Position numbers and translations under genes: made by a program
Notes under the pieces: model-generated
Seen by the model: only the letters and a program-made list of their open reading frames with translations
What the model was told of the DNA's origin: nothing
Database searches by the model: none
NCBI GenBank assembly: GCA_963711945.1
Contig: CAVQGB010000006.1
Coordinates: 12,128 to 76,127 of the forward strand
Direction: 5' to 3'
Source of the DNA: an uncultured Verrucomicrobiae bacterium
Lineage (GTDB): Bacteria; Verrucomicrobiota; Verrucomicrobiia; Limisphaerales; UBA11358
Length of the DNA stretch: 64,000 nucleotides
Part shown: positions 1-64,000 of the stretch, piece after piece
How positions within the stretch are numbered: the stretch's first letter is position 1
How the letters are laid out: the number at the start of each line of letters is the position of its first letter

Positions 1-955
1 TCACTTTGGCACGTTTGGCATAAGCGCGATGCACCGCCTTGCTGTTGTGCCCCAAAGCCTCTTGCGCAAATCGTTCCGGCATTCCTGCGGTCTTGGCACG
101 TTCAGCCCAAGCGTAACGGTAACTGTGAAGCGATACCCCTTCGATTTGCAGGATTCGGCAGCGGCGGCGGAATTCCGCGGCGCGATCATTGGCGTCGGTC
201 TTTCCGATGGTCGGAAACAAAAGCCCTGTGGTCGGCAGTTGATTCAGAATAACGGTCAGCCGGCTACTGACGGTCATTTGGGCGTGTTCACCGGTTTTCA
301 TCCGGTAGTAGGAAAGGGTTCTCGTTGGCCAGTCAATGTTTTCAGCAGTGAGGGCGGCGGCGTCGCTTTGTGACGAGCCGACTTCCCACAATAACTGATA
401 AAACAGATTCCGTTCGGCATTTTTCTCGGCGGAAAGGATGCGCTGATGTTCCTCCAGCGTGATGCCGCGCTTTTCCCTGGCTTGATGCTTTGGCCAGAGT
501 TTAGGCACGAGCACTGGAACTGGCAGCCAGCCGAGACTCAAAGCGAGGTTGTGAAGCCGCCGCAAATAGTGGCCGATGGACATCTGCTCGTGTTTAAGAA
601 CGGCAAGAAAGTCTCCGGCGGTTGTTTCCAGTAATTTCTTGTGGCGAATAGCGTCGAAGGCATGGGATTTCATGCCGCGAACATAACGGGTCTTGGTGGA
701 ATCGCGGCCATGTGTCTGAATCTCGTCCATGACGTTTTGCCAGGTGCGCTGCAAAAACGCGGGGTCGCTCGCCGACAGATACGCGCGGGCGATTTGGAGA
801 TTCAAAACCGATTGCCGGACGGATTCGTTTTTGGCATTCAGCACCGACAACGCTTCCGACTCATCGCGTGTCCGCAAACTGGATTGCTTGCCGGTGGCCG
901 TGTCTTCGCAGTAATAAATTCCTGCGCGTCGAAACAGGATAAAACGTGTTTTCAT
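1..955 (-). CDS. Tyrosine recombinase/phage-type integrase (3' end runs off the window)
   Basis: Read manually; absent from the ORF track because it has no stop in the window. ATG at 955, open for 318 codons: MKTRFILFRRAGIYYCEDTATGKQSSLRTRD...LLWEVGSSQSDAAAL...GVSLHSYRYAWAERAKTAGMPERFAQEALGHNSKAVHRAYAK. HxxR, LGH and the catalytic Tyr are present. Confidence 0.93.
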   Translation of the reverse strand, partial: MKTRFILFRRAGIYYCEDTATGKQSSLRTRDESEALSVLNAKNESVRQSVLNLQIARAYLSASDPAFLQRTWQNVMDEIQTHGRDSTKTRYVRGMKSHAFDAIRHKKLLETTAGDFLAVLKHEQMSIGHYLRRLHNLALSLGWLPVPVLVPKLWPKHQAREKRGITLEEHQRILSAEKNAERNLFYQLLWEVGSSQSDAAALTAENIDWPTRTLSYYRMKTGEHAQMTVSSRLTVILNQLPTTGLLFPTIGKTDANDRAAEFRRRCRILQIEGVSLHSYRYAWAERAKTAGMPERFAQEALGHNSKAVHRAYAKRAKV

Positions 956-956
956 A

Positions 957-1086
957 GACTGATTCCGAATGATGAATCAGTCCGGTCACTACCCGTTAAC
1001 CAGTAGTGGGCGAGTTTCAGCGAATTCTGGCCAGTAGTGGCGAGTTGTGATTGTGCCGCCGTTTTACTGACAGTTTCACTGACAGT
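957..1086. promoter_or_regulatory. Putative att-arm/integrase regulatory repeats
   Basis: Inverted repeat GACTGATTC (957-965)/GAATCAGTC (974-982); direct repeats CCAGTAGTGG(G)CGAGTT at 1000-1016 and 1031-1046; ACTGACAGT at 1066-1074 and 1078-1086. Confidence 0.55.
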
Positions 1087-1132
1087 GGCCTGTCCTCCCC
1101 TCACAACTTCTTCCCGCACAAGCGGTTCAAAT

Positions 1133-1207
1133 TGGCTCCAGAGGCAGGGCTCGAACCTGCAACATCACGGTTAACAGCCGCGCGCTCTACCATTGAGCTA
1201 CTCTGGA
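1133..1207 (-). tRNA. tRNA-Asn (GTT)
   Basis: Reverse complement TCCAGAGTAGCTCAATGGTAGAGCGCGCGGCTGTTAACCGTGATGTTGCAGGTTCGAGCCCTGCCTCTGGAGCCA: cloverleaf, GTT anticodon, TTCGA T-loop, encoded CCA. Confidence 0.97.
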
Positions 1208-1248
1208 ATCCAAACGGACGACTAATCTACAAACCACACCGCGATGCG

Positions 1249-1887
1249 TCAAACCGAATCCGCTGCCGCGCGCAACAACGCCTTCACTTCCCCGTCGCTT
1301 GTCTGGGAAAATCCGGCATAGTATTGGCCCACCGCCCCGAAATCCGAGTCCGCAAGCACCACCACGACGTCGTCCGCCAGACGCCGCAACCGTTTGACCG
1401 CGTGCGTCGAGGCCACCGGCGCGGCGACAATGACGCGACGCGCCTTTTGTTGTTTGGCGGAAATCACAGCGGCCTCGGCGGTGGCGCCGGTGGCCAGGCC
1501 GTCATCCACAAGCAGAACCGTTTTGTCTTCCAACGCAGGCGGGGTGGCGCGATGAAATTGCGAGCGATATTCCCGCAACCGCTCCTTTTCCTCCGCGATC
1601 ACGCCATCCAGTTCCATGCGCGCCATCGGATTTTCCCATTTGAGCGAATTGTCGAAGATGACCACGTCCGGCTCGGCCAGCGCGCCGACGGCAAATTCGC
1701 GCTGCCACGGATGACCGATTTTGCGGACGATGAGCACGTCGAGCGGGCAGCGCAACGCGCGCGCCACTTCGGCCGCCACGACCACGCCTCCGCGCGGCAA
1801 TCCCAGCACCCAGTCGGCCTTCACACCCAGTTCAACCAGGCGCAGGCCGAGCCGCCGTCCCGCATCCTCGCGTGATGCGAATTTCAT
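1249..1887 (-). CDS. Phosphoribosyltransferase family protein
   Basis: MKFASREDAGRRLG, VLGLPRGGV and the PRPP-binding motif VLLVDDGLATGAT. Confidence 0.9.
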   Translation of the reverse strand: MKFASREDAGRRLGLRLVELGVKADWVLGLPRGGVVVAAEVARALRCPLDVLIVRKIGHPWQREFAVGALAEPDVVIFDNSLKWENPMARMELDGVIAEEKERLREYRSQFHRATPPALEDKTVLLVDDGLATGATAEAAVISAKQQKARRVIVAAPVASTHAVKRLRRLADDVVVVLADSDFGAVGQYYAGFSQTSDGEVKALLRAAADSV

Positions 1888-1983
1888 AGTGTAAACGGAG
1901 TGTTGGAATATCGGAGCACCCGAGCGCCGGGGCAATTGTATTTTTCCGTCCCTCCACCAGCCCGGCCCATCCCTCGCATCCGC

Positions 1984-2760
<777 letters not shown>

Positions 2761-2845
2761 TCAAATCAAACCACGCAAAAGCGACAATAAATTACGGGTG
2801 GCAACCCTGCGCGGATCATCCCGCGCCGGTGTTTCAGGAGCTTGT

Positions 2846-3757
2846 TCAGTCCGCGTTCGGATAAGAGCCGAGCACCTTGACACGGTTGCCCCCGCGTTCC
2901 AATTGCGCGATGACCCCGGCGACTGCCTTATCGTGAACGTGGCCGGTGCAATCAATGAACACGAGCGGCCCCCGCGCCTTCCGCCCGCCGGGGCGCGACC
3001 CGATTTTCGCCATGTTGATTTTGCGGCGGCGGAACAATGCCAGCGACTGTTGCAGCGCGCCGGCCTTGTCCGCCAGACTCACCATCAAACTTGTCCGGTC
3101 GTCGCCGGTGGGCGGACCGCATTGCCGGCCCAGGACCAGGAAGCGCGCCGCGCCGGAGGCGTTGTCCTGAAAGTCCCGCGCCAGCGCCTGTGTATGGACG
3201 CGTCGTTTCCGAATTTTCCCGCGCGACCCGCCGGGTGGAATCAACAGGCATTGCCGCGCGGTCAAAATAATCTGCGAAACGATTTTCAAATCGCTCTTCG
3301 CAAACATGTCGAGCGTGCTGGAGACGGCGCCGGCGTTGGAATTTTCCACCGGCACGACACCGTAATCCGCGCGGTTTTTGCTGACTGCGGCGAACACATC
3401 GGCGACGGACTTTTGCGCCGTGTATTTCAGGCTGGAACCGAATTTTTGCATGGCGGCCTGATGCTCGAGCGCCGCCTTCGGTCCGGGATACGCGATGGTC
3501 ATCATCTTTTCCAGCGCGAGCGCGCTGGACATGATTTCGCGGTAAATGGCGCGAAGCTGGCGGCCGGTGATCGGCCCGGCATTGAGTTTGCAGACGCGGT
3601 CGAAGACGGCGCGTTCGCGGTGCGGCGCGTAAATTTCCCCGCCCGCCGCCAGCTTGATGCGGCCGATGGCCAGCACGTGGCGCGTGCGTTCGTTGAGCAG
3701 CCGGACGATTCGCGCGTCCAGTTTGTCAATTGCCTGGCGATGTTTGGGAATGCCCAC
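2846..3757 (-). CDS. pheA: Chorismate mutase/prephenate dehydratase (PDT part shortened and degenerate)
   Basis: N-terminal AroQ domain (RQAIDKLDARIVRLLNER...RERAVF), PDT motif GVVPVENS, C-terminal ACT domain (DRTSLMVSL...VKVLGSYP). Confidence 0.85.
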   Translation of the reverse strand: MGIPKHRQAIDKLDARIVRLLNERTRHVLAIGRIKLAAGGEIYAPHRERAVFDRVCKLNAGPITGRQLRAIYREIMSSALALEKMMTIAYPGPKAALEHQAAMQKFGSSLKYTAQKSVADVFAAVSKNRADYGVVPVENSNAGAVSSTLDMFAKSDLKIVSQIILTARQCLLIPPGGSRGKIRKRRVHTQALARDFQDNASGAARFLVLGRQCGPPTGDDRTSLMVSLADKAGALQQSLALFRRRKINMAKIGSRPGGRKARGPLVFIDCTGHVHDKAVAGVIAQLERGGNRVKVLGSYPNAD

Positions 3758-3868
3758 GCCGGGGCAGGATGCAGAATCCGGCAGGAAGAATCAAATGGGA
3801 TTCGTGCCGCAAAAACAATCCGGGTTTCCAGAAACATCCCGCAACGTCCGGGATGAAGCCGGCGGACT

Positions 3869-4767
3869 TCACCCGATTTTTTCAGGATAATCACCGTTCT
3901 GGACAAGGCGGCGGATGCTTTCCACCGCGCGCGTCCGGTCTTCGTGATAGGTGACACCGAACCACGAATCGCCGGTGCGCAGCACCTTCACCCGCGCCTG
4001 GCCGGCGGTGACGAGGTCGTTCACCGTGCTGGGAATGTAGCACTCGGATTTCAATTCATTTCCGCTTTGTTTCAGAAATTCCAGGAACCGCTCGCGCAAC
4101 CGCTCGAAGATCGCGGGCGTGAAGCCCCAGAAATTCATGGAAACCAATTCGTCGCCGGCGAGCCGGGTGATTTGTCCGTCCGGGCCGGTGTTTTTCGCTC
4201 CCGCACCGTCGCGTTCGATCTTCATCATTTCAACGACGGACTGGAGATAATTTTGTCCGCCCACGCGGCAGACGCCGCGCGCCACGGTGCCGTGCTCGGA
4301 AAGCGTGTTGCGCAGAACGAATCCGACCATCGCGCAGTCCGCCGTGCCGGCCTGTCAAATGTTCGCGCGAGCAGGCGGAAGGATTGCGCTCCGTAAAAAT
4401 CATCGGCATTGATGGCGGCGAACGGTTCGCGGACCGCATGTTCCGCCTGAAGAATCGCATGCGTCGTGCCCCACGGCTTGACGCGTCCGGGCGGAACGGA
4501 AAATCCCGGCGGCAGCGCGGTGAGTTCCTGAAACACGTATTCCACCGGCGCGCGATTCTCGAATCGTTTGCCCACGATTACCCTGAACGCCTGCTCGAAG
4601 TCGCGGCGGATGACGAACACGAGCTTGCCGAACCCGGCGCGCAACGCGTCGTGGATCGAGTAGTCAATGATGGTCTCGCCGTTCGGGCCGACGGGGTCAA
4701 TTTGTTTAAGGCCGCCGTAGCGGCTGCCCATGCCGGCGGCGAGAATCAACAGTGTGGGTTTGCTCAT
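3869..4767 (-). CDS. Sugar-phosphate nucleotidyltransferase (frameshift near 4340-4360)
   Basis: LAAGMGSRYGGLKQIDPVGP, KPWGTTHA and INADDFYG in one frame; SMNFWGFTP and WFGVTYHED in the other. Confidence 0.88.
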
Positions 4768-4869
4768 TTCGAGATATTATTTCCGACTTCAATTAGTTTT
4801 GCAATGAGTCATTATAAATATGGCGTTATAGCGCGCCGGCCGGATGCCGGTGACGACGGGGAATTGAAC

Positions 4870-4978
4870 GGAGCGCGGGCGGCTCGTCCGCGTTGGAGTT
4901 TGAGCTTCGGCTTGTTCATTGTTTAAGGACAGGCTAAAGCCTGAACTCCAACACTCGCGGGCAAGCCGCCCGCGCTAC
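4870..4978. repeat. Nested REP-like palindromic elements
   Basis: Outer arms GGAGCGCGGGCGGCTCGTCCGCG / CGCGGGCAAGCCGCCCGCGCTAC enclose an inner element GTTGGAGTT...CAGGCTAAAGCCTGAACTCCAAC. Confidence 0.75.
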
Positions 4979-5616
4979 TATGTTTTCGTCCGCGCAATGA
5001 TCTTCATCGCCTCCGCCGTGAGGGCGGCGATTTTGGCCCATTGCTTTTCGGCGATGAGCCTGCGATCGGCCATCCACGAGCCGCCGACGGCGGCGACCTG
5101 CGGCACGGCGAGATACTCCGGCAGCAACGCCGCGTTGATGCTGCCGGTGGGGACAAATTTAACGCCGGTGTGGGCAAACGGCCCGGCCAGCGCCTTGAGC
5201 ATTTTCGCGCCGCCGGCGTTCTCCGCCGGGAAGAATTTCAGGTGTTTCCAGCCGAGGCCAATCGCGCGGTCCACTTCCGTCGGCGTCATCACGCCGGGAA
5301 AAAAAGGCATCTGATTTTGCTTCGCCTCCGCCAAAACCGCTTCATTCAAGCCGGGTGAAACGCCGAATTGCGCGCCCGCGTCCACGGCCTGTTTCACGTT
5401 GCCGGTCGTCAGCAGCGTCCCGGCGCCGATGGCCATTTGCGGGACGCTCCCGCGAATGAGTTTGATGGATTCGGCGGCGGCGGCGGTGCGGAAGGTGATT
5501 TCCATGACGTTCAGCCCGCCGGCGAGCAACGCCTCGGCGAGCGGCACGGCGTCGTCGGCCCGGTCCAGCGACGTGATGCAAAGGAGCCGCTGTTTGAGAA
5601 ACGGTTCGTGATCCAT
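4978..5616 (-). CDS. eda: KDPG/KHG aldolase
   Basis: EITFRT, IGAGT, GAQFGVSPG, PGVMTPTEV, LKFFPAE, FVPTGSI. Confidence 0.93.
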   Translation of the reverse strand: MDHEPFLKQRLLCITSLDRADDAVPLAEALLAGGLNVMEITFRTAAAAESIKLIRGSVPQMAIGAGTLLTTGNVKQAVDAGAQFGVSPGLNEAVLAEAKQNQMPFFPGVMTPTEVDRAIGLGWKHLKFFPAENAGGAKMLKALAGPFAHTGVKFVPTGSINAALLPEYLAVPQVAAVGGSWMADRRLIAEKQWAKIAALTAEAMKIIARTKT

Positions 5617-5755
5617 AAATGGCCCGGCGATGCTACCAAAGAAAGGGCCGGCGGCGAGGTGAAACGAAAACAAAAGTCGAGGACGAGGAGGGTTTCACTT
5701 TTGAAACCGCACCGCCTTGCTACGACACAACAAGCTGCGTAATCTGATATTGAAA

Positions 5756-6237
5756 ATGAACATTGCCTTTGAACATCTTGCCATTCCGTCCCCAAATCCA
5801 GCAAGCCTGCGCGACTGGTATGTGCGCGTCCTCGGCGCGCGGGAGATTTTCAACAGCGGCCAGAATCCGCCGACGCTGCTGATCGCGCTGCCGGGCGGCG
5901 GCTGGTTTGAGATTTACGCCGCCACGGGCACGCCCACACTGGAGGATCGGGCAACAACAAGCTGGCCGGCTTTCGGCACGTCGCGTTGCGCGTGGACTCG
6001 ATGGACGCGGCGAAAGCGGAACTGGAAAAGCGCGGCGTGAAATTCGCGGAGGAAATCCGTCCGGCGGCGGGCGGCGGAAGGGTTTTGTTTTTTGAGGACG
6101 GGGAGGGGAATTTGCTGCACCTCGTCGAGCGGCCGGCGGATTCGACGCTGCGGGAAATGAATTATTTCTTCGGCACGCGAACGGTGAGAATGGGAATCGA
6201 AGTCCTGTGCCGCACTTCGGTGATGGTGCTGCCGTGA
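5756..6237 (+). CDS. VOC/glyoxalase family protein (frameshift near 5950)
   Basis: FEHLAI...LRDWYVRVLG, then (GFRHVAL)RVDSMDAAKAELEKRGV...VLFFEDGEGNLLHLVE. True 3' end uncertain because it overlaps the usp gene. Confidence 0.8.
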
Positions 6238-6584
6238 AAAATATCGCCGAAAAGCCGGTGGCCGTGACCGGTCATCGCAATCAAATCGCAGCCCTTTTGC
6301 TCGACCCACTTGACGATTTCCTTCGGCGGATCGCCGTAAGCCAGTTCCGCCTCGGCGGGAATGCCGGCGGATTGAAATTCAGCGCGGACTTTTTCCAAAT
6401 ACGCCGTGTCTTCGGTGATTTCCGGGCTGACTGCGTCCGACCCAAAGGTTCGCGCGGCCCAGCCGTCCGCCACGTGCAGCAGCACCACGCGGCTTTGCGC
6501 GAGTTTCGCCAGCTGTTTGATGTGTTCGATGATGGCGCGGTCGGTTGGCGTGCCGTCCAGCGTCAGGAGAATGGTTTTATACAT
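6162..6584 (-). CDS. Universal stress protein
   Basis: MYKTILLTLDG, CDLIAMTGHGH, GSTITEVRHRTSIPIL; this type commonly follows mntH. Confidence 0.92.
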   Translation of the reverse strand: MYKTILLTLDGTPTDRAIIEHIKQLAKLAQSRVVLLHVADGWAARTFGSDAVSPEITEDTAYLEKVRAEFQSAGIPAEAELAYGDPPKEIVKWVEQKGCDLIAMTGHGHRLFGDIFHGSTITEVRHRTSIPILTVRVPKK

Positions 6585-6602
6585 GGGTCAGTCTTTCTTA
6601 GT

Positions 6603-8038
6603 TTATCCGCCTTTGATGACCTGCCAAGCCTGTTTCACGGCATCCGGCAGGCCGTAAAAGTCGAAGGCCGTGATCAGCAACGCCGAACCCCAGCCGGCGA
6701 TGAGCAGAAACCAGCCGAGCCGCCATTGTCCCATCCGCTTGCGGGAACTGGCGAAGTGCAGCAGCGGGAACATCGCAAACGGCAGTTGCAGCGCCAGCAC
6801 CACCTGGCTCAAGACGATCAGGTCGGTGATGTTGTTGGCCCCGCGGATGGCGATAAAAATCGCCGTCGGGGATGATGGCCAGCGAGCGGGTAATCAGCCG
6901 CCGCAACCACGGCTTGATTCGCCAGTGCATGAAGCCTTCCATCACCACCTGGCCGGCCAGCGTGCCGACAATGGTGGCGCTTTGCCCGCTGGCCAGCAGG
7001 GCGACGGCGAACAGCGTGCCCGCCGCCGCCTTGCCCAGCAGCGGCGCCAAAGTCAGATAGGCCGCCTGAATCCAGTCCGTTGAATCGTTGAACTGCAACC
7101 ACCTGTCCGCCGGCGACGGTGACGCTGGTCTTGCCGTAAAAGACGATCGCGGCCAGCACCAGGATGGCGGCGTTGATCAGGAACGCCACCGACAGGTTGG
7201 CGATGACGTCAATGGTGTTGAAGCGGATCGCCTTTCGGATGGATTCGTCGTCCTTCTGGAATTTGCGGCTCTGCACCAAGGCGGGGTGCAGATACAGCAC
7301 ATGCGGCATGACCGTTGCGCCGATGATCCCGATGGCCACATAAATCATGGTGGCCGAAGTCAAAGTGGGCGCGATCATCGCCCGGCCCATTTCCAGAAAG
7401 CTGGGCTGCGTCTGCGGCAGGACGAAAATTTCGATGAAGTAGCAAACGCCGATGGTCGCCACCAGCAGCAGCACGATGGCTTCGATGGTCCGCATTCCGA
7501 ACCGCTGCATCGCCAGCAGCAGCAGCACGTCCACGCCCGTGATGATGACGCCCCAAAAAATGGGGATGTGGAACAACATGAGCAGCGCCACCGCGCCGCC
7601 CAGGACTTCGGCCAGATCGCACGCGATGATCGCCAGTTCCGCCATGAGCCAGTTCGGCACCCGCGTCCACTTGGGATACCAATCGTAGCAGCATTGCGCC
7701 AGGTCGCGTCCGGTCGCGATGCCGAGCCGCGCGGCGATAATCTGCAGGAAGATCGCCATCAGGCTGGCCAGGCCGACCACCCAAAGCAGTCCGTATTTGA
7801 ACTGCGCGCCGCCCTGAAGATCGGTTCCCCAGTTGCCCGGGTCCATGTAGGCCACGCTGACCAAAATCGCCGGGCCGAAGTAGGCGGCCATTTGCTTCCA
7901 GAAGCCGGCTTTATGATGCGGCACTTTTACGCTGCTGTGCATTCCTTCCAGCGACATGGCGCCGGGACGCGGAACTGCGGCGATTTTGTCCTGCGCCGGT
8001 TCACACAAATCCGTGGGTGTGTTGTTGTCTTTGCTCAT
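6603..8038 (-). CDS. mntH: Nramp-family Mn2+/divalent metal transporter (frameshifts near 7095 and 6870)
   Basis: [48 protein letters not shown] and [16 protein letters not shown] across three ORFs. Confidence 0.92.
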
Positions 8039-8055
8039 GGAGTCTTATTCATTTG

Positions 8056-8919
8056 TTAAAATCTCACGGTGATGCCGGCGAAAGGATTGAAATCATCCGC
8101 CGCCGCGCGTGACGCCAAAGTTGCAGCCGCAATCAAGCTGGACATTTTTCGTCACCAGAAATTCCAGGCCGGCGTCAACTGTTCCAACCCAGCCGGCGTG
8201 GCGTTCCGTGCTGATGTCGCTGAAAAATTCCAGATAGCCGCTCAACTTGCCGATGATGGCGTGGTCAAGCGTGATCGAAGTTGATGAAATCTGCGTGATA
8301 ATTGCTGTCGTCGTCGTCGCGCAGACAACTGACGGCCGTTTCCAGGCCCAGATCAAAGTCGTCCGGCAATTTCACCGCCAGCGGAAAAATCATGCCGCCT
8401 TCGACCGCGTTGTTGCCCAAGATCGTCCGGTGCTGGTCGGAAATTTGACGAACGGCAGCAGCGCAAACGCCGTCTTGCCCGCCGTCATCGCCCCAGAGAT
8501 TGATTTTCAACCGCGTGGTGAAATCGCCAACGCCCGATTGGGTGGCTGGAGTTCCGCCGACGCGGTTGTCCGTGCGGACATTCAGGTAATTGTCAAACAC
8601 AAACTGGAGATCAACATTGTTGAACAACCCAGCCTTGAGATTGACCGGCGCGACGTTCCAAGCCTTCGTGGTTGTGCCGTCCGATTGGTTGTAAGTGTAA
8701 TTGGCGAAATCCATTTCCAGCTGAAAATGGCCGGCGTCCACGGTGTAAGGCGACTCGGTCTTGTCCGGCCGGTCGGGAGACAATTCCCGCAGCAACGCGT
8801 CCGGCACGGGATTGAAAAGATTGCAACCGCTCTTGTCCGGCGTCGGCTGTTTCCTGCGCCCGGACGCCGAAGCCGATCAGCCAAAACAACAGCCAAACGG
8901 CAGCGGTAATTCTTATCAT
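8056..8919 (-). CDS. Outer-membrane beta-barrel 'transporter' (MetA-pathway/phenol-degradation-like), frameshifted
   Basis: Signal peptide MIRITAAVWLLFWL..., LRELSPDRPDKTESPYTVDAGHFQLE, GDFTTRLKINLWG, C-terminal ...FAGITVRF ending in Phe. Confidence 0.75.
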
Positions 8920-8930
8920 AAGCAAAATTA

Positions 8931-8991
8931 TGTAGCACTTGATACAATATGAAACCCAGGCTGTCAACAGGAATATGTAGCCTTGGTTACA
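8931..8991. promoter_or_regulatory. Two putative MntR operator boxes flanking a TTGACA -35 element (minus strand, 8962-8967)
   Basis: Imperfect palindromes TGTAGCACTTGATACA (8931-8946) and TGTAGCCTTGGTTACA (8976-8991) lie between the divergent Mn-uptake operon and mntR; they resemble the E. coli MntR box core ATAGC-N4-GCTAT. Confidence 0.7.
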
Positions 8992-9041
8992 AAATAAAAC
9001 CTCGACTCAACGGCCGCGTTGGGGTTAACTGTCCGCAGTTC

Positions 9042-9501
9042 ATGCCGCCAGCCCACAAGAGCAATGCCGCTCCGAACGTGCCGCGACTGCGCCCGACCGC
9101 GCGGCAGGCCGAAATATTTCCGCCGTTCACGCCGCGACCGGGCGGGGGAAATTGCGCAGGATTACGTCGAGGCCATAGCCGATTTGTCGGCCGCCGTCGG
9201 CGAGGCGCGCGTGACGGATCTGGCGCGTCGGCTGGGCGTGACGCACGTGACGGTCAACCGCACACTGGCGCGGCTGCGACAGGCCGGCTACGTCAACACC
9301 AGGCCCTACCGCGCGATTTTTCTGACCGACACCGGACGCAGGCTGGCTGCGGAATGCAAGCGGCGGCACGAAACGGTGGTGGCCTTTCTGCGTTCCATCG
9401 GGGTCCCCGGAAAGACCGCCGAACTGGACGCCGAGGGCATCGAGCATCACGTCAGCCCGGAAACCCTGGCCGCCTTTGAGCGGTTGCTGAAAAGACGCTG
9501 A
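9042..9501 (+). CDS. mntR: Manganese-responsive DtxR/MntR-family regulator (start uncertain; probable frameshift near 9120)
   Basis: EIAQDYVEAIADL, ARVTDLARRLGV, YRAIFLT, RRHETVVAFL, DAEGIEHHVS. Confidence 0.9.
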
Positions 9502-9797
9502 TGCAACCGCTCGACATCCAGGCCATCGGAAACGAACTGGCCGTGAAATGGAACGACGGAGGCGAGAGTTTCATTCCGCTGGAGAGACTGCGCCGCTGCT
9601 GCCCGTGCGCCGATTGCAAGGGTGAAACCGACATTTTGGGCAATGTCTATAAAAATCCGGAAGCCCGGCTGACGCCGCCGGCATTTCAGTTGACGGGGAT
9701 TGTGAGAGTGGGCGGTTACGGGATACAGCCGGTGTGGGCGGACGGCCACGCGACGGGGATTTATTCCTTTGATCATCTGAAACAGATTGCCGGATAA
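9501..9797 (+). CDS. DUF971/GBBH-like N-terminal domain protein
   Basis: LRRCCPCADCKGE, VGGYGIQPVWADGHATGIYSFDHL. Confidence 0.88.
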   Translation: MQPLDIQAIGNELAVKWNDGGESFIPLERLRRCCPCADCKGETDILGNVYKNPEARLTPPAFQLTGIVRVGGYGIQPVWADGHATGIYSFDHLKQIAG

Positions 9798-9829
9798 AAA
9801 CCGGCGCGTTCCGAAGAGCACGCCGGTTT
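9798..9829. terminator. Probable bidirectional intrinsic terminator
   Basis: Hairpin AAACCGGCGCGTTC-CGAA-GAGCACGCCGGTTT between convergent genes. Confidence 0.6.
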
Positions 9830-9873
9830 GTGAGGGTTGAGCCGGGGCAGCACGCCGCGGCCCACCACAATTG

Positions 9874-12800
9874 TCATGGCAGAATCTGCACGCGGTAGAA
9901 CTTCACCGCGCCGCCGGATTGGTCGTCATACTCCATGTTGGCGCCGTTGCCGGTGACGATGGCATTGGTGTTCCAGTTGCCGGGGAACAGGCTGGCGGAA
10001 CTCAAGACGGCATATTGCTTGCCGCTGACCGTGGGCCAGTAGATGGACATGGCCGAGCCGGGCGGCGCAGGATTCAACGGATTCGTGCTGGGGAAATCGC
10101 CGGCAACATTGGGATCCACCCCGGCAACATATTTCCGCCAGTTGTTGACACCGTCGCCCGACGGACAGGCATTGGAAACGGACAAGAGGTTGTTGGCGGT
10201 GCCGAACCAGCGCAGCCGCCACGAATCCGGGATGCCGTCGGTGTAAGAGGAATTGGCCCGGCTGGAGAGGGTGATGAGGCCCGTCTGCGTGTGTTTCGGG
10301 AACGAGGCGAGGCCGTTGGGCGAGGCGGAGGCGTGGTCAAAATGGATTGCATACGCGGACAAGCTGGTCGCATTCGCCGGAATGGTGACGGTGAGCGTGC
10401 CGATGGTCGCGGTGTTGGGAATGCCTGCAATGGCGCTGTTCAGCCAGGCGGCGGCAAAATTTTCCGGACCATCCGAATCAGTCATGTAGGGCACGCCCAG
10501 CGCCACGCCGGGTGAGAATGAAATCGGCGTCGTCAACGCCGGCGAGCCGTCCAAGGGAACGACGCTGATGTTCAGCATCGCCACGCGCAACGGATAGGGT
10601 CCAAAGACCGCGGCTGTGACGGGAATTTGAACTGTCTGGCCGGCGGCGGCTTGAAAATCTCCAGCCGTGAAGTTCACCACCGGCACGTTGGTGACGGAAT
10701 CCAAGGCGGCATACAGGGCGAGAGCTTTGCCCCCGGATAATAGATGGGCCATGCTTTCAATCACGGGCGCGGGATTTGCCACCGCGACGCGGACATTGTT
10801 CGTCCAGAACCGCTGGAACCAGACGAGACTGTTCGTGTCCAGAGAACGGCGGAAAGTGACATACACATCGCACACGTCCAACTGGCCGTCGCCGAAGGCG
10901 ATCTGGTTGATGTTCTGGTCGTTGCCGCCGAATAAATTCGGGACATAAATGTTCGGAAAAGAATAGGTCGGGCCGGGAAGGGTCACGACATTGGTAAACG
11001 TGGGCGCATTTGTGGTTAAAGTGTAGTATGCCGTGATGGGCGCGCTGTCCATGTAAATGCTGGCGGCATGAGTAAAGACTTCGCTCGTGACAGCAATGGT
11101 GTTGGTGTTGATGTCATCCGTATAAGTGTAGTTTGTGGTCGTATAAGTAAAGGGGTAGGGATAGGTGGCGGCATTGGTATAATAATTAAAATTGGCATCA
11201 GCAGGGTCTTGATCCAGGGCGCCAACATTTCCGCAGGAATCCATGGAGTCGAAGAAATCGCTGTCGGACGGCGGGGTGTTCAAGCCGTAAATGGCTGATT
11301 CAAACACCTGCTCCACGTCGGCATTTTGCAGATTGGTGTTGCCAAAGTCGCCGGCGTTGAACCAGCGGAATGGATACGCGTTGCCGACTAGGTATCTACG
11401 GCTTCCAACGGTGATATTCTTGATGGAATTGATCGCGCCGCCGGTCAATGAACCATTGGTGGGCGCGTCAATGAAGACCGACGACCCTGGCGTGCCGATG
11501 CCGTCGGACGTCGCGGAGGGCCGGCCAATCTGGATTTGGTAGGTTTGACCATTTGTGGCACCTGTCGGCACGTTGAAAGAATAACCGCCGACAATCACGT
11601 CGTTGGGCCGGCTGTCGTTGGGGAACAGATCGTCATGGGCCAGGGAATAGGTAATCAACGTCTGCTTGGTTGTGTCGTAAAGATTGGTATGGCCGGCGCG
11701 TTCCACCCACCCCACGCCCAAGAGGTTGATGCTGTTGTTGACGGTCAGGAGGCTGCTGAAATTGCTCGAACCATCCAGTGTGATCGGATTGGGCACGGAT
11801 TGGCCCGCGGTGAACATGGCGGGCGGGATCGGCTCAAAAATCACGGGCTTGGTGTTGGGAATGGGTTTCATCAGCATGGATTGAAAACCAAAAACCTGGT
11901 TTGGACTGGCGCCGTTGACCGTCACATTGAACTGCAAACTATACAAGCTCGTGTTCGGCAGCATGGTGAGTGTGACGGGCGCGTAAAACGTCTGGCCGGA
12001 TGACGCCACAAAATCGCTGGACGCCTCGCCCGAGGCGAAGCCGAAGCTGATTTTGTTGGCCGAAAAATTGGTTGAGGAGAAAGTTTGAACAGCGTTTCCG
12101 CTTGCCGAATAACCATCGCGGAAACCGCGAACCGTGACCGTCATCAAATTCGTGTTGGCCGGGAACGGGATGGACAACGTGATGGCATTGGTGCTGGTAA
12201 TGGTGCCGGCCAACAGGCTGGGCGCGCCATTTGTGGGGAGGGTGCCATCGGTGGTATACCACAATTGCGAATCGGCCGTGATGTCGCTGACCGTGAATTG
12301 CGCGGCGTTGTTGCCGAGGACCGTTGGGTTGGCAACTTGAAACAGGAACTCCGTAGTGGCAGGTGAACTGTCTCCGCCGGCGTTTACATTCACCGCTTTG
12401 ATTGTTACGTCAGGCGCAGCCGTCACCGGCAAAGGCTGTGCGTATGTAAGACCGTCACTGTAGGGAGGCGGCGTCGTGCCATTGGTCGGGCCGGGAGCGC
12501 TCCCGTCATCGGTGTAATAGGTCGCAACACCATCGGCGGATGGTTCAATCGCCAGCGACAAATCGTTGTGGGTGATGAACGCGGTGCCGCTGACGGGGTG
12601 AAACACGGTGACCGGAGGAGCGGTTCCCTCGTAATCAAACCAGCCGATCACGGGCGACGGCGGTGGCGGAATCGGCACGGTGGCGCTGACTTCGGCGGAA
12701 GGGGTGGGATTTTCCCCGCCAGGATTGACTGCGGAAACGATGTAGTAATAAGCCGCTCCGTTGAACACTGCGGTGTCGTTGTAAGCTGTGGAGGCGGTGT

Positions 12801-14374
12801 TGGCAATAAGCGCATAGGGTCCGCCATGGGCAGGAGCGCGTTTCAAGTTGTAGCTGGTTGCGCCTGTGGAGGGTGACCAAGACAGGCTGATCAGCCCGAA
12901 ATTTGTCGCGGTGACGGTCAGGTTGGTGGGCGCGGGCGAAAACAGCGGTGTGGCGCTGACTTCGGTTGAGTTCTGGCCTTCACCGCCAACGTTCAGGGCT
13001 GAAACAGCATAATAATACGTCGTTCCATCAAGCAGGTTGGTGTCCGAGTAACTCGTGCCGGTCGTGCCGGCGATGGTGGTTTCCACGCCGTTGGTGATGG
13101 AACGTTTTACATTGTAATTTGTTGCGCCGAGACTTGCATTCCATGTTAAAGCCACCCGTCCATAGCCTGCCATTGCGGCCATTCCCGGCGGCGCCGGCGG
13201 CCATGGCGGCGGCGGTGCGATGTTGGCCACCGTCACTTCGCGGATGATGTGATAATAATCTTCGGTGGTATAAACCTTGCCATCCGGCCCGATGGCCACG
13301 CCGAAAGGCATCCGCGCCTGGACATTGCCAAAACCAGGGCCGCCATCCGGCTCCCAGACCGTTCCGTCCGACCAGCCAAGATAGGCCGTCCCGCCGCCTG
13401 AAGTTGTGCCCGTCCACCAATCAATTGACGAGACGCCATACAAATTGGTGGTGATACCGGCGATGGTCACGACCTTGACGCGGTTGTTGCCGAAGTCGGC
13501 GACGATCAGGCTTCCATCACCCGCCTCGGCGATGCCGGAAGGCTGGAAGAATTGAGCGCGGGCATTCAACACACCCTGGTTTCTATTGCCCGTGCCATCG
13601 CCCGGGCCATTGAAGCCGGCATTGGTCGTGACGCTGCCTGTGCCGGGGTCAATGAGATAAACGCCGTTGCGCCCGGAATCGCAGACGGCAAGCATGCCCG
13701 CGTTCGGCCCGCTTCGTTTCACGACGATGCCTTGCAGCAGCGTGTTGGTGTAGCTGAAGGTGGCGATGACATTGCTGACGCCGGCCGGCGTGATCTTGAA
13801 CACGGTGTTGCTGGTGGTCACGTAAATGTTGCCGAGGGTGTCCAGCGCGATGCCGCCGGCGTTGGTGATCCGGGTCATGTTGGTGGCGATCAAATCGCCG
13901 TAGCCAGTCGAATTCCACGACGTTCCCGTTGGCGCCATTGCCGCGGTTGAGGACGAAGACATCGCTCAATGCGTCCACCGCCACGCCGACCGGCTGGGAA
14001 ATCAAATTGGTTGGGACAAAAGGCGGATAAGGCGCGAAGTCGGCAATTTCGCCGTCGCTGTCAATCAGACGGATGGCATTGTTGTCACGATCCGCCACAT
14101 AGAGATAGTCCTGCGCACTGTCATAAGCAATGCCGGAGGGGGTGTGGAATTGCGATTCAAAAACTCCATAGACGCTGTTGGAGCTGCCGAAGCTGCTGCC
14201 CGGATTGTAATATTGCGGGCCGCCACCCATGGTGGTGACGGTTCCGGTTTTTGTTGGCGTTTGCGCCTGGAGAGCGGAGGCCCCCAGCAGGGCCACGGCC
14301 ATTGCCAGCAGGCCAACCCCGCGCGCAGCGAGGCGCGCGTGTTCGCGGACACGAAGGGTGGTTGAAATTTTCAT
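9874..14374 (-). CDS. Large secreted/surface protein: NHL repeats, two FN3, chitobiase-C (CHB_HEX_C-like), cohesin/dockerin-like segments, C-terminal FYRV domain (frameshift near 13905)
   Basis: Signal peptide in ORF 13649..14374; NHL motifs (FHTPSGIAYD, LYVADRDNNAIR, FFQPSGIA, LIVADFGNNRV); FN3 (GATNYNVKRS...YYYAVSALN); WYTTDGTLPT; DGIPDSW...GVDP; KFYRVQILP. Confidence 0.82.
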
Positions 14375-14411
14375 AACACAACTTGGATGATAGTTTCCAT
14401 GTCCGCGCTTT

Positions 14412-16386
14412 TCACGGCATCACGGTTTTCGGTGTCTGATAGTCCGCCGACTTCAACGGATTGCTCCAGTCGCCCTGTCGTTCGGCGCTGTCCCACCACG
14501 AATTCGGGTTCATGGGGTCTTTCATGGTTTGTGGAGTGCTCTTGAGAAAATCGGTGGTCGTCGCCTTGAAATCCGTGTCTCGAACAATGGTGGGCGTGAT
14601 GAAAATCAGGAGATTGTCCTTTTGCATGCTTTTGTTTTCACTGCGAAAGGCGAGACCCAAAATCGGGATGTCGCCCAGGATGGGAACCTTGGTGTAAGGG
14701 CGTTCGGATTGTCCTGCACCAGGCCGCCCATGACCAGCGTATGGGCATTGGGAATGAGAACCTGGGTTTCAACATGCCGGACATCAAATGGTCCGGACGT
14801 CGTATTGCAGGCCTCCGGCAGTGATCTTATGGCTGGTTCGGCGAAACTCGACACCTCCGGCACGACCTTGAGCCAGATGTAATCGTTGGCGGTGATGCGC
14901 GGTGTCACTTGCAGATGGTTCCGACGTTGGAGTAGGTAATGGACGAACCGCCAGAGGTGTTGGCCGTGCCGGCGGAGACGTTGACGATGGGGAATTTGGT
15001 CGATGACGGAAATGGTTGCGGTTTCATTGTCCAAAGTGACGACGCGCGGCGTGGAGACGACTTGCGCTTCCGTGGATTCATTCAGGAACGAGAGGACGGC
15101 CTTGACGCCGTCGGCTGTAAGAAAACCGGTGTCCGGCAACAAGCCGCTGGCGGTGCTTGCGGCAAGGCCGCCGTTGCCAATGGAACTGATGAGCGTATTG
15201 ACCGTGCTCGAACCGGCGGCGCCTCCCGAACCGATTGTAGCTCCACTCGGTGTGGTCGTGGCCGGAGCAGTCGTGCCAGGCGTGGTGGTGGTGGATGTCC
15301 CGGACAGCACGCCGTTTCCAAACGCGACATTTTGGGCCTGCAACGTGCTGGTCCAATCAACGCCCTTCTCGGTGTTGGGGTTGCTGGACAGTTCCACCAG
15401 CTTGGTTTCGATGAGCACCTGCCGCGTGGCCGTGTCGAGCTGGGTGATCAGCGCGTCCACTCCCGCCTGTTCCTGTTCCGTGGCGACGACGACCAACTGG
15501 CTGGTGCGCGCGTCGGCCACCACCTTGCTGCGATGGCGGGTCGCTCAACGTGCCGGCGACAGTGGCCAGCATGTTGGAGGCGCTGGCGTATTTTAGTTGG
15601 ATGACGCGGGTGATGATCGGCGGCTTGGCGTTGGGTTCCTTGACCGTGATTTTGGCGATCCGGGTCTGCGGGTTCTGACAATCAATTGCAGCCCGTAGTT
15701 GTCCAGCACCGCCGCGAGCGCCTGCCTGGCGGTGACTTTTTCCCAATGAATGGACAGCGTCGGTTCGGGCGTGATTTTTCCGGTCGCATCCGGCTGGCCG
15801 TAGGAAATTTTCGGGTCCAACAAATAATTGATGCCCGCCAGCCGCGCCAGGGTTTCGATGGCCGTGGTGATGGGAACGTCCTGGAATGTAATCGGCAATT
15901 CGGACGTCAGGTCCCGCGGCAGGCGCATTCGTGCCGGTTTGCAACGCTTGCCGCCGGCGTCCGCGGACGCCAGCAGATTGGTCGGACTCGGCCGAAACGG
16001 CGTCGCGGCGCTGGTTGCGCTGCTCGGCGGATTCCGTGGGCTCGCGGAGGCGGGTTAACGGGGGCTGAACCGGCGGCGGCATTGCCCGCGGGAGACAACG
16101 GCGACCGGCTCGTTGCTGGCGGCAGTATTGCTGGCCGCAATTGTCACCGGTTCGTTGCCGCTGGCAACGGCCGGCATGGCTGGCGTGGCATCCGGGCGCG
16201 GCGGTGTCCGCCGGCGCGGTGGACAGCCGCACCACATTGCTGACCAGCGTGTCGGACTGCCGGGCTGCTGGCGGTTGCCGGCGCGGTGAAGGACGGGCCT
16301 CCGGCGGCGCCGGTTTGGGACATGGCTGGCTGTTGCAGGACGAATCCCGCGAACAACACGGTTGCAAGCATTTTGATGTTTTTCAT
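14412..16386 (-). CDS. Secretin (PilQ/GspD family), multiply frameshifted
   Basis: [69 protein letters not shown] across several ORFs. Confidence 0.88.
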
Positions 16387-16520
16387 GATATGACTCCCTG
16401 TTTCGATTTGTGAACGGGTTGGACTGGATGATGTGTCAATGCCAGATGGCAATTCCCACTGAATTCTCCCGCATCAATCTGGCTGGTTTGGAAAGAATTT
16501 TCATAAGCGTTTGTGCATGG

Positions 16521-16959
16521 TCAGTTCAATGCTCCGGCCGCCGATTTCGACGACCACGGAGTTGGATTTGATTTCCACCAGACGAAGGTGTTGCCGCTGG
16601 CCATCCGCGACCAGTCACGTCGCCTTCCTCGCCGGGCGCAAACGAGTGGTTGTTGATGATCGCCAATCCCCCGACGATGGATTTCAATGAAAGCGAGGTG
16701 TCGCGGCCGCGGCCATGGCGTTGGTGACGGCATCGGGATTCTCGGAATAAAGGCGGTTGGACTGGGGGAAAAACGGATCGCGCCCTTCCTTCGGGCTGGC
16801 GGGGACGACGAAAGTGGACTTGGGCATCTCCGGGGTCTTGGACGTTTCCGTCTGCGCGGGCCTTTGTGGCGGCGCGGCAAACAGCGTCAACGTGCCGGCC
16901 AAGACGACAGGCAGCAGGGCCGCCGGGAGGCTTCGGGAAATTAGGTTGCGCGGTTTCAT
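16521..16959 (-). CDS. PilP-like/T2SS accessory protein, frameshifted
   Basis: Signal/TM segment, GRDPFFPQS motif, AIINNHSF in a shifted frame; lies between pilO-like and secretin genes. Confidence 0.6.
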
Positions 16960-16966
16960 TTTGATT

Positions 16967-17553
16967 TCAATTTTGTGTTTCGCCTGGTTTCACGAGAGCG
17001 ACGATGTCCATCCTGAATGACAGTTTCTCGTTGCTTTCGGGCGGTGCCGCCGGAGCCGGGGTCCAGGGCAAGATTCACAACGCGCATATGCGGGAAGGCG
17101 GTTTCAAGACCGGCGACGAAATTTCCCAAGTCGTGGTAATAGGCCGTGCCGCTGACCGTGATCCGGAGTTGTTTGTAGGGAAAATGCGGCAGCAAATCCA
17201 CGTTCGCCCAGTGATGGCGAGCCGTATCCGGAAATATCCACATCGTAGTGTCCCTTGAAATTGCGGAGTGTTTCGTAAAACCAGGCGTTGGGGTCGCCGG
17301 TGGCAATGTCTTGCTCGGCAGCGGAAAGGTTGGTGGACACTTCAAGCAAATCACTCTCGATCGCAGCCTGCCGTTTGATTTTGGCAATCTTGTCCTGCAG
17401 GTCATTCCCGGCCTGCACGGTCTTTGCCTTTGTCTGGGCGATGGCGTTATATTCGCGATTAATCAGAAGAAAATAGACTGCCACCAGCAAAACTCCCGTG
17501 CCCAAGCACACCAGGATGATGCGGTCGCGTTTTTCTTTTTGAAGTTTGTTCAT
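16967..17553 (-). CDS. PilO/GspM-like protein, frameshifted
   Basis: Single N-terminal TM, coiled coil, ITVSGTAYYHDLGNFVAGLE; ATGA-coupled to the pilN-like gene. Confidence 0.75.
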
Positions 17554-18197
17554 CGGATCTGGTCGGGGAAATAGCAATCCAGCAAGAAGGTCACATACGG
17601 GCTGCTGGCGTCGGTTTGCAGCGCGGACGGCGAGCCGGCCAGTTGGACTGCGTTGGTTTTGCTCAACATCGCCTCAAAGTAAGGCTGTTTGGCGATGGCG
17701 GTCTGAAACTTGTTGACCTGATCGCCTGGATTGGCGCTGGAATCCTTGGCGTTCAAATGCAGGACGATTTTTTCCTTGATATGGTTGTTGTTGGTCTTGT
17801 CGCCGGAGGCGGCCATCACGGTATAGGACTGGTCCAGCCGCAGCCGCGTCAATTGCACGCCGTCCACCGTGGCCTGCTGGAGGGCGTTGAGCAGGTTGCC
17901 CTGAAGGAAGCGCGCGGCCTGCAGTTTTTGGAGGGCTGTCAGCTTGAGTTTGCCCTGAATGGCCTGGCGCTCTTCCATTTGCACCTGTTGAAACGCATTG
18001 GTCTTGGACGCGACATCCGTTTGCGTGGCCGCGAGACCTTCCCGCGCCAGCACGACGTTGATTTCGACCACGCCGCTCCACACCAGGGCCAACAGCACCA
18101 GCGACCCGCCGATGAACGTGGCGCGCTTGACCGGGTCGTGCCGTCGCATTTCCTCGGCGGCCTGTGCTTCAGCCAGCAGGTTGATGTGTATTGGCAT
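17550..18197 (-). CDS. PilN-like protein
   Basis: MPIHINLL start, TM segment, coiled coil, LNALQQATVDGVQLTRL; follows pilM. Confidence 0.8.
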   Translation of the reverse strand: MPIHINLLAEAQAAEEMRRHDPVKRATFIGGSLVLLALVWSGVVEINVVLAREGLAATQTDVASKTNAFQQVQMEERQAIQGKLKLTALQKLQAARFLQGNLLNALQQATVDGVQLTRLRLDQSYTVMAASGDKTNNNHIKEKIVLHLNAKDSSANPGDQVNKFQTAIAKQPYFEAMLSKTNAVQLAGSPSALQTDASSPYVTFLLDCYFPDQIR

Positions 18198-18221
18198 AAT
18201 TTCTGTGCTGTAACCGTGCTC

Positions 18222-19346
18222 CTATAATAACGCCCCCAGCGCCGCGCCTATCGCCACGCTCAATTGGGTTCCGACCTGTTCCAATTCCACGGTCTGCTGC
18301 CCCGGCAGCGCCATTTGCAGGAAACTGGCGGGATTCCACGTCTTGCACTCGACGATCATTTCCGCGCGCAGCATGTCCAGAAACATTTCCGACCGCGCCG
18401 CGCCGCCGCTGACGAAGACCTGCGTCACCGGGCGGTCATGCTGGTGCTCGAAGAAATCCAGCGACGCGCGCAATTCGCGGCCCAGCGGGATCACCTGTGA
18501 CTCGAAGGCGGTGACGAGCGTTTGAAACGCGGCGATGTCTTCTTCCGCCGTGCCTTTTGGCGCCATGCCCACCTTGATGCCCTCCGCCTCGGCATAGGAG
18601 ATATTCATCGCCTCGGCCAGTCCCGCTGTCAGCCTGTCTCCGCCGATGTTGACGACGCGGGTCAGGGCCAGTTCGCCGCGATCCAGCACGCAGATGGTGG
18701 AGTGTTTGAAGCCGATGTCCACCAGCGCCACGGATTCGTTGGCGAAAACCTGCGGCATGGCCATTTCAAACGCGTTCACCGGTCCGATCAATCCGGGCAC
18801 GATGCTCTCCGGCGTCAGTCCGGCGTCTTTTATGGCGCGCTGGTAATCATTCATCAATGGTTGCTTCGCGCCCGCCACGAGCACTTTGAGTTTGGGAATG
18901 CCGGACGGCTTCTGGGCATCGGCGGGCGCGGCATTGGCGGATGGCTGCCTGGGCGGGAAAATATGGCAGTCAAAAACGTGGTCCGGCAATTCCTGCTGCA
19001 GGTAGGCCTTGGAATTGTTTTTCAACACCAGCCGCATTTCGTCCACCGGAATCTGCGGCAGTTCCACCTGCCGCACCACGGCGTCGTCCAGCCCAATGGC
19101 CAGCGCGACGGGTTTTGTCGAGCCGCCCATCGCCTCGGCCACGGAACGCAGGTGGGTGGAAAGCATTTCGGGGGAAATTTTCTTCTCGAAAATCGGAGCG
19201 TCCATCAACGCGTAGCGCGTCAACGCCAGCACCTCGCCGCGCCGTTCCAACAGGACAGCCTTGGTGGTGCGGGTGCCCAGATCCACCGCCAGCATCTGGT
19301 TCCGTCTCTTTCTCGACGAACCGCCGTATAAAAATTGCCAATCCAT
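18222..19346 (-). CDS. pilM: Type IV pilus assembly protein PilM
   Basis: LAVDLGTRTTKAV, ALVDIGFKHSTI, IGGDRLT, ELRASLDFF, VFVSGGAAR (actin-like PilM fold). Confidence 0.92.
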   Translation of the reverse strand: MDWQFLYGGSSRKRRNQMLAVDLGTRTTKAVLLERRGEVLALTRYALMDAPIFEKKISPEMLSTHLRSVAEAMGGSTKPVALAIGLDDAVVRQVELPQIPVDEMRLVLKNNSKAYLQQELPDHVFDCHIFPPRQPSANAAPADAQKPSGIPKLKVLVAGAKQPLMNDYQRAIKDAGLTPESIVPGLIGPVNAFEMAMPQVFANESVALVDIGFKHSTICVLDRGELALTRVVNIGGDRLTAGLAEAMNISYAEAEGIKVGMAPKGTAEEDIAAFQTLVTAFESQVIPLGRELRASLDFFEHQHDRPVTQVFVSGGAARSEMFLDMLRAEMIVECKTWNPASFLQMALPGQQTVELEQVGTQLSVAIGAALGALL

Positions 19347-19430
19347 GTTCTTTTCCCGTCATTCCGGGAGGCTCTTTTGTTTAATTCGGTTGCGACCGTT
19401 GGTGAACACAAAATGTTCAGCCGTCCTTTT

Positions 19431-19447
19431 AGCAAGCGGCGCGCCAA
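19431..19447 (-). promoter_or_regulatory. Sigma54 (-24/-12) promoter of the pilM operon
   Basis: Minus strand TTGGCGC-GCCGC-TTGCT matches TGGCAC-N5-TTGCW, ~85 bp upstream of pilM. Confidence 0.8.
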
Positions 19448-19509
19448 CTTTGGCCGCTGGAAAATTCAATAAAACCCAGCATTTCCTTCTGATTATTGCG
19501 CCGTCCGTT

Positions 19510-19554
19510 GAAACCGTGTCCCGAAAGCCGCCAAATATTCAGGACAGTTGCCCC
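19510..19554. promoter_or_regulatory. Putative upstream activator sequence, copy 1
   Basis: GAAACCGTGTCCCGAAAGCCGCCAAATATTCAGGACAGTTGCCCC, near-identical to 23105-23148, with a TGTCC/GGACA inverted repeat. Confidence 0.7.
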
Positions 19555-19579
19555 GGCGCGACTGCAAGAAGAGTTCCAA

Positions 19580-19707
19580 GTGACGGGTGACCAGTGACAC
19601 GAAATGGCGGATGATAAACAGCCCCAAAATGAACCTCCGCGAATGGCGCGAATTTTCACGAATTGAACCGGGGACTTTTCATTCGCGTCAATTCGCGACA
19701 TTAGCGG
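19580..19707. repeat. Short intergenic repeats (GTGAC heptamer tract and a CGCGAAT/ATTCGCG inverted array)
   Basis: AGTGACGGGTGACCAGTGACACG; CCGCGAATGGCGCGAATTTTCACGAATT...ATTCGCGTCAATTCGCGACATTAGCGG. Confidence 0.6.
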
Positions 19708-19795
19708 ATCAAATTTTCGGCAGCGGCCCGGCTGGTGTGCGGCAAATGGCGGACGTCTGTCTTGTCGCGCAACCACCATCCCTCCGCTGTGGAGA

Positions 19796-21719
19796 CTAAT
19801 AGCCTTCCAATTGTTGCGGATGAGGGCCTTGGCTGAAGGCGTGAGCGGCGGCAGTCCGGCGAGGTTCGTGTAATTATTGTCAAAGGCCCAGTTGCGTTGC
19901 GGCGCGTTGTAATAGTTTCCGCCCACCTGAAAGTAATTGGTCGCGTAGATGCTGGGGAACATCACGACGATGGAGCCGTTGTAGGTGAGAGGTATGCTGG
20001 TGGTCCAGTTTTCCAACATGCGCAGGAAATTTTCGACGCCGCCGCTGTAATTTCCGTTGATATTCGGGTTGGACTCGACAATGCCTTCAAACATCGCGGC
20101 GTTGACGGTGGTGGCGGTGGGTGTGGGGGTTAGTGTTGTTGGTATTGGAGTCGCTCCAATTGTCTGAAAGGATGGTGACGGCGTCGGCCAGCACGGCCGC
20201 CGGATATGTGTTTACCGTATTGCTTGACCCGAGAGTCGGACTGTTGCCCTTGCGCTGCACGTTGTAATCCTTCCAGATGTAGACAGGTTGCGGCGTGGAA
20301 ACGGTCAGGCCGGGATACGCCGCCGGCAATTGAGCGCCGTTCGCGAGGCGCACTGCGGGGAGTGTTTTGCTGGACAAAGGCACGCCGTTATAGACATAGA
20401 TGGAGCCGATTCCATGTCCATAGTCGGTGGAAATGGTCGAGTTGACCACCTTGCCCTGGCCGCTGTTGGTAATCCACTTGTTAAATTTGGTGACGTTAAT
20501 CTGGATGGCTTGAACCGCTTTTGGCGGGCCTGAACCTCCATTCCAACCTTCGCGCCAGTCGTAAAAAACAACGTTCGTCAAAAACGAAAAACCGGAGTAG
20601 AGGATGTTGGTGCTGGCGTAGTTGTTGGTGCTGCCATTTTTAGTAATCACATAGTCATTCGTGAGCTGTTGCAGGGGATGGCCGTTGAATTTATCCTGAT
20701 ACCAAGCCGTGAAATTGGTCGCAAGCGGGTTTATATTGGTGCCGGTCAGAAAAGTGGGCCTGGCGGCGATGCCGTTGGTTCCCCAGAGCGGCGTTGGAGA
20801 TGATGATGTCGGATTCGTTGAAGAGAAAGACCTGATTGCTTTCGCTGTATGCGGCCGTGTTCGGCGCGCCGAGCGTGGCGGGCGGCAGGTTGAGAACGGC
20901 TTCGATGTTGGTGGGATTGGTATTTGCGCTGACGTTGCCGGCAATCGGCACGGTCAACGCGTTGTTGCCGGCACTCGGCTGCTGCGGCAGTTTGAAGGTG
21001 ACAGCGACGGTGCCGGAACGGGAATAATTGTTGGCAAAAGGATCGGTTGAGGTGAGGTTGACCGTTCCCACCGCCTGCACCGTCGAATTGAACGTCAGCC
21101 CCCCAATAGCCACTATCCACATGCTTTGATTGCAGAACACCGGTCCATTGACGGACATGACCGGGGTGGGGTCCATTTCCATGTTCAGATTGTAAAAAAT
21201 GGCGAACTGGAAGATCGGAATCTTGGCCGCCTGGAAAGTCTGGCTGACGGTGGCCGGCACACCGTAAAAGGTGTTGTTCGGCGTGGCGACGGAAATGATC
21301 TGGCAGTTTTGAACGAAGCCTTGCAGCCCGAGGAATTGCGCATTCAAAGCCACCAGATTGGTCCCGCTGGTCTGGTCGAAGCTGACATAGGTGGTGTTGG
21401 TGGTGCCGGTTGGGCTGCTGAATGTGTAGGTCACCGGCCAGGTGCTGGTGTTGGGAATCAACCCGCTGTAGCTGCTGGCGGAGTTCAGATTGCCATAGAG
21501 GAAATCGCGGTCCATCTGTGAAAAAACCTGCTCCGTGGCGGCCTCGGCCGCGGCTGCGGACTGGTTGAACTGGTTGTTGCGCGCAGTCAACTTGCTGTTG
21601 GTCGAGATCCACGTCAACGTGCTGGACAAAGCCAAAAGGACGATGCCCAGAAACACCATGGTTATTATTAACGCGTAACCGGAGCCGGCCCGCCGAATGG
21701 GATGAAGAGTGGTTTGCAT
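19796..21719 (-). CDS. PilX-like minor pilin/pilus-associated protein with large C-terminal domain, frameshifted
   Basis: RRAGSGYALIITMVFL, AAAAEAATE, IPIFQFAIFYN, PAAVLADAVTILS, YSGGVENFLRMLENW, YYNAPQRNWAFD over three ORFs; 3' end approximate. Confidence 0.8.
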
Positions 21720-21729
21720 GGCTTTCTCG

Positions 21730-22389
21730 TCAGTCAATCGCCCGTCGCGTCACCTTTGTGTGCAACTGATAATAATCATACAACGCGCCGTTCCCCACCC
21801 CAGCCACCGGATACTCCCACTGCGAAAATTGCAGCGTCATGTGGATGATGCGGTTGTTCGAGTTGTTTGTCAGAACCTTGCCCAGATAATCCTCCGCGGC
21901 GAAAACGAAATAATTGGTGATATACGGGACGTTGGTTTTCAAGCCAACCGGCGTCCCGGTGTAAAGAAGCCCGTTCGCGCTGTATGCGCCGCGGGTCATG
22001 TTGACGCTCATCAGGCTGCCGGAAGCCGTGTCCCCGAAAAAAAGCATGCCGTTGGTTGCGGTTGAGTTTGTAAAAACCATCAGGGCGTTGCCGATTTGAT
22101 TGGTGCCGTTCCCAATGGAGTTGAACGTGGTCGAGCCTTTGGTGTAAATCCCCACGTCCACCAGCTTCGCCTCGCGCACCTGGTCGCGGATTTCATTCAG
22201 GGTTTTGCGGCCGCCGGCGGTGGCGGTCAGCTTTGTGGCCGCAAGCGTATAAACCCGCAGCCCGAAAAGTTGGATGGCAACCGTCGCGCCGACGAGCATC
22301 AGAAAAATGGCCATGACGACGTAAATTTCCACCAGCGTAAAACCGGCGGTGCGCGGGCGCTTTGGAAAAGATTCAAGGACTGGTTTCAT
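21730..22389 (-). CDS. Prepilin-type (PilW-like) minor pilin
   Basis: Class III signal RTAG|FTLVEIYVVMAIF, then LNEIRDQVREA. Confidence 0.85.
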   Translation of the reverse strand: MKPVLESFPKRPRTAGFTLVEIYVVMAIFLMLVGATVAIQLFGLRVYTLAATKLTATAGGRKTLNEIRDQVREAKLVDVGIYTKGSTTFNSIGNGTNQIGNALMVFTNSTATNGMLFFGDTASGSLMSVNMTRGAYSANGLLYTGTPVGLKTNVPYITNYFVFAAEDYLGKVLTNNSNNRIIHMTLQFSQWEYPVAGVGNGALYDYYQLHTKVTRRAID

Positions 22390-22895
22390 TGGTCGGGCGC
22401 GCGATAGGTGATGACCGTGTTGGTAAAAAGGACCCCGCTGACGGGAAATCTCCAGATGCAATCCGAACGGATCATCCGCAACGGCGGGGTGACCTGGACG
22501 GTCGTGATGGTGACGAGGTTCGTGGCATAAAACGGCGCTCCCGTGGCCGGGATGTCCATCGCGTAATTCGACCCGGAATATTTGGTGCTCCACGTGGCGC
22601 CGACGTAATTGGACACCCACAGCTGATCGGTCAGACACGAATTGGTGGGCAGGGGCCAAGTCTGTGAATTCCATTGTGCCGCGCGCACCTGCTCCATGCC
22701 TTGCGACGCCAGCGACTGCGCCGCGAGCGACATGGAACTCCATTCCGCGGCCCGGTTGGCCTGCACATAGCCGAAAATGATCCCCGCCATGACCATCGCC
22801 AGGATGGCGATGGAAACCACCACTTCGATCAGCGTGAACGCGCCGTTTGCGACGCACGCCTTGCGCTTGATGATTTGTCTCCCGTTCGCCAGCAT
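22386..22895 (-). CDS. Prepilin-type (PilV-like) minor pilin
   Basis: NGA|FTLIEVVVSIAIL, AQSLASQGMEQVRA, C-terminal TVITYRAPDQ. Confidence 0.85.
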   Translation of the reverse strand: MLANGRQIIKRKACVANGAFTLIEVVVSIAILAMVMAGIIFGYVQANRAAEWSSMSLAAQSLASQGMEQVRAAQWNSQTWPLPTNSCLTDQLWVSNYVGATWSTKYSGSNYAMDIPATGAPFYATNLVTITTVQVTPPLRMIRSDCIWRFPVSGVLFTNTVITYRAPDQ

Positions 22896-23012
22896 ATAAA
22901 TTGGTATCAGAGCTTCAGTCCACTTGCCACAAACTCCAGCGTCAGCAGCAGGCAACATGCCACCCTTGCATGCTGGAATCCATGTCCTGAAAACCAAAAC
23001 ACAGTTTATTCG

Positions 23013-23029
23013 AGCAAGCTCCGCGCCAA
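23013..23029 (-). promoter_or_regulatory. Sigma54 (-24/-12) promoter of the minor pilin operon
   Basis: Minus strand TTGGCGC-GGAGC-TTGCT. Confidence 0.8.
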
Positions 23030-23104
23030 TCATGGCCGTGAATAAATGGCCTTGGAAAATCCAAGAAAAACCCGGCATTCCTCCAGATGGCCACGCCTCC
23101 GGCC

Positions 23105-23148
23105 GAAACCGTGTCCCGAAAACCGCCAAAAATCTGGACAGTTGCCCC
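23105..23148. promoter_or_regulatory. Putative upstream activator sequence, copy 2
   Basis: GAAACCGTGTCCCGAAAACCGCCAAAAATCTGGACAGTTGCCCC. Confidence 0.7.
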
Positions 23149-23310
23149 CCGCGTAACGCGCCACCCGCCACCCGTCCTCCGTAGCAAGACTGCGGAGGAT
23201 GGACGAGGCGGTCCAGCAGCCCCCCGGGGCGGGTGTGCTGCCCATCTCCGATCTTGGGATTGAAACAAAATTGACGCACACGGCAAATCCGCCTACGGTC
23301 ACGGCGGGTA

Positions 23311-25344
23311 ATGACACCACTCGTCAGGCTTTGGATCTGGATTTCCGCCTTCGCCAGTCTCGCGGGCTGGACGTTGTCGGCGCTGGGGCAATTGAACCGA
23401 ATTGGCTACACGGTGGCGTTCGCGGTGTTCATCGCGGGCATGGCCCTTCTTTGGCTAAAATCACGCGAGAAACATCCAACAACGAACGTCCAACGTCGAA
23501 CATCCAAAGAAGCCGCCCGGATCGAAAACAGCGGATGTTGGATGTGCGTTGTTGGATGTGCGCTGTTCCCAAAACTGAAAAGACTTCTCCGCCGGTTCCG
23601 CCGGCCGTTGCCGCTCGGTTTCGCGGCGCTCGCCGTTTTGATTTTCATCGGCGGCGCGGTTTATCCCCCGGACAATTACACCGGACTGACCTACCGCGCC
23701 GGACGCGTGTTGCAGTGGCTTTCGCACGGCGGATGGTTCTGGATCAACACGGCCGATTTCCGGATGAACGACCGCGCCTGCGGCATTGAATGGTTGTCCG
23801 CGCCGGTGTTGCTGTTCACGCACTCCACGCGCGGATTGTTCCTGATAAATTATCTGCCTTTCCTGCTGCTGCCCGGCTTGATTTTCAGCGTCTTAACGGG
23901 GATGGGAGTCCGCGCGCGGGTGGCGTGGCACTGGATGTGGCTGCTGCCGACCGGCTATGTGTTCATCCTGCAGGCCGGCGGCAACGCGAATGACACGTTC
24001 CCCACGGTCTATGCGCTCGCGGCGGTGGACTTCGCCTTGCGCGCCCGGAAATCCCGTCACCTGTCACCCATTGCCTGCCGCTCGCATTTGTGGCACTCGA
24101 TGATGGCCGCCGCCCTGTTGACCGGCGCGAAGGCAACCAACCTGCCGCTGCTGCTGCCGTGGGCGATATTAATTTTCCCGCTCATCCCGCGGTTGCGCGG
24201 AAAAATGACGCTGACCGCGCTTGTCGTCCTGATCGCGGTGGCGGTTTCATTTCTGCCGACGGCGGTTTTGAACGTCCATTTTCTCGGAGACTGGTCGGGA
24301 CTGTCCATCGAACGCACCGGGATGAACATGCGGAATCCCCTCGTCGGCGTCTGGGGCAACGCCTTTCTGATACTGCTCGATAATTTCACGCCGCCGCTGT
24401 TTCCGTTCGCCGGCTGGTGGAACCAGCGCGCGATGGCCCTCCTACCCCATTTTATTGCCGCGCCGATGACCGCGAATTTCGAGCCGGGATTTTTGGGGCT
24501 GGGCGAACTGCCCACCGAGGACTGGACGGGTTTCGGTTTTGGATTGAGCGTGCTGCTGGCGGTTTCAATTGTTGCTGGTATCTTTCAACGCCGAACAACC
24601 AACATCCAACGACCAACATCCAATGAATTCACCGAACACCCGGTAAACGTTGGATGTTCGATGTTGGATGTTCGATGTTGGATGTTGCCACTGCTCCGTC
24701 TGGCCCCGTGGATTGCGCTGCTCGCCTTCTCCATGAAATCGGGCATCGTCACACCCGACCGGCTCATCGCGCCGTATTATCCGTTGCTCCTGCCGTTGCT
24801 GCTCGCCGGCGCGGGCCAGTCGCAAATCGTCCGCCGACGCTGGTGGCGGGCGCTGGCCGGCGGCGCCGTGATTCTGGCCCTGGTGGTCCTGGCGCTGTCG
24901 CCGGACCGCCCGCTTTGGCCGGCGCAAACCGTCTTGTCCCGGCTCGCCGCGCGGCATCCGGACCGGCCATTGATTTCCCGCGCGCTGAAGGTTTATGCCA
25001 TTTACGCGAAACGTTCGGATCCGCTGTCGGATGTCCGCGACCTGCTGCCCAAGGACGTCGCGGCGGTGGGTTTCATCGGCGCGGAGGATGACTGCGACAT
25101 TTCATTCTGGCTGCCGCTCGGCTCGCGGCGCGTGGAACATTTTGTGTTGAGCGACCCGCCGGAGCGTTTCCGGCAGGCGGGAATCGAATACGCCGTCGTG
25201 GGCGGGTTGAACCTGCAATTGCGCGGCACGACGCTCGACGCCTGGCTGCAAAAGACCGGCGCGCAACTCATCGCGGCCACCAACGCCACGCTGAAAGTTT
25301 CCGAAGGTCCGCAGCCATGGTTCGTCGTCCGGTTCAAACCGTGA
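23311..25344 (+). CDS. Polytopic membrane protein, possibly a GT-C-type glycosyltransferase, with in-frame repeat insertions
   Basis: 677 aa with many TM segments, PDNYTGLTYRAGRVLQWL loop, ANDTFP, GAKATNLPLL; the GT-C call is inference. Confidence 0.65.
   Translation: MTPLVRLWIWISAFASLAGWTLSALGQLNRIGYTVAFAVFIAGMALLWLKSREKHPTTNVQRRTSKEAARIENSGCWMCVVGCALFPKLKRLLRRFRRPLPLGFAALAVLIFIGGAVYPPDNYTGLTYRAGRVLQWLSHGGWFWINTADFRMNDRACGIEWLSAPVLLFTHSTRGLFLINYLPFLLLPGLIFSVLTGMGVRARVAWHWMWLLPTGYVFILQAGGNANDTFPTVYALAAVDFALRARKSRHLSPIACRSHLWHSMMAAALLTGAKATNLPLLLPWAILIFPLIPRLRGKMTLTALVVLIAVAVSFLPTAVLNVHFLGDWSGLSIERTGMNMRNPLVGVWGNAFLILLDNFTPPLFPFAGWWNQRAMALLPHFIAAPMTANFEPGFLGLGELPTEDWTGFGFGLSVLLAVSIVAGIFQRRTTNIQRPTSNEFTEHPVNVGCSMLDVRCWMLPLLRLAPWIALLAFSMKSGIVTPDRLIAPYYPLLLPLLLAGAGQSQIVRRRWWRALAGGAVILALVVLALSPDRPLWPAQTVLSRLAARHPDRPLISRALKVYAIYAKRSDPLSDVRDLLPKDVAAVGFIGAEDDCDISFWLPLGSRRVEHFVLSDPPERFRQAGIEYAVVGGLNLQLRGTTLDAWLQKTGAQLIAATNATLKVSEGPQPWFVVRFKP
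23470..23567. repeat. Heptamer-repeat inverted element (AACATCC family), in-frame in CDS
   Basis: AACATCCAACAACGAACGTCCAACGTCGAACATCCAA ... GGATGTTGGATGTGCGTTGTTGGATGT. Confidence 0.85.
24586..24687. repeat. Heptamer-repeat inverted element, in-frame in CDS
   Basis: CAACGCCGAACAACCAACATCCAACGACCAACATCCAA ... TTGGATGTTCGATGTTGGATGTTCGATGTTGGATGTTG. Confidence 0.88.
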
Positions 25345-25367
25345 GCCGGCGATGTGAATGATGCGGG

Positions 25368-26261
25368 CTACAAATCCAAACCTTCCCCTTCCACCATGCG
25401 GCGCGACGTGGTCTGGACAATCTTGAGAAACGCGTCGAGCAGCGGATTTTTACCGCCCTGCCACAACGCGCCGAATGGGACCAGATCGAATCCTTCGAGG
25501 GGCAGCAGGCGCACCTGCGGATGGAGTTTCATTTTTGGCACGCCAACGGTCACACCGATGCCGTAGCCGTTGGCGACATAGGTCTGCACGAGTTCAACCG
25601 AGCTGACTTCAATTCCGCTGAACCATTCCACTTCGAGCCGGGCCAGACCCGCTTGGAACGCGCGGCTGATGAATTCGTTGCTCGGCACCGTGATGAGCGA
25701 TTCGCCGATGGGATCGCGCTGCCAGAGTTCCTGCGCGGATTTGAGTTTGCTTTTCTTCGGCAGAAGCAGCACGAGCGGCAGCTTGAACAAGGACAGCGAT
25801 TGCACGCCCGAGGGCGGTTTGGAGCCGATCAGGCCGAGGGACACGTCAATTTCCCGCCGCTGAAGCCAGGCGACAATTTCCGGATGATACCCTTCGCGCA
25901 AGGTCACTTTTAGTTTCGGAAACTTCTGCCGCAGTTCCTGCAACATGGCGGGCAGATGCTCGCGCAGCACCGTTTCCGACGCGGCAATGCGCAGGTGCTG
26001 GGAGACGCCGCCGCGGAGTTTTTCGGCCACGGAGTCCAGATCATCAAAAAACGGCTTGATGAAATCGTAAAGTTCCCGGCCGGCCGGCGTCAAAGCGAAC
26101 GGCCTGCGGTGGAACAGCGGCACGCCCAGGAATTCCTCGAGTTGCGCCATCTGGGAGCTGACCGCCGGCTGCTGGATGCCGTAGGGGATGTTGTGGACTG
26201 CCGGCATGATGCCGCCGTGTTTGGCGACGTAATAGAACAGTTCCAGATGGTGGATATTCAT
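25368..26261 (-). CDS. LysR family transcriptional regulator
   Basis: MNIHHLELFYYVAKHG...QPAVSSQMAQLEEFLGVPLFHR HTH plus substrate-binding domain; divergent from the activase gene. Confidence 0.93.
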   Translation of the reverse strand: MNIHHLELFYYVAKHGGIMPAVHNIPYGIQQPAVSSQMAQLEEFLGVPLFHRRPFALTPAGRELYDFIKPFFDDLDSVAEKLRGGVSQHLRIAASETVLREHLPAMLQELRQKFPKLKVTLREGYHPEIVAWLQRREIDVSLGLIGSKPPSGVQSLSLFKLPLVLLLPKKSKLKSAQELWQRDPIGESLITVPSNEFISRAFQAGLARLEVEWFSGIEVSSVELVQTYVANGYGIGVTVGVPKMKLHPQVRLLPLEGFDLVPFGALWQGGKNPLLDAFLKIVQTTSRRMVEGEGLDL

Positions 26262-26560
26262 TGGTTTAAGTGATGTTGCCGCCAGTATTATCAATTAACC
26301 TTTTTCGGGCAAGACGCGTTATAACTGCGCCCGACCGAAGAACGGCCGCAACAAAGTCAAATCTCATGAAACCGGCCGGCCTCGAAAAAATGCCGGCAAT
26401 TCGGAGCGATCGCCGGCGGCCATGCCGGCGGGCAAAAGATCCGCGACGGGGTTGATGACGCGCGGCGCGGTTTCTTCCGGCCTGGTGTTGAATTTTCGGG
26501 CGGATTGCCGGACAATATGAATTGTCTTGGCAAAATTGTAATGAAAACATTCATAATCTT

Positions 26561-29500
26561 ATGAAAACCAATGGACACGGCGGCCAGACCCTTTTTCCAG
26601 AAACGTTGACGACGCCGCGCCGTCTTGCGCCGCGGCGTTTCGTGGGAATTGATGCCGGAGCGGAAACGGTGAAGCTGGTTGAGCTGCTGCGCGACGCGGA
26701 CGGCCTGCGCATCGAACGCACGGAAATCCTGGAGCACGGCAAAAATCCGGGACGGGTCGTGCCGGAAACGTTGGAAGCCTGGGATTGGCCTGATGTCGCC
26801 GGGGCCGCCGTCAGCGGGCGGTTTTCCCCGCAAATCAACCTGCGCCGCATTCCCGCCAAGCAGGCGCAATGGCGCGGCTACCAGTTCCTGTTCGGCAACA
26901 TGCCGGCCACCATCGTCAACATCGGCAGCCACGGCTTCACGGTTTTGGAAGTGCGCGACAGCGGGGCGACGGTCTTTCGCGAAAACAGCCGGTGCTCGCA
27001 AGGCACGGGCAATTTTCTCCGGCAACTCGTCGAGCGATTTTCGCTGTCCGTCGAGGAAGCCAGCGCGCTCTGCGCCGACGTGCCCAATCCCGCGCCGCTG
27101 TCCGGCCGCTGCCCGGTGATTCTCAAGACCGATATGACGCATCTCGCCAACAAGGGGGAGGACCGCGCCCGCATTTTGGCCGGGCTTTTCGATGCCGTCT
27201 GCGAAAACGTGCTGGTGCTCGTCAAACCCGGCGTCAGCCCGCCGCGAGTGCTGCTCACCGGGGGCGTCAGCCGGTCGCCGCGCGTCCGCCGCGTCTTCGG
27301 CGAACTGCTCGCCAGGCAAAACATGAGCCTGATGGCCGCCGATGAAGAAAAAGCGCTCTGCCTCGAAGCGCTCGGTTGCGCGCTGATTGCCGCGGAAACG
27401 CCGGCTGAATATTTCAATGGCCGCCCGGATGGCAATCAGGTTTTGGACTGCGGCAACAGGTTGCCGCTTTCCTCGATGCAACATGTCGCGTCGAACCAAA
27501 GCGCGGACATGTCCGCGCACTCCAAAGTTACCAACGGAAATCTGCCTTCGCTTGAAAATTTATTGCGCCCGCCGCGTGAATTGAAACTGGAGCGTTTGCC
27601 CGCGCTGGCCGAAGCGCTGGCCAAAGTCCGCCGGATGCCGGCGCAGCCGTGGGCCGCCGTCAACGGCGAATTCCGGCGGCTCGTCGTCGGCTTCGACATC
27701 GGCTCCACCGGCTCGAAGCTTGTGGCGATGGACGCGGCCACCCGCGAAACCGTCTGGGACGCCTACGGCCAGACGCTCGGCAACCCCGTCGGCGCCGCGC
27801 AGGAATTGCTCCGCCGGTTCACCGAAAGCCCCGCCGCCAAATATCCGGTCGTCGCGTTTGGCGCGACGGGCAGCGGACGCGAAATCACCGGCTCGCTGCT
27901 GAACTCCTGTTATGGCAAGGACGCGGTTTTCGTCGTCAATGAAATCGTCGCCCACGCCACCGGCGCGCTGCATTACGATTCGCGCGTGGACACGATTTTT
28001 GAAATCGGCGGGCAGGACGCGAAATACATCCGGCTGGCGGATGGGCGCATCATTGACTGCGCGATGAACGAGGCATGCAGCGCCGGCACCGGCTCGTTCA
28101 TCGAGGAGCAGGGCCGCAAATTCACCGGCATCGGCGATGCGCGCCAGCTCGGCCTGGCGGCGATGGCCGCGCCGTGCGGCGTGTCGCTGGGACAACATTG
28201 CTCCGTGTTCATGGCCGAGGTGATTGACGAAGCGGTGTCCGCCGGCGTCGAGCAACCGGCCATCATTTCCGGCCTTTACGATTCCATCATCAAAAATTAC
28301 CTGAACCGTGTGAAGGGCAACCGCTCCGTGGGAAAAGTGATTTTCTGCCAGGGCATGCCGTTCTCGGCGGACGCGCTGGCAACCGCCGTGGCCCGGCAAA
28401 CCGGCAGCCAGGTCATCGTGCCGCCCAATCCCGGCACCGTGGGCGCGATGGGCATCGCGCTGCTCGCGGCGCGGGAACTGGATGTTGCGCGGGGAGCGCA
28501 CGCGCCCTCGCGTGCCCTCGATCGCGCCCTCGCGGTCGGGGGTGACGCGCGCCAACGCGCGTCGTCCACGCGCGCGGAGGCGCGCGCGGGCGCGGTTGAC
28601 GCGGCGTCAACCGCCACAGCCGAGGCGGCCGTGCTCCCTGCACGCGAGGCGCGTGCGCTCCCCATGCCACTGCCGCCTCTAGACCTCTCGCGATTTCTCG
28701 ACGCCAAGATCGAGCAGAAAGACACGTTTGTCTGCGGGTCGAACCGCGGTTGCGGCGGCGCGGGCAATCATTGCCGCATCGAACGGCTCCGCACGCTCGT
28801 CAACAGCCAGCGCTCGAACTTCACCTGGGGCGGCGGCTGTTCCCTGCACGACAAAGGCACGCGAAAGAAGAAGCTTCCCGATCTTGCGCCCGACCCTTTC
28901 CGCGAGCGCGAGGAACTGGTGAAGAAAATTCTGGCCGGCCTTTCGGAATCGTCCTCGTCCTCGTCCTCGTCCTCGAACGACGAAGCAAATCGAGGACGAG
29001 GACGAGAAGGAGGAGGAAATGCCGCCCGACGAACCGTCGCACTGTCTGACGAGTTCGTGCTCAAAGGATTGTTTCCATTCTTCGCGGCGTTTTTCCGCCA
29101 CGCCGGTTTCGATCTGGAAATCCTCACCGGCGCCGGGCCGGACCTTCTCAAACGCGGCATCCAGCTCGCGAACGCGCCGTTCTGCGCGCCGATGCAGCTC
29201 TATCATGGCGTGGCGGAAAAGCTGGTTGCGAGCAAGGCCGGCTGGCTGTTCGTGCCGATGCTGCGGAGCGTTCCCCGCGCGTCAAACCAGCGTTGTTCCG
29301 TGGTGTGCCCGATTGCGCAAGGCAGTCCGAATCTGCTGGCAAGCGTCCTACATCGTGATGGTAGGGACGCGCTGCCGCGCGTCCGAGACGACCAGCAGGT
29401 CGTCCCTACCAACGCTGGGCGATCGCCACAGTTCCTTTCGCCCGTTATGGATTGCGAGGATGGCGGCCTCGAATCAAAGGAATTTCTGGCAAGTTGCGGG

Positions 29501-31468
29501 CGGCTGGCAAAGGGATTAGAGCTGAATGACCGCCAATGGCGCGATGCGTGGCGCGCGGGAGTTGAAACGCAAAAACAGTTTGACGCCGGCTGCCGGGAAA
29601 TTGGCCGGCGCGCGCTGGAATTCTGCCGCGAGCAGGGCATCGTGCCGGTGGTGGTGCTGGGCCGCGCCTACACGATTTACAACAAGGTTCTCAACTCAAA
29701 CGTGCCGGCGATTCTCCGCGAACAGGGCGCCATCGGCATTCCGCTGGATTGTTACCCGCTGCACGCGGACACGCCGGCATTCACAGACATGTATTGGGGT
29801 TATGGCCAGGGCATTCTGCGCGCAGCCCATCAAGTGCGGCGCGCGGCGGGAGTTTATGCGCTTTATTGCAGCAATTATTCCTGCGGGCCGGACAGTTTCA
29901 ATCTGCATTTCGCCGCCTACGTGATGGAAGGCAAACCGTTTGCGATCATCGAAACGGACGGCCATTCCGGCGACGCCGGCACGCGGACGCGCGTGGAGGC
30001 GTTTCTCCATTGCGTCGAGGAAGACCGGGGCGTGGCGCAGGGTTCCAAACCTGCCGTGTCGCCGATTTCCCAATCGGTGGGATGCGGGACATCGTGCGCG
30101 CCGCAGGTTGAGAAACCTGCGACACAAAGCCGCGCCGGAGCCCGGCTGAACAATTTTGAATCCGTGCAATTCAGCGGATTGCAGCTGCATGATTTGCAAA
30201 AGAACAACGGCGCCGCCGAAAAGCTGCTGGTTCCTTACATCGGTCCCGCGTCGGAAACGGTGGCGGCGGTTTTCAACGGACTCGGTTTGGCGGCGGAAGC
30301 CCTGCCGCCGCCGGATGCGGAATCGTTGCGGCTGGGCCGGCGTTACACTTCCGGCAAGGAATGTCTGCCAATGCCGCTCACGCTTGGCTCCCTGCTGCAA
30401 CGGCTGGAACGCGCCAGGGACGGCGAGCACTTCACTTATCTCATGCCCGGCACTGACGGCCCGTGCCGGTTCGGCGTCTATAATCTGCTCAACAACATCG
30501 TTCTCGAACGGCTCGGCTGGCGCGACCGCGTTCGCGTCTGGTCTCCGAAGGATTCCGGCTACTTCGACAACATGCCGCCGGGAACCGAGATGCTGATTTT
30601 CGCGGGCATCGCGGCGAGTGATTTCTTGTATCAGGCGAAACTGGACGTGCGCCCGGTGGAACGCACGCCCGGCCAGGCCGGGGGGATTTTCCAGCGGTAT
30701 CGCAGTGAATTGTTGAAACGGCTCGAATCCGCGGCTCGCGGCAATCTGGCGCTGGGTCCGGCCCTGTGGCAGGCGCTCGGCGGCAATTTGTTTGGCGTGC
30801 GTGAATTGCTGGCGCGAGCCGGCGCGGCATTTGCCGCGATGCGCGGGCCCGGCGAATTGCCGCTCGTCGAACTGGCGGGGGAAATTTACGTGCGGACCGT
30901 TGAATTCAGCAACGATTTCCTGATTGAGAAACTCGAGGCGCGCGGCCTGCGGGTCCATCTGGCGCCGAAAATGGAATGGATTGATTACTGCGGCTATTAT
31001 CAGCGGCAGAACACGGATCGCAGCCGTCTGGCCGGCCAATTCACCGCCCGCGTCCAGCGGCGGATTGAAAACGTCGCGTTCGCAGCCATTGCGCCGCGCC
31101 TGGGCTGGTCGTCGCCGCCGTCCACCGCGGAAATCCTTGCCACTGCCAGCCCGTATGTGAGCGACGCCCTGGCTGGCGAGGCGGTCTTGACCGTGGGCGC
31201 TCCGCTGCTGGAATGGCGTCACCGGCAGATTGACGCACTGGTCAACGTCGGCCCGCTTGAATGCATGCCGACAAAAATTGCCGAGGCTCAATTTCACCAA
31301 ATCGCCGAGCGCGAGGGTTTGTTGAGTCTGACACTTCCGTTGAACGGCGACCCCGTCAGTGAGTCGGCGTTGGACAATTTTGCCTTCGAGGTTCACGCCC
31401 GTTTCCAACGCCGGCAACCTGGCACAAAGCGGGCCGATTGCAGCCTTCAATCCATCCCGGTGAGGTAA
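26561..31468 (+). CDS. Fused acyl-CoA dehydratase-activase protein (two BadF/BadG/BcrA/BcrD ATPase domains plus DUF2229-like/reductase domains; PlsA/Ger-like architecture)
   Basis: GIDAGAETVK, SRCSQGTGNFL, GFDIGSTGSK, EIGGQDAKYI, MNEACSAGTGSFIEEQ, HCSVFM, YSCGPDSF, SGKECLP, GPCRFG, GPLECMP. Confidence 0.88.
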   Translation: MKTNGHGGQTLFPETLTTPRRLAPRRFVGIDAGAETVKLVELLRDADGLRIERTEILEHGKNPGRVVPETLEAWDWPDVAGAAVSGRFSPQINLRRIPAKQAQWRGYQFLFGNMPATIVNIGSHGFTVLEVRDSGATVFRENSRCSQGTGNFLRQLVERFSLSVEEASALCADVPNPAPLSGRCPVILKTDMTHLANKGEDRARILAGLFDAVCENVLVLVKPGVSPPRVLLTGGVSRSPRVRRVFGELLARQNMSLMAADEEKALCLEALGCALIAAETPAEYFNGRPDGNQVLDCGNRLPLSSMQHVASNQSADMSAHSKVTNGNLPSLENLLRPPRELKLERLPALAEALAKVRRMPAQPWAAVNGEFRRLVVGFDIGSTGSKLVAMDAATRETVWDAYGQTLGNPVGAAQELLRRFTESPAAKYPVVAFGATGSGREITGSLLNSCYGKDAVFVVNEIVAHATGALHYDSRVDTIFEIGGQDAKYIRLADGRIIDCAMNEACSAGTGSFIEEQGRKFTGIGDARQLGLAAMAAPCGVSLGQHCSVFMAEVIDEAVSAGVEQPAIISGLYDSIIKNYLNRVKGNRSVGKVIFCQGMPFSADALATAVARQTGSQVIVPPNPGTVGAMGIALLAARELDVARGAHAPSRALDRALAVGGDARQRASSTRAEARAGAVDAASTATAEAAVLPAREARALPMPLPPLDLSRFLDAKIEQKDTFVCGSNRGCGGAGNHCRIERLRTLVNSQRSNFTWGGGCSLHDKGTRKKKLPDLAPDPFREREELVKKILAGLSESSSSSSSSSNDEANRGRGREGGGNAARRTVALSDEFVLKGLFPFFAAFFRHAGFDLEILTGAGPDLLKRGIQLANAPFCAPMQLYHGVAEKLVASKAGWLFVPMLRSVPRASNQRCSVVCPIAQGSPNLLASVLHRDGRDALPRVRDDQQVVPTNAGRSPQFLSPVMDCEDGGLESKEFLASCGRLAKGLELNDRQWRDAWRAGVETQKQFDAGCREIGRRALEFCREQGIVPVVVLGRAYTIYNKVLNSNVPAILREQGAIGIPLDCYPLHADTPAFTDMYWGYGQGILRAAHQVRRAAGVYALYCSNYSCGPDSFNLHFAAYVMEGKPFAIIETDGHSGDAGTRTRVEAFLHCVEEDRGVAQGSKPAVSPISQSVGCGTSCAPQVEKPATQSRAGARLNNFESVQFSGLQLHDLQKNNGAAEKLLVPYIGPASETVAAVFNGLGLAAEALPPPDAESLRLGRRYTSGKECLPMPLTLGSLLQRLERARDGEHFTYLMPGTDGPCRFGVYNLLNNIVLERLGWRDRVRVWSPKDSGYFDNMPPGTEMLIFAGIAASDFLYQAKLDVRPVERTPGQAGGIFQRYRSELLKRLESAARGNLALGPALWQALGGNLFGVRELLARAGAAFAAMRGPGELPLVELAGEIYVRTVEFSNDFLIEKLEARGLRVHLAPKMEWIDYCGYYQRQNTDRSRLAGQFTARVQRRIENVAFAAIAPRLGWSSPPSTAEILATASPYVSDALAGEAVLTVGAPLLEWRHRQIDALVNVGPLECMPTKIAEAQFHQIAEREGLLSLTLPLNGDPVSESALDNFAFEVHARFQRRQPGTKRADCSLQSIPVR
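27441..27526. repeat. REP-like palindromic element (TTTGGA...TCCAAA family), in-frame in activase
   Basis: Terminal inverted repeats TTTGGACTGC/GCACTCCAAA, internal hairpin GCGGCAACAGGTTGCCGC and perfect palindrome GCGCGGACATGTCCGCGC. Confidence 0.85.
28491..28663. repeat. REP-like element (GGGAGCGCACGCG family), in-frame in activase
   Basis: Arms GGGGAGCGCACGCGCCCTCGCGTGC / GCACGCGAGGCGCGTGCGCTCCCC; same family starts at 63947. Confidence 0.88.
28949..29017. repeat. (TCGTCC)n...(GAGGAC)n inverted hexamer element, in-frame in activase
   Basis: TCGTCC x4 then TCGA ... TCGAGGACGAGGACGAG; encodes poly-Ser and RGRGRE. A related half occurs near 5677. Confidence 0.8.
29360..29410. repeat. GTAG-type REP element, in-frame in activase (51 bp)
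   Basis: GGTAGGGACGCGCTGCCGCGCGTCC-GA-GACGACCAGCAGGTCGTCCCTACC. Confidence 0.88.
30032..30125. repeat. REP-like element (GCAGG...AAACCTGC family), in-frame in activase
   Basis: GTGGCGCAGGGTTCCAAACCTGC...CCGATTTCCCAATCGG...GCAGGTTGAGAAACCTGCGACAC. Confidence 0.8.
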
Positions 31469-31583
31469 GACGCCCCGGACGCTGCGGCCGGCCGGACTTC
31501 AGCCCATCATTGCCAAAAGCAATGTTCCGGCAAGTTTTATCAATTAACACCCCCGCTCCGATCCCGGTTACTGTGGCAATGAA

Positions 31584-32039
31584 ATGAAAACCACAATCAC
31601 ATTTATCAGTCTGCTTCCGGTGTTGTTATTGACGGGTTGCGTCGGCTTGGTTCCTCTGCCGCCGACCTACAATCAAACATACGGGCGGGTCATCGGGAAA
31701 TCGCAAACACGATTCATCGTGGCCGGACAGACAACCCGGAACGAGGTGATTGTCAAACTGGGAGGCGAGTTTCGCGACTCGCCGCGCGTGGAAGCGCTGG
31801 CTTATTCGTGGGAGAAACCCGCCGCGGACATGGCTTGGTGGATATGTTCAACGGATGCCGGGGCAGGCGGACATTTTGAACGCAGCCACTGGCGGGCGTT
31901 TTTCGTGTCGTTTGGCGCCGGCGGGAAAGTCTGCCGGGCGGAGTTTGTCAGCCTTTCGCAGCGCAAATCACTGGATGAACACTTGGAGGACTGGGCGCAA
32001 CGCCACGGCGCGGCAATAACACTGGCCGCCGCAAAATGA
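31584..32039 (+). CDS. Hypothetical lipoprotein
   Basis: Lipobox LLLTG|C; FIVAGQTTRNEVIVKLG is reminiscent of BamE/SmpA-like proteins. Confidence 0.7.
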   Translation: MKTTITFISLLPVLLLTGCVGLVPLPPTYNQTYGRVIGKSQTRFIVAGQTTRNEVIVKLGGEFRDSPRVEALAYSWEKPAADMAWWICSTDAGAGGHFERSHWRAFFVSFGAGGKVCRAEFVSLSQRKSLDEHLEDWAQRHGAAITLAAAK

Positions 32040-32092
32040 AAACCGCTTCAACAAGCATGAGATCGCCACCCAACATCGCCGCGCCGGTTTGC

Positions 32093-32503
32093 TCACAATT
32101 TGGCCGGGCGTTTGAGGGAGAAACAACACTCGGCCATCAACACGAAAAAGACCGCGTCGGCCACGCCGAACAATGCGCCGAAGGCGACGTGCGGCAGACT
32201 GCCCGCCGCCCAGTAATAAAATGCCGTCGCCGCGTAGGCCAGTTTGTAGAGCGTGCCGACGAGGATCAAATCCGCGTTCCCGCGCAGGTCGCCGCGCGAA
32301 ATCAGCGCATAGGCGATGCCAATCACCAGCACGAACGCGCCGAGCAGCGTGACATAGCCGCCGAACGCCGGCAATTTGTCGCTGATGCCCAGCGCCGCGA
32401 AAACGCGCGCGGGGAAAAAGGTGAAGGTAAGGCCGAGAACGAGGTCGTAAAACGCGGCGATGGTGAAAAGCCCCCGATAATACTTTTCTTTGGCGGGTTT
32501 CAT
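32093..32503 (-). CDS. Small four-TM membrane protein
   Basis: 136 aa with four hydrophobic segments. Confidence 0.75.
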   Translation of the reverse strand: MKPAKEKYYRGLFTIAAFYDLVLGLTFTFFPARVFAALGISDKLPAFGGYVTLLGAFVLVIGIAYALISRGDLRGNADLILVGTLYKLAYAATAFYYWAAGSLPHVAFGALFGVADAVFFVLMAECCFSLKRPAKL

Positions 32504-32539
32504 GGAATAAGTTTATGCTAAACCAACCTCAAAAAGCAA

Positions 32540-32926
32540 ATGAAATCTAATCCAAATCTCATCCTCGCCTGGCTCTGGATTCTGCTCGGCTTCACCTCCG
32601 GCATGGTGCTGGGCATGTTCTTTCACGGCGAAAACTGGCTGGGCGGCTACGGCAGCTTCAAACGCCGGATGTATCGGCTCGGCCACATTTCCTTCTTCGG
32701 CCTCGGCGCGGTGAATTTGCTGTTCTGCCTGACGGTGCAAAACTTGCCGCTCGCCGGGCCGCTGATTCATTCCGCGTCGCTGGCCTTCATCGTCGGCGCG
32801 ATCACGATGCCGGTTTGCTGCGTGGTGATGGCGCATTTTCCGAAGGCGCACCTGATTTTCGCCGTGCCGGTGGTGAGTCTGATCACCGGCGGAGTTTTAA
32901 CCCTGCTGGTGGTCATCAAATTATGA
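32540..32926 (+). CDS. Small four-TM membrane protein
   Basis: WLGGYGSFKRRMYRLGHISFFGLG; ATGA-coupled to the radical SAM gene. Confidence 0.8.
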   Translation: MKSNPNLILAWLWILLGFTSGMVLGMFFHGENWLGGYGSFKRRMYRLGHISFFGLGAVNLLFCLTVQNLPLAGPLIHSASLAFIVGAITMPVCCVVMAHFPKAHLIFAVPVVSLITGGVLTLLVVIKL

Positions 32927-34398
32927 ATGCAAAAAAACGCATCGGCTTCATCGCCATGAGCGGCGTGCGCGCCCACAACGCCGAACTCACCCAACTCGGC
33001 CTCACGCTGCCCGGCTTTGTGGACCGGAACAAAATCATCGCGTCGCTGCCCAGCCTCGGCCTGCTCACGCTCGCCGGGCTGACGCCGGACCGGTTTGAAA
33101 TCGCCTATCACGAAATCGCCGACCTGAAACAAACCACTGTTCCGGATGATTCTCAAGGTGGGGCGGGCAGTCCCCTGCCCGCCGCTGACACACAAACCCA
33201 AGACGGCGCGCACGGAGTGCCGCGCCCTACCTCATACGCCCTGGAACTGCCGACCGATTTCGACCTCGTCGCCATCAGCACCTTCACCGCGCAATTTTAC
33301 GAGGCGTGCGACGTGGCGGATTTTTACCGGGCGTCCGGAATTCCCGTCGTCATGGGCGGCATCACCGTTTCGTCGTTGCGCGAGCAGGCCAAGGAGCATT
33401 GCACCAGCGTCGTCATTGGCGAGGGCGAATTGCTCTGGCCGGAATTGCTCGCCGATTTCGAGCGCGGCGAGCTGAAGCCGTTTTACACGACCAAGAAGGA
33501 ATTTGATCTGGCCGACGCGCCGATGCCGCGCTTCGATTTGCTCGCGCCGCAAAAATACAACCGCCTCACCGTGCAGACCAGCCGCGGCTGCCCGCACCGC
33601 TGCGAATTCTGCGCCAGTTCCATTTTGCTGACGCCGCGTTACAAGGTGAAGCCGGTGGAAAAAGTCATCGCCGAAATCCGCGAAATCAAAAAAATCTGGC
33701 CCAAGCCGTTCATCGAGTTCGCCGACGACAACAGTTTTGTCCACCGCGAGCATTACAAAAAACTCCTGCGCGAACTGGCGAAGGAAAAACTCCGCTGGTT
33801 CACCGAGGCCGACGTGCGCGTGGCCGAAGACGACGAATTGCTCGGCCTCATGCGCGATTCCGGCTGCCAGCAGGTTCTGATCGGCCTGGAAAGTCCGCGC
33901 CGCACAAGCCTTGACGGCGTCGAGTTGAAATCGAACTGGAAATTGCGCCAGCAGGATTTTTACCGGGAAGCCATCGCGAAAATCCAGTCCTACGGCATCA
34001 CCGTGAACGGCTGTTTCATCCTCGGCCTCGACGGCGACACGCCCGAAGTGTTCGACGACGTGCTGGATTTCGTGCGCGACTCCGGGCTTTACGAAGTGCA
34101 GGTGACGTTCATGACCGCGTTTCCCGGCACGCCGCTTTACGCGCGGCTGAAACGCGAAGGCCGCATCATCCGCGACAACGCCTGGGAACTTTGCACGCTG
34201 TTCGACATCAATTTTCAGCCGAAGAACATGAGCGTCGCCGAATTGCAAGGCGGTTTCCTGAAACTGGTGAAGCAGCTTTATTCCGCCGAAGAAACGCACG
34301 AACGCCGTGCGAAATTCAAGCGCATGTTGAAAACGTCGCCGCACTTTGGCCGCCGCGGCGCGGCAGGAGCAGGCGCTGGCGGCATGAAAACGAATTGA
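32923..34398 (+). CDS. B12-binding-domain radical SAM protein
   Basis: PSLGLLTLAGLT, DLVAIS, PVVMGG, VVIGEGE, TSRGCPHRCEFC (CxxxCxxC), FADDN, IGLES, FILGLDGD, TAFPGTPLY. Confidence 0.93.
   Translation: MNAKKRIGFIAMSGVRAHNAELTQLGLTLPGFVDRNKIIASLPSLGLLTLAGLTPDRFEIAYHEIADLKQTTVPDDSQGGAGSPLPAADTQTQDGAHGVPRPTSYALELPTDFDLVAISTFTAQFYEACDVADFYRASGIPVVMGGITVSSLREQAKEHCTSVVIGEGELLWPELLADFERGELKPFYTTKKEFDLADAPMPRFDLLAPQKYNRLTVQTSRGCPHRCEFCASSILLTPRYKVKPVEKVIAEIREIKKIWPKPFIEFADDNSFVHREHYKKLLRELAKEKLRWFTEADVRVAEDDELLGLMRDSGCQQVLIGLESPRRTSLDGVELKSNWKLRQQDFYREAIAKIQSYGITVNGCFILGLDGDTPEVFDDVLDFVRDSGLYEVQVTFMTAFPGTPLYARLKREGRIIRDNAWELCTLFDINFQPKNMSVAELQGGFLKLVKQLYSAEETHERRAKFKRMLKTSPHFGRRGAAGAGAGGMKTN
33156..33232. 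repeat. GTAG-type REP element, in-frame in the radical SAM gene
   Basis: AGGTGGGGCGGGCAGTCCCCTGCCCGCC ... GGCGCGCACGGAGTGCCGCGCCCTACCT. Confidence 0.85.
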
Positions 34399-34445
34399 AC
34401 ATGGCAGTAATCCATTTCACAACGACAATTCAACCCGGAGAACAA

Positions 34446-35704
34446 ATGAAACACGGCGACATCCAAAAACTCCACGACGCCGGCCTCATCACCGATGAGC
34501 AGCGCGACAAAATCATCGAGCACTTCAATCTGAAGGAGGACGGCGGCAACAAGTTCCTCGCCATCGTTTCCGTCATCGGCGCGGTGCTCATCACGGCGGG
34601 CATCATCCTGCTCATTTCCGCGCACTGGAACGAAATCCCGCGCGGCGTGAAAATCGCCGCCGGCATTGCGCTCATGCTCGGCGCGCACGCCGGCGGCTGG
34701 TGGTTGCGTGGACGTGGCGGAGACGCCTCGTCGCCGAACCTTTCTGCGCCGGGGGCGTCGCAGCCACGCGGCAAATACCGCAAGACCGGCGAGGCGCTGC
34801 ATCTCATCGGCTCCGGCCTGTTCCTGGCGAACATCGCGCTCATCGGCCAGATTTACAACATCGTCTCGCGCCCGCCGAACGCCTTTCTGCTCTGGTGGAT
34901 TGGCATCGCCGCGCTGCCGTGGCTGCTGCGCTCCAAGGCGCAGCACGTTTTGCTGCTGCTCGCCTTCGGCATCTGGTTCGGACTCGAAGTGAACGAGCGC
35001 AGCGGCTGGATTTACTGCGGCGACGACGAGCGGCAGATTCTGCTCTATTCGCTGCTGGGCCTGGTTTATCTCGGCGCGGGCTGGATGCTGCGGCGCGGCG
35101 CGTTCGCGGATTTCGCGCCGCGTCACCGAGAAGCTCGGCCTGCTCGCGTTCCTCGTCTTTTTCTTCCCGCTGACATGGAAGGACGGCTTCGATTGGCGAG
35201 AGCGGCGACATCAACAACTGGATTTTCCCCGCGCTCGGCCTGGTCGCGCTCATCCTGCTCGGCGCTCGGCCTGAAAAATCTCCGCGCGCTGACGGCGCAA
35301 TGGCGCTGGACATGGTTCGCCGCGCTGTTCGGCATGATGCTGTTCATGGCGACGGTCTGGTTCGGCTTGTGGCAGACCGATTTTGACGGCGGCCCGCGCT
35401 ATTATCATTGGGGCCAATCGTGGACCTACCTCGTTGCCACGCCTTGCGCTGTTTGTCTTCTGCCTGCTGCAAATCCAGGTCGGCTTGCAGGAGCGTTCGC
35501 GAATTCCTCGTCAACCTCGGCGTCGTGTTCATCGCGCTGGACATCATCGCCGCCTATTTCGGTTTGTTCGGCTCGATGGCGCGGACGGGCCTGATGTTTT
35601 TGATTTCGGGAATTTTCCTGATCGTCTTCGGCGTTTATCTCGAAAAGAAACGGCGCAAGCTGATGAAGCAAATCAAAACATCCAATCCCACGGAGGTGTT
35701 ATGA
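34446..35704 (+). CDS. DUF2157-type membrane protein, frameshifted
   Basis: LHDAGLITDEQRDKI, ILLISAHWNEIPRGVK, FLANIALIGQIYN, and further TM segments in downstream frames. Confidence 0.82.
34713..34768. repeat. REP-like palindrome, in-frame in the DUF2157 gene
   Basis: Arms CGTGGCGGAGACGCC / GGCGTCGCAGCCACG in the loop between two TM helices. Confidence 0.65.
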
Positions 35705-36248
35705 AACTCAAACTCCTCATCCTCGTCCTCGCCCTGCAAACCGCCTGGTTGCTCGGCATGGTCGCCACGCAGGAATACGCGCTCGCCCACGGCAAGGCCA
35801 TCCTGCTCGAAACGCAGCCCGTGGACCCGCGCGACCTGTTGAGCGGCGATTACCTGATGTTGCGCTACAAAATCAGCGACGTGCCGACGAACCTCTTTTC
35901 GCCGCCGGTGAAAAAGGATTTGCCCTACGGCACGAAAATCTTCGTCGCGCTCGCGCCGGGAACGAACCAGTTTTACGATCGTCACGCGCGCCAGCACCAA
36001 CGAGTTCGCGCCGGCGGCGAACGAAGTTCTACTGCGCGGCCAAAGCGCCTACGCCTGGTGGAACGCGACCAATTCCATCCATGTCGAATACGGCATCGAA
36101 CGTTATTACGTCGCCGAGGGCACCGGCAATCCAGCGCGGCAAGCTCACGGCGCGGGCCGTCGTGCCCGCGTCCGGCCACGCGAACCTCCAGCAGGTCTTC
36201 CTCGACGGCAAACCTTATGAACAGGCGATGAAAAATGCGGGGCAATAA
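35701..36248 (+). CDS. GDYXXLXY domain protein, frameshifted
   Basis: LETQPVDPRDLLSGDYLMLRY; VEYGIERYYVAEG in a shifted frame. Confidence 0.88.
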
Positions 36249-36344
36249 ACGACGGGTTTGCCGAATAATTTTCCACCGGTGCCGGACCTGCCGGCTTGGA
36301 TTCCACGCTGTTTTCCCGCGCCGAAATCCGGTAATGATTATCTC

Positions 36345-36914
36345 GTGAGCGATTTTACGGTGATGCTGCAACAAATCGAACAGGGCGATGCCCGGGCGGC
36401 AAACCGGCTGCTGCCGCTGGTCTATGACGAACTGCGCCGGCTCGCCGCCATCAAAATGGCGCGCGAAAATCCCGGCCAGACGCTTCAGGCCACCGCTTTG
36501 GTCCACGAAGCCTGGCTGCGCCTCGGCGGCGATCAGCAGGCGTCGTGGCATAATCGCGCCCACTTTTTTGCCGCCGCCGCCGCCGCCATGCGCCGCATCC
36601 TGATTGACAATGCCCGGCGCAAAAACGCCGTGCGCCACGGCGGCCGGGCGGAGCGGGTGAACTTTGACCTCGACAACCTGGAACTGGCCGCCGGCATGGA
36701 CAACGATCAACTGCTGGCGTTGCATGAAGCGTTGGATGCGCTGGCGGCACACGATGCCGTCAAGGCCGAACTGGTGAAGCTGCGTTTTTTTGCCGGACTG
36801 ACGCTGGCCGAAGCCGCGAAAGTGCTCGATCTGTCCGAACCGACGGCGAAGCGTTACTGGGCTTACGCGCGGGCCTGGCTCTATCGGGAGATCAGGAAGA
36901 ACGTTGAACACTGA
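36345..36914 (+). CDS. ECF sigma factor (TIGR02999-type, kinase-associated)
   Basis: LLPLVYDELRRLA, GQTLQATALVHEAWLRL, RAHFFAAAAAAMRRILIDNARRK, LVKLRFFAGLT, WAYARAWL. Confidence 0.95.
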   Translation: MSDFTVMLQQIEQGDARAANRLLPLVYDELRRLAAIKMARENPGQTLQATALVHEAWLRLGGDQQASWHNRAHFFAAAAAAMRRILIDNARRKNAVRHGGRAERVNFDLDNLELAAGMDNDQLLALHEALDALAAHDAVKAELVKLRFFAGLTLAEAAKVLDLSEPTAKRYWAYARAWLYREIRKNVEH

Positions 36915-36987
36915 ACATCGAACGCCGAACGCCGATTAATTCACCGGCGACGTTGCTTTATCATTCGATGTTGGATGTTCGATGTTT
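36899..36987. repeat. Heptamer-repeat inverted element between convergent genes
   Basis: GAACGTTGAACACTGAACATCGAACGCCGAAC ... TTCGATGTTGGATGTTCGATGTT. Confidence 0.75.
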
Positions 36988-36997
36988 CCATTCGACG

Positions 36998-39505
36998 CTA
37001 CCTTCCCCTCGCCTGCGCCCGGCGCCGCACGTAGGCGAACGTGCCGAGCGCGGCCAGCAACCCGGCGAGCCCCAGGCCGACGATGAACGATTCGCGGTCC
37101 ACGATGCGCAGTTCCACCAGCAGGTAGCTCCCCAGGCCACAGCCCGCCAGTCCGCCGACCAGCAGCCGCCAGCGCGAGCGGAACGGCGCGAGCACCATGA
37201 AGACCGCCGCCGCGGCGAGATACAGCCACACGTCCACGCGAACGTGCGCGTCATCGTCCCGGTGGCACATCGCGTTGGCGAACAGCGCGCTTAACACATG
37301 GACGATTGCCAGCACCTCCAGCAGTTTGCTCGTGCGCCGCAGATCGAGGCTCGGCGCGCGTTCCGTGAACAGCATCAGCAGCAAAAATCCGAGACCGTTC
37401 AACGCAATCGAAAATGCCTTCAATCGCTCCTCGTCAAAATACGGCCAGCGCGCGCCGTCCACGCCCATCATTTTCAGCGTCGGACCGTTGAGTGCAATGA
37501 CATCCAGGCCAAGCACCAGCGTGAGCAGCGCCACCAGATGAAACGGCAGCGTCCAGCGCACGCGGCCTTTTCGCTCCAGCATGAGCGCCACGGGTTCCAG
37601 CGCCACCAGCGGCAGACACCACAACGCCATGATTTCCGGTTTCTTATCCAGCCAGTTGAACAGCAGCAGCAGGCAGACATAACTGGCGGCGCCCAGGGTG
37701 GCGGTGGTCCACGCGAAACCGGTCATCTTCAGCCGCCACAAGCCAAACACCGAAACCGCCAGCGCGGTGCAGGAGGCCGCGAGCACCTGTTGATTTGTAA
37801 ATATGTCGGCAAACAATTGTTTCACCCCCGGCGGCGGCACCGCGAAGAAGTGAAGTTCCGCCAGCAGCGCCAGCATACAGGGCGCGATGGCCAGTGCCGC
37901 GCCGGCCAGAAACGTGGCCGCCGCCAGCGGCTCGCGTTCGCGGCGCGCGGCCTGGCCGGCCAGCAGGAGCATGGTCGTGAAAAAAGCCGGCAACATCCAG
38001 CGCCAGGGCGGCGCCAGATCGTCCCGCAGCATCCAGACCATCAGCACCGTGGCGACCACCGCCAGCCAGGTGGCGCAGGAAAGTATCGTCTGCAAGGGCG
38101 TGATGCGCCGGGCGTCAACAATCCAGTGGTCCTCGTCCGCGAGCAGCCGGCGGTGCACCACTTCCAGCGCGTCGCGTTCGTCGCGCGAAATGATGCTCTG
38201 GCTGGCCCAGGCGCGGGCCTGGCCGGAGTATTCGCTGATGCTGCGGCGGAGCAGGTCGTCATAAAGTTTCGGCTTGAGCCGGACCGGTTCTCCGACGAGG
38301 AAGCGGCCCAGATCCAGCGTGATTTCGGACGCCGTGGGACGGTTCGCGGGATCCCAGGCCAGGCAGGCGAGACAAATGGCCTGCAAATCTTCCGGCACAC
38401 CCACGGCCACTTCGCGCAGAAACGGCGGCGTGGTCGTCGCGATGGCTTCCAGCGTCTGACCGGCGGTCTCGCCCGCAAACGGCGCCCGTCCGGTCAACAC
38501 CTTGAACATCAAACTGCCGAACGAGAACACATCCGACGCCGTCGTGAGCGGCCGGCCGCGCACCTGCTCCGGCGAGGCATAAAGCGGTGTGCCTTCAAAA
38601 CCGGCGACTTGACGGCCGGCTTCCTCCAGCGACAGCGCCAGGCCAAAATCCAAAATGCGCGGGCGCATGTCGGGGCCGACGATGACGTTGTCCGGCTTGA
38701 GATCGCGATGGATGAAACCGCGTTCGTGTGCGACCGAAAGGCCGCGCCCCACTTCGCGCAGCAGCCGCGCCTTTTGCTCAAAATTTAGTTCCGATGCGAA
38801 GCGGTCCAGCGGGAAGCCTTCCACCAGTTCCATCACGATGGCCGGCGGGTCGGCTTCGTCGAGCACGGAAAAAACCGTTACAATGGCCGGATCGCCCAGC
38901 GCCGCCGCCTTGCGCGCCTCGTCCAACACACGACGGCGAACGGCCTCGTCGGCGCGGCGGTGCAGCACCTTGACGGCCACGCGCCGGTTGAGTTTTTCAT
39001 CGTGCGCGGCATAGACGGCGCCCAGACTGCCTTCTCCGAGTTTGCGTTCGATGCGAAAGCCGGGCAGGACTGGCGGCGGTTCCCCGCGGGCGGACTGCGG
39101 TTCGGTCCGGACGCGCCATTGCCGCACGCGCAGACCCGCTTCAATGCGCTCGCGGGTTTCCTGGCGGATGGCTTCCGGCAGCGTGCCAATAAAATCCTCT
39201 ATCCGCCGCTCTGAATCGTTGTCTGCGTCGCGCAGGAAAACCCCGGCGTGGGCTGCCGCGTCAGTGGCCGTGGTGCGTTGATTTGAAGTTGCGCCCGCCG
39301 GTGAGGGAGGATTCACCTTTCGTTCGGGGCGTTCGCGCAAAAAATCACCCGCGGCGTCGTGCGCGCGGAGGAGGCTTTCCACCTCGCGCCGGAGCGCCGG
39401 GGCGTTGGCACATTCGCCGTCAAGCAGTTCGTCGCGGGCGGGGCCGGGAGGCAATTCAATGGCCCGGGCGAACACGTTTTCGGCGCTGGTAACAGGTTGG
39501 TTCAT
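36998..39505 (-). CDS. Hanks-type Ser/Thr kinase with polytopic C-terminal membrane domain
   Basis: LGEGSLGAVY, VAVKVL, IHRDLKPDN, ILDFGLA, GTPLYASPEQ, SDVFSFG; N-terminal LRREVESLLRAH typical of ECF-associated kinases; roughly ten C-terminal hydrophobic segments. Confidence 0.93.
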   Translation of the reverse strand: MNQPVTSAENVFARAIELPPGPARDELLDGECANAPALRREVESLLRAHDAAGDFLRERPERKVNPPSPAGATSNQRTTATDAAAHAGVFLRDADNDSERRIEDFIGTLPEAIRQETRERIEAGLRVRQWRVRTEPQSARGEPPPVLPGFRIERKLGEGSLGAVYAAHDEKLNRRVAVKVLHRRADEAVRRRVLDEARKAAALGDPAIVTVFSVLDEADPPAIVMELVEGFPLDRFASELNFEQKARLLREVGRGLSVAHERGFIHRDLKPDNVIVGPDMRPRILDFGLALSLEEAGRQVAGFEGTPLYASPEQVRGRPLTTASDVFSFGSLMFKVLTGRAPFAGETAGQTLEAIATTTPPFLREVAVGVPEDLQAICLACLAWDPANRPTASEITLDLGRFLVGEPVRLKPKLYDDLLRRSISEYSGQARAWASQSIISRDERDALEVVHRRLLADEDHWIVDARRITPLQTILSCATWLAVVATVLMVWMLRDDLAPPWRWMLPAFFTTMLLLAGQAARREREPLAAATFLAGAALAIAPCMLALLAELHFFAVPPPGVKQLFADIFTNQQVLAASCTALAVSVFGLWRLKMTGFAWTTATLGAASYVCLLLLFNWLDKKPEIMALWCLPLVALEPVALMLERKGRVRWTLPFHLVALLTLVLGLDVIALNGPTLKMMGVDGARWPYFDEERLKAFSIALNGLGFLLLMLFTERAPSLDLRRTSKLLEVLAIVHVLSALFANAMCHRDDDAHVRVDVWLYLAAAAVFMVLAPFRSRWRLLVGGLAGCGLGSYLLVELRIVDRESFIVGLGLAGLLAALGTFAYVRRRAQARGR

Positions 39506-39668
39506 CGGGCGCGGATACCGGCATTGACTTTAACATCCGCGCCGGGTTCGGCCAGCGCAAAAAATAATTGATCCGTTTTGACCGATGATTCCGCTTGGGT
39601 CTTATGAAGGGCCGGCGGCGAAAGCCGGATGGAAAAACGAATTGCAAAAAATTAACCAAAGGATCTCT

Positions 39669-40328
39669 ATGAAACGATGGACATGGATTGTTGCCGGATT
39701 ATACACCGCACTGCTGCTGGTCATGACGGTGCCGGCTATTTTACTGGCGTTTGTGCCGCAAATCGGGGTTGGCGAGGCATTCAAAGCAATCGTGGTATGG
39801 CCCTATTGGTTGTGGCTGGCGATCATGTTCGCGAGCCAGGCCTCCTTGTTGTCGGTGCCGGTGCGCGTGGCCAGCCTCCGGCCCGTCACGCGTGGCCCCA
39901 TCTGGCGGACGATCCTGGCCGGTGGCCTGATGGCGGGTGGTCTGGCAGTCGGAGCGTTTCTTTCCATTTACGAGTTTTTCGTTCGTGGCAAAGACCCTGG
40001 CAATTGGTTCGGTTGGGCGGCCCTCGCCCTGGGAGTCCTGACCTGGTTCGTCTGGGCGCTGGTGTTTTTTCGCATGAGCCGCAAAACGGAGCCGGCGGAC
40101 ATCGTCTCGCGCCAATGCCGGTTTCTGTTCAAAGGCAGCATCCTCGAATTATTGATTGCCGTGCCCACACACATCGTCGCGCGCTACCGGGATTATTGCT
40201 GCGCCGGGTTCATGACGTTCATTGGTTTGACCATGGGCGTTTCGGTGATGCTGTTCGCGTATGGGCCGGCGGTGTTCTTTCTCTTCGCCGAACGCTGGAA
40301 GCGGCTGCATCCGGCACGGGCGGATTGA
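39669..40328 (+). CDS. Hypothetical membrane protein
   Basis: About six TM segments; GSILELLIAVPTHIVARYRDYCCAG. Confidence 0.8.
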   Translation: MKRWTWIVAGLYTALLLVMTVPAILLAFVPQIGVGEAFKAIVVWPYWLWLAIMFASQASLLSVPVRVASLRPVTRGPIWRTILAGGLMAGGLAVGAFLSIYEFFVRGKDPGNWFGWAALALGVLTWFVWALVFFRMSRKTEPADIVSRQCRFLFKGSILELLIAVPTHIVARYRDYCCAGFMTFIGLTMGVSVMLFAYGPAVFFLFAERWKRLHPARAD

Positions 40329-40541
40329 ATTGCTGTCAGCGAAATATCCGGCAGGAGAAATGCGATTTTGCGTGGTTCAACCTGCTGACGGCAATTGCCC
40401 GGGTCGCAGGTTTGGATTGTTTCCGGTATTCCATCAATCACTTTCGGGGTATGATTGCATGTGGTCAGGCATTTAAACCATTGTAAAATCCGAAACCGCG
40501 CGGTAACGAGCCGCGTCTGGTTAGGATATCGGTGAGTTCAC

Positions 40542-41414
40542 TTGAACAAACCCGCCTTCACGCTGATTGAACTGCTCGTCGTCATCGCCATCATTGCGAT
40601 TCTGGCGGCGCTGCTCATGCCCGCCTTGTCCCATGCCAAGCAGTCGGCGCAAGGCTCCATCTGCCTCAACAATGGCAAACAGTTGATGACCGCCATGCAT
40701 CTTTACACGACCGACAACGACGATTTGTATCCGCCCAATCCCGACGATGGCAACACCACACCCGGTTACAATTGGTGCAGCGGCCAGGCGGGAATCGGCG
40801 GGCCGCAGGAATTCAATCCCGACGTTCTGCTCGACACGTCACGTTCATTGCTCATCGTCTATTTAGGCGGCAGCGCTAAGGTATTCCGATGTCCCGCCGA
40901 CCTGCGCCAGGGGTTGTATCAGGGCGCCAACCCGTCGCTCACCGGCCAGATTGTTCCCGCCGCGCGCACGTTTTCCATGAACCAGGCCGTTGGCACCATT
41001 GATCCCGGTTTCGCCGCCGATTACAGCTCTCACAGCGGCGCGCCGAAACTGCCCGTCACCGGCCCCTGGCTGACCGGCGTGTGGCACCAAAACCTCCATA
41101 ACAACCCGTGGCGCACGTTCAGCAAAATATCCGACGCCGGACCGCCCGGGCCGTCCGACCTCTGGGTGTTCATGGATGAAAACGCCAGCGGCTTGAACGA
41201 CGCGGCCTTTGCCATGGAGATGGTCAATCCCAACTGGCTTGACGTCCCGGGAACCTATCACAATATCGGCTGCGGGTTTGCCTTTGCCGACGGACATTGC
41301 GAAACGCATCACTGGCTTTACCGGAGCGTGAAGCAGAAGGGTGACATCACCAATCCGAAGGATGAAGCGGACTGGGAGTGGATGGCCGCGCACACTTCAG
41401 CCCGGGCGAATTGA
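40542..41414 (+). CDS. Prepilin-type N-terminal cleavage/methylation and H-X9-DG domain protein
   Basis: PA|[28 protein letters not shown]...CLNNGKQL; [14 protein letters not shown]. Confidence 0.92.
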
Positions 41415-41521
41415 ACCGGCTGGAAGAAGTTTCATTTTTAACGTGACGGCGGCGGGATTAAGTTGTCTATTTAGCGAAGCCATGCGTCAACCAACACCAT
41501 TGGCCGCGGAAATCCCGCGCC

Positions 41522-42940
41522 TTGAATGAACACTTTGAGGTGACTATGCAAGCCTTGCACTCCGAAGCCCTTCAATCGTTTGTCCGCAGACTAAAATGGC
41601 TGTTCATGTTTCGGGCCGGAGTGCAGGGGGTAACGTTCTGGCTTTTCCTCTGGGGAGCGGCCGTTCTGGTCGTTAGGATTTCCAGCACAAGAGAAACCCC
41701 GTGGCTCGCGCTGGGTTTGCTGGGAGCCGTGCCGGCGGCATTTCTGGCGGGCGGGCTGGCCCGCAGACGGCTGCCCTCTTTTGAAAAACTCCGCGCCAAC
41801 TATGACCGCCTGAATGCCTGCGGCGGCATCATCATGTCCGAGGAAACGGCGGACATGGGCGCATGGCAGGCGCGGTTGCCCGAATCCGCCGTCCCGAAAT
41901 TTCACTGGCACAACGGTCGCGCGATGATGTTGCTGTCCGCGTCCGCATTGTTCGCGGCCACGACATTGCTGCTGCCGGAGCGGCTGGCGCATTTTGCCCG
42001 TCATCAGCCGCTGGAAATCGGCCAGATTGCGGACCAGTTGCAGGCGGAAGTTCAGGCGTTGCACGAGGAGAAGATCATCGAAGACAAAAAAACCGAGGAC
42101 CTGCAAAAACAGCTTTCCCAAATCAAACAAGACTCCTCCGGCCTCGACCCGGACAAAACCTGGGAGGCGCTCGACCACATCAAGGAATCCGACAGCGACG
42201 CGGCCAGGCAGGCCGCGGAAGAGGCGCTGGCCAAGACGACGGCGCTGACGCAAGCCGAGACGCTGGCCAGGGCGATGGAACAGGCCGCAGATGCCGGCAT
42301 GAGCGACGTCACCGCCGCGCAGTCGGCGCAAACCCTTGCGTCCTTGTTGAAGGGGGCCAAACTCGAAGACGGCCTGTTGAAAGGCCTGATTCCGCCGGAA
42401 CTGCTGGGCGACCTCAAAGGTCTGAATAAGGAGGAGATGGAAAATCTCCTGAAGGCGCTGGAGTTCAACAAAAGTGCGTTGAGCGCAACGGTCGGCAAAT
42501 TATCGGCACTCAAGCTGATTGATCCGGCAATGCTCGCCAAATGTAACGCCGCCGGCCAATGCAACAATCCCGGCGCGCTCGCGGACTATTTGTGCTCCTG
42601 CACAAACGGCTGCAATTCCGCCGCGCTCGCCGAGTGCATGCTTCTTGGCAAGGGCGGTCCCGGCGGCGGCGGGCCGGCCGCACCGATGACGTGGTCGGAT
42701 GGCACGTCGGAGAATGACCTCAAATTCCAGGAACACGCGCTGCCGCCGGCGTCGAGTCTTTCCGACGCGTCGCTGGTGGGCGTCAGCCGCGCCGCGCCGG
42801 AATTGAGCGCCAACAATGTCGCGGTTGACCACGGTGCGTTGGACAATTCGGCGGCCGGCGGCGGTTCGGCGCATTCGCAGGTCATTTTGCCGGAGCAGCG
42901 GCAGGCGGTGCGGAACTATTTCAAACGCGATGAGAAGTGA
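41522..42940 (+). CDS. Membrane-anchored coiled-coil protein of the MoxR operon
   Basis: Three N-terminal TMs, long Q/E/A-rich coiled coil, Cys/Gly-rich linker, C-terminal LPEQRQAVRNYF. Confidence 0.8.
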   Translation: MNEHFEVTMQALHSEALQSFVRRLKWLFMFRAGVQGVTFWLFLWGAAVLVVRISSTRETPWLALGLLGAVPAAFLAGGLARRRLPSFEKLRANYDRLNACGGIIMSEETADMGAWQARLPESAVPKFHWHNGRAMMLLSASALFAATTLLLPERLAHFARHQPLEIGQIADQLQAEVQALHEEKIIEDKKTEDLQKQLSQIKQDSSGLDPDKTWEALDHIKESDSDAARQAAEEALAKTTALTQAETLARAMEQAADAGMSDVTAAQSAQTLASLLKGAKLEDGLLKGLIPPELLGDLKGLNKEEMENLLKALEFNKSALSATVGKLSALKLIDPAMLAKCNAAGQCNNPGALADYLCSCTNGCNSAALAECMLLGKGGPGGGGPAAPMTWSDGTSENDLKFQEHALPPASSLSDASLVGVSRAAPELSANNVAVDHGALDNSAAGGGSAHSQVILPEQRQAVRNYFKRDEK

Positions 42941-43391
42941 AAAAAAGATTTCAGGTTTGCCGACCGAAGAGGATTTCGGCGGGAGTCTTGATGCAAAATC
43001 TGCTTGGAAAAATTTTGGCGGGCTTGATTTGAATTTGGCCTATGAACGTTTTTGCGAGAATCCTCATTCTTACCAAGAGGATTTCATGTTTATGGAAAAG
43101 ACCGCATTTGAATTTTATTTTCCTGTGGTTGATCGCTTTTTAAGAGAAAACCATACCGAAGATGTGTTTGATGATTCTTTAGCTTGGATTCTTGGAGAGG
43201 CCATTTTCTTACAAATGGAATCTGCAATCAATTCAGAGTTGCTGGAGAAAATCGAAAACCTCACGAATTATATTCTTAATCATTTGTCGCAATATTCCCC
43301 GCTGCCGGTTGAGCAGGAGGAAATTGAAAGCACTTGGTTAAAAATTCGGCAACATATTGCCAAGCAAAAAAATCCTATTCTCGCGTCTTGA
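42930..43391 (+). CDS. AT-rich hypothetical protein inserted in the operon
   Basis: MRSEKKISGLPTEEDFGGSLDAKSAWKNFGG...YQEDFMFM; G+C 19/60 over 43081-43140, far below the flanks. Confidence 0.75.
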   Translation: MRSEKKISGLPTEEDFGGSLDAKSAWKNFGGLDLNLAYERFCENPHSYQEDFMFMEKTAFEFYFPVVDRFLRENHTEDVFDDSLAWILGEAIFLQMESAINSELLEKIENLTNYILNHLSQYSPLPVEQEEIESTWLKIRQHIAKQKNPILAS

Positions 43392-43394
43392 TTT

Positions 43395-44429
43395 ATGCCC
43401 GACACAATCCTGAAACCCGACGAACTGGCGCCCGCCGCCGGGCTTATCCGCAACACGCTCGAACAGCTCGACCGCATTTTGCTGGGGCGCAGCGAGCTTC
43501 ACCGCCTCGTGCTCATTGGCATCTTGAGCCGCGGCCACGTGTTGCTGGAAGGCGTGCCCGGCCTTGGCAAGACCGCGCTCGTGCGCACCGTCGGTCAGAT
43601 TCTCAAGCTCGACTTCAAACGCATCCAGTTCACGCCCGACCTCATGCCGGGTGACGTGCTGGGCACGCACATCCTGCAGGAAACCAGTTCCGGCAAACGC
43701 GAATTGGTTTTCCAGCCCGGCCCGGTGTTCACGAATATCCTGCTCGCCGACGAAATCAACCGCGCGTCGCCGAAAACGCAATCGGCCATGCTCGAAACGA
43801 TGCAGGAAAATTCCGTGACGCTGCTCGGCACGACCCGCGCGCTGCCACAGCCGTTTTTCGTCCTGGCGAGCCAGAACCCGATTGAACTCGAAGGCACCTA
43901 TCCCTTGCCGGAAGCGCAACTGGATCGTTTTCTGTTTCGCCTCCTGTTCGACAACGTGGACACGGTGGTTCTCGACAAAATCATTTCCGAACGACGCCGC
44001 GGCGAACTGCCCGCTCCATCGTGGCGGATGGAGCACGCTGAATTGGAAACTCTCTTTCAAACCATGAGTCGGATTTATCTGCCGCGGCCGGTTTCGCGTT
44101 ACATCGCGCGGCTGGTTTCGGCCACGCATCCGGGCGCCAAGGAGGCCACCGAGCCGGTGAACCGCTACGTCAGCTACGGCGCGTCGCCGCGCGCAGCCAT
44201 CGCCATCGCCGAGGCGTCGCGGGGCCACGCGCTCGTCGCCGGACGGCCCAGTGTCGGTTTCGAGGACGTGAAGGCCGTCGCGCAGCCGGTTTTGAACCAC
44301 CGGCTGATTCTGAATTATCAGGCGCGCTTCGACCGGATGACCACGTCCAAGCTGGTGGCGGAGTTGCTGGGCCAGCTTGACGAAACCGGATTGAACCTGC
44401 CCAAGGACGTGGAATTGGCGGCGGCGTGA
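43395..44429 (+). CDS. moxR: MoxR-family AAA+ ATPase
   Basis: HVLLEGVPGLGKT, RIQFTPDLMPGD, LLADEINRASPKTQSAMLE, QNPIELEGTYPLPEAQLDRF, GASPRA. Confidence 0.96.
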   Translation: MPDTILKPDELAPAAGLIRNTLEQLDRILLGRSELHRLVLIGILSRGHVLLEGVPGLGKTALVRTVGQILKLDFKRIQFTPDLMPGDVLGTHILQETSSGKRELVFQPGPVFTNILLADEINRASPKTQSAMLETMQENSVTLLGTTRALPQPFFVLASQNPIELEGTYPLPEAQLDRFLFRLLFDNVDTVVLDKIISERRRGELPAPSWRMEHAELETLFQTMSRIYLPRPVSRYIARLVSATHPGAKEATEPVNRYVSYGASPRAAIAIAEASRGHALVAGRPSVGFEDVKAVAQPVLNHRLILNYQARFDRMTTSKLVAELLGQLDETGLNLPKDVELAAA

Positions 44430-44436
44430 AGTGGGA

Positions 44437-46734
44437 ATGAAGGAAGATCCAACATCGAACATTCAACGTCCAACATCCAATGTCAGACGGCCGGCGGCGG
44501 GCGGTTCATTGGATGTTCGAGGATGTTTGCTGGTTGTTGGATGTTTTCTTGCGTGCGCTTGCCGCGCGGACAACTTCGGCGACATCTCGGCCTCGGCGGA
44601 CGCGATGTATTCGGGCGGCACATTCCACGGTTACGCCGAAATCCGGGTGACTCTGGAAAACCGGTCCCCCGGCAGTTCCCATCGGGTGACGATTGTTTAT
44701 CCGGACAATTCCTATGGCGGTTACGGCAACAACATCAACCGCATTACCCGCACGGTGACGCTGGCGGCCGGCACACGCTCCGTGGTTTCGCTGCTCCAGC
44801 CGCCCCTTCCGATCAGCGGCGGCGGATCCATACGTGTGGAGGTGGACGACCGGCGCGAAGGCGAAATCCGCGCGCCCAATGCAAACAGCCATTGCAATAA
44901 TTATTCTCCCGGCAACATGGCGGCGACCGCGTTTATCAGCCGCAGTCTGGATTTTGACGCGGTCTTGCACGTCTTTGACGCGGGAAACGGCGCGTTCACG
45001 GCGTCGAAAGCGGCCGGCCCGCCGGATGCAAGCGGCACGGGTTATCAACCCAACTGTTGGATGCCAGATACCCGGCGAGGCGTCCAGACTAACTGGCTGG
45101 AACTCGATTACCCCAAACCGGAGACGGTGGATCGAATTGTCATTTACAACACACAGTCGCCTTCCTCACCGGGTTTTGTTGAATTGATTGGCACCAACGG
45201 AACCAGCCTGGCAAAAAGTTCAATGACTTCGGGCAGAAGCAGCTACGGCGGATCCTCCTGGACGACGGAATTTTTGATTTCCACCACCGGAGAACCGGTG
45301 AAAACCGTCCGGTTGAATTTCGGCAAAACGCCTCCCTCCAGCATTTGCATTGACGCGGTGCAAATCTCCGGCCCGTCCGGCAGCCAGTGGGCATCCGATG
45401 CGCGGGCCAGCAGCGACAACAGCGCATCGGCGGGTTCCTACCTGCCGGGCCGAACGGGAGTGAGTTCTGTCGCGGGATTGCGGGCCGAAGCGCCGATCTC
45501 GGAATGGAGCGAAAACTGGCTGCCCTACACGCCGTTCGACGCCATCGCGCTCCGGGCGGGTGATTTGTCCTCCGCGTCGCCGGCGACCGCCTCCGCACTC
45601 TGGAGTTACCTGCAGGCGGGTGGGAATATAATTGTGTTCGGAGGCGGCACACTGCCGGAGACGTGGCGGTCCGGCCCCCAAAAACCTCTGCGCAATGGAA
45701 TCGAATATGATCCGGGTTTGGGACACTGTTTTGTCTTCACGTCGGAGAATCCGTCGCAGCTCGACGCCACAACACTCAAAACGTTGCGGACCGCCTTGAC
45801 CGACTCGGCGCGTTACTGGCAAAACCTGCCGCGAGACAGCGGCGCGGCGAACGCCGCCCTGCCGGTCGTTGAGAATCTGAAGATTCCCACCCGCGGCATC
45901 GTGCTCATCATGCTGCTGTTCATCATCGCCATCGGCCCGGTGAACATCATCCTCCTGAACCGCCGCAAACGCCGCACCTGGATGCTGTGGACGATTCCGG
46001 CCATTTCCTTTGCCACCACGCTGCTCGTGTTTGCCTACAGCCTGCTTCGCGAAGGCGTGACTCCTGACACGCGCATCGCCGGATTGACGGTGCTCGACCA
46101 GGCCGGCCATCACGCGACAACGGTTGGAGCAACGGGATTTTATTGTCCGCTCACGCCGAGCGGCGGGTTGCAATTTGATCCCGGGACGGAGGCGTCCCCG
46201 CTCGTCAGCATCGGCTACGGCGGCGGCAATAATTCCGGCGCGTCGCGCGAGATGGACTGGTCGCAATCCCAACACTTAAGCCGCGGCTGGGTTTCCGCGC
46301 GCGTCCCGGCGCTCTTTCACCTGCGAAAGTCCGAGACGCGCCGGGAGCGCCTGCAAATCATCACTGGCAATGGCCAGGTGCAGGTTGTCAACGGCCTCGG
46401 CGTGCCGATCAAATCGCTCTGGTATGCCGACGCCGGAATGAATTTCTACCAGGCCGGCAATATTCCCGCCGGACAAAAGACCGTGATGATCTTGTCGAAG
46501 CAATCGCGCGCGGAAAAATCGGGCGCGGAAGGTTTGTTGCGCGACATTGGTTTCGCGGCACACACGGATCCGCTTGGCATTGACGCGGGAAAATATCTGC
46601 TGCCAAACACCTACATTGCCGTGCTGGATGGAAATCCGTTCATCGAAAACGCGCTGGGTTCCGCCGCCAGCCCGAAGCGCACCAAAAGCTCCACGGTGGT
46701 GTTTGGAACCCTTGCCGCAGCCGATATCCAATGA
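44437..46734 (+). CDS. Secreted/membrane protein of the MoxR-ABC operon
   Basis: Signal-like N-terminus, WLELDY (F5/8-like) insert, LWSYLQAGGNII, two TMs (IAIGPVNII; WTIPAISF); ATGA-coupled to the ABC ATPase. Confidence 0.8.
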   Translation: MKEDPTSNIQRPTSNVRRPAAGGSLDVRGCLLVVGCFLACACRADNFGDISASADAMYSGGTFHGYAEIRVTLENRSPGSSHRVTIVYPDNSYGGYGNNINRITRTVTLAAGTRSVVSLLQPPLPISGGGSIRVEVDDRREGEIRAPNANSHCNNYSPGNMAATAFISRSLDFDAVLHVFDAGNGAFTASKAAGPPDASGTGYQPNCWMPDTRRGVQTNWLELDYPKPETVDRIVIYNTQSPSSPGFVELIGTNGTSLAKSSMTSGRSSYGGSSWTTEFLISTTGEPVKTVRLNFGKTPPSSICIDAVQISGPSGSQWASDARASSDNSASAGSYLPGRTGVSSVAGLRAEAPISEWSENWLPYTPFDAIALRAGDLSSASPATASALWSYLQAGGNIIVFGGGTLPETWRSGPQKPLRNGIEYDPGLGHCFVFTSENPSQLDATTLKTLRTALTDSARYWQNLPRDSGAANAALPVVENLKIPTRGIVLIMLLFIIAIGPVNIILLNRRKRRTWMLWTIPAISFATTLLVFAYSLLREGVTPDTRIAGLTVLDQAGHHATTVGATGFYCPLTPSGGLQFDPGTEASPLVSIGYGGGNNSGASREMDWSQSQHLSRGWVSARVPALFHLRKSETRRERLQIITGNGQVQVVNGLGVPIKSLWYADAGMNFYQAGNIPAGQKTVMILSKQSRAEKSGAEGLLRDIGFAAHTDPLGIDAGKYLLPNTYIAVLDGNPFIENALGSAASPKRTKSSTVVFGTLAAADIQ
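44447..44546. repeat. Heptamer-repeat inverted element forming the N-terminus of the CDS
   Basis: ATCCAACATCGAACATTCAACGTCCAACATCCAATG ... CATTGGATGTTCGAGGATGTTTGCTGGTTGTTGGATGTT. Confidence 0.85.
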
Positions 46735-47663
46735 AAGTCCAGGTCAAGAATCTGCGAAAAGAGTTTGGCAAGACGGTTGCCGTGGACAACGTCTCGTTCT
46801 CGTTCGGCTCCGGCCACGTTTTTGGTTTTGTCGGCCCGAACGGCGCGGGCAAAACCACGACCATGCGCATCATTTCCACCATCGAGGAGCCGACCGCCGG
46901 TGACGTGGCCATCAACGGCGTTTCCGTCTGCGAAGAGCCGGAACTCGCGCGCCGCGCCGTGGGATACGTGCCGGACACCCTGCCCGCGCACGCGGACATC
47001 ACCGTTCACGAGTATCTGGATTTCTACGCGCGCGCCTACGGACTCAAGGGCAAAAAACGGACGCAGGCGGTCGGGGCCATTGAGGAATTCACCAATGTCT
47101 CCGGCATCCGTGAAAAACACCTCAAGGCGCTTTCAAAGGGGATGAAGCAGCGCGTCAGCCTCGGCCGCGCGCTCGTGCACGATCCCGACGTGCTTGTGCT
47201 CGACGAGCCGGCCGCCGGCCTCGACCCTCGCGCGCGGGTGGAACTGCGCGAATTGCTCGTGCTGCTGGCCGAGCGGAAAAAGGCGATCCTCATCAGTTCG
47301 CACATCCTCACCGAACTGACGGAAATCTGCAACGGCGTGGTCATCATTGAGCGGGGAAAAATTCTGGAAACCGGCACGATTGACGAGGTGTTGAAAAAAA
47401 GCGCGCCGCGCCGCACCGTCAGCGTGCGCCTGCTCGACGGTCAGGGCGTGCAACTGATCAAGGAGCTTCTTCAAATGCCGTTCGTCGAGAACGCGCGGGA
47501 TGTTGCCAACGAAATCCATTTTGAGATGACCGGCGACGAATCCGCCGCGTGCGACATCCTTGGACGGTTGGTCGCCGGGGGATACAAGGTGACTGAATTC
47601 CGCCAGACAAAGGCAAACCTGGAGGACATCTTCATGAATATCACGAAAGGAGGCGTGCAATGA
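46731..47663 (+). CDS. ABC transporter ATP-binding protein
   Basis: GPNGAGKTT, LSKGMKQR, LVLDEP, ISSHIL. Confidence 0.96.
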   Translation: MKVQVKNLRKEFGKTVAVDNVSFSFGSGHVFGFVGPNGAGKTTTMRIISTIEEPTAGDVAINGVSVCEEPELARRAVGYVPDTLPAHADITVHEYLDFYARAYGLKGKKRTQAVGAIEEFTNVSGIREKHLKALSKGMKQRVSLGRALVHDPDVLVLDEPAAGLDPRARVELRELLVLLAERKKAILISSHILTELTEICNGVVIIERGKILETGTIDEVLKKSAPRRTVSVRLLDGQGVQLIKELLQMPFVENARDVANEIHFEMTGDESAACDILGRLVAGGYKVTEFRQTKANLEDIFMNITKGGVQ

Positions 47664-47800
47664 ACCCATCCGGCGAAACATTCAACATTCAACAATCAAC
47701 GCCGAACATCGAAGGAAACGGCTGCGCCGCGGCTTTTCCGGTTGAATGTAGGGCGTTGATTGTTGAATGTTCGATGTTTCCCCGAATTCCTCCGCCATGA
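47660..47800 (+). repeat. Heptamer-repeat hairpin (47677-47779) inside a 46-aa mini-ORF coupled by ATGA overlaps at both ends
   Basis: AAGGAGG SD, then ATG 47660 (overlaps stop 47661-47663), MNPSGETFNIQQSTPNIEG...PRIPPP, TGA 47798-47800 (overlaps ATG 47797). Confidence 0.8.
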
Positions 47801-49317
47801 ACGCAAGACTTTCCAGCCTCAAATCCCACTTCGCCAACTGGCGCCATTGGGAGTTGAATCCCATCGTCATCAAGGAACTGCGGCAGGCCGTCCGCAGTTG
47901 GGCGGTCACGGGCATGTTGCTGCTTTTCCTGACCGTGCTGTTCATCGCGTCAGTGTCTTTCCTCGTTTCGCAAAGTATTAATGTGAACGCGAATTTGGGA
48001 TTGGGCAGCTCGATGTTTTCGACGTTCGCGACCATTCTGGGCGGCGCGAGCATCTTCTTCATTCCGCTTTATGTCGGAGTCCGCCTGGCGGTGGAACGGC
48101 AGGAAAACAACCCCGATCTGCTCTACGTCACCACGCTGTCTCCCGCCCGCATCATCCGCGGGAAATTCTACTGCGGCGCCTACATGACCCTGCTGTTCTT
48201 CAGCGCGGTCATGCCGTTCATGGCGTTTGCCAACCTGTTGCGCGGGGTGGATTTACCGACGGAATTCTTCATTTTATGTTTCCTGTTCCTCGTGGTGTGT
48301 GCGACGAACATGATTTCCATTTTTCTGGCGTGCATCCCGGCAAGTCGGCCCTTCAAAATTCTCCTGGCTCTCGGCGGGTGTTTCGTCTCGTTTTGGATCA
48401 TCGGCGCGCTGGTGGAGCTTTCGTATGAAATGCTGCGGTCCGGCGTCGGCACAATGATGGCAGGGCGTGATTTTTGGATCGGCACTGTCACCGTCCTCGG
48501 CATCGGCGCGGCGGTCCTTGGCTTGTTTTACATCCTGTCGGTGGCGCTCATTTCGCCGGCGTCGGCCAACCGCGCGCTGCCGGTCCGCATCTACATCACC
48601 CTCATATGGCTGCTGGGATTGATCTTGTGCGTCGGCTGGGTGGTGCAGACGGGAGAGGGCGCCTTGATGTTTGCGTGGCTGTATCCAACCTTCGCCCTGA
48701 TGATGTTGGCGTTGCTGGTGACCGTCAGTAATTCCGACCAGATCAGCCTGCGTGTTCGATGGCGCATCCCTATTTCCGGGTTCCGGCGCATTTTTGCGTT
48801 TGTCTTTTTCAACGGGGCGGCGGGCGGTCTCATCTGGATTGGAATCATCCTGGTCCTGACAGGCTTCGCAACCCGGACAGTCATGGACCGGTTCCCGTCA
48901 ACCGCGTCCGTGGCGTCCTTCGAGGTCGGACCATGGTTCATCACCATATCCGCGTATGCCTTTGCTTATGCGCTGTCCGCGCTGTTCATCCACCGGCAAT
49001 TTCTGCCAAAGCGCCCGCCGAAACTTGCGGGCCTGATTGCGATTCTCATCCCCAGCATGATGGCTCTGGTGCCCAGCGCCGTGATGTTTTTTCTAAACCG
49101 TCTCTCATGGAATTCCCTTGAAGGCCTGCAGCTCGGCAACGTCTTCAACCTGCTGGCCCTTCGCGAGGATTATCAGCGCGATTTCCACATGTATTTCGCC
49201 GGCGCCTGGCTGATGGTCATGGTGGGGCTCAATGCCAGATGGTTTTTAAGACAGGTGAACAATTTTCATCCTCCCATCCGCGTCGTGCCCGGCAATTCAC
49301 CGCCCATTTTGAAATAA
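47797..49317 (+). CDS. ABC transporter permease
   Basis: NPIVIKELRQAVRS, ERQENNPDLLYVTTLSPARIIRGK, many TM segments. Confidence 0.88.
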   Translation: MNARLSSLKSHFANWRHWELNPIVIKELRQAVRSWAVTGMLLLFLTVLFIASVSFLVSQSINVNANLGLGSSMFSTFATILGGASIFFIPLYVGVRLAVERQENNPDLLYVTTLSPARIIRGKFYCGAYMTLLFFSAVMPFMAFANLLRGVDLPTEFFILCFLFLVVCATNMISIFLACIPASRPFKILLALGGCFVSFWIIGALVELSYEMLRSGVGTMMAGRDFWIGTVTVLGIGAAVLGLFYILSVALISPASANRALPVRIYITLIWLLGLILCVGWVVQTGEGALMFAWLYPTFALMMLALLVTVSNSDQISLRVRWRIPISGFRRIFAFVFFNGAAGGLIWIGIILVLTGFATRTVMDRFPSTASVASFEVGPWFITISAYAFAYALSALFIHRQFLPKRPPKLAGLIAILIPSMMALVPSAVMFFLNRLSWNSLEGLQLGNVFNLLALREDYQRDFHMYFAGAWLMVMVGLNARWFLRQVNNFHPPIRVVPGNSPPILK

Positions 49318-49326
49318 GTTTATCCC

Positions 49327-50194
49327 ATGGATTCCGTCCTCCGACAGGCCCTGCGCGACGGCGAACAGCTCGGCGCCCGCTACGCGCTCCAGATCCCGCA
49401 AGTCGCCGCCAGCGGCTGGACCGGCTCGCGTTCGGGACGGCGCGCCGGCAGCTCGATTGATTTTCAGGACTACCGCGAATACCAGCCCGGCGACGACCTG
49501 CGCTTCATTGACTGGGGCATTTACGCGCGCACCGACCGGCTCACGGTGAAATTGTTCCGCGAAGAAGTCACGCCGCACCTGGATTTGATCCTCGACGGCT
49601 CGCGCTCGATGAATCTGGAAAACACGGCGAAGTCAAATGCCGTTGCCCGCCTTGCCGCGCTGCTCGCCACTTCCGCCGCCAACGCCCAATGCACCCAGGC
49701 CGTCTGGCTTTCCGGCGAAGGCTTCCAGCGGCTCCCGAACGACGCGCTTCCGCCGTCCGCGTGGGACAAACTTGAACTGGACAGCCGGCGGACACCGGAA
49801 CAATCTCTTGCAATCCTTCCGCCCAAATTCCGCCGGCTCGGCGTGCGGGTGCTCGTCAGCGATTTGCTCTGGCCCGGAGAGCCGCTCGCACTGTTGCGCC
49901 GCCTGCGGGACGGCGCGGCGGCTTTGTTTGTCATTCAATTGCTGGGCGCGTGAGGATGCAAGCCCGCCGGAGCACGGCAACCTGCGAGTCGTGGACAGTG
50001 AAACCGGCGACGAGAGCGAAATCTACATTGATTCGAGCGTGGCCCGGCAATACGCCGAAAATCTCGCGCAATTGCAGCAGGCGTGGAACGACGCCTGCCG
50101 CCAGTGCGGAGCACAGATGACCACGATTGTCGCCGAAGACTTGGAAAAATCGCTGGATGAATTGCAGGCAATTCAACTGCTGACACCCATTTGA
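49327..50194 (+). CDS. DUF58 domain protein (frameshift near 49945)
   Basis: GSSIDFQDYREYQPGDDLRFIDW, ILDGSRSM, LVSDLL; LRVVDSETG in the second frame. Confidence 0.9.
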
Positions 50195-50198
50195 AGCA

Positions 50199-50465
50199 AT
50201 GAAGAAACATTCAACATTCAACATTCAACGCCGGAAATCCAATGAGCCGCGGGTGGCACAGGCCTCCGGCCTGTGGTTTCGGGCGTCGCGCCCGAAACCG
50301 TTGGCGGGCGAACGACTGTTCCACCCTTGTCCGTCCGCCAGGTGTTTAGCTCTCGCGACAAAATTCGGCGTGACGCCGAATTTAACGGGCGCGACGCCCG
50401 TTCCACCCGCCGCATTGGATGTTGAATGTTCGCTGTTGAATGTTGAATGTTTTCCGTCTGAATGA
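50199..50465 (+). repeat. Heptamer hairpin (50205-50452) with a nested GGTGG REP-like element (50249-50410) inside an 88-aa coupled mini-ORF
   Basis: AACATTCAACATTCAACATTCAAC...GTTGAATGTTCGCTGTTGAATGTTGAATGTT; inner GCGGGTGGCACAGGCCTCCGGCCTGTG...CGGGCGCGACGCCCGTTCCACCCGC. The ORF starts 4 nt after the DUF58 stop and ends in an ATGA overlap with ATG 50462. Confidence 0.82.
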
Positions 50466-52213
50466 TTCCGTTCCTCACTTATCCGCTCGCCCTGATCGCG
50501 CTCGCCACCGTGCCGGCGCTCGCAGCGATTTATATTTTGCGGAATCGCTTTCGCCGCCGCACCGTTTCCAGTCTGGTTTTGTGGCGCTTTCATGTCCAAT
50601 CCAAATCCGGAGGCGCGAAAATCCACCGGCTGCAACTGCCGCTGCTGTTCTTTCTGGAACTTCTCGCGCTCCTATTGCTCGCCGCCGCCGCCGCCGGACC
50701 GCGCTGGAAACTGCCGCAATCCACGCGCCCGCTCATCGTCGTTCTCGATGATTCCTTTTCCATGCGCGCCGTGAGCGGCGGCAGTTCCGCGCGGGACCGC
50801 GCCCGGGCTTTTCTCGAAAAACTGTTCAGCGCCCAGCCGCCGCCCTCCACAAAGCTCATCCTGGCGGGAACGGAAGTCCATTCGCTCGGGTCGGCGGTCA
50901 AAAGCGGATCGCAGGTGGACGAACTGCTGCGCCAGTGGAACTGCTGGTCGCCGGATGCGGCGCTGGATCCCGCCATCACCCTCGCCGCCGAACTGGGCCG
51001 GCAACAGGCGAATATTCTGGTTCTGACCGACCACAAGCCCGCGCTGGAAAAAATTTCCAACAACCGCCTGGAATGGCACGCCTTCGGCGAGCCGTCGGAC
51101 AATTTCGCCATCGTCAACGCGTCGCGAACGGCGTTTGGCGATCAGGACCGCTGCCTGCTGGAAGTCGCCAACTTTTCCAGCGAGGCGCGCGCGACAAAAC
51201 TCCTGGTTCAGGCCGGCTCAAACACGGTGCAGAGTTCGCCGGTCTCGCCCGGCGCGCGCGGGAGCGAGCGGTTCGTTTTCAACATTCCGGCGTCCGCGCC
51301 GGAATTGCGTGTTACGCTCGCCGCCGACGCGCTGGACGTGGACAACGGAGCGCAATTGCTGCCGCCCTTGCGCAAACGCGTCCGGGTGCAGGTCGCCCTG
51401 GCCGATGAAAATTTGAGCGCGCTCGCCAATCGCACGCTGGACGCGACCGGATTGCGCGCCGCCATCTCGCAGGATCCCGAACTCGTCATCCACGAAACAG
51501 ACGCGCCCGCCGGCAGCAATTCATGGACCCTGCGCTGGACGGCATCCGGCGGGACCAACGCGTTCACCGGTCCTTTTGTAGTGGACACTTCGCATCCGCT
51601 CGCAAGGGGCGTTGCGCTCGAAGGGGTCGTCTGGGCTGGCGCGGCGGCCACCAATTCGCCCGGTGACGTGCCGGTGGTTCTCGCCGGAAACACGCCGCTG
51701 CTGTCCGCGCGCGAAGACGTGTTTGGCCGCCGTCACCTCACGTTGAATTTCAACCCCGAACTGTCCACGCTGCAAAACACGCCGGACTGGCCGGTTTTAT
51801 TTTGGAATCTTCTCCAATGGCGCGCCGCCGAAACGCCCGGCCTCAAGGAAAGCAACGCGCGCCTCGGCGAGGAGGTGATTCTCAAAACCGCGGGCGAATC
51901 CGTGAATGTCCGGCAGCCGGATGGAACTCTGAAAATTTTCCCCAAAACCGGCGGCGAACTCGCCATTGAAACGCCGGTCCCGGGCATTTACTCCGTCGCG
52001 CTGGGATCGTCCACAAACTCTTTTGCGGTGAATCCGCTCGCCGCCGATGAATCCGATTTGTCGGCGTGCGCCAGCGGGCACTGGGGCGCGTGGGGCGAAG
52101 CCGCCGAGGTCCGGCTGGAGGAAGCTTCCACCGTCTGGATTTTCGGGCTGCTGGCGCTGGCGTTGCTGGCGGCGCATTTGTATCTGGTGGCAGCGGCGAA
52201 AGGATCGAAATAA
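50462..52213 (+). CDS. BatA and vWA domain protein
   Basis: FLTYPLALIAL...IYILRNRFRRRTVSSLVLW (BatA), IVVLDDSFSM (MIDAS), LVLTD, C-terminal TM. Confidence 0.9.
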   Translation: MIPFLTYPLALIALATVPALAAIYILRNRFRRRTVSSLVLWRFHVQSKSGGAKIHRLQLPLLFFLELLALLLLAAAAAGPRWKLPQSTRPLIVVLDDSFSMRAVSGGSSARDRARAFLEKLFSAQPPPSTKLILAGTEVHSLGSAVKSGSQVDELLRQWNCWSPDAALDPAITLAAELGRQQANILVLTDHKPALEKISNNRLEWHAFGEPSDNFAIVNASRTAFGDQDRCLLEVANFSSEARATKLLVQAGSNTVQSSPVSPGARGSERFVFNIPASAPELRVTLAADALDVDNGAQLLPPLRKRVRVQVALADENLSALANRTLDATGLRAAISQDPELVIHETDAPAGSNSWTLRWTASGGTNAFTGPFVVDTSHPLARGVALEGVVWAGAAATNSPGDVPVVLAGNTPLLSAREDVFGRRHLTLNFNPELSTLQNTPDWPVLFWNLLQWRAAETPGLKESNARLGEEVILKTAGESVNVRQPDGTLKIFPKTGGELAIETPVPGIYSVALGSSTNSFAVNPLAADESDLSACASGHWGAWGEAAEVRLEEASTVWIFGLLALALLAAHLYLVAAAKGSK

Positions 52214-52215
52214 AA

Positions 52216-52320
52216 ATGAAGAAACATTCAACTTTCACCATTCAACGCTCAACACCCAATGCTTGCACGACAGAAGCGTCTTCCCTTCGATGTTCGATAT
52301 TTCCCAATCCGCAATGCTGA
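52216..52320 (+). repeat. Degenerate heptamer hairpin inside a 34-aa coupled mini-ORF
   Basis: ATG 52216 (2 nt after stop 52213), MKKHSTFTIQRSTPNACTTEASSLRCSIFPNPQC, TGA ending 52320 overlapping ATG 52314. Confidence 0.7.
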
Positions 52321-55157
52321 CCCTCTTCCAACCCGTCTGGCTCCTGCTGCTGGTCCCGATGGCGGCGGCCTGGTTTGCGTGGCCGCTGCCGAATCGCGGC
52401 CTGCAAATGTTGCGGGCGTTTGTGTTGGTCTTCGTCGTTCTGGCGCTGGCGCAGCTTGCCGTCAAATTGCCGGACCGCTCCGGCACCGTCATCGTCGTCG
52501 CCGACCGCAGCGAATCCATGCCCCCAAAATCCGATGCCTCCGAGAAGGAAATCATCGGCCTGCTGCACAAGGCGATGGGGCCGCGCGACCAGCTTGGCGT
52601 GGTTTCGTTTGGACGCGAAGCCGTCGTTGAACAATCTCCCGGGCGCGGCGAATTCGCCGGGTTCACCGGACAGGTCGGCGCGGATCATTCGAGCTTGAAC
52701 GACGCCGTTGAATCCGCGTTGGCGCTGATTCCGCCGGATGGCGGCGGACGCATTCTGGTCCTGTCCGATGGCAAATGGACGGGCAAAGACCCCGCCGCCG
52801 CCGCCGCGCGCGCCGCCGGTCGCGGGGTGGCGGTGGATTACCGGTTGATCACGCGCCCGCAGGTCAACGACGTGGCCATTCAAAGTTTTCTCACCCCGCA
52901 GTCGGTGTTGCCCGGTCAGGCGTTTGTGTTGAGCGCGTGGGTTCAGTCGCCGGCGGACCAGGAAATTCAATACCAGCTCCGGCGCGGCGATGATATCATT
53001 TCATCCGGCAGCAAGCCGGTTTCCGCCGGACTGTCGCGGCTGATGTTCCGCGACCGCGCAACGTCGGCGGGCGTCAATGAATACACCGTCACGATTCAGG
53101 GGCCGAAGGATGATCCGATACCTGAAAACAATTCCGCGCGGGCGCTGGTCGGTGTGGAAGGCTCGCGACCGGTGCTGGTGGTTTCGGCGGCGGGCGAAAA
53201 TTCGGGCCTCGTGAAGCTGCTGCGGGCGGGCCACGTCGAGGTCTCGGGCCGGACAGCCGTGCAATGCCGGTGGTCGCTCGAAGAACTTTCCCAATTCTCC
53301 GCCGTGCTGATCGAAAACGTCCCCGCGGGCGACATCGGCATGAGCGGCATGGAAACGATTGCGTCCTGGGTCGAGGAAACGGGCAGCGGACTGGCGATGA
53401 CCGGCGGGCAGAAGTCCTACGGACCGGGCGGCTACTTCAAGTCGCCGCTGGAGCGCGTCATGCCGGTCTCGATGGAAATGCGCCGCGAACACCGCAAGTT
53501 GAGCGTCGCGGTCGTCGTCGCGCTGGACCGTTCGGGCAGCATGGCGATGCCGGCGGGCGGCGGGCAGAAAAAAATTGACCTCGCCGACCTGGGCACGGTG
53601 CAGGTGCTGGATTTGCTGTCGCCGATGGACGAAATCGGCGTGTTCGCCGTGGATACGACGCCGCATGAAATCGTGCCGCTGGACACGGTCGAACACAACC
53701 AGGCCTATCGCGGAAAAATTCTGGCGATTGATTCGATGGGCGGCGGCATTTACATCTATGAAGCGCTCGTGGCTTCGGCGCGGATGATTTCCACCGCAAA
53801 GGCGCAGACGAAACACATCATCCTGTTCGCCGACGCCTCGGATTCCGAGCAGTCCATGCACTACGAGGACATCGTGGACAAGCTTCGCCGGGCCGATGTC
53901 ACCGTCAGCGTCGTTGGCCTCGGCACGGACCACGACGTGGACGCGAATTTGCTCAAGGACATCGCGCGGCGCGGCGGCGGCGATTGTTATTTCAGCGACA
54001 ACCCGGATGAAATTCCGCGCATCTTCGCGCAGGACACCTTCACCATCGCTCGCAGCACGTTCGTGGATCAACCGACGCCGTTCTCGGTTACGGCGGGATA
54101 TTCATTGCTCGGCGCGCCGCCGGCCTCCGCGCCGCCGCCGTTGGGCGGCTACAATTTGTGCTACCTCCGCCCGCGGGCGAATCTCGCCGCCGTGACGGGC
54201 GATGAATACCAGGCGCCGGTAGTGGCATCGTGGAACGCGGGCAATGGCCGCGTGCTCTGTTTCCTGGGCGAGGCGGATGGAAAATTCAGCGGCGACTTTG
54301 CGAGGTGGAACCAGGCCGGGGAATTTTACTCCACCGTCGCGCGCTGGGTTGCCGGCAAACGCCAGCCGCTGCCGGACGACATGCTGTTGACGCAGGAAAT
54401 TCGCGACGGCACCTGCTTTGTGCAACTTCACCTGGATCCGGCGCGCAAGGCCGAACCGTTCTCCGCGTTGCCGCGGGTGCGGATTTTGCACGGTTTGCCC
54501 GGCGCCACGCCGGGGAAGGAATCGGACACGCTGCAATGGAAGAACGCCGACCTGTTGGAATCGGCCATTCCGGTTGCCGGCCGCGAAACAGTTTTGAACA
54601 CGGTGGAAATTTCCGGCCAGCAGCCGGTCACCCTGCCGCCGGTGTGTCTGCCCTATTCGCCGGAGTTTGCCCCCGACCAGCCCAATCGCGGCGAATCGGC
54701 GCTCGCCCGCATTGCCGTCACGACCGGCGGCAGGGAGCGCGCCGAGATTCCAAAAGTCTGGAGCGAACTGCCGCTCGTTTCGCGCTACGTTGAACTCGCG
54801 CCGTGGCTGCTCGTGACGGCGGCGATTCTGTTCCTGCTGGAAATTTTTGAGCGGCGCACGGGCTGGGTCTCCCGATTTTTCCTGCGCAAAACCATGGTTG
54901 CGGATGCTGAAACAAACGAGCCGGGTCCGTCGAGCATTGCATCCGCAAAACTGCGTCGCTTTATATTGTTTCCAAAAATCTTCCGCCGTGGGAATTCCCG
55001 TTCACCGGCCAAAACGCCAACCGGCGCGCCGGCATCGCAGCCGGCAATTGAATCAAAGCCCTTGCCGGTCGGGACAAAAGAAATGGAATCCACCACGCTC
55101 GATGCCTTGCGCAAGGCGCGCAACCGCGCCTCCCGCCGTTCGGACAAGGAAATGTAA
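52314..55157 (+). CDS. Double vWA / glutamine-amidotransferase-like membrane protein
   Basis: VVADRSESM, LVLSDG, GLAMTGGQKSYGPGGY...LERVMPV, VALDRSGSM, IILFAD, WNAGNGRV, C-terminal TM. Confidence 0.9.
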   Translation: MLTLFQPVWLLLLVPMAAAWFAWPLPNRGLQMLRAFVLVFVVLALAQLAVKLPDRSGTVIVVADRSESMPPKSDASEKEIIGLLHKAMGPRDQLGVVSFGREAVVEQSPGRGEFAGFTGQVGADHSSLNDAVESALALIPPDGGGRILVLSDGKWTGKDPAAAAARAAGRGVAVDYRLITRPQVNDVAIQSFLTPQSVLPGQAFVLSAWVQSPADQEIQYQLRRGDDIISSGSKPVSAGLSRLMFRDRATSAGVNEYTVTIQGPKDDPIPENNSARALVGVEGSRPVLVVSAAGENSGLVKLLRAGHVEVSGRTAVQCRWSLEELSQFSAVLIENVPAGDIGMSGMETIASWVEETGSGLAMTGGQKSYGPGGYFKSPLERVMPVSMEMRREHRKLSVAVVVALDRSGSMAMPAGGGQKKIDLADLGTVQVLDLLSPMDEIGVFAVDTTPHEIVPLDTVEHNQAYRGKILAIDSMGGGIYIYEALVASARMISTAKAQTKHIILFADASDSEQSMHYEDIVDKLRRADVTVSVVGLGTDHDVDANLLKDIARRGGGDCYFSDNPDEIPRIFAQDTFTIARSTFVDQPTPFSVTAGYSLLGAPPASAPPPLGGYNLCYLRPRANLAAVTGDEYQAPVVASWNAGNGRVLCFLGEADGKFSGDFARWNQAGEFYSTVARWVAGKRQPLPDDMLLTQEIRDGTCFVQLHLDPARKAEPFSALPRVRILHGLPGATPGKESDTLQWKNADLLESAIPVAGRETVLNTVEISGQQPVTLPPVCLPYSPEFAPDQPNRGESALARIAVTTGGRERAEIPKVWSELPLVSRYVELAPWLLVTAAILFLLEIFERRTGWVSRFFLRKTMVADAETNEPGPSSIASAKLRRFILFPKIFRRGNSRSPAKTPTGAPASQPAIESKPLPVGTKEMESTTLDALRKARNRASRRSDKEM

Positions 55158-55183
55158 CGAAAGCGGCGAATCGCGTTCAGGGA

Positions 55184-55220
55184 AAAGAAAAGCCCGGCTT
55201 GCGGCTGCGGTGCTGGACTT
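55184..55220 (-). terminator. Probable intrinsic terminator after tRNA-Leu
   Basis: Minus strand AAGTCCAGC...GCCGGGCTT stem followed by TTCTTTT. Confidence 0.55.
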
Positions 55221-55223
55221 GTC

Positions 55224-55310
55224 TGGTGCCGGCGGAGGGGGTCGAACCCACACATCCTTACGGATACCAGATTTTGAGTCTGGCGCGTCTGCCAATTCCG
55301 CCACACCGGC
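55224..55310 (-). tRNA. tRNA-Leu (CAA)
   Basis: Reverse complement GCCGGTGTGGCGGAATTGGCAGACGCGCCAGACTCAAAATCTGGTATCCGTAAGGATGTGTGGGTTCGACCCCCTCCGCCGGCACCA: long variable arm, encoded CCA. Confidence 0.97.
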
Positions 55311-55420
55311 AACCAATTCAGGCCGGACAATACAAGAAAGCCTCGCGCCGGCGCAAGTTCTCAATTCGAGTCCCGGTCTTCCAGTTCTGAATCGCCGCGC
55401 GGCGGAAATGCTACATGAAA

Positions 55421-55449
55421 TTGACAAATCAATGTGTTAAGGATAGTTT
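55421..55449 (+). promoter_or_regulatory. Sigma70-type promoter
   Basis: TTGACA-17 nt-TAGTTT just upstream of the large secreted-protein gene. Confidence 0.55.
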
Positions 55450-58400
55450 ATGCGACTGAAAATATGAGGTCCGCGCATCATCCGCGTTTCGTTTTGAAAA
55501 TCACGTTTCCCGCGTTTTTTTCACCGGCGTCCGTCATCGAATCAGCCACGAACCTCCTGGCGCGCGGCATCAGGCTCCTGTTGGCTGTGAACGCCCCCGT
55601 CAAAATGGCAGCGTGCCTGAGCCTGTTTGCCGCGTGTGTTCCCTCCGCGGTTGACGCGGGGATTGCGACCAAACAGGCAACGGGAACCGACCTCACCGGA
55701 AATGTCGCGGGCGTCTGGTCGGGCGGGGCTGGCGCCAACGGCTCGCCGGCCTCATCTGACGTTGCCTGGTGGACAAGCACGTCGCTGGGGCCGGGGTTGA
55801 CACTGGGAACCTCCAAGACTTGGGCCGGCATTTCCGTGTCGGGTGCGACGGCTGACATCGGCATCTCGGGCGCGGGCACATTGACGGTGGGTGCGATCGG
55901 TCTTACCAACGTCAACATGAGCATTGGCAATCCCATTGTCTTGAGCGGGAACCCCACTTGGAGCATTGGCACTTCCGGAAAGACCTTGACGGTATCGGGT
56001 GCAATTTCCGGATCAGGACAGGCGCTGACTTTGGATGGCGCGGGCGCGTTTCTGCTTTCCGGCGCAAATTCCTACAACCAGGGGACCACAATCAACGGGG
56101 GCTTTGTTGCCTTCCGAAACAACACTTCCGGCGGGGCAAATTTCACCATCAATAATGGGGCGACATTGGAATTCACCAACGCGTTATCACAACAAATTCA
56201 AGGCGGCACAATCAGCGGGACCGGCACTCTTCTCAAACAAGCCCCTTCCGGTGCGCTGACCACCGCCACCGTATTGATGCTGGGTGGAAACGGCAAGCCG
56301 GAGAACATCGCGCTGACCGGCGGGCTGATTGATGTGGAAGGCGGGACGTTGCGCAATGAATACAGCAACAAAAATTGGACCAACAACCTGGCGTCCATGT
56401 ATGTCGCCGCCGGCGCAATGTTTGACGTTTGGGATGGATATGCCCAAGTGGATGCCCTGAACGGCTACGGCACCATCAACAAAGGCTGGAACGTGGACTG
56501 CAACTTTGTCATGGGCGTGAACAATGGAAGCGGCACCTTCAACGGGAATATTTTAAACAACTATACGTATTCGGGTTATGGCAGCGCAGGTGGCAGCTTG
56601 AGCATTATCAAGGCCGGCTCCGGCGCGCAAACCCTGACGGGCACCAACACTTGGTCCGGCAGCACAACGATCAGCAATGGCGCGCTCGTCTTGGGTGGCG
56701 CCGGTTTGCTGGGCGGCGGCGCTTATGCTGGCACCATCATCAACAATGGCATTTTCAACTATGCCAGTTCGGCCAGTCAGACCCTGTCCGGCGTCATCTC
56801 CGGCGCGGGTTCTTTTGTTGTGAGCGGGTCCGGCACACTGATGCTTGACGGCGCGAACATCTATGCCGGCGCCACCACCATCACCGCCGGCACGCTGGGT
56901 GGCAATGGCGTCATCAGCGGCGCGGTCACCAACGCCGCCGGTGGCACATTGCAGCCCGGCCTCGGCAACGGCGACACCTCGACGCTTACGGTGGGCGGCA
57001 ACGTCTTTCTCGCGGGCACAAACAGTTTCGCGCTCAATCGCGCCAACGCGCAAAACGCCAGTCGCCTTTCGGTCTCCGGCGCGGTCACGCTCGGCGGCAC
57101 GCTCACGGTGACGAACGCCGGCGACCCTTTGCAGGCGGGAGACAGTTTTGTGCTCTTCAACGCCTCCGGTTACACCGGCAGTTTCAGTGCGACGACGCTG
57201 CCGGCGCTTGACTTCGGCCTCGTTTGGTCGAATACGATCGCGATGAATGGCATCCTCTCCGTGTTTTCCACCCTGCCGCCGACGAAAGCCGTAGTGACGA
57301 ATCTGCCCGCGTCGCACATTTTTGCCACGTCCGCGACTTTGGGCGGGCAGGTGCTTTCCACCGGCGGCCAGGCGCCGAATGTCTGGATCTACTATGGCCC
57401 GAATGACGGCGGCGCGAATGCGGCAGCCTGGTCCAACAACATCGCCCTGGGCGTGAAGAACAACGGCGCGTTCAGCGCCCTCGCCGCCGGGCTGGCGACC
57501 AACACGACGTATTATTTCACCGCGTTCGCGTCAAACGCATCTGGTGTCTCGTGGGCTTCGCCATCGTTCGGTTTCACCACGCCGGCTGCAAACCCTTCCG
57601 CGATGCGCGTTTCAATGCTGACCTATCACAACGACAACACGCGCCAGGGCCAGAACACGAACGAAACCCTGCTCACGCCGGCAAACGTGAACACGAACAC
57701 GTTCGGGAAATTGTTCTCGTATAACAATCTGGACGGCTACATTTTCACGCAGCCGCTGATTCTGACGAACGTGACGGTCCCCGGCCTGGGCGTGCATAAC
57801 GTCGTCATCGTCGCGACGGAGAATGACACGGTCTATGCCTTCGATGCGGACAGCAATTCCGGCGTGACCGGCGGCTTGCTCTGGTCAAAGAGCCTCGGCA
57901 TTGCTTCGACGAACTCGGTCAGCCCCTACGGCTCGCGCTACGGCACCTATTCCAACATCCCGAACGAGGTGGGCGCCACCGGCACGCCGGTGATTGATCC
58001 GGCCACCGGCACGTTGTATGTGAACGGGTTCACCCGCGAAGTCGTGCCCGGCGTTTCCACCAATTACGTCCATCGCATCCACGCGCTCGATGTGGCAACC
58101 GGCGACGAACGTTCCTACAGCCCCGTGGTTGTGGCCGGTTCCGTGCCCGGCACCGGCATGGACAGCAGCAACGGAGTCGTGACGTTCAACCCCGTGCAGG
58201 AGAACCAGCGCCCCGCGCTCACGCTGGCGGGCGGAACACTTTATGTCGCCTACACGAGCTACGCGGACACCGACCCGTATCACGGCTGGATCTTTGGTTA
58301 CAACGCGACGAACCTGACGCTGCAACCGAACGGCATATTCAACACCACCCCCAACGCCACGATCGGCGCCTTCGGCACGCACGCCGCGGAAGGCGGAATC

Positions 58401-61400
58401 TGGCAGGGCGGAGGCGGGCTGTGCGTGGACACGAACAACAACCTTTATCTCGAAACCGGCAACGGTTCGTTCAGCGCCAATACGAACGGCGGCGACTACG
58501 CGGATTCATTCATGAAAATTTCGACGACGGATGGCTTCGCGGTGGCGGACTACTTCACCCCTTACGACCAGTCCAACCGTGCCTCGTTGGACATTGACCT
58601 CGGCTCGGCCGGCCCGATCCTGCTGCCCGATTCAGCCGGCAGCGCGGCGCATCCGCACCTGCTCGCCGGCCTCGACAAGGGCGGCAAGGCGTTTGTGCTG
58701 GATCGCGACACGCTGGCGTCGCCACATTACCAGACCACCGACGACAGCCAGATTGTGCAATGGTTCACCAATTCAGCCACCGGCGGCGGTTTCTTCAGTC
58801 CGCCCGCGTATTTCAACGGCATGATTTACATCCAGCCGAGCGCCGGAACAGGCTCGGGGAAGATGCAGCAGTTCAGCATTGCCAATGCCATGGTCAACAA
58901 TACCACCGCCAACAACATCGCACCCTTTGCAACGGCACAGCCGTCCGTCGGCAGTGTCAACGGCGGGCCGGTCGTGTCCGCCAACGGCACGAACGACGGC
59001 GTTGTCTGGATAATCAACGCCAACGGGGGGAGCACCGGCCAGGCCGCTGTGCTCTATGCATTCAACGCCACGAACATCTCGCAGACGCTCTACAGCTCCA
59101 GCCAGCTCGCCGCGCGCGACAATCCCGGCCACGGCGTGAAGTTCACCACGCCCACCGTCGCCGGTGGCAAGGTGTATGTGCCCGCGCAATACACGCTCTC
59201 CGTCTATGGCGTTCAGGTCTTCCTCGACGCGCCGATCATTTCACCGAACGGCGCCAGCTTCACGAACGCCATCGCCATCACCCTGTCCGACGCCAGCGCG
59301 GGCGTTTCGATTTACTACACGCTCGACGGCACGGCGCCCACGGCCAATTCCACGCTTTACTCCGGCCCGTTCATGCTTACGAGCAACGCCGTCGTCCAGG
59401 CCATCGCCATCGCTCCCGGCGCGGTCAGCAGCGCGGTGGCGGGAGCGTCATTCATCAACAGCGCCGCGCCCGGAACCGGCGCCGGCCTCTATGCGGAATA
59501 TTTTGCGAACGCCTCCAGCGCCAGCCCGTTCAGCGGCCCGCCCGTGCTGGTGATGACGAATCCAACGGTCAATTTTTCCTCGGCCGCGAACTGGCCGGGC
59601 GCGCCCGTCGGCAGCAACAATTTTGCCGTGCGCTGGACCGGCTCGGTGCAGCCGCAGTTCACGGAAAATTATTCCTTCATCACCACGGCGGACGACGGCG
59701 TGCGGCTCTTCATCAATGGACAACTGTTGATTGATGACTGGATGGACAAGACGAACGCAACGTCCCGGACGAATTCGATTTCGCTCGTCGCGCAACAGCT
59801 TTACACGATCGAGCTGGATTACTACCAGCATACCAACAATGCGAGCGTGACGCTCTCGTGGAGCAGCCCTTCGACGCCGTTCAATGTCGTGCCGCAGTTG
59901 CAATTGTATCCGTTCACGAACCCGCCGCCGTCGGTCGTCCTGACCGCGCCCTTGGACGGGGCGGGTTACACCGCGAGCGCGAGCGTGACCATCAGCGCCG
60001 ACGCGGATGCGCCTTACAATCCCATCAGCACGGTGGATTTTTATGCAAACAATGTTTTGCTAGGCAGCGTGACGAACCTGCCTTACACGATCACGGCCAC
60101 CGGCCTCGGCGCCGGCAATTACGCGCTCGCCGCGGTGGCGACGGATGGGAGCGGCTTGAGCAGCACGTCGGCGGTGGTCAACGTCACCGTGAACTCCGGC
60201 AGCGGCCAGCCCTACGGCCTGACCGCAAGCCCCGTCGTTCCCGCGTTTTTCAACATGCCGACGACCTTCGGCGGTTCGCTGCCCGCGCAACTTTCACTCA
60301 CCGGCATTTTCAGCAACACTCCGGCCATGACGCCGGTGGACGGATTGATCCCCTACACGCCGAACACGCCGCTGTGGTCGGATGGCGCGGTGAAGATCCG
60401 TTACCTCGCCGTGCCAAACGACGGCGGCGCCATCACGCCCGGTGAGCAAATTGGCTTTGCCCCGACCGGCTCATGGTCGTTCCCCGCCGGCACGGTGTTT
60501 GTCAAGACGTTCGAACTGAACACCGACACCTCAAACCCGAACGTGCTGCGCCGGCTCGAAACCCGCCTGCTCGTCCGCGACATCAACGGCCAGGTTTATG
60601 GCGTCACCTACAAATGGCGGCCGGACAACAGCGATGCCGACCTGCTGCCCAGCGGCCTGACCGAGAACATCACCATCACCAACGCCGGCGGCACGGCCAC
60701 GCAGTCATGGTATTATCCGAGTCCCTCGGACTGCCTCATCTGCCATACACCCGTGGCGAACTATGTTCTCGGCGTCAACACACGGCAGTTGAACCGCGAC
60801 CAGGCCTACGCCGCCACCGGGGTGACCGACAACGAGCTGCGCGCTTTGAACCATGCGGGTTTGCTCAATCCCGCGTTTGACGAGGGCGGCATCACCAATT
60901 TTTCCAGATTGTCCGCGCTGACGAACCTCGCCGCGTCGCTCGAGGAACGCTCGCGTTCGTATTTCGACGCGAACTGCGCCCAGTGCCACCAGCCCGGCGG
61001 CACCGGCCCCACGTTTGACGCGCGCTACGACACGCTGCTGGCCGGCCAGAACCTCATCAACGGCGGGCTGGATGCGAACGGCTTTGCCATGATTGTGCCC
61101 CACGACATCTGGCGCTCGGAGATTCCCCCGCGCATGACCTCGACCACCACCGGCGTCCAGATGCCGCCGCTCGCCCGCAATCTCGTTGACACGAATGCCG
61201 TGCAGGTCGTCACCGATTGGATCAACAGCCTGCCCGGCTCGCCGGTTCATTTCATGTCCGCCGCCTTCAGCGACAACCAGCAGTTCCAGATGAATTTCCT
61301 CGGCGTGCCTGGCAGCAACTACGTGTTGCAGGCGACCACCAACTTCGCCAACTGGACTCCCATCAGCACGAACACCGCGCCGTTGAATCCATTCCCCCTG

Positions 61401-61457
61401 TTCGACGCCACCGCGGCCGATCACCCGTATCGTTTCTATCGTGTGCTGCAACAGTAG
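55434..61457 (+). CDS. ~2000-aa secreted protein: autotransporter-associated beta-strand repeats, PQQ-like beta-propeller, CHB_HEX_C-like, PA14, Ig-like, di-haem c domain, FYRV C-terminal domain (true start probably further downstream)
   Basis: [26 protein letters not shown] repeats; [14 protein letters not shown]...[10 protein letters not shown]...YHGWIFGY...DLGSAGP...[14 protein letters not shown]; [11 protein letters not shown]; [10 protein letters not shown]...[11 protein letters not shown]; CLICH and CAQCH; MPPLAR; RFYRVLQQ. Confidence 0.88.
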
Positions 61458-62175
61458 TCATCAGGGGAAAAATCGCCCCGGCTTCACGCTGATCGAATTG
61501 CTGGTCGTCATCGCCATCATCGCCATCCTGTCCGCGCTGCTGCTGCCGGCGCTGGCGCGCGCGAAGCAACAAGGCGAACGGGTCGTCTGCCTTTCCAATC
61601 TCAAACAAATCGGCCTGGCGTTTGCCGTTTATCTGGGCGACAACGACAGCCGTTTCCCCGACCGGCGCGATCTGAAATCCGCGCTGCCGGGCGGCTATCA
61701 CCCTTGGACGGCCTGGCCGCCATCCGATCCGCGCGGCGGCTGGGCGGCGGCCGTTTTCAAAGATTACGGCGCCAGTGACGCGCTCTGGTCGTGTCCGCTC
61801 GCGGCCGATTCGCCGGTCGGAAACGCCGTGCAAACACTGCAACTGGGTTCGACAAATTTGAACCCGCCCGCCGTCCGTTACTGGCTCTGGCGTTTTGACC
61901 GGCCCGACGACCCGGTGGGCCAGGAGGATTTCTGGGGCAAGACCGATTCGCAGGCCGTCTCCGACCTGGTCGCGGCGTCGGCCGCGGACGCGACGCTGGG
62001 AACCATCAACGGCTCAAGCGACGTGGAACTGGCCGTGGATCCCTATTTCCCGAACACGATTCCAACCGTGTCGCCAGAACTCAAGGGCCGCACCATCCAT
62101 GCCGGCGGTCGTTGCCGGGTTTTCCTCGACGACCACGTGCAATTCATCAAGGATACCCGCACACCGTTGCCGTGA
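61441..62175 (+). CDS. Prepilin-type N-terminal cleavage/methylation domain protein
   Basis: PG|[28 protein letters not shown]...CLSNLKQIG; variant C-terminal [14 protein letters not shown]. Confidence 0.88.
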
Positions 62176-62176
62176 A

Positions 62177-63926
62177 ATGAAGTTGTGTCCCGTCATCCTG
62201 CTTGCGGCGTGCTGTCTGCCGGTTCGCGCGAATGATTTTTCCGCCACGAATTCCCCGCAGGCGGCCTTCCAAAGCGCCGAGCGGGTCCGCGTCGCGGCCA
62301 TCGAAGGCCGCCGGATGATCTGCGGAAAAATTTTGCGCGTCCTGCCCGAAGGGCTGGTCGTGGACAGCGGCTACACGGATCTGTTGCGCCCGCCGCTGAC
62401 CGATTCATGGCTCGTGCCCGGCACCGTGTCCGCCGCCCGGTCGCCGAATCTCGTCGAAAGCCGCGAGCCGGGGGCGGTCGCCGTCGGCGCGGTTCTTCTC
62501 ACCGACCTCCCGAAGGGACGTGGCAAAAAATACAATCCGAAGCAGTTCGATTACGTGATCCTGACCGCCTACCCGGCCGGCGAGGCGACCTACACGTCCG
62601 TGGGCACGGTGCAAAAGACCGTGCGCCACTTCACCGGCTCACTGGCGGCGGCGGTGAATGACCAGATCGCGGAAACGCGTTGGACGGCAGTGCCGTTGCG
62701 GATGCCGCCGGATGCCGGAGGCGAAATGCCCAAGCTCCTCTCACAAACCGGCGCATTCCGGGATACCGCCGGTTTGACGCCGGAAAGTTATTTGATTCCG
62801 TATGATGTGAACGTTCCGTTCTGGTCGGACGGCGCGGAAAAATCACGCTGGGTATGCGTGCCGCCGGGCGAGGTGATCCATTTTTCACCGGCCGGCGAAT
62901 GGAGCTTTCCGCCGGGAACGATTTTCGTGAAGCATTTTGAGATCGCGACCGACGAGACCCATCCGTCCGTGAAGCGGCGCCTCGAAACCCGCCTGCTGGT
63001 GTGCGACGCCGCCGGCGGCGTTTACGGCGTCACTTACAAATGGCGCGCGGACAACCGCGACGCGGATCTGCTGGAGACAAATCTCACCGAGGACATTCCC
63101 ATCAAGACGGCGGCCGGTGTGCGCACGCAACAATGGTATTATCCCAGTCGCACCGACTGCCTGACTTGCCACACGGCGAACGCTGGCTTTGTGCTGGGCG
63201 TAAAAACGCGGCAACTCAACCGCGACTTCAAGTATTCCGACGGCAAAACGGAAAACGAAATCGTCTCCTTGAAAAATCTCGGCCTGCTGGACGCGGACTT
63301 TTCCACGGCTGACGTGAAGAAATTTCCGGCCCTCGCCCGTTCCGGACGACGTCTCGCGCAGTCTGGAGGACAGGGCGCGCTCGTATTTGGATGCGAACTG
63401 CGCAAACTGCCACCGCCCCAACGGCACCGTCGCCGGCTTTGATGCGCGCTACGACACGCCGCTCGAAGGGCAGAAAATTGTCGGCGGGCACGTGCTCATT
63501 GACCAGCGGATTGACGGCGCGCGCGTGGTCGCGCCGAACGATGTGTGGCGCTCGATCCTGCTCATGCGAGTGGACACGACCAACGCCTACAAAATGCCGC
63601 CGCTGGCGCGCAACACCGTTGACGAAACAGGCGTGAACCTGCTGCGCGACTGGATAACCAGCCTGCCGGGACCGTCTGTCCTTCCGCCGACGGTGATTTC
63701 GCCGCCGGGCGGAAATTTTTCGCTGCCGGTCGAGGTCAGCCTGAAAAGCGGGCCGGGCGCGAAAATTTATTACACGCTGGATGGAACGGTGCCGACCACG
63801 GATGATCTGCTCTACCAAAAACCGTTCACATTGAACGACCCGACCATCGTGCGCGCGAAGGCGTTCAAGCCCGGCAGCACCCAAAGCATCACGTCGCAGG
63901 AGTTCTTCCTGTTCAACAACCGCTGA
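62177..63926 (+). CDS. Secreted di-haem c-type cytochrome domain protein (SO2930/HNE_0200-like) with CHB_HEX_C-like tail (frameshift near 63345)
   Basis: Signal peptide, [57 protein letters not shown]. Confidence 0.85.
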
Positions 63927-63946
63927 AATCGATTCCCGAAGTTGAT

Positions 63947-64000
63947 GGGGAGCGCGCGCGCCTCGCGTGCTGTTTTCCGCGCCATCGCGGAAAACCTCGA
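63947..64000. repeat. Left arm of a GGGAGCGC REP-like element (truncated by the window)
   Basis: GGGGAGCGCGCGCGCCTCGCGTGCTGTTTTCCGCGCCATCGCGGAAAAC; same family as 28491-28663. Confidence 0.75.

Follow-up and report, generated by a model that had tools for sequence, protein, structure and literature searches.

The window, a 64,000-nucleotide stretch of DNA from an uncultured Verrucomicrobiae bacterium, contains an open reading frame for an activase-like protein in which five palindromic segments (E1 to E5) are lodged in frame, each from a different genome-wide repeat family of 10-52 copies (Table 1). The segments are missing from the full-length orthologues of the gene and occupy poorly conserved positions of the protein, and one of them, E2, matches the arms of an element that carries a REP-associated tyrosine transposase (RAYT). 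This arrangement probably arose by selfish insertion of five palindromic elements, filtered by selection for the reading frame and for a linker location, and E1 to E5 are more plausibly tolerated selfish DNA than functional modules.

Table 1. The activase-like gene and the five elements inside it (window positions; net inserts from the codon alignment, positions approximate; "deep", at least 30 nt inside a high-scoring ORF)
Feature	Position	Strand	Location or basis	Net insert	Family: copies (deep in genes)	Fold, kcal/mol (z)	Junction conservation percentile
Activase-like host gene, 1648 aa	26522..31468	+	Open ORF; Pfam, NCBIfam TIGR00241				
E1, 86-nt three-hairpin element	27441..27526	+	Between ATPase domains 1 and 2	27410-27541; 44 codons, 132 nt	6: 27 (7)	-39.1 (-5.0)	11.8th
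E2, ~177-nt element	28489..28667	+	Adjoins ATPase domain 2, downstream	28489-28667; 59 codons, 177 nt	10: 21 (11)	-141.2 (-8.5)	9.4th
E3, 69-nt hairpin	28949..29017	+	Just upstream of DUF2229	28949-29017; 23 codons, 69 nt	9: 52 (4)	-46.1 (-6.5)	4.0th
E4, 51-nt dimer of GTAG-tagged REP hairpins, REPIN-like	29360..29410	+	Variable DUF2229 loop	29360-29413; 18 codons, 54 nt	28: 12 (4)	-32.5 (-5.1)	2.9th
E5, 94 nt	30032..30125	+	Between DUF2229 region and C-terminal domain	30029-30121; 31 codons, 93 nt	36: 10	-52.2 (-5.8)	3.2nd

The host protein contains, in the Pfam annotation, two BcrAD_BadFG (ATPase) domains and DUF2229, and it also has a Cys-rich segment. It passes the curated cut-offs of PF01869 (129.6 bits; cut-off 31.5), PF09989 (109.2 bits; cut-off 29.4) and NCBIfam TIGR00241 (160.6 bits; cut-off 125.4), and the predicted product is an acyl-CoA dehydratase activase-like fusion of BcrAD_BadFG and DUF2229. 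Relatives in the PDB are restricted to the second ATPase domain (aa 388-655), and the closest named relatives of the gene come from metagenome-assembled genomes of Verrucomicrobiia or Verrucomicrobia subdivision 3. The source genome comprises 4.37 Mb in 13 contigs, with a completeness of about 75% and a G+C content of 58%.

The palindromic nature of the five segments, which an earlier note had read from the letters of the window, is confirmed by folding: none of 200 shuffles folded as well as the native sequence for any of them, and the frame stays open through all five. Long inverted repeats pair positions 28484-28506 with 28648-28670, 28949-28976 with 28990-29017, and 29359-29383 with 29387-29411. 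A full-length orthologue was present in three of 31 related genomes (G001, G003 and G022), and none of the three carries any of the segments. Their matches to the activase-like protein break at aa 296-340, 658-716 and 1171-1203, and a four-way protein alignment (identity 72, 73 and 68%) contains five gaps common to all three orthologues. The length of the net insert is a multiple of three in five of five cases, a check for which the earlier note had called. In a MAFFT alignment with 77 homologues, each 1300 aa or longer and drawn from 80 loci, the columns at the sites of E1 to E5 are occupied in at most 2, 6, 2, 7 and 5 sequences, respectively. The segments are thus insertions of multi-copy families and not conserved protein, as had been proposed. 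The converse scenario, in which ancestral segments were lost in the other lineages, was rejected on the ground that all five families are multi-copy.

Close relatives were further sampled as DNA contigs from four soil or rhizosphere metagenome runs, at 85-95% nucleotide identity. These contigs bridge three elements, with a net loss of about 177 nt at E2, 69 nt at E3 and 93 nt at E5. The joint over E2 leads from position 28482 to 28674-28691 with 14-31 nt between, that over E3 from 28921 to 29048 with 57 nt between, and that over E5 from 30027 to 30145/6 with 24-25 nt between. The joints at E1 are ambiguous, and the E4 site displays a depth spike and loose ends from copies elsewhere, with no bridging contig in these runs. 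An assembly artefact was rejected in view of the five in-frame inserts and of a 246-nt contig that is identical across E3, from a run that is possibly the source sample itself.

The five elements differ in architecture. E1 belongs to a family of the type TTGGAGTGCGG...CCGCACTCCAA, whose alignment displays three stems with a GACATGTC core; the repeat accounts for 86 nt of the net insert, and the other 46 nt are non-repeat sequence. E2 is bounded by GGGGAGCGCACGCGCC terminal inverted repeats that enclose four internal hairpins. Among 40 other genomes of the genus, the E1 family occurs in 27 and the E2 family in 18, each with 0-35 copies per genome, and such patchy copy numbers are as expected of mobile DNA. 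The arms of E3 are (TCGTCC)n and (GGACGA)n, and encode the peptide SSSSSSSS..RGRGREGGG. In E4, the family alignment shows stems that vary on both sides and a GTAG in both units. E5 represents, in shortened form, a 133-nt GTAG-tagged composite family with the consensus GTAGCGCAG, and mutation has turned the tags of this copy into GTGG and GTGT; its nhmmer score is modest (21.7), and it is single-copy by blastn-short at E<1e-3, its family placement being by profile search alone. The tag that defines GTAG-type REPs is found in E4 and in the E5 family, and is missing from E1, E2 and E3.

In both E4 and E5, an inverted REP doublet makes up one long hairpin. The description of the five elements as unrelated holds insofar as they represent five families, and is slightly too strong in that E4 and E5 share one build, a dimer of GTAG-type REP hairpins. 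Two intergenic relatives had also been claimed within the window. At position 63947, an E2-type terminus, ATGGGGAGCGC..., indeed opens an element that is cut off by the window end, whereas the candidate near position 5677 is a weak relative that consists of a single E3-type arm.

Linker location was judged by the local-conservation percentile of the junctions. All five fall between the 2.9th and the 11.8th percentile, and with the exception of E4, which lies in a DUF2229 loop, they are situated at or near Pfam domain borders. The sites thus agree with the proposed linker positions, and on this conservation profile are predicted to be variable inter-domain linkers or loops. Other lineages have expanded these linkers too: orthologue L017 carries long inserts of its own at the E1, E3 and E4 sites, three others do so at the E5 site (L023, L056 and L032), and three more at the E4 site (L022, L086 and L092). 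REP-like hairpins occur in the linker inserts of L017 and L023, and others of these inserts fold no better than shuffles. The insert of L017 at the E1 site has E1-type termini, the same frame as E1 and a 5' context in common with it. Since the tree groups the sequences as (window,(L016,L017)) and the E1 site of L016 is empty, this insert would represent either an old shared insertion that was lost by L016 or a parallel hit.

On reading the five junctions, each of which is ambiguous by a few nucleotides, we found no direct repeat (target-site duplication) flanking the inserts and no evident target motif shared among them. Inspection by eye shows a CGG codon before three of the five empty sites. 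An origin as MITEs from a DDE insertion sequence is not supported: E1 and E2 possess terminal inverted repeats, but no target-site duplication is evident at the five inserts.

The extent of such insertions was assessed with a census of the source genome, in which self-BLAST yielded 722 repeat intervals and 19 palindromic families whose copies were counted by nhmmer at E<1e-3. Genes were called with our own codon-usage caller, which is crude. By this measure, 124 of the 565 palindromic copies (22%) lie deep in genes and the remaining 78% are extragenic. High-scoring ORFs cover 64% of the genome, which means that the elements are depleted in genes yet numerous there, and the suggestion of a multi-family, coding-compatible set of elements is borne out by this census. 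The intragenic copies reside in 102 host genes, 85 of which hold one element, 15 two and one, a MoaE-MoeA fusion, three. The activase-like gene holds five (six census matches, E2 being split) and is the top host, in accordance with its earlier designation as a hotspot. Pfam domains were recognized in ten of ten sampled host ORFs; the ORFs of UvrD and AcrB are seemingly truncated at elements, and alaS is seemingly split.

A length-scaled Poisson model gives an expectation of 0.22 elements for the activase-like gene, with P(>=5) = 3.6e-6, and 9e-4 such genes would be expected genome-wide. Because five elements are far above this expectation, tolerance alone may not fully explain the crowding, and a bias of insertion may contribute. 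The elements would then be aimed at the activase-like gene or at its linker DNA, for instance through a local tendency to become single-stranded or to form hairpins, through a target motif or through the replication context, and the CGG codons before three empty sites would fit such targeting. However, tolerance confined to linkers yields a like pattern, as all of the junctions rank among the 12% of the protein with the lowest conservation. The lack of an evident common motif or target-site duplication at the five junctions also speaks against targeting, as does the possibility that the L017 insert at the E1 site goes back to one shared ancestral event. We consider insertion bias an unlikely explanation, albeit the best placed of those that compete with filtered selfish insertion.

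The wording of the earlier note, according to which the elements remodel protein linkers, implies a function, and tolerated selfish insertion fits the evidence equally well or better. Exaptation would turn the inserts into useful linker extensions, or their mRNA hairpins into devices that pace translation or processing between domains; the five very stable RNA folds at domain boundaries are compatible with this, and a bias in reading frame is seen in some families. Among intragenic copies, family 8 displays a frame bias beyond the effect of stop codons (P = 1e-4), which also weighs against filtered selfish insertion; it reaches nominal significance in families 6 (that of E1), 1 and 11 (P = 0.01-0.03) and is not significant in families 10 (that of E2), 14 and 7. 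Hydropathy does not account for the bias, as 111 cases displayed no preference (Wilcoxon p = 0.61). Against exaptation, the close orthologues all lack the inserts and thus function in their absence; families of the E1 to E5 type are mostly extragenic; and the inserted peptides of palindromic families differ from host to host. A functional role is, on balance, quite improbable.

In the alignment with the 77 homologues, the activase-like protein retains 128 of the 128 columns with a conservation of 90% or more, and 471 of the 477 with 80% or more, a retention among the best of the 78 sequences. Given that all highly conserved columns are kept, the gene looks functional, and it would encode an active protein that carries about 175 extra residues. 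That the gene is instead decaying, as a pseudogene or under relaxed constraint, and accumulates junk, the condition under which the earlier note would have abandoned its reading, has in its favour that no other gene of the genome carries as many elements, and is hardly credible in view of a 4.9-kb frame without a stop, five insert lengths that are all multiples of three and the complete set of highly conserved columns.

Under filtered selfish insertion, five non-autonomous elements of the REP, REPIN or MITE kind, from five families, would have entered the activase-like gene independently, E4 and E5 as GTAG-type REP dimers and E2 as the joined arms of an element encoding a RAYT, that is, an HUH Y1 tyrosine transposase. 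Mobilisation by RAYTs via single-stranded hairpin DNA is the presumed route. The elements now seen would be the survivors of selection, having kept the frame, introduced no stop codon and landed in a poorly conserved linker or loop, and the protein would stay functional despite the added residues. By analogy with Rickettsia palindromic elements (RPEs), for which this has been shown, the elements would pass into the transcript and the translation product of the gene; they are presumably neutral and retained in both mRNA and protein.

A cognate HUH/RAYT transposase, sought at the suggestion of the earlier note, was found for E2. The genome contains ten Y1_Tnp matches, one of which lies between left and right arms of the E2 type, inside the sole alaS gene, at Pfam position 263/264. 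The element occupies G000:C12:25465-26120, and positions 6-90 and 86-178 of E2 match its RAYT-flanking arms at G000:C12:26036-26120 and 25465-25556, respectively. The two halves of this RAYT score 42.3 and 41 bits against NF047646 (REP-associated tyrosine transposase), of which they cover positions 4-70 and 74-145, with one apparent frame change between them. Arms of E2 also flank a RAYT in three further genomes (G049, G044 and G035). By these matches, E2 consists of the two RAYT-element arms joined without the transposase, and its predicted translation frame is the same as in alaS. For E1, E3, E4 and E5, no related sequence was found within 1.2-1.5 kb of the ten Y1_Tnp matches of this ~75%-complete genome.

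Nesting of RAYTs in coding sequence extends beyond the source genome. A complete in-frame RAYT is present in the alaS of G049, G035, G045 and G017, with two in G049. In G049, G035 and G045, alaS and RAYT constitute one uninterrupted ORF of 1164-1477 aa that runs from the N to the C terminus of AlaRS; the alaS stretch analysed for G017 stops short of the C terminus. The insertion sites in alaS differ between species. A second RAYT lineage is found in frame in priA, at one site in G017, G042 and G044, and occurs in the priA of the source genome too. A database search restricted to protein lengths of 655-2086 aa returned 1239 proteins with this RAYT region at E<=1e-10, and among the 120 matches listed, 99 are of the AlaRS type, 18 of the ThrRS type and three of the MetH type. 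Some are named 'alanyl-tRNA synthetase/REP element-mobilizing transposase RayT' by JGI. In 123 nested RAYT copies, conservation of the HUH and Tyr motifs is 95% or higher, and arm-encoded peptides flank the nested RAYT in each host type examined. A limited literature search turned up no description of RAYTs nested in alaS, thrS, metH or priA; the available part of one study (PMC6006769) sets 'unexpectedly long proteins' aside as fusions or annotation errors.

These observations lead us to a tentative proposal, which may well turn out to be wrong. In this lineage, REP-type elements and RAYTs might use coding sequence as a habitat, each RAYT and its pair of arms making up a single open frame that is read through in essential or housekeeping genes, and the indispensability of the host would protect the element in the manner of an intein, without splicing. 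RAYT-less shells such as E2 would then seed the linkers of other genes, the activase-like gene among them, and compatibility with coding would have evolved rather than being a by-product of G+C content.

The activase-like gene offers a clean natural experiment on the tolerance of a multi-domain enzyme for foreign sequence, in both amount and position, with five independent inserts that mark the permissive linkers of the enzyme. The census indicates that, in a free-living soil lineage, palindromic repeats have entered genes in frame on a large scale. The relation of E2 to the RAYT nested in alaS moreover offers a testable route to a long-open question, namely how REP-type sequences are mobilised and how their transposase persists.

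In-frame insertion of palindromic repeats is familiar from Rickettsia, where several RPE families are inserted in frame in unrelated genes (Ogata et al. 2000, cited in PMC10969869 and PMC3733652); the ORF is preserved and a reading frame preferred, according to the available text of the two citing papers. The accessible portion of the first of these, a 2024 review, calls in-frame MITE fusions 'not unusual' and counts 44 RPE insertions in R. conorii (PMC10969869). The present elements resemble RPEs in that insertion is in frame and the ORF is preserved in a functional-looking gene, a likeness of behaviour only, and differ in their phylum, their free-living soil lineage and the 58% G+C of the genome. 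Against the 44 intragenic copies reported there for R. conorii stand 124 palindromic copies here, the latter from a crude census.

In REPIN-RAYT systems, as described in the available sections of two papers (PMC8049555 and PMC8266576), REP doublets are mobilised by a single-copy RAYT. The inverted doublets E4 and E5, the RAYT-flanking arms of E2 and the Y1/HUH transposases of the genome correspond to this organization. To our knowledge, classical REPINs and RAYTs are extragenic, whereas here 22% of the copies are intragenic and RAYTs are read in frame within host genes.

A close precedent is the intragenic GTAG and CGTC REPs of Di Nocera, De Gregorio and Rocco (2013, BMC Genomics 14:522, PMC3733652), overlooked when the earlier note named Rickettsia RPEs as the main precedent for coding insertions; its interpretation is right in the core, yet the phenomenon was already known. 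The text of that paper available to us gives the highest number of GTAG REPs for a verrucomicrobium, Opitutus terrae, and reports several families per genome, with GTAG palindromes and dimers that supply 20-30 aa to the products of known genes. Some ORFs, such as uvrA, are hit twice, and a neutral location in flexible linkers or loops is proposed. RAYT genes flanked by REPs or by long TIRs are described in the same text as 'REPtrons' and 'TIRtrons'. The present case shares with the Opitutus terrae REPs the phylum, the intragenic GTAG palindromes and dimers and their proposed location in linkers and loops. By contrast, the activase-like ORF holds five elements of five families, two per ORF being the maximum mentioned in the available text; E1, E2 and E3 lack the GTAG tag; and the RAYT that matches E2 lies itself within coding sequence. 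In-frame intragenic palindromes are thus a kind of behaviour already known in this phylum, of which the activase-like gene is an unusually crowded case, and what it adds to that knowledge is a single gene loaded by five families, together with the relation between E2 and a RAYT.

The alanyl-tRNA synthetase gene (alaS) of the source genome, a single gene in G000, is split at position 263/264 of the Pfam tRNA-synt_2c profile by an insert of ~670 nt, which consists of the left arm of the E2 palindromic element, a REP-associated tyrosine transposase (RAYT) gene and the E2 right arm, in that order. The C-terminal part of the gene carries another E2 copy, the second in alaS. Because of two frame changes, for which assembly errors may be responsible, AlaRS reads as two separate ORFs, one of 521 aa and one of 797 aa. 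RAYTs spanning positions 4-145 of the NF047646 profile are found in alaS of four related species, at a position within the gene that varies by species; in G049, G035 and G045, alaS and the RAYT form one unbroken ORF of 1164-1477 aa.

The priA gene hosts another RAYT lineage, distinct from that of alaS, which is nested in frame at a single site (aa ~250-388) in three congeneric species as well as in the source genome, where the priA ORF ends prematurely, at 684 aa.

Genes with nested RAYTs and further palindromic elements of the window
Feature	Location	Strand	Remark
Interrupted alaS, source genome	G000:C12:23135-27096 (locus L106)		outside the window
alaS, G049	L124:266-4696	-	in-frame complete RAYT, two copies
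alaS, G035	L125:831-4322	-	in-frame complete RAYT
alaS, G045	L126:153-3728	+	in-frame complete RAYT
alaS, G017	L127		in-frame complete RAYT
priA with RAYT, species of the genus	L128:559-3492	-	
priA with RAYT, species of the genus	L129:581-3523	-	
priA with RAYT, species of the genus	L130:1890-4856	+	
priA with RAYT, source genome	L102:667-2718	-	
Families 1, 0 and 16, additional copies	window 4891-4953, 23198-23264, 50251-50408		
E2-type terminus	window 63947-64000		cut by window end

The neighbour of the activase-like gene, encoding 527 aa (32815-34398), contains an in-frame GTAG REP dimer of census family 8 at 33157-33231; of 10 nearly full-length family members that lie within genes, 9 are read in this frame. 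The other window elements in the Table are extragenic or at ORF ends according to our own gene calls. Second in element load among G000 genes is a MoaE-MoeA fusion ORF of 643 aa (G000:C10:687912-689843; L110), with three elements, from families 5, 16 and 6.

Four activase orthologues (L019, L086, L020, L021) come from records titled Bifidobacteriaceae, Acidobacteriota or Acidoferrum. They branch within Verrucomicrobia in the gene tree, which suggests gene transfer or mislabelled bins.

The RAYT region is present in 1239 database proteins of 655-2086 aa. Among the 120 matches listed (P0002-P0121), most of them labelled Verrucomicrobia, the hosts are of AlaRS type (99), ThrRS type (18) and MetH type (3). 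The HUH and Tyr motifs are at least 95% conserved in an alignment of 123 copies.

Follow-up and report, generated by a model that had tools for sequence, protein, structure and literature searches.

Short reading frames span heptamer-array hairpins, probable remnants of mobile cassettes, at operon junctions of a Verrucomicrobium

Hairpin elements made of inverted arrays of 7-nt repeats were found inserted in the stop/start junctions of operons, and most likely a short reading frame is kept open across each insert so that ribosomes cross the hairpin to the next gene. Overall, we think that these elements are probably remnants of mobile cassettes that ribosomes cross in relay. The elements were analyzed in a 64,000-nt stretch of DNA (the window), in the genome as a whole (G000), and at the corresponding junctions of relatives. 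The host is a soil Verrucomicrobium.

The ORF lists and the sequence contained the three mini-ORFs that an earlier note on this DNA had described, beginning at 47660, 50199 and 52216 (Table 1). The first is preceded at 7 nt by AAGGAGG, overlaps its neighbors by ATGA at either end, and carries ATGAAC at both borders (47660 and 47797); the note had described all three features. The element inside it has arms of 42 nt that are 86% complementary in an inverted-repeat search, and its RNA hairpin folds at -66.9 kcal/mol (z -6.55 vs shuffles). GC[A/C]ATGAAC is present on both flanks of this element, at 47657 and 47794, and the ancestral AAGGAGG stands upstream of the left copy of the junction. The second mini-ORF ends in ATGA and, as claimed, remains stop-free despite a nested element, a repeat of a second family with 26 BLAST hits at about 15 loci genome-wide. 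Its heptamer arms (50205-50249 and 50408-50452) are 45 nt long and 76% complementary, and the element folds at -57.5 kcal/mol (z -2.61 vs shuffles). A domain search placed the beginning of the BatA N-terminal domain at residue 1 of the ORF starting at 50462.

A hairpin had been claimed for all three junctions, which held for 47660 and 50199 and failed for 52216. The element there is a decayed half copy, with a left arm at 52219-52260 and a right arm worn down to about two units. There were no inverted repeats in the region 52200-52340, and folding gave -18.1 kcal/mol (z +1.19), with 180 of 200 shuffles at least as stable. The frame from ATG 52216 to TGA 52320 belongs to a longer open frame, 52066..52320. 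A fourth copy, at 44437, was correctly described as fused in frame with a 767-aa ORF (44431..46734), whose frame its ATG shares. This copy, with 39-nt arms that are 77% complementary, supplies a 765-aa exported protein with its N-terminal extension and signal-peptide region. The counterparts of this protein in relatives have a plain signal peptide, and another in-frame family-A copy is located at the orthologous junction in G010. The assembly contains single-base errors, including one at 49947 in the DUF58 gene, where comparison with three further DNA sequencing runs showed a 1-nt difference.

Table 1. Heptamer elements and associated reading frames in the window
Feature	Position	Strand	Remarks
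Bridging mini-ORF (putative relay)	47660..47800	+	46 codons/aa; ATG start; ATGA overlap at both ends
Palindrome of AACATTC-type heptamers	47668..47787	+	arms 47668-47709 and 47746-47787
Duplicated junction, left copy GCAATGAAC	47657..47665	+	ABC ATPase stop TGA 47661-47663 and mini-ORF ATG
Duplicated junction, right copy GCCATGAAC	47794..47802	+	permease start ATG 47797 and mini-ORF stop TGA 47798-47800
Bridging mini-ORF (putative relay)	50199..50465	+	88 codons; begins 5 nt past the DUF58 stop; ATGA overlap with the batA start (50462)
Nested 168-nt palindrome, second repeat family	50246..50413	+	in the loop of the heptamer element, in frame, 56 codons
Mini-ORF over decayed element	52216..52320	+	34 codons; TGA 52318-52320; 7-nt overlap with next gene (ATG 52314)
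In-frame fused palindrome	44437..44545	+	arms 44444-44482 and 44507-44545, behind ATG 44437
Family-A copy, in-frame insertion	24599..24689	+	within 677-aa ORF 23311..25344, between hydrophobic stretches
Family-A copy	36900..36988	.	between convergent genes; left border without start codon on + strand

There were 209 clusters of heptamer arms in the genome, compared with 9 in a shuffled genome. Seventy elements were paired, mostly 70-120 nt in length: 60 between co-directional genes, 5 between convergent genes, 1 between divergent genes, and 4 intragenic. This placement differs from the 76/12/12% of junctions genome-wide (P=0.012), as determined with a simple purpose-made gene caller that gave a coding density of only 76%.

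The elements are insertions. The abcA>perm junction was empty and tight in 6/6 relatives (5 species, with G003 and G014 each seen twice), and at the site corresponding to 47657 all six had a single copy of GTGCAATGA(A/G/C), a stop/start overlap. At duf58>batA, relatives had GCATGATTCC or TAATGATT and no element (5/5), and the junction between batA and the next gene read TGAAATG, TAACATG or ATGA, again with no element, in 5/5. The tight ATGA-type junctions expected in relatives were thus found, including the ...CAATGAAC... predicted at 47660. Two more G000 junctions with elements were each empty in 6 of 7 relatives. At three junctions compared more widely (J1, J2 and J3), the empty loci numbered 15 of 29, 10 of 30 and 16 of 28, respectively, and at J1 and J2 unrelated element families filled one and the same spot in different species. 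No contig of three DNA runs bridged an empty site, the contigs being short and derived from distant soil or rhizosphere relatives or from other repeat copies. Exact 10-nt duplications of the flanks were seen in G055 (CCGCCGTGAA) and at C5:380966 (TTGATGAAAT), with 8/9-nt matches in two other cases. Over all 60 co-directional elements, flank duplications were not in excess over cross-pairs (P=0.47 and 0.21), and these statistics led us to drop target-site duplication as a general rule.

These findings weigh on the proposal that the elements are dedicated regulatory relay units through which the host sets subunit ratios, attenuation or mRNA processing; the earlier note had offered subunit stoichiometry or mRNA processing as its second alternative. 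In keeping with such a role, hairpin stability is very high (median -41.5 kcal/mol, z -5.5), the elements are located in multi-subunit operons, and some of them have a T run after the right end. Against it, the junctions are empty in many relatives, the same spot is taken by unrelated families, and the heptamer family has the patchy spread of mobile DNA. There was no Rfam family at threshold, the best being a chance mir-181 match (29.2 vs 45.5 bits). We regard a dedicated regulatory role as unlikely, and that alternative of the note as unsupported.

The hairpins are linked to gene-carrying cassettes. One cassette in G000 (C5:92.8-93.4 kb) has family-A arms of 40 nt, 80% complementary and 456 nt apart, around a four-helix-bundle gene (TIGR02436, 65.1 bits). 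The 184-aa ORF of this cassette begins no more than 8 nt from the end of the upstream gene, includes both arms, and terminates 7 nt short of the next ATG. The arms of locus L186 are 36 nt long and 86% complementary. Arms made of CAGTCCA surround another four-helix-bundle gene and also occur as gene-less palindromes. The GxxExxY gene found at J2 in G013 (TIGR04256, 154.5 bits) has repeat arms on both sides, its ORF running from a TAATG on the upstream stop to an ATGA on the next start, and the J2 hairpin units CGCAGAT and ACAGAAT recur around GxxExxY genes. Thirteen of 26 cassette ORFs end in TGA, and nine of these thirteen stops are part of ATGA. Inverted repeats scoring at least 18, a score used without a shuffle control, flank 18/22 GxxExxY genes from five relatives and 4/4 four-helix-bundle genes of G000. 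In other phyla, 8 of the 10 loci found from a single GxxExxY protein query have the same cassette build, and an Acidobacteriota cassette has an ORF that does not extend through its arms. There was no match to PF13366 (GxxExxY) in G000, which is 75% complete. Because heptamer arms surround a four-helix-bundle gene and GxxExxY genes are built alike, the hairpins are probably gene-less remnants of IVS-like cassettes. The mini-ORFs would then be what survives of an ORF that once bridged a gene-carrying cassette, a history that goes beyond the earlier note.

The predicted relay frame is kept across species at J1 and J2. At J1, the element is present in 10 species, with 119-143 nt between its ATG and the next start. 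The frame of the native ATG is open in 10/10, which are not ten independent trials since the species at one junction are related. Nine of these frames terminate at the next start, on its ATGA/GTGA or ATGAGTGA (ATGA in 7/10), and one is fused in frame. The control frames were open in 3/10 and 2/10 (sense) and in 1/10, 4/10 and 3/10 (antisense), or 26% overall. At J2, the ORF starts 5-7 nt past the upstream stop and ends at +1 or +4 on the next start in 10/10 family-A copies (TGATG in 7/10, ATGA in 3/10), compared with 14/50 control frames open (28%). Three other hairpin families contribute six copies, with ends at -10 to +4. The picture at J3 is mixed: of eight short inserts, three are bridged, one is fused, two have ends at -17 or +20, and two end 31-33 nt early. 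Two G000 bridges are closed in G046 in a comparison made by eye, and at J4 (C1:160747) the comparison was limited to the G046 pair.

Frames could also be open merely because the copies descended recently from a cassette ORF that spanned the arms, without selection. Full-length cassette ORFs do read both arms, and the arms are poor in stops. However, orthologous copies still hold the frame despite numerous indels between them and loops that cannot be aligned. By length modulo 3, the J1 copies form three classes, every one with an end that fits, and the TGA at +5 is kept by both class-1 species and gone in all seven class-2 species. In addition, a -2/+2 indel pair compensates at J2, in an alignment read by eye. 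Inheritance without selection therefore seems improbable to us as the reason for the open frames.

The genome-wide check suggested by the earlier note also favored bridging frames. They were present at 8/34 elements versus 2.65 expected by permutation (P=0.0045), and at 11/34 versus 4.27 when any start codon was allowed (P=0.001). A start with an ORF crossing the palindrome was found for 19/36 elements (10.9 expected), a number reached in 0/1000 permutations, and 5/34 frames ended exactly in ATGA (1.35 expected). There was also a strand bias. An ATG within -15..+6 of the left end was present only on the sense strand in 33 of the 60 co-directional elements and only on the antisense strand in 5 (p=4e-6). 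An ATG-started ORF crossed the palindrome on the sense strand only in 25 of these 60, antisense only in 1, both in 6, and neither in 28. Among 64 elements, a stop-free frame was sense-only in 24 and antisense-only in 7 (p=0.003), with similar numbers of stop triplets per strand (2.68 vs 2.95). These counts strongly support sense-strand specificity of the left-border start and open frame. The relay is not universal: 14/36 evaluable junction elements of G000 are without an ATG-started ORF to the right arm, and 6/36 are without one from any start codon. Nor is RNA stability strand-specific: sense and antisense strands folded equally well (28 vs 28), so nothing marks the structure of the sense RNA as selected.

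The AACATTC arm is stop-free in every frame and the GAATGTT arm is often open in one, so short ORFs could arise from stop-poor arms as an unselected by-product. The number of sense palindromes with at least one open frame (44/56) is indeed close to the 43.5 expected for randomly framed stops. Yet the antisense strand is built alike and has an open frame in only 30/56, and such a by-product would have to produce the strand bias, the permutation results, and a start-codon frame open in all copies at two junctions against 26-28% of control frames. We consider chance a very improbable source of the frames. That the mini-ORFs encode functional small proteins is equally hard to credit: their start codons have good context and some fused copies (44437) give signal-peptide-like segments, but the heptamer is read in all three phases, the peptides at one junction have nothing in common beyond the repeat-coded NIQHSTF-type stretch, their loops being entirely different, and they have no Pfam match.

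SD-like motifs precede 13.8% of 2594 called starts, compared with 11.5% of random positions, and 7.9% of the 38 starts behind elements. A Shine-Dalgarno-based explanation was rejected because the genome scarcely uses the motif.

From these comparisons of sequence, we infer that ribosomes relay across the inserts. The first alternative of the earlier note, in which elements insert at start codons and selection keeps ribosomes passing through, stands as to the placement at start codons and the sense-specific, conserved frame; the ribosome relay itself is the part we deduce. A cassette would consist of two inverted arrays of 7-nt repeats around a four-helix-bundle or GxxExxY gene, and would lodge in the stop/start junction of an operon. 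In a nearly SD-less host, the cassette ORF would extend from the stop of the preceding gene to the start of the following one, so that the insert would be translated in relay and the operon would remain unbroken. Once the cargo is lost, the arms would pair as a hairpin (-40 to -67 kcal/mol) immediately before the next start codon. Only those copies would survive whose left border has a start codon, native and duplicated or supplied by the end of the element, that opens a frame through the hairpin. This frame would stop on or beside the next start (ATGA, TGATG, TAAATG) and allow termination-reinitiation, or alternatively would run on in frame into the next protein. An insert at the junction may be tolerated because the throw-away frame carries ribosomes across, and the cost avoided could be blocked initiation, termination or cleavage at the hairpin.

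Selfish DNA can thus occupy the most sensitive spot of an operon, its coupled stop/start junction, as indicated by comparative evidence and not by a single example. The findings connect two small gene families that are widespread and of unknown function, the four-helix-bundle/23S rRNA IVS protein and GxxExxY, with the abundant "palindromic repeats". They also carry a warning for annotation: such short ORFs and N-terminal extensions are predicted to be translated spacers, not genes, and downstream start codons stand behind a hairpin. A much broader reading is possible and still doubtful. The hairpins, the relay ORFs, and the four-helix-bundle and GxxExxY genes might form one cross-phylum, so far unpublished class of "operon-riding" cassettes that home to stop/start junctions, are expressed purely by translational coupling, and leave selected relay hairpins after decay; the heptamer arrays of Xanthomonas and STRR might belong to this class, and the arms might be moved or maintained by the GxxExxY nuclease or by the four-helix-bundle protein. 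In the literature covered, which lay outside subscription journals, we found no description of heptamer elements, of REP or MITE sequences combined with translational coupling, or of GxxExxY/four-helix-bundle cassettes.

Intervening sequences (IVS) of 23S rRNA have inverted-repeat stems. Those with a 23S_rRNA_IVP gene carry the same cargo family (PF05635 / TIGR02436), according to excerpts of PMC11270868, and likewise have a small gene between inverted arms. Classical IVS occupy rRNA helices, from which RNase III excises them, whereas the present copies are in protein-coding operon junctions and are predicted to be translated in relay. As in an IVS-like cassette, we found inverted arrays of 7-8-nt units around a small gene, and gene-less copies with the same arms.

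Cyanobacterial STRR sequences are heptamer repeats. Inverted heptamer arrays are described for Xanthomonas (GGGAATC) and Nostoc (GGGGAYT) by Rehm et al. (PMC4692102), in excerpts of which the tandem 7-nt units often form inverted pairs, mostly between genes in the same direction and near the end of the upstream gene. They differ in having been studied as G-quadruplex formers with unknown function, and those excerpts report neither cargo genes nor relay ORFs.

Like MITEs, the elements are small and non-coding, with 70 paired copies and terminal inverted arms that are 76-86% complementary in the window. A transposase-bearing autonomous partner with heptamer ends was considered and rejected: there were only four distant arm pairs in the genome, none of which recurs, and the partner with the same arms carries the four-helix-bundle gene, not a transposase. 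REP/REPIN sequences with a RAYT were also rejected, the arms being 30-45 nt of AACATYS units without a GTAG or CGTC tag. There were 10 Y1_Tnp matches in G000, and at J3 in G056 a RAYT is flanked by a different, GC-rich palindrome. MITEs/RPEs with in-frame ORFs are stem-loop repeats as well, about 100 nt long, with contiguous ORFs and in-frame gene fusions, some of which supply signal peptides (excerpts of PMC2229807; RPE are also mentioned in PMC3733652), comparable to the copies at 44437 and 24599. Stop-to-start relay ORFs between operon genes are not described in the excerpted parts of these two papers.

The earlier note knew of no named class for such features, but two known systems fit. 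In integrons, short ORFs at attC and ORF-11/-17/-18 at attI1 restore translation of the next gene by termination-reinitiation, and, as excerpted in PMC8876359, there is likewise a palindrome between the cistrons whose stem-loop hinders ribosomes and which a short throw-away ORF crosses. The heptamer elements are scattered over the chromosome and not arrayed; the two are compared by mode of action alone. MIRUs (Supply et al. 1997, via the review PMC12548453) are mobile repeats, too, and have start codons as their insertion sites; their internal ORF is coupled at -4 (ATGA) to the downstream gene, and the excerpted review reads them as low-impact insertions; long heptamer-array hairpins or cassette remnants are not part of that excerpt's description. 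The heptamer elements likewise stand at start codons inside operons (empty ATGA junctions in relatives; 60/70 co-directional), and their ORFs are coupled downstream at -4 (ATGA at 47798 and 50463). The resemblance is one of function only; it extends the principle of MIRU and attC to another phylum and another kind of element, and for the Verrucomicrobium elements conservation of the frame is seen across species.

The elements at 44437 to 52320 in the window lie in a Bat/MoxR-type operon. The ORFs named in the earlier note, including the mini-ORFs that run from an upstream stop across an element to the next start (relay ORFs), were all present as described when checked against an ORF listing and the sequence. 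The same note reported four hairpin elements. Three of them (44437, 47660 and 50199) are long imperfect palindromes with arms of tandem AACATYS heptamers (family A), and the two that were folded gave -66.9 and -57.5 kcal/mol. At 52216, the fourth element retains just a left arm plus about two decayed units of the right one, and inverted-repeat search and folding gave no fold. The DUF58 reading frame is undivided in relatives and split in the window at 49940-49991. Because the contigs of two public runs have one base fewer at 49947, the frameshift is probably an assembly error.

Genes of the Bat/MoxR-type operon in the window
Feature	Position	Remark
MoxR ATPase	43395-44429	first gene in operon order
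Exported 765-aa protein		between MoxR ATPase and ABC ATPase
ABC ATPase	46731-47663	
Membrane protein	47797-49317	
DUF58 gene	49327..49953 + 49991..50194 (ORFs)	frameshifted near 49947
BatA/vWA	50462-52213	
vWA protein	start 52314	

A second palindromic repeat family, GC-rich and about 160 nt long, has a window copy (50246-50413) nested in the loop of a heptamer element; this copy is 168 nt, or 56 codons, and in frame. The repeat has 26 BLAST matches at about 15 loci in G000, the window's own genome, and also lies within the loops of the heptamer elements at C1:468232 and C10:359660. Elsewhere in the window, a family-A element (24599-24689) lies in frame within a 677-aa ORF, between hydrophobic segments (...AGIFQRRTTNIQRPTSNEF...CWMLPLLRL...); this ORF has no Pfam match.

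Operon synteny is kept in six relatives, allowing occupied and empty junctions to be compared. The empty site that had been predicted at 47660 matches exactly the abcA>perm junction of all six relatives, which reads GTGCAATGA(A/G/C) with an ATGA overlap; the window has a 137-nt segment between GCAATGAAC and GCCATGAAC. The duf58>batA junction is GCATGATTCC or TAATGATT, and the junction of batA with the next gene is TGAAATG, TAACATG or ATGA (5/5 relatives each). Relatives have an ordinary signal peptide on the 765-aa protein, whose N-terminal region in the window is the translated element. Two more G000 junctions are each empty in 6 of 7 relatives. Exact 10-nt duplications flank the element in one relative (G055) and that at C5:380966 in G000. 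The cleanest cases probably have a target duplication of about 9-10 nt, which is not proven as a general rule, since flank repeats over all 60 junction elements showed no excess over cross-pair controls.

The 4.37-Mb G000 genome contains 209 arm clusters (≤5 mismatches to a 21-mer), compared to 9 in a shuffled genome. Seventy elements have both arms, and there are 81 more single-arm matches, part of them spurious. G000 has 170 occurrences of a two-unit pattern. Within the genus, 16 of the 24 genomes sampled contain it, as do 8 of 16 other genera in the order; the reversed control pattern was absent from all 41 genomes. No Rfam family fits the element, and the heptamer strings were not found in the literature searched. 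At the moxR>g767 junction of the relative G015 (L016; also L019, L022, L031, L038), AACATCG palindromes are part of a longer repeated unit whose flanks are conserved (ATGGAAATC... / ...GGTTCAT), and about 1 kb of AACATCG-bearing repeats fills the junction.

Genes in G000 were called with our own dicodon caller, which is crude (4051 genes, 76% coding density). Sixty of the 70 elements lie between co-directional genes, 5 between convergent and 1 between divergent genes, and 4 are intragenic; this placement differs from that of all junctions (76/12/12% co-directional/convergent/divergent; P=0.012). The upstream stop is mostly 0-15 nt ahead of the left arm, and the next ATG 5-25 nt past the right arm. 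Because the palindrome is similar on either strand, the antisense strand serves as an internal control. An ATG at -15 to +6 of the left end was found on the sense strand only in 33 cases, antisense only in 5, both in 12 and neither in 10 (p=4e-6). For an ATG with an ORF through the palindrome, the corresponding numbers were 25, 1, 6 and 28 (25:1, two-sided binomial P ~8e-7, calculated by hand). Of 64 elements, 24 have a stop-free frame on the sense strand only and 7 on the antisense strand only (p=0.003). Stop triplets are equally frequent on the two strands (2.68 sense vs 2.95 antisense), and they close 1.75 sense vs 2.14 antisense frames (P=0.0125). RNA folding showed no strand difference (28 vs 28; median -41.5 kcal/mol).

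When palindromes were swapped among junctions, there were fewer relay ORFs than observed. An ORF bridging to no more than 6 nt from the next start occurred in 8 of 34 cases vs 2.65 permuted (P=0.0045), or 11 vs 4.27 of 34 with any start codon (P=0.001). By a second definition, start plus read-through, the counts were 19/36 vs 10.9 and 24/36 vs 17.2, each reached by none of 1000 permutations. The relay-ORF rule is not absolute in G000, since in 14 of 36 elements no ORF that starts with ATG extends as far as the right arm. Shine-Dalgarno sites are hardly used (13.8% of called starts vs 11.5% of random positions), so access from solution to a start codon that directly follows a strong hairpin should be difficult.

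Conservation across species is the strongest evidence for the relay frame. At junction J1 (C1:87059 in G000; 29 loci), 15 species are empty (CTGCGTTATGAATGAACC, 8-nt overlap), 10 have family-A copies, 3 have a different heptamer hairpin with ACGATTT units, and one locus was unparsed. In the family-A copies, the native ATG is 119-143 nt from the new start and the loops are unalignable. The native-ATG frame is stop-free in all 10, compared to 13 of 50 for the other five frames. Seven of these frames end on ATGA/GTGA, and one is fused in frame. In the remaining two, the length is out of phase by one base and the frame ends at the TGA in ATGAGTGA; these two species alone have retained that TGA. 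Junction J2 (C5:380966; 30 loci) is empty in 10 species. In each of the 10 family-A copies, an ATG lies 5-7 nt past the upstream stop and its ORF ends on the next start, at +1 (TGATG) in 7 and +4 (ATGA) in 3; control frames were open in 14 of 50. In six J2 copies of three other hairpin families, the ORF ends at -10 to +4. Junction J3 was mixed: of its 8 short inserts, 3 are bridged and 1 is fused, while the ORF ends at -17 or +20 in 2 others and 31-33 nt early in the remaining 2. In pairs read by eye between G000 and the relative G046, a relay or fusion was retained in 5 of the 7 having one in G000, with net length changes of 0, -6, -9 and +9 nt in four of the conserved pairs. Being related, the species do not provide independent trials; even so, the frame-specific contrast is clear.

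Some junctions carry cassettes, in which a small gene lies between inverted repeat arms. At J2, the relative G013 has a 494-nt insert in which inverted CGCAGAG-type arms enclose a GxxExxY gene (TIGR04256, 154.5 bits). The ORF of this gene runs from a TAATG on the upstream stop through both arms to an ATGA on the next start. In G000, a four-helix-bundle gene (PF05635; TIGR02436, 65.1 bits) is enclosed by family-A arms that are 40 nt long, 80% complementary and separated by 456 nt. Its 184-aa ORF starts ≤8 nt from the end of the upstream gene, continues through the two arms and ends 7 nt short of the next ATG. The upstream gene, frameshifted in the assembly, is presumably ubiX-like, by reading of its translation. 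A second four-helix-bundle gene in G000 has CAGTCCA arms, which elsewhere form gene-less palindromes. Five relatives have 22 GxxExxY genes, 18 of them flanked by inverted repeat arrays (a raw count, without shuffle control); the units of the J2 hairpin families are among those in the arrays. The TGA stop of cassette ORFs lies within ATGA in 9 of 13.

Proteins 62-87% identical to the Verrucomicrobial GxxExxY protein (L233-L312) occur in Acidobacteriota, Planctomycetota, Chloroflexota, Bacteroidota, Desulfobacterota, Methylomirabilota and two archaeal MAGs, which points to frequent horizontal spread. Eight of 10 GxxExxY loci examined from other phyla lie between inverted tandem 7-8-nt arrays; in the one Acidobacteriota cassette read, the ORF does not span the arms. 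On this evidence, the hairpins are gene-less remnants of cassettes like the 23S rRNA intervening sequences. The relay ORF is the cassette's own bridging ORF, retained once the cargo was lost.

Other genes also occupy these junctions. At J3, where G000 has a heptamer hairpin (C10:477728), the relative G056 has a RAYT gene (L199 1973-2482), an IS200-like Y1 transposase (PF01797, 40.5 bits) with GC-rich REP-like palindromes on either side. Its ORF bridges the junction, opening at a GTGA on the stop of the upstream gene and ending 2 nt short of the next ATG. G000 has 10 Y1_Tnp matches, two of them identical-scoring and 2.6 kb apart (C1:53416-53751 and C1:56046-56381). At J2, the relative G019 has a 668-nt insert (L147 1948-2577) with a 209-aa lipoprotein-like ORF from a TAAATG on the upstream stop, a whole gene slotted into this stop/start junction.

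We conclude that the relay hairpin is a real and selected feature, and we infer, with good support, that ribosomes are relayed across the insert. According to the sources cited here, MIRUs insert at start codons and have an internal ORF coupled at -4 (review, PMC12548453); integron attC stem-loops hinder ribosomes, and ORF-11 and an attC ORF are short ORFs that relieve this hindrance by termination-reinitiation (review, PMC8876359); MITE ORFs, signal peptides among them, are fused in frame (Delihas, PMC2229807); 23S_rRNA_IVP is the protein of rRNA intervening sequences (PMC11270868); and inverted heptamer arrays lie between same-direction genes in Xanthomonas and Nostoc (PMC4692102). To these our analysis adds the cross-species, frame-specific conservation of the relay frame and a direct tie, within one genome, of relay hairpins to four-helix-bundle/GxxExxY cassettes.
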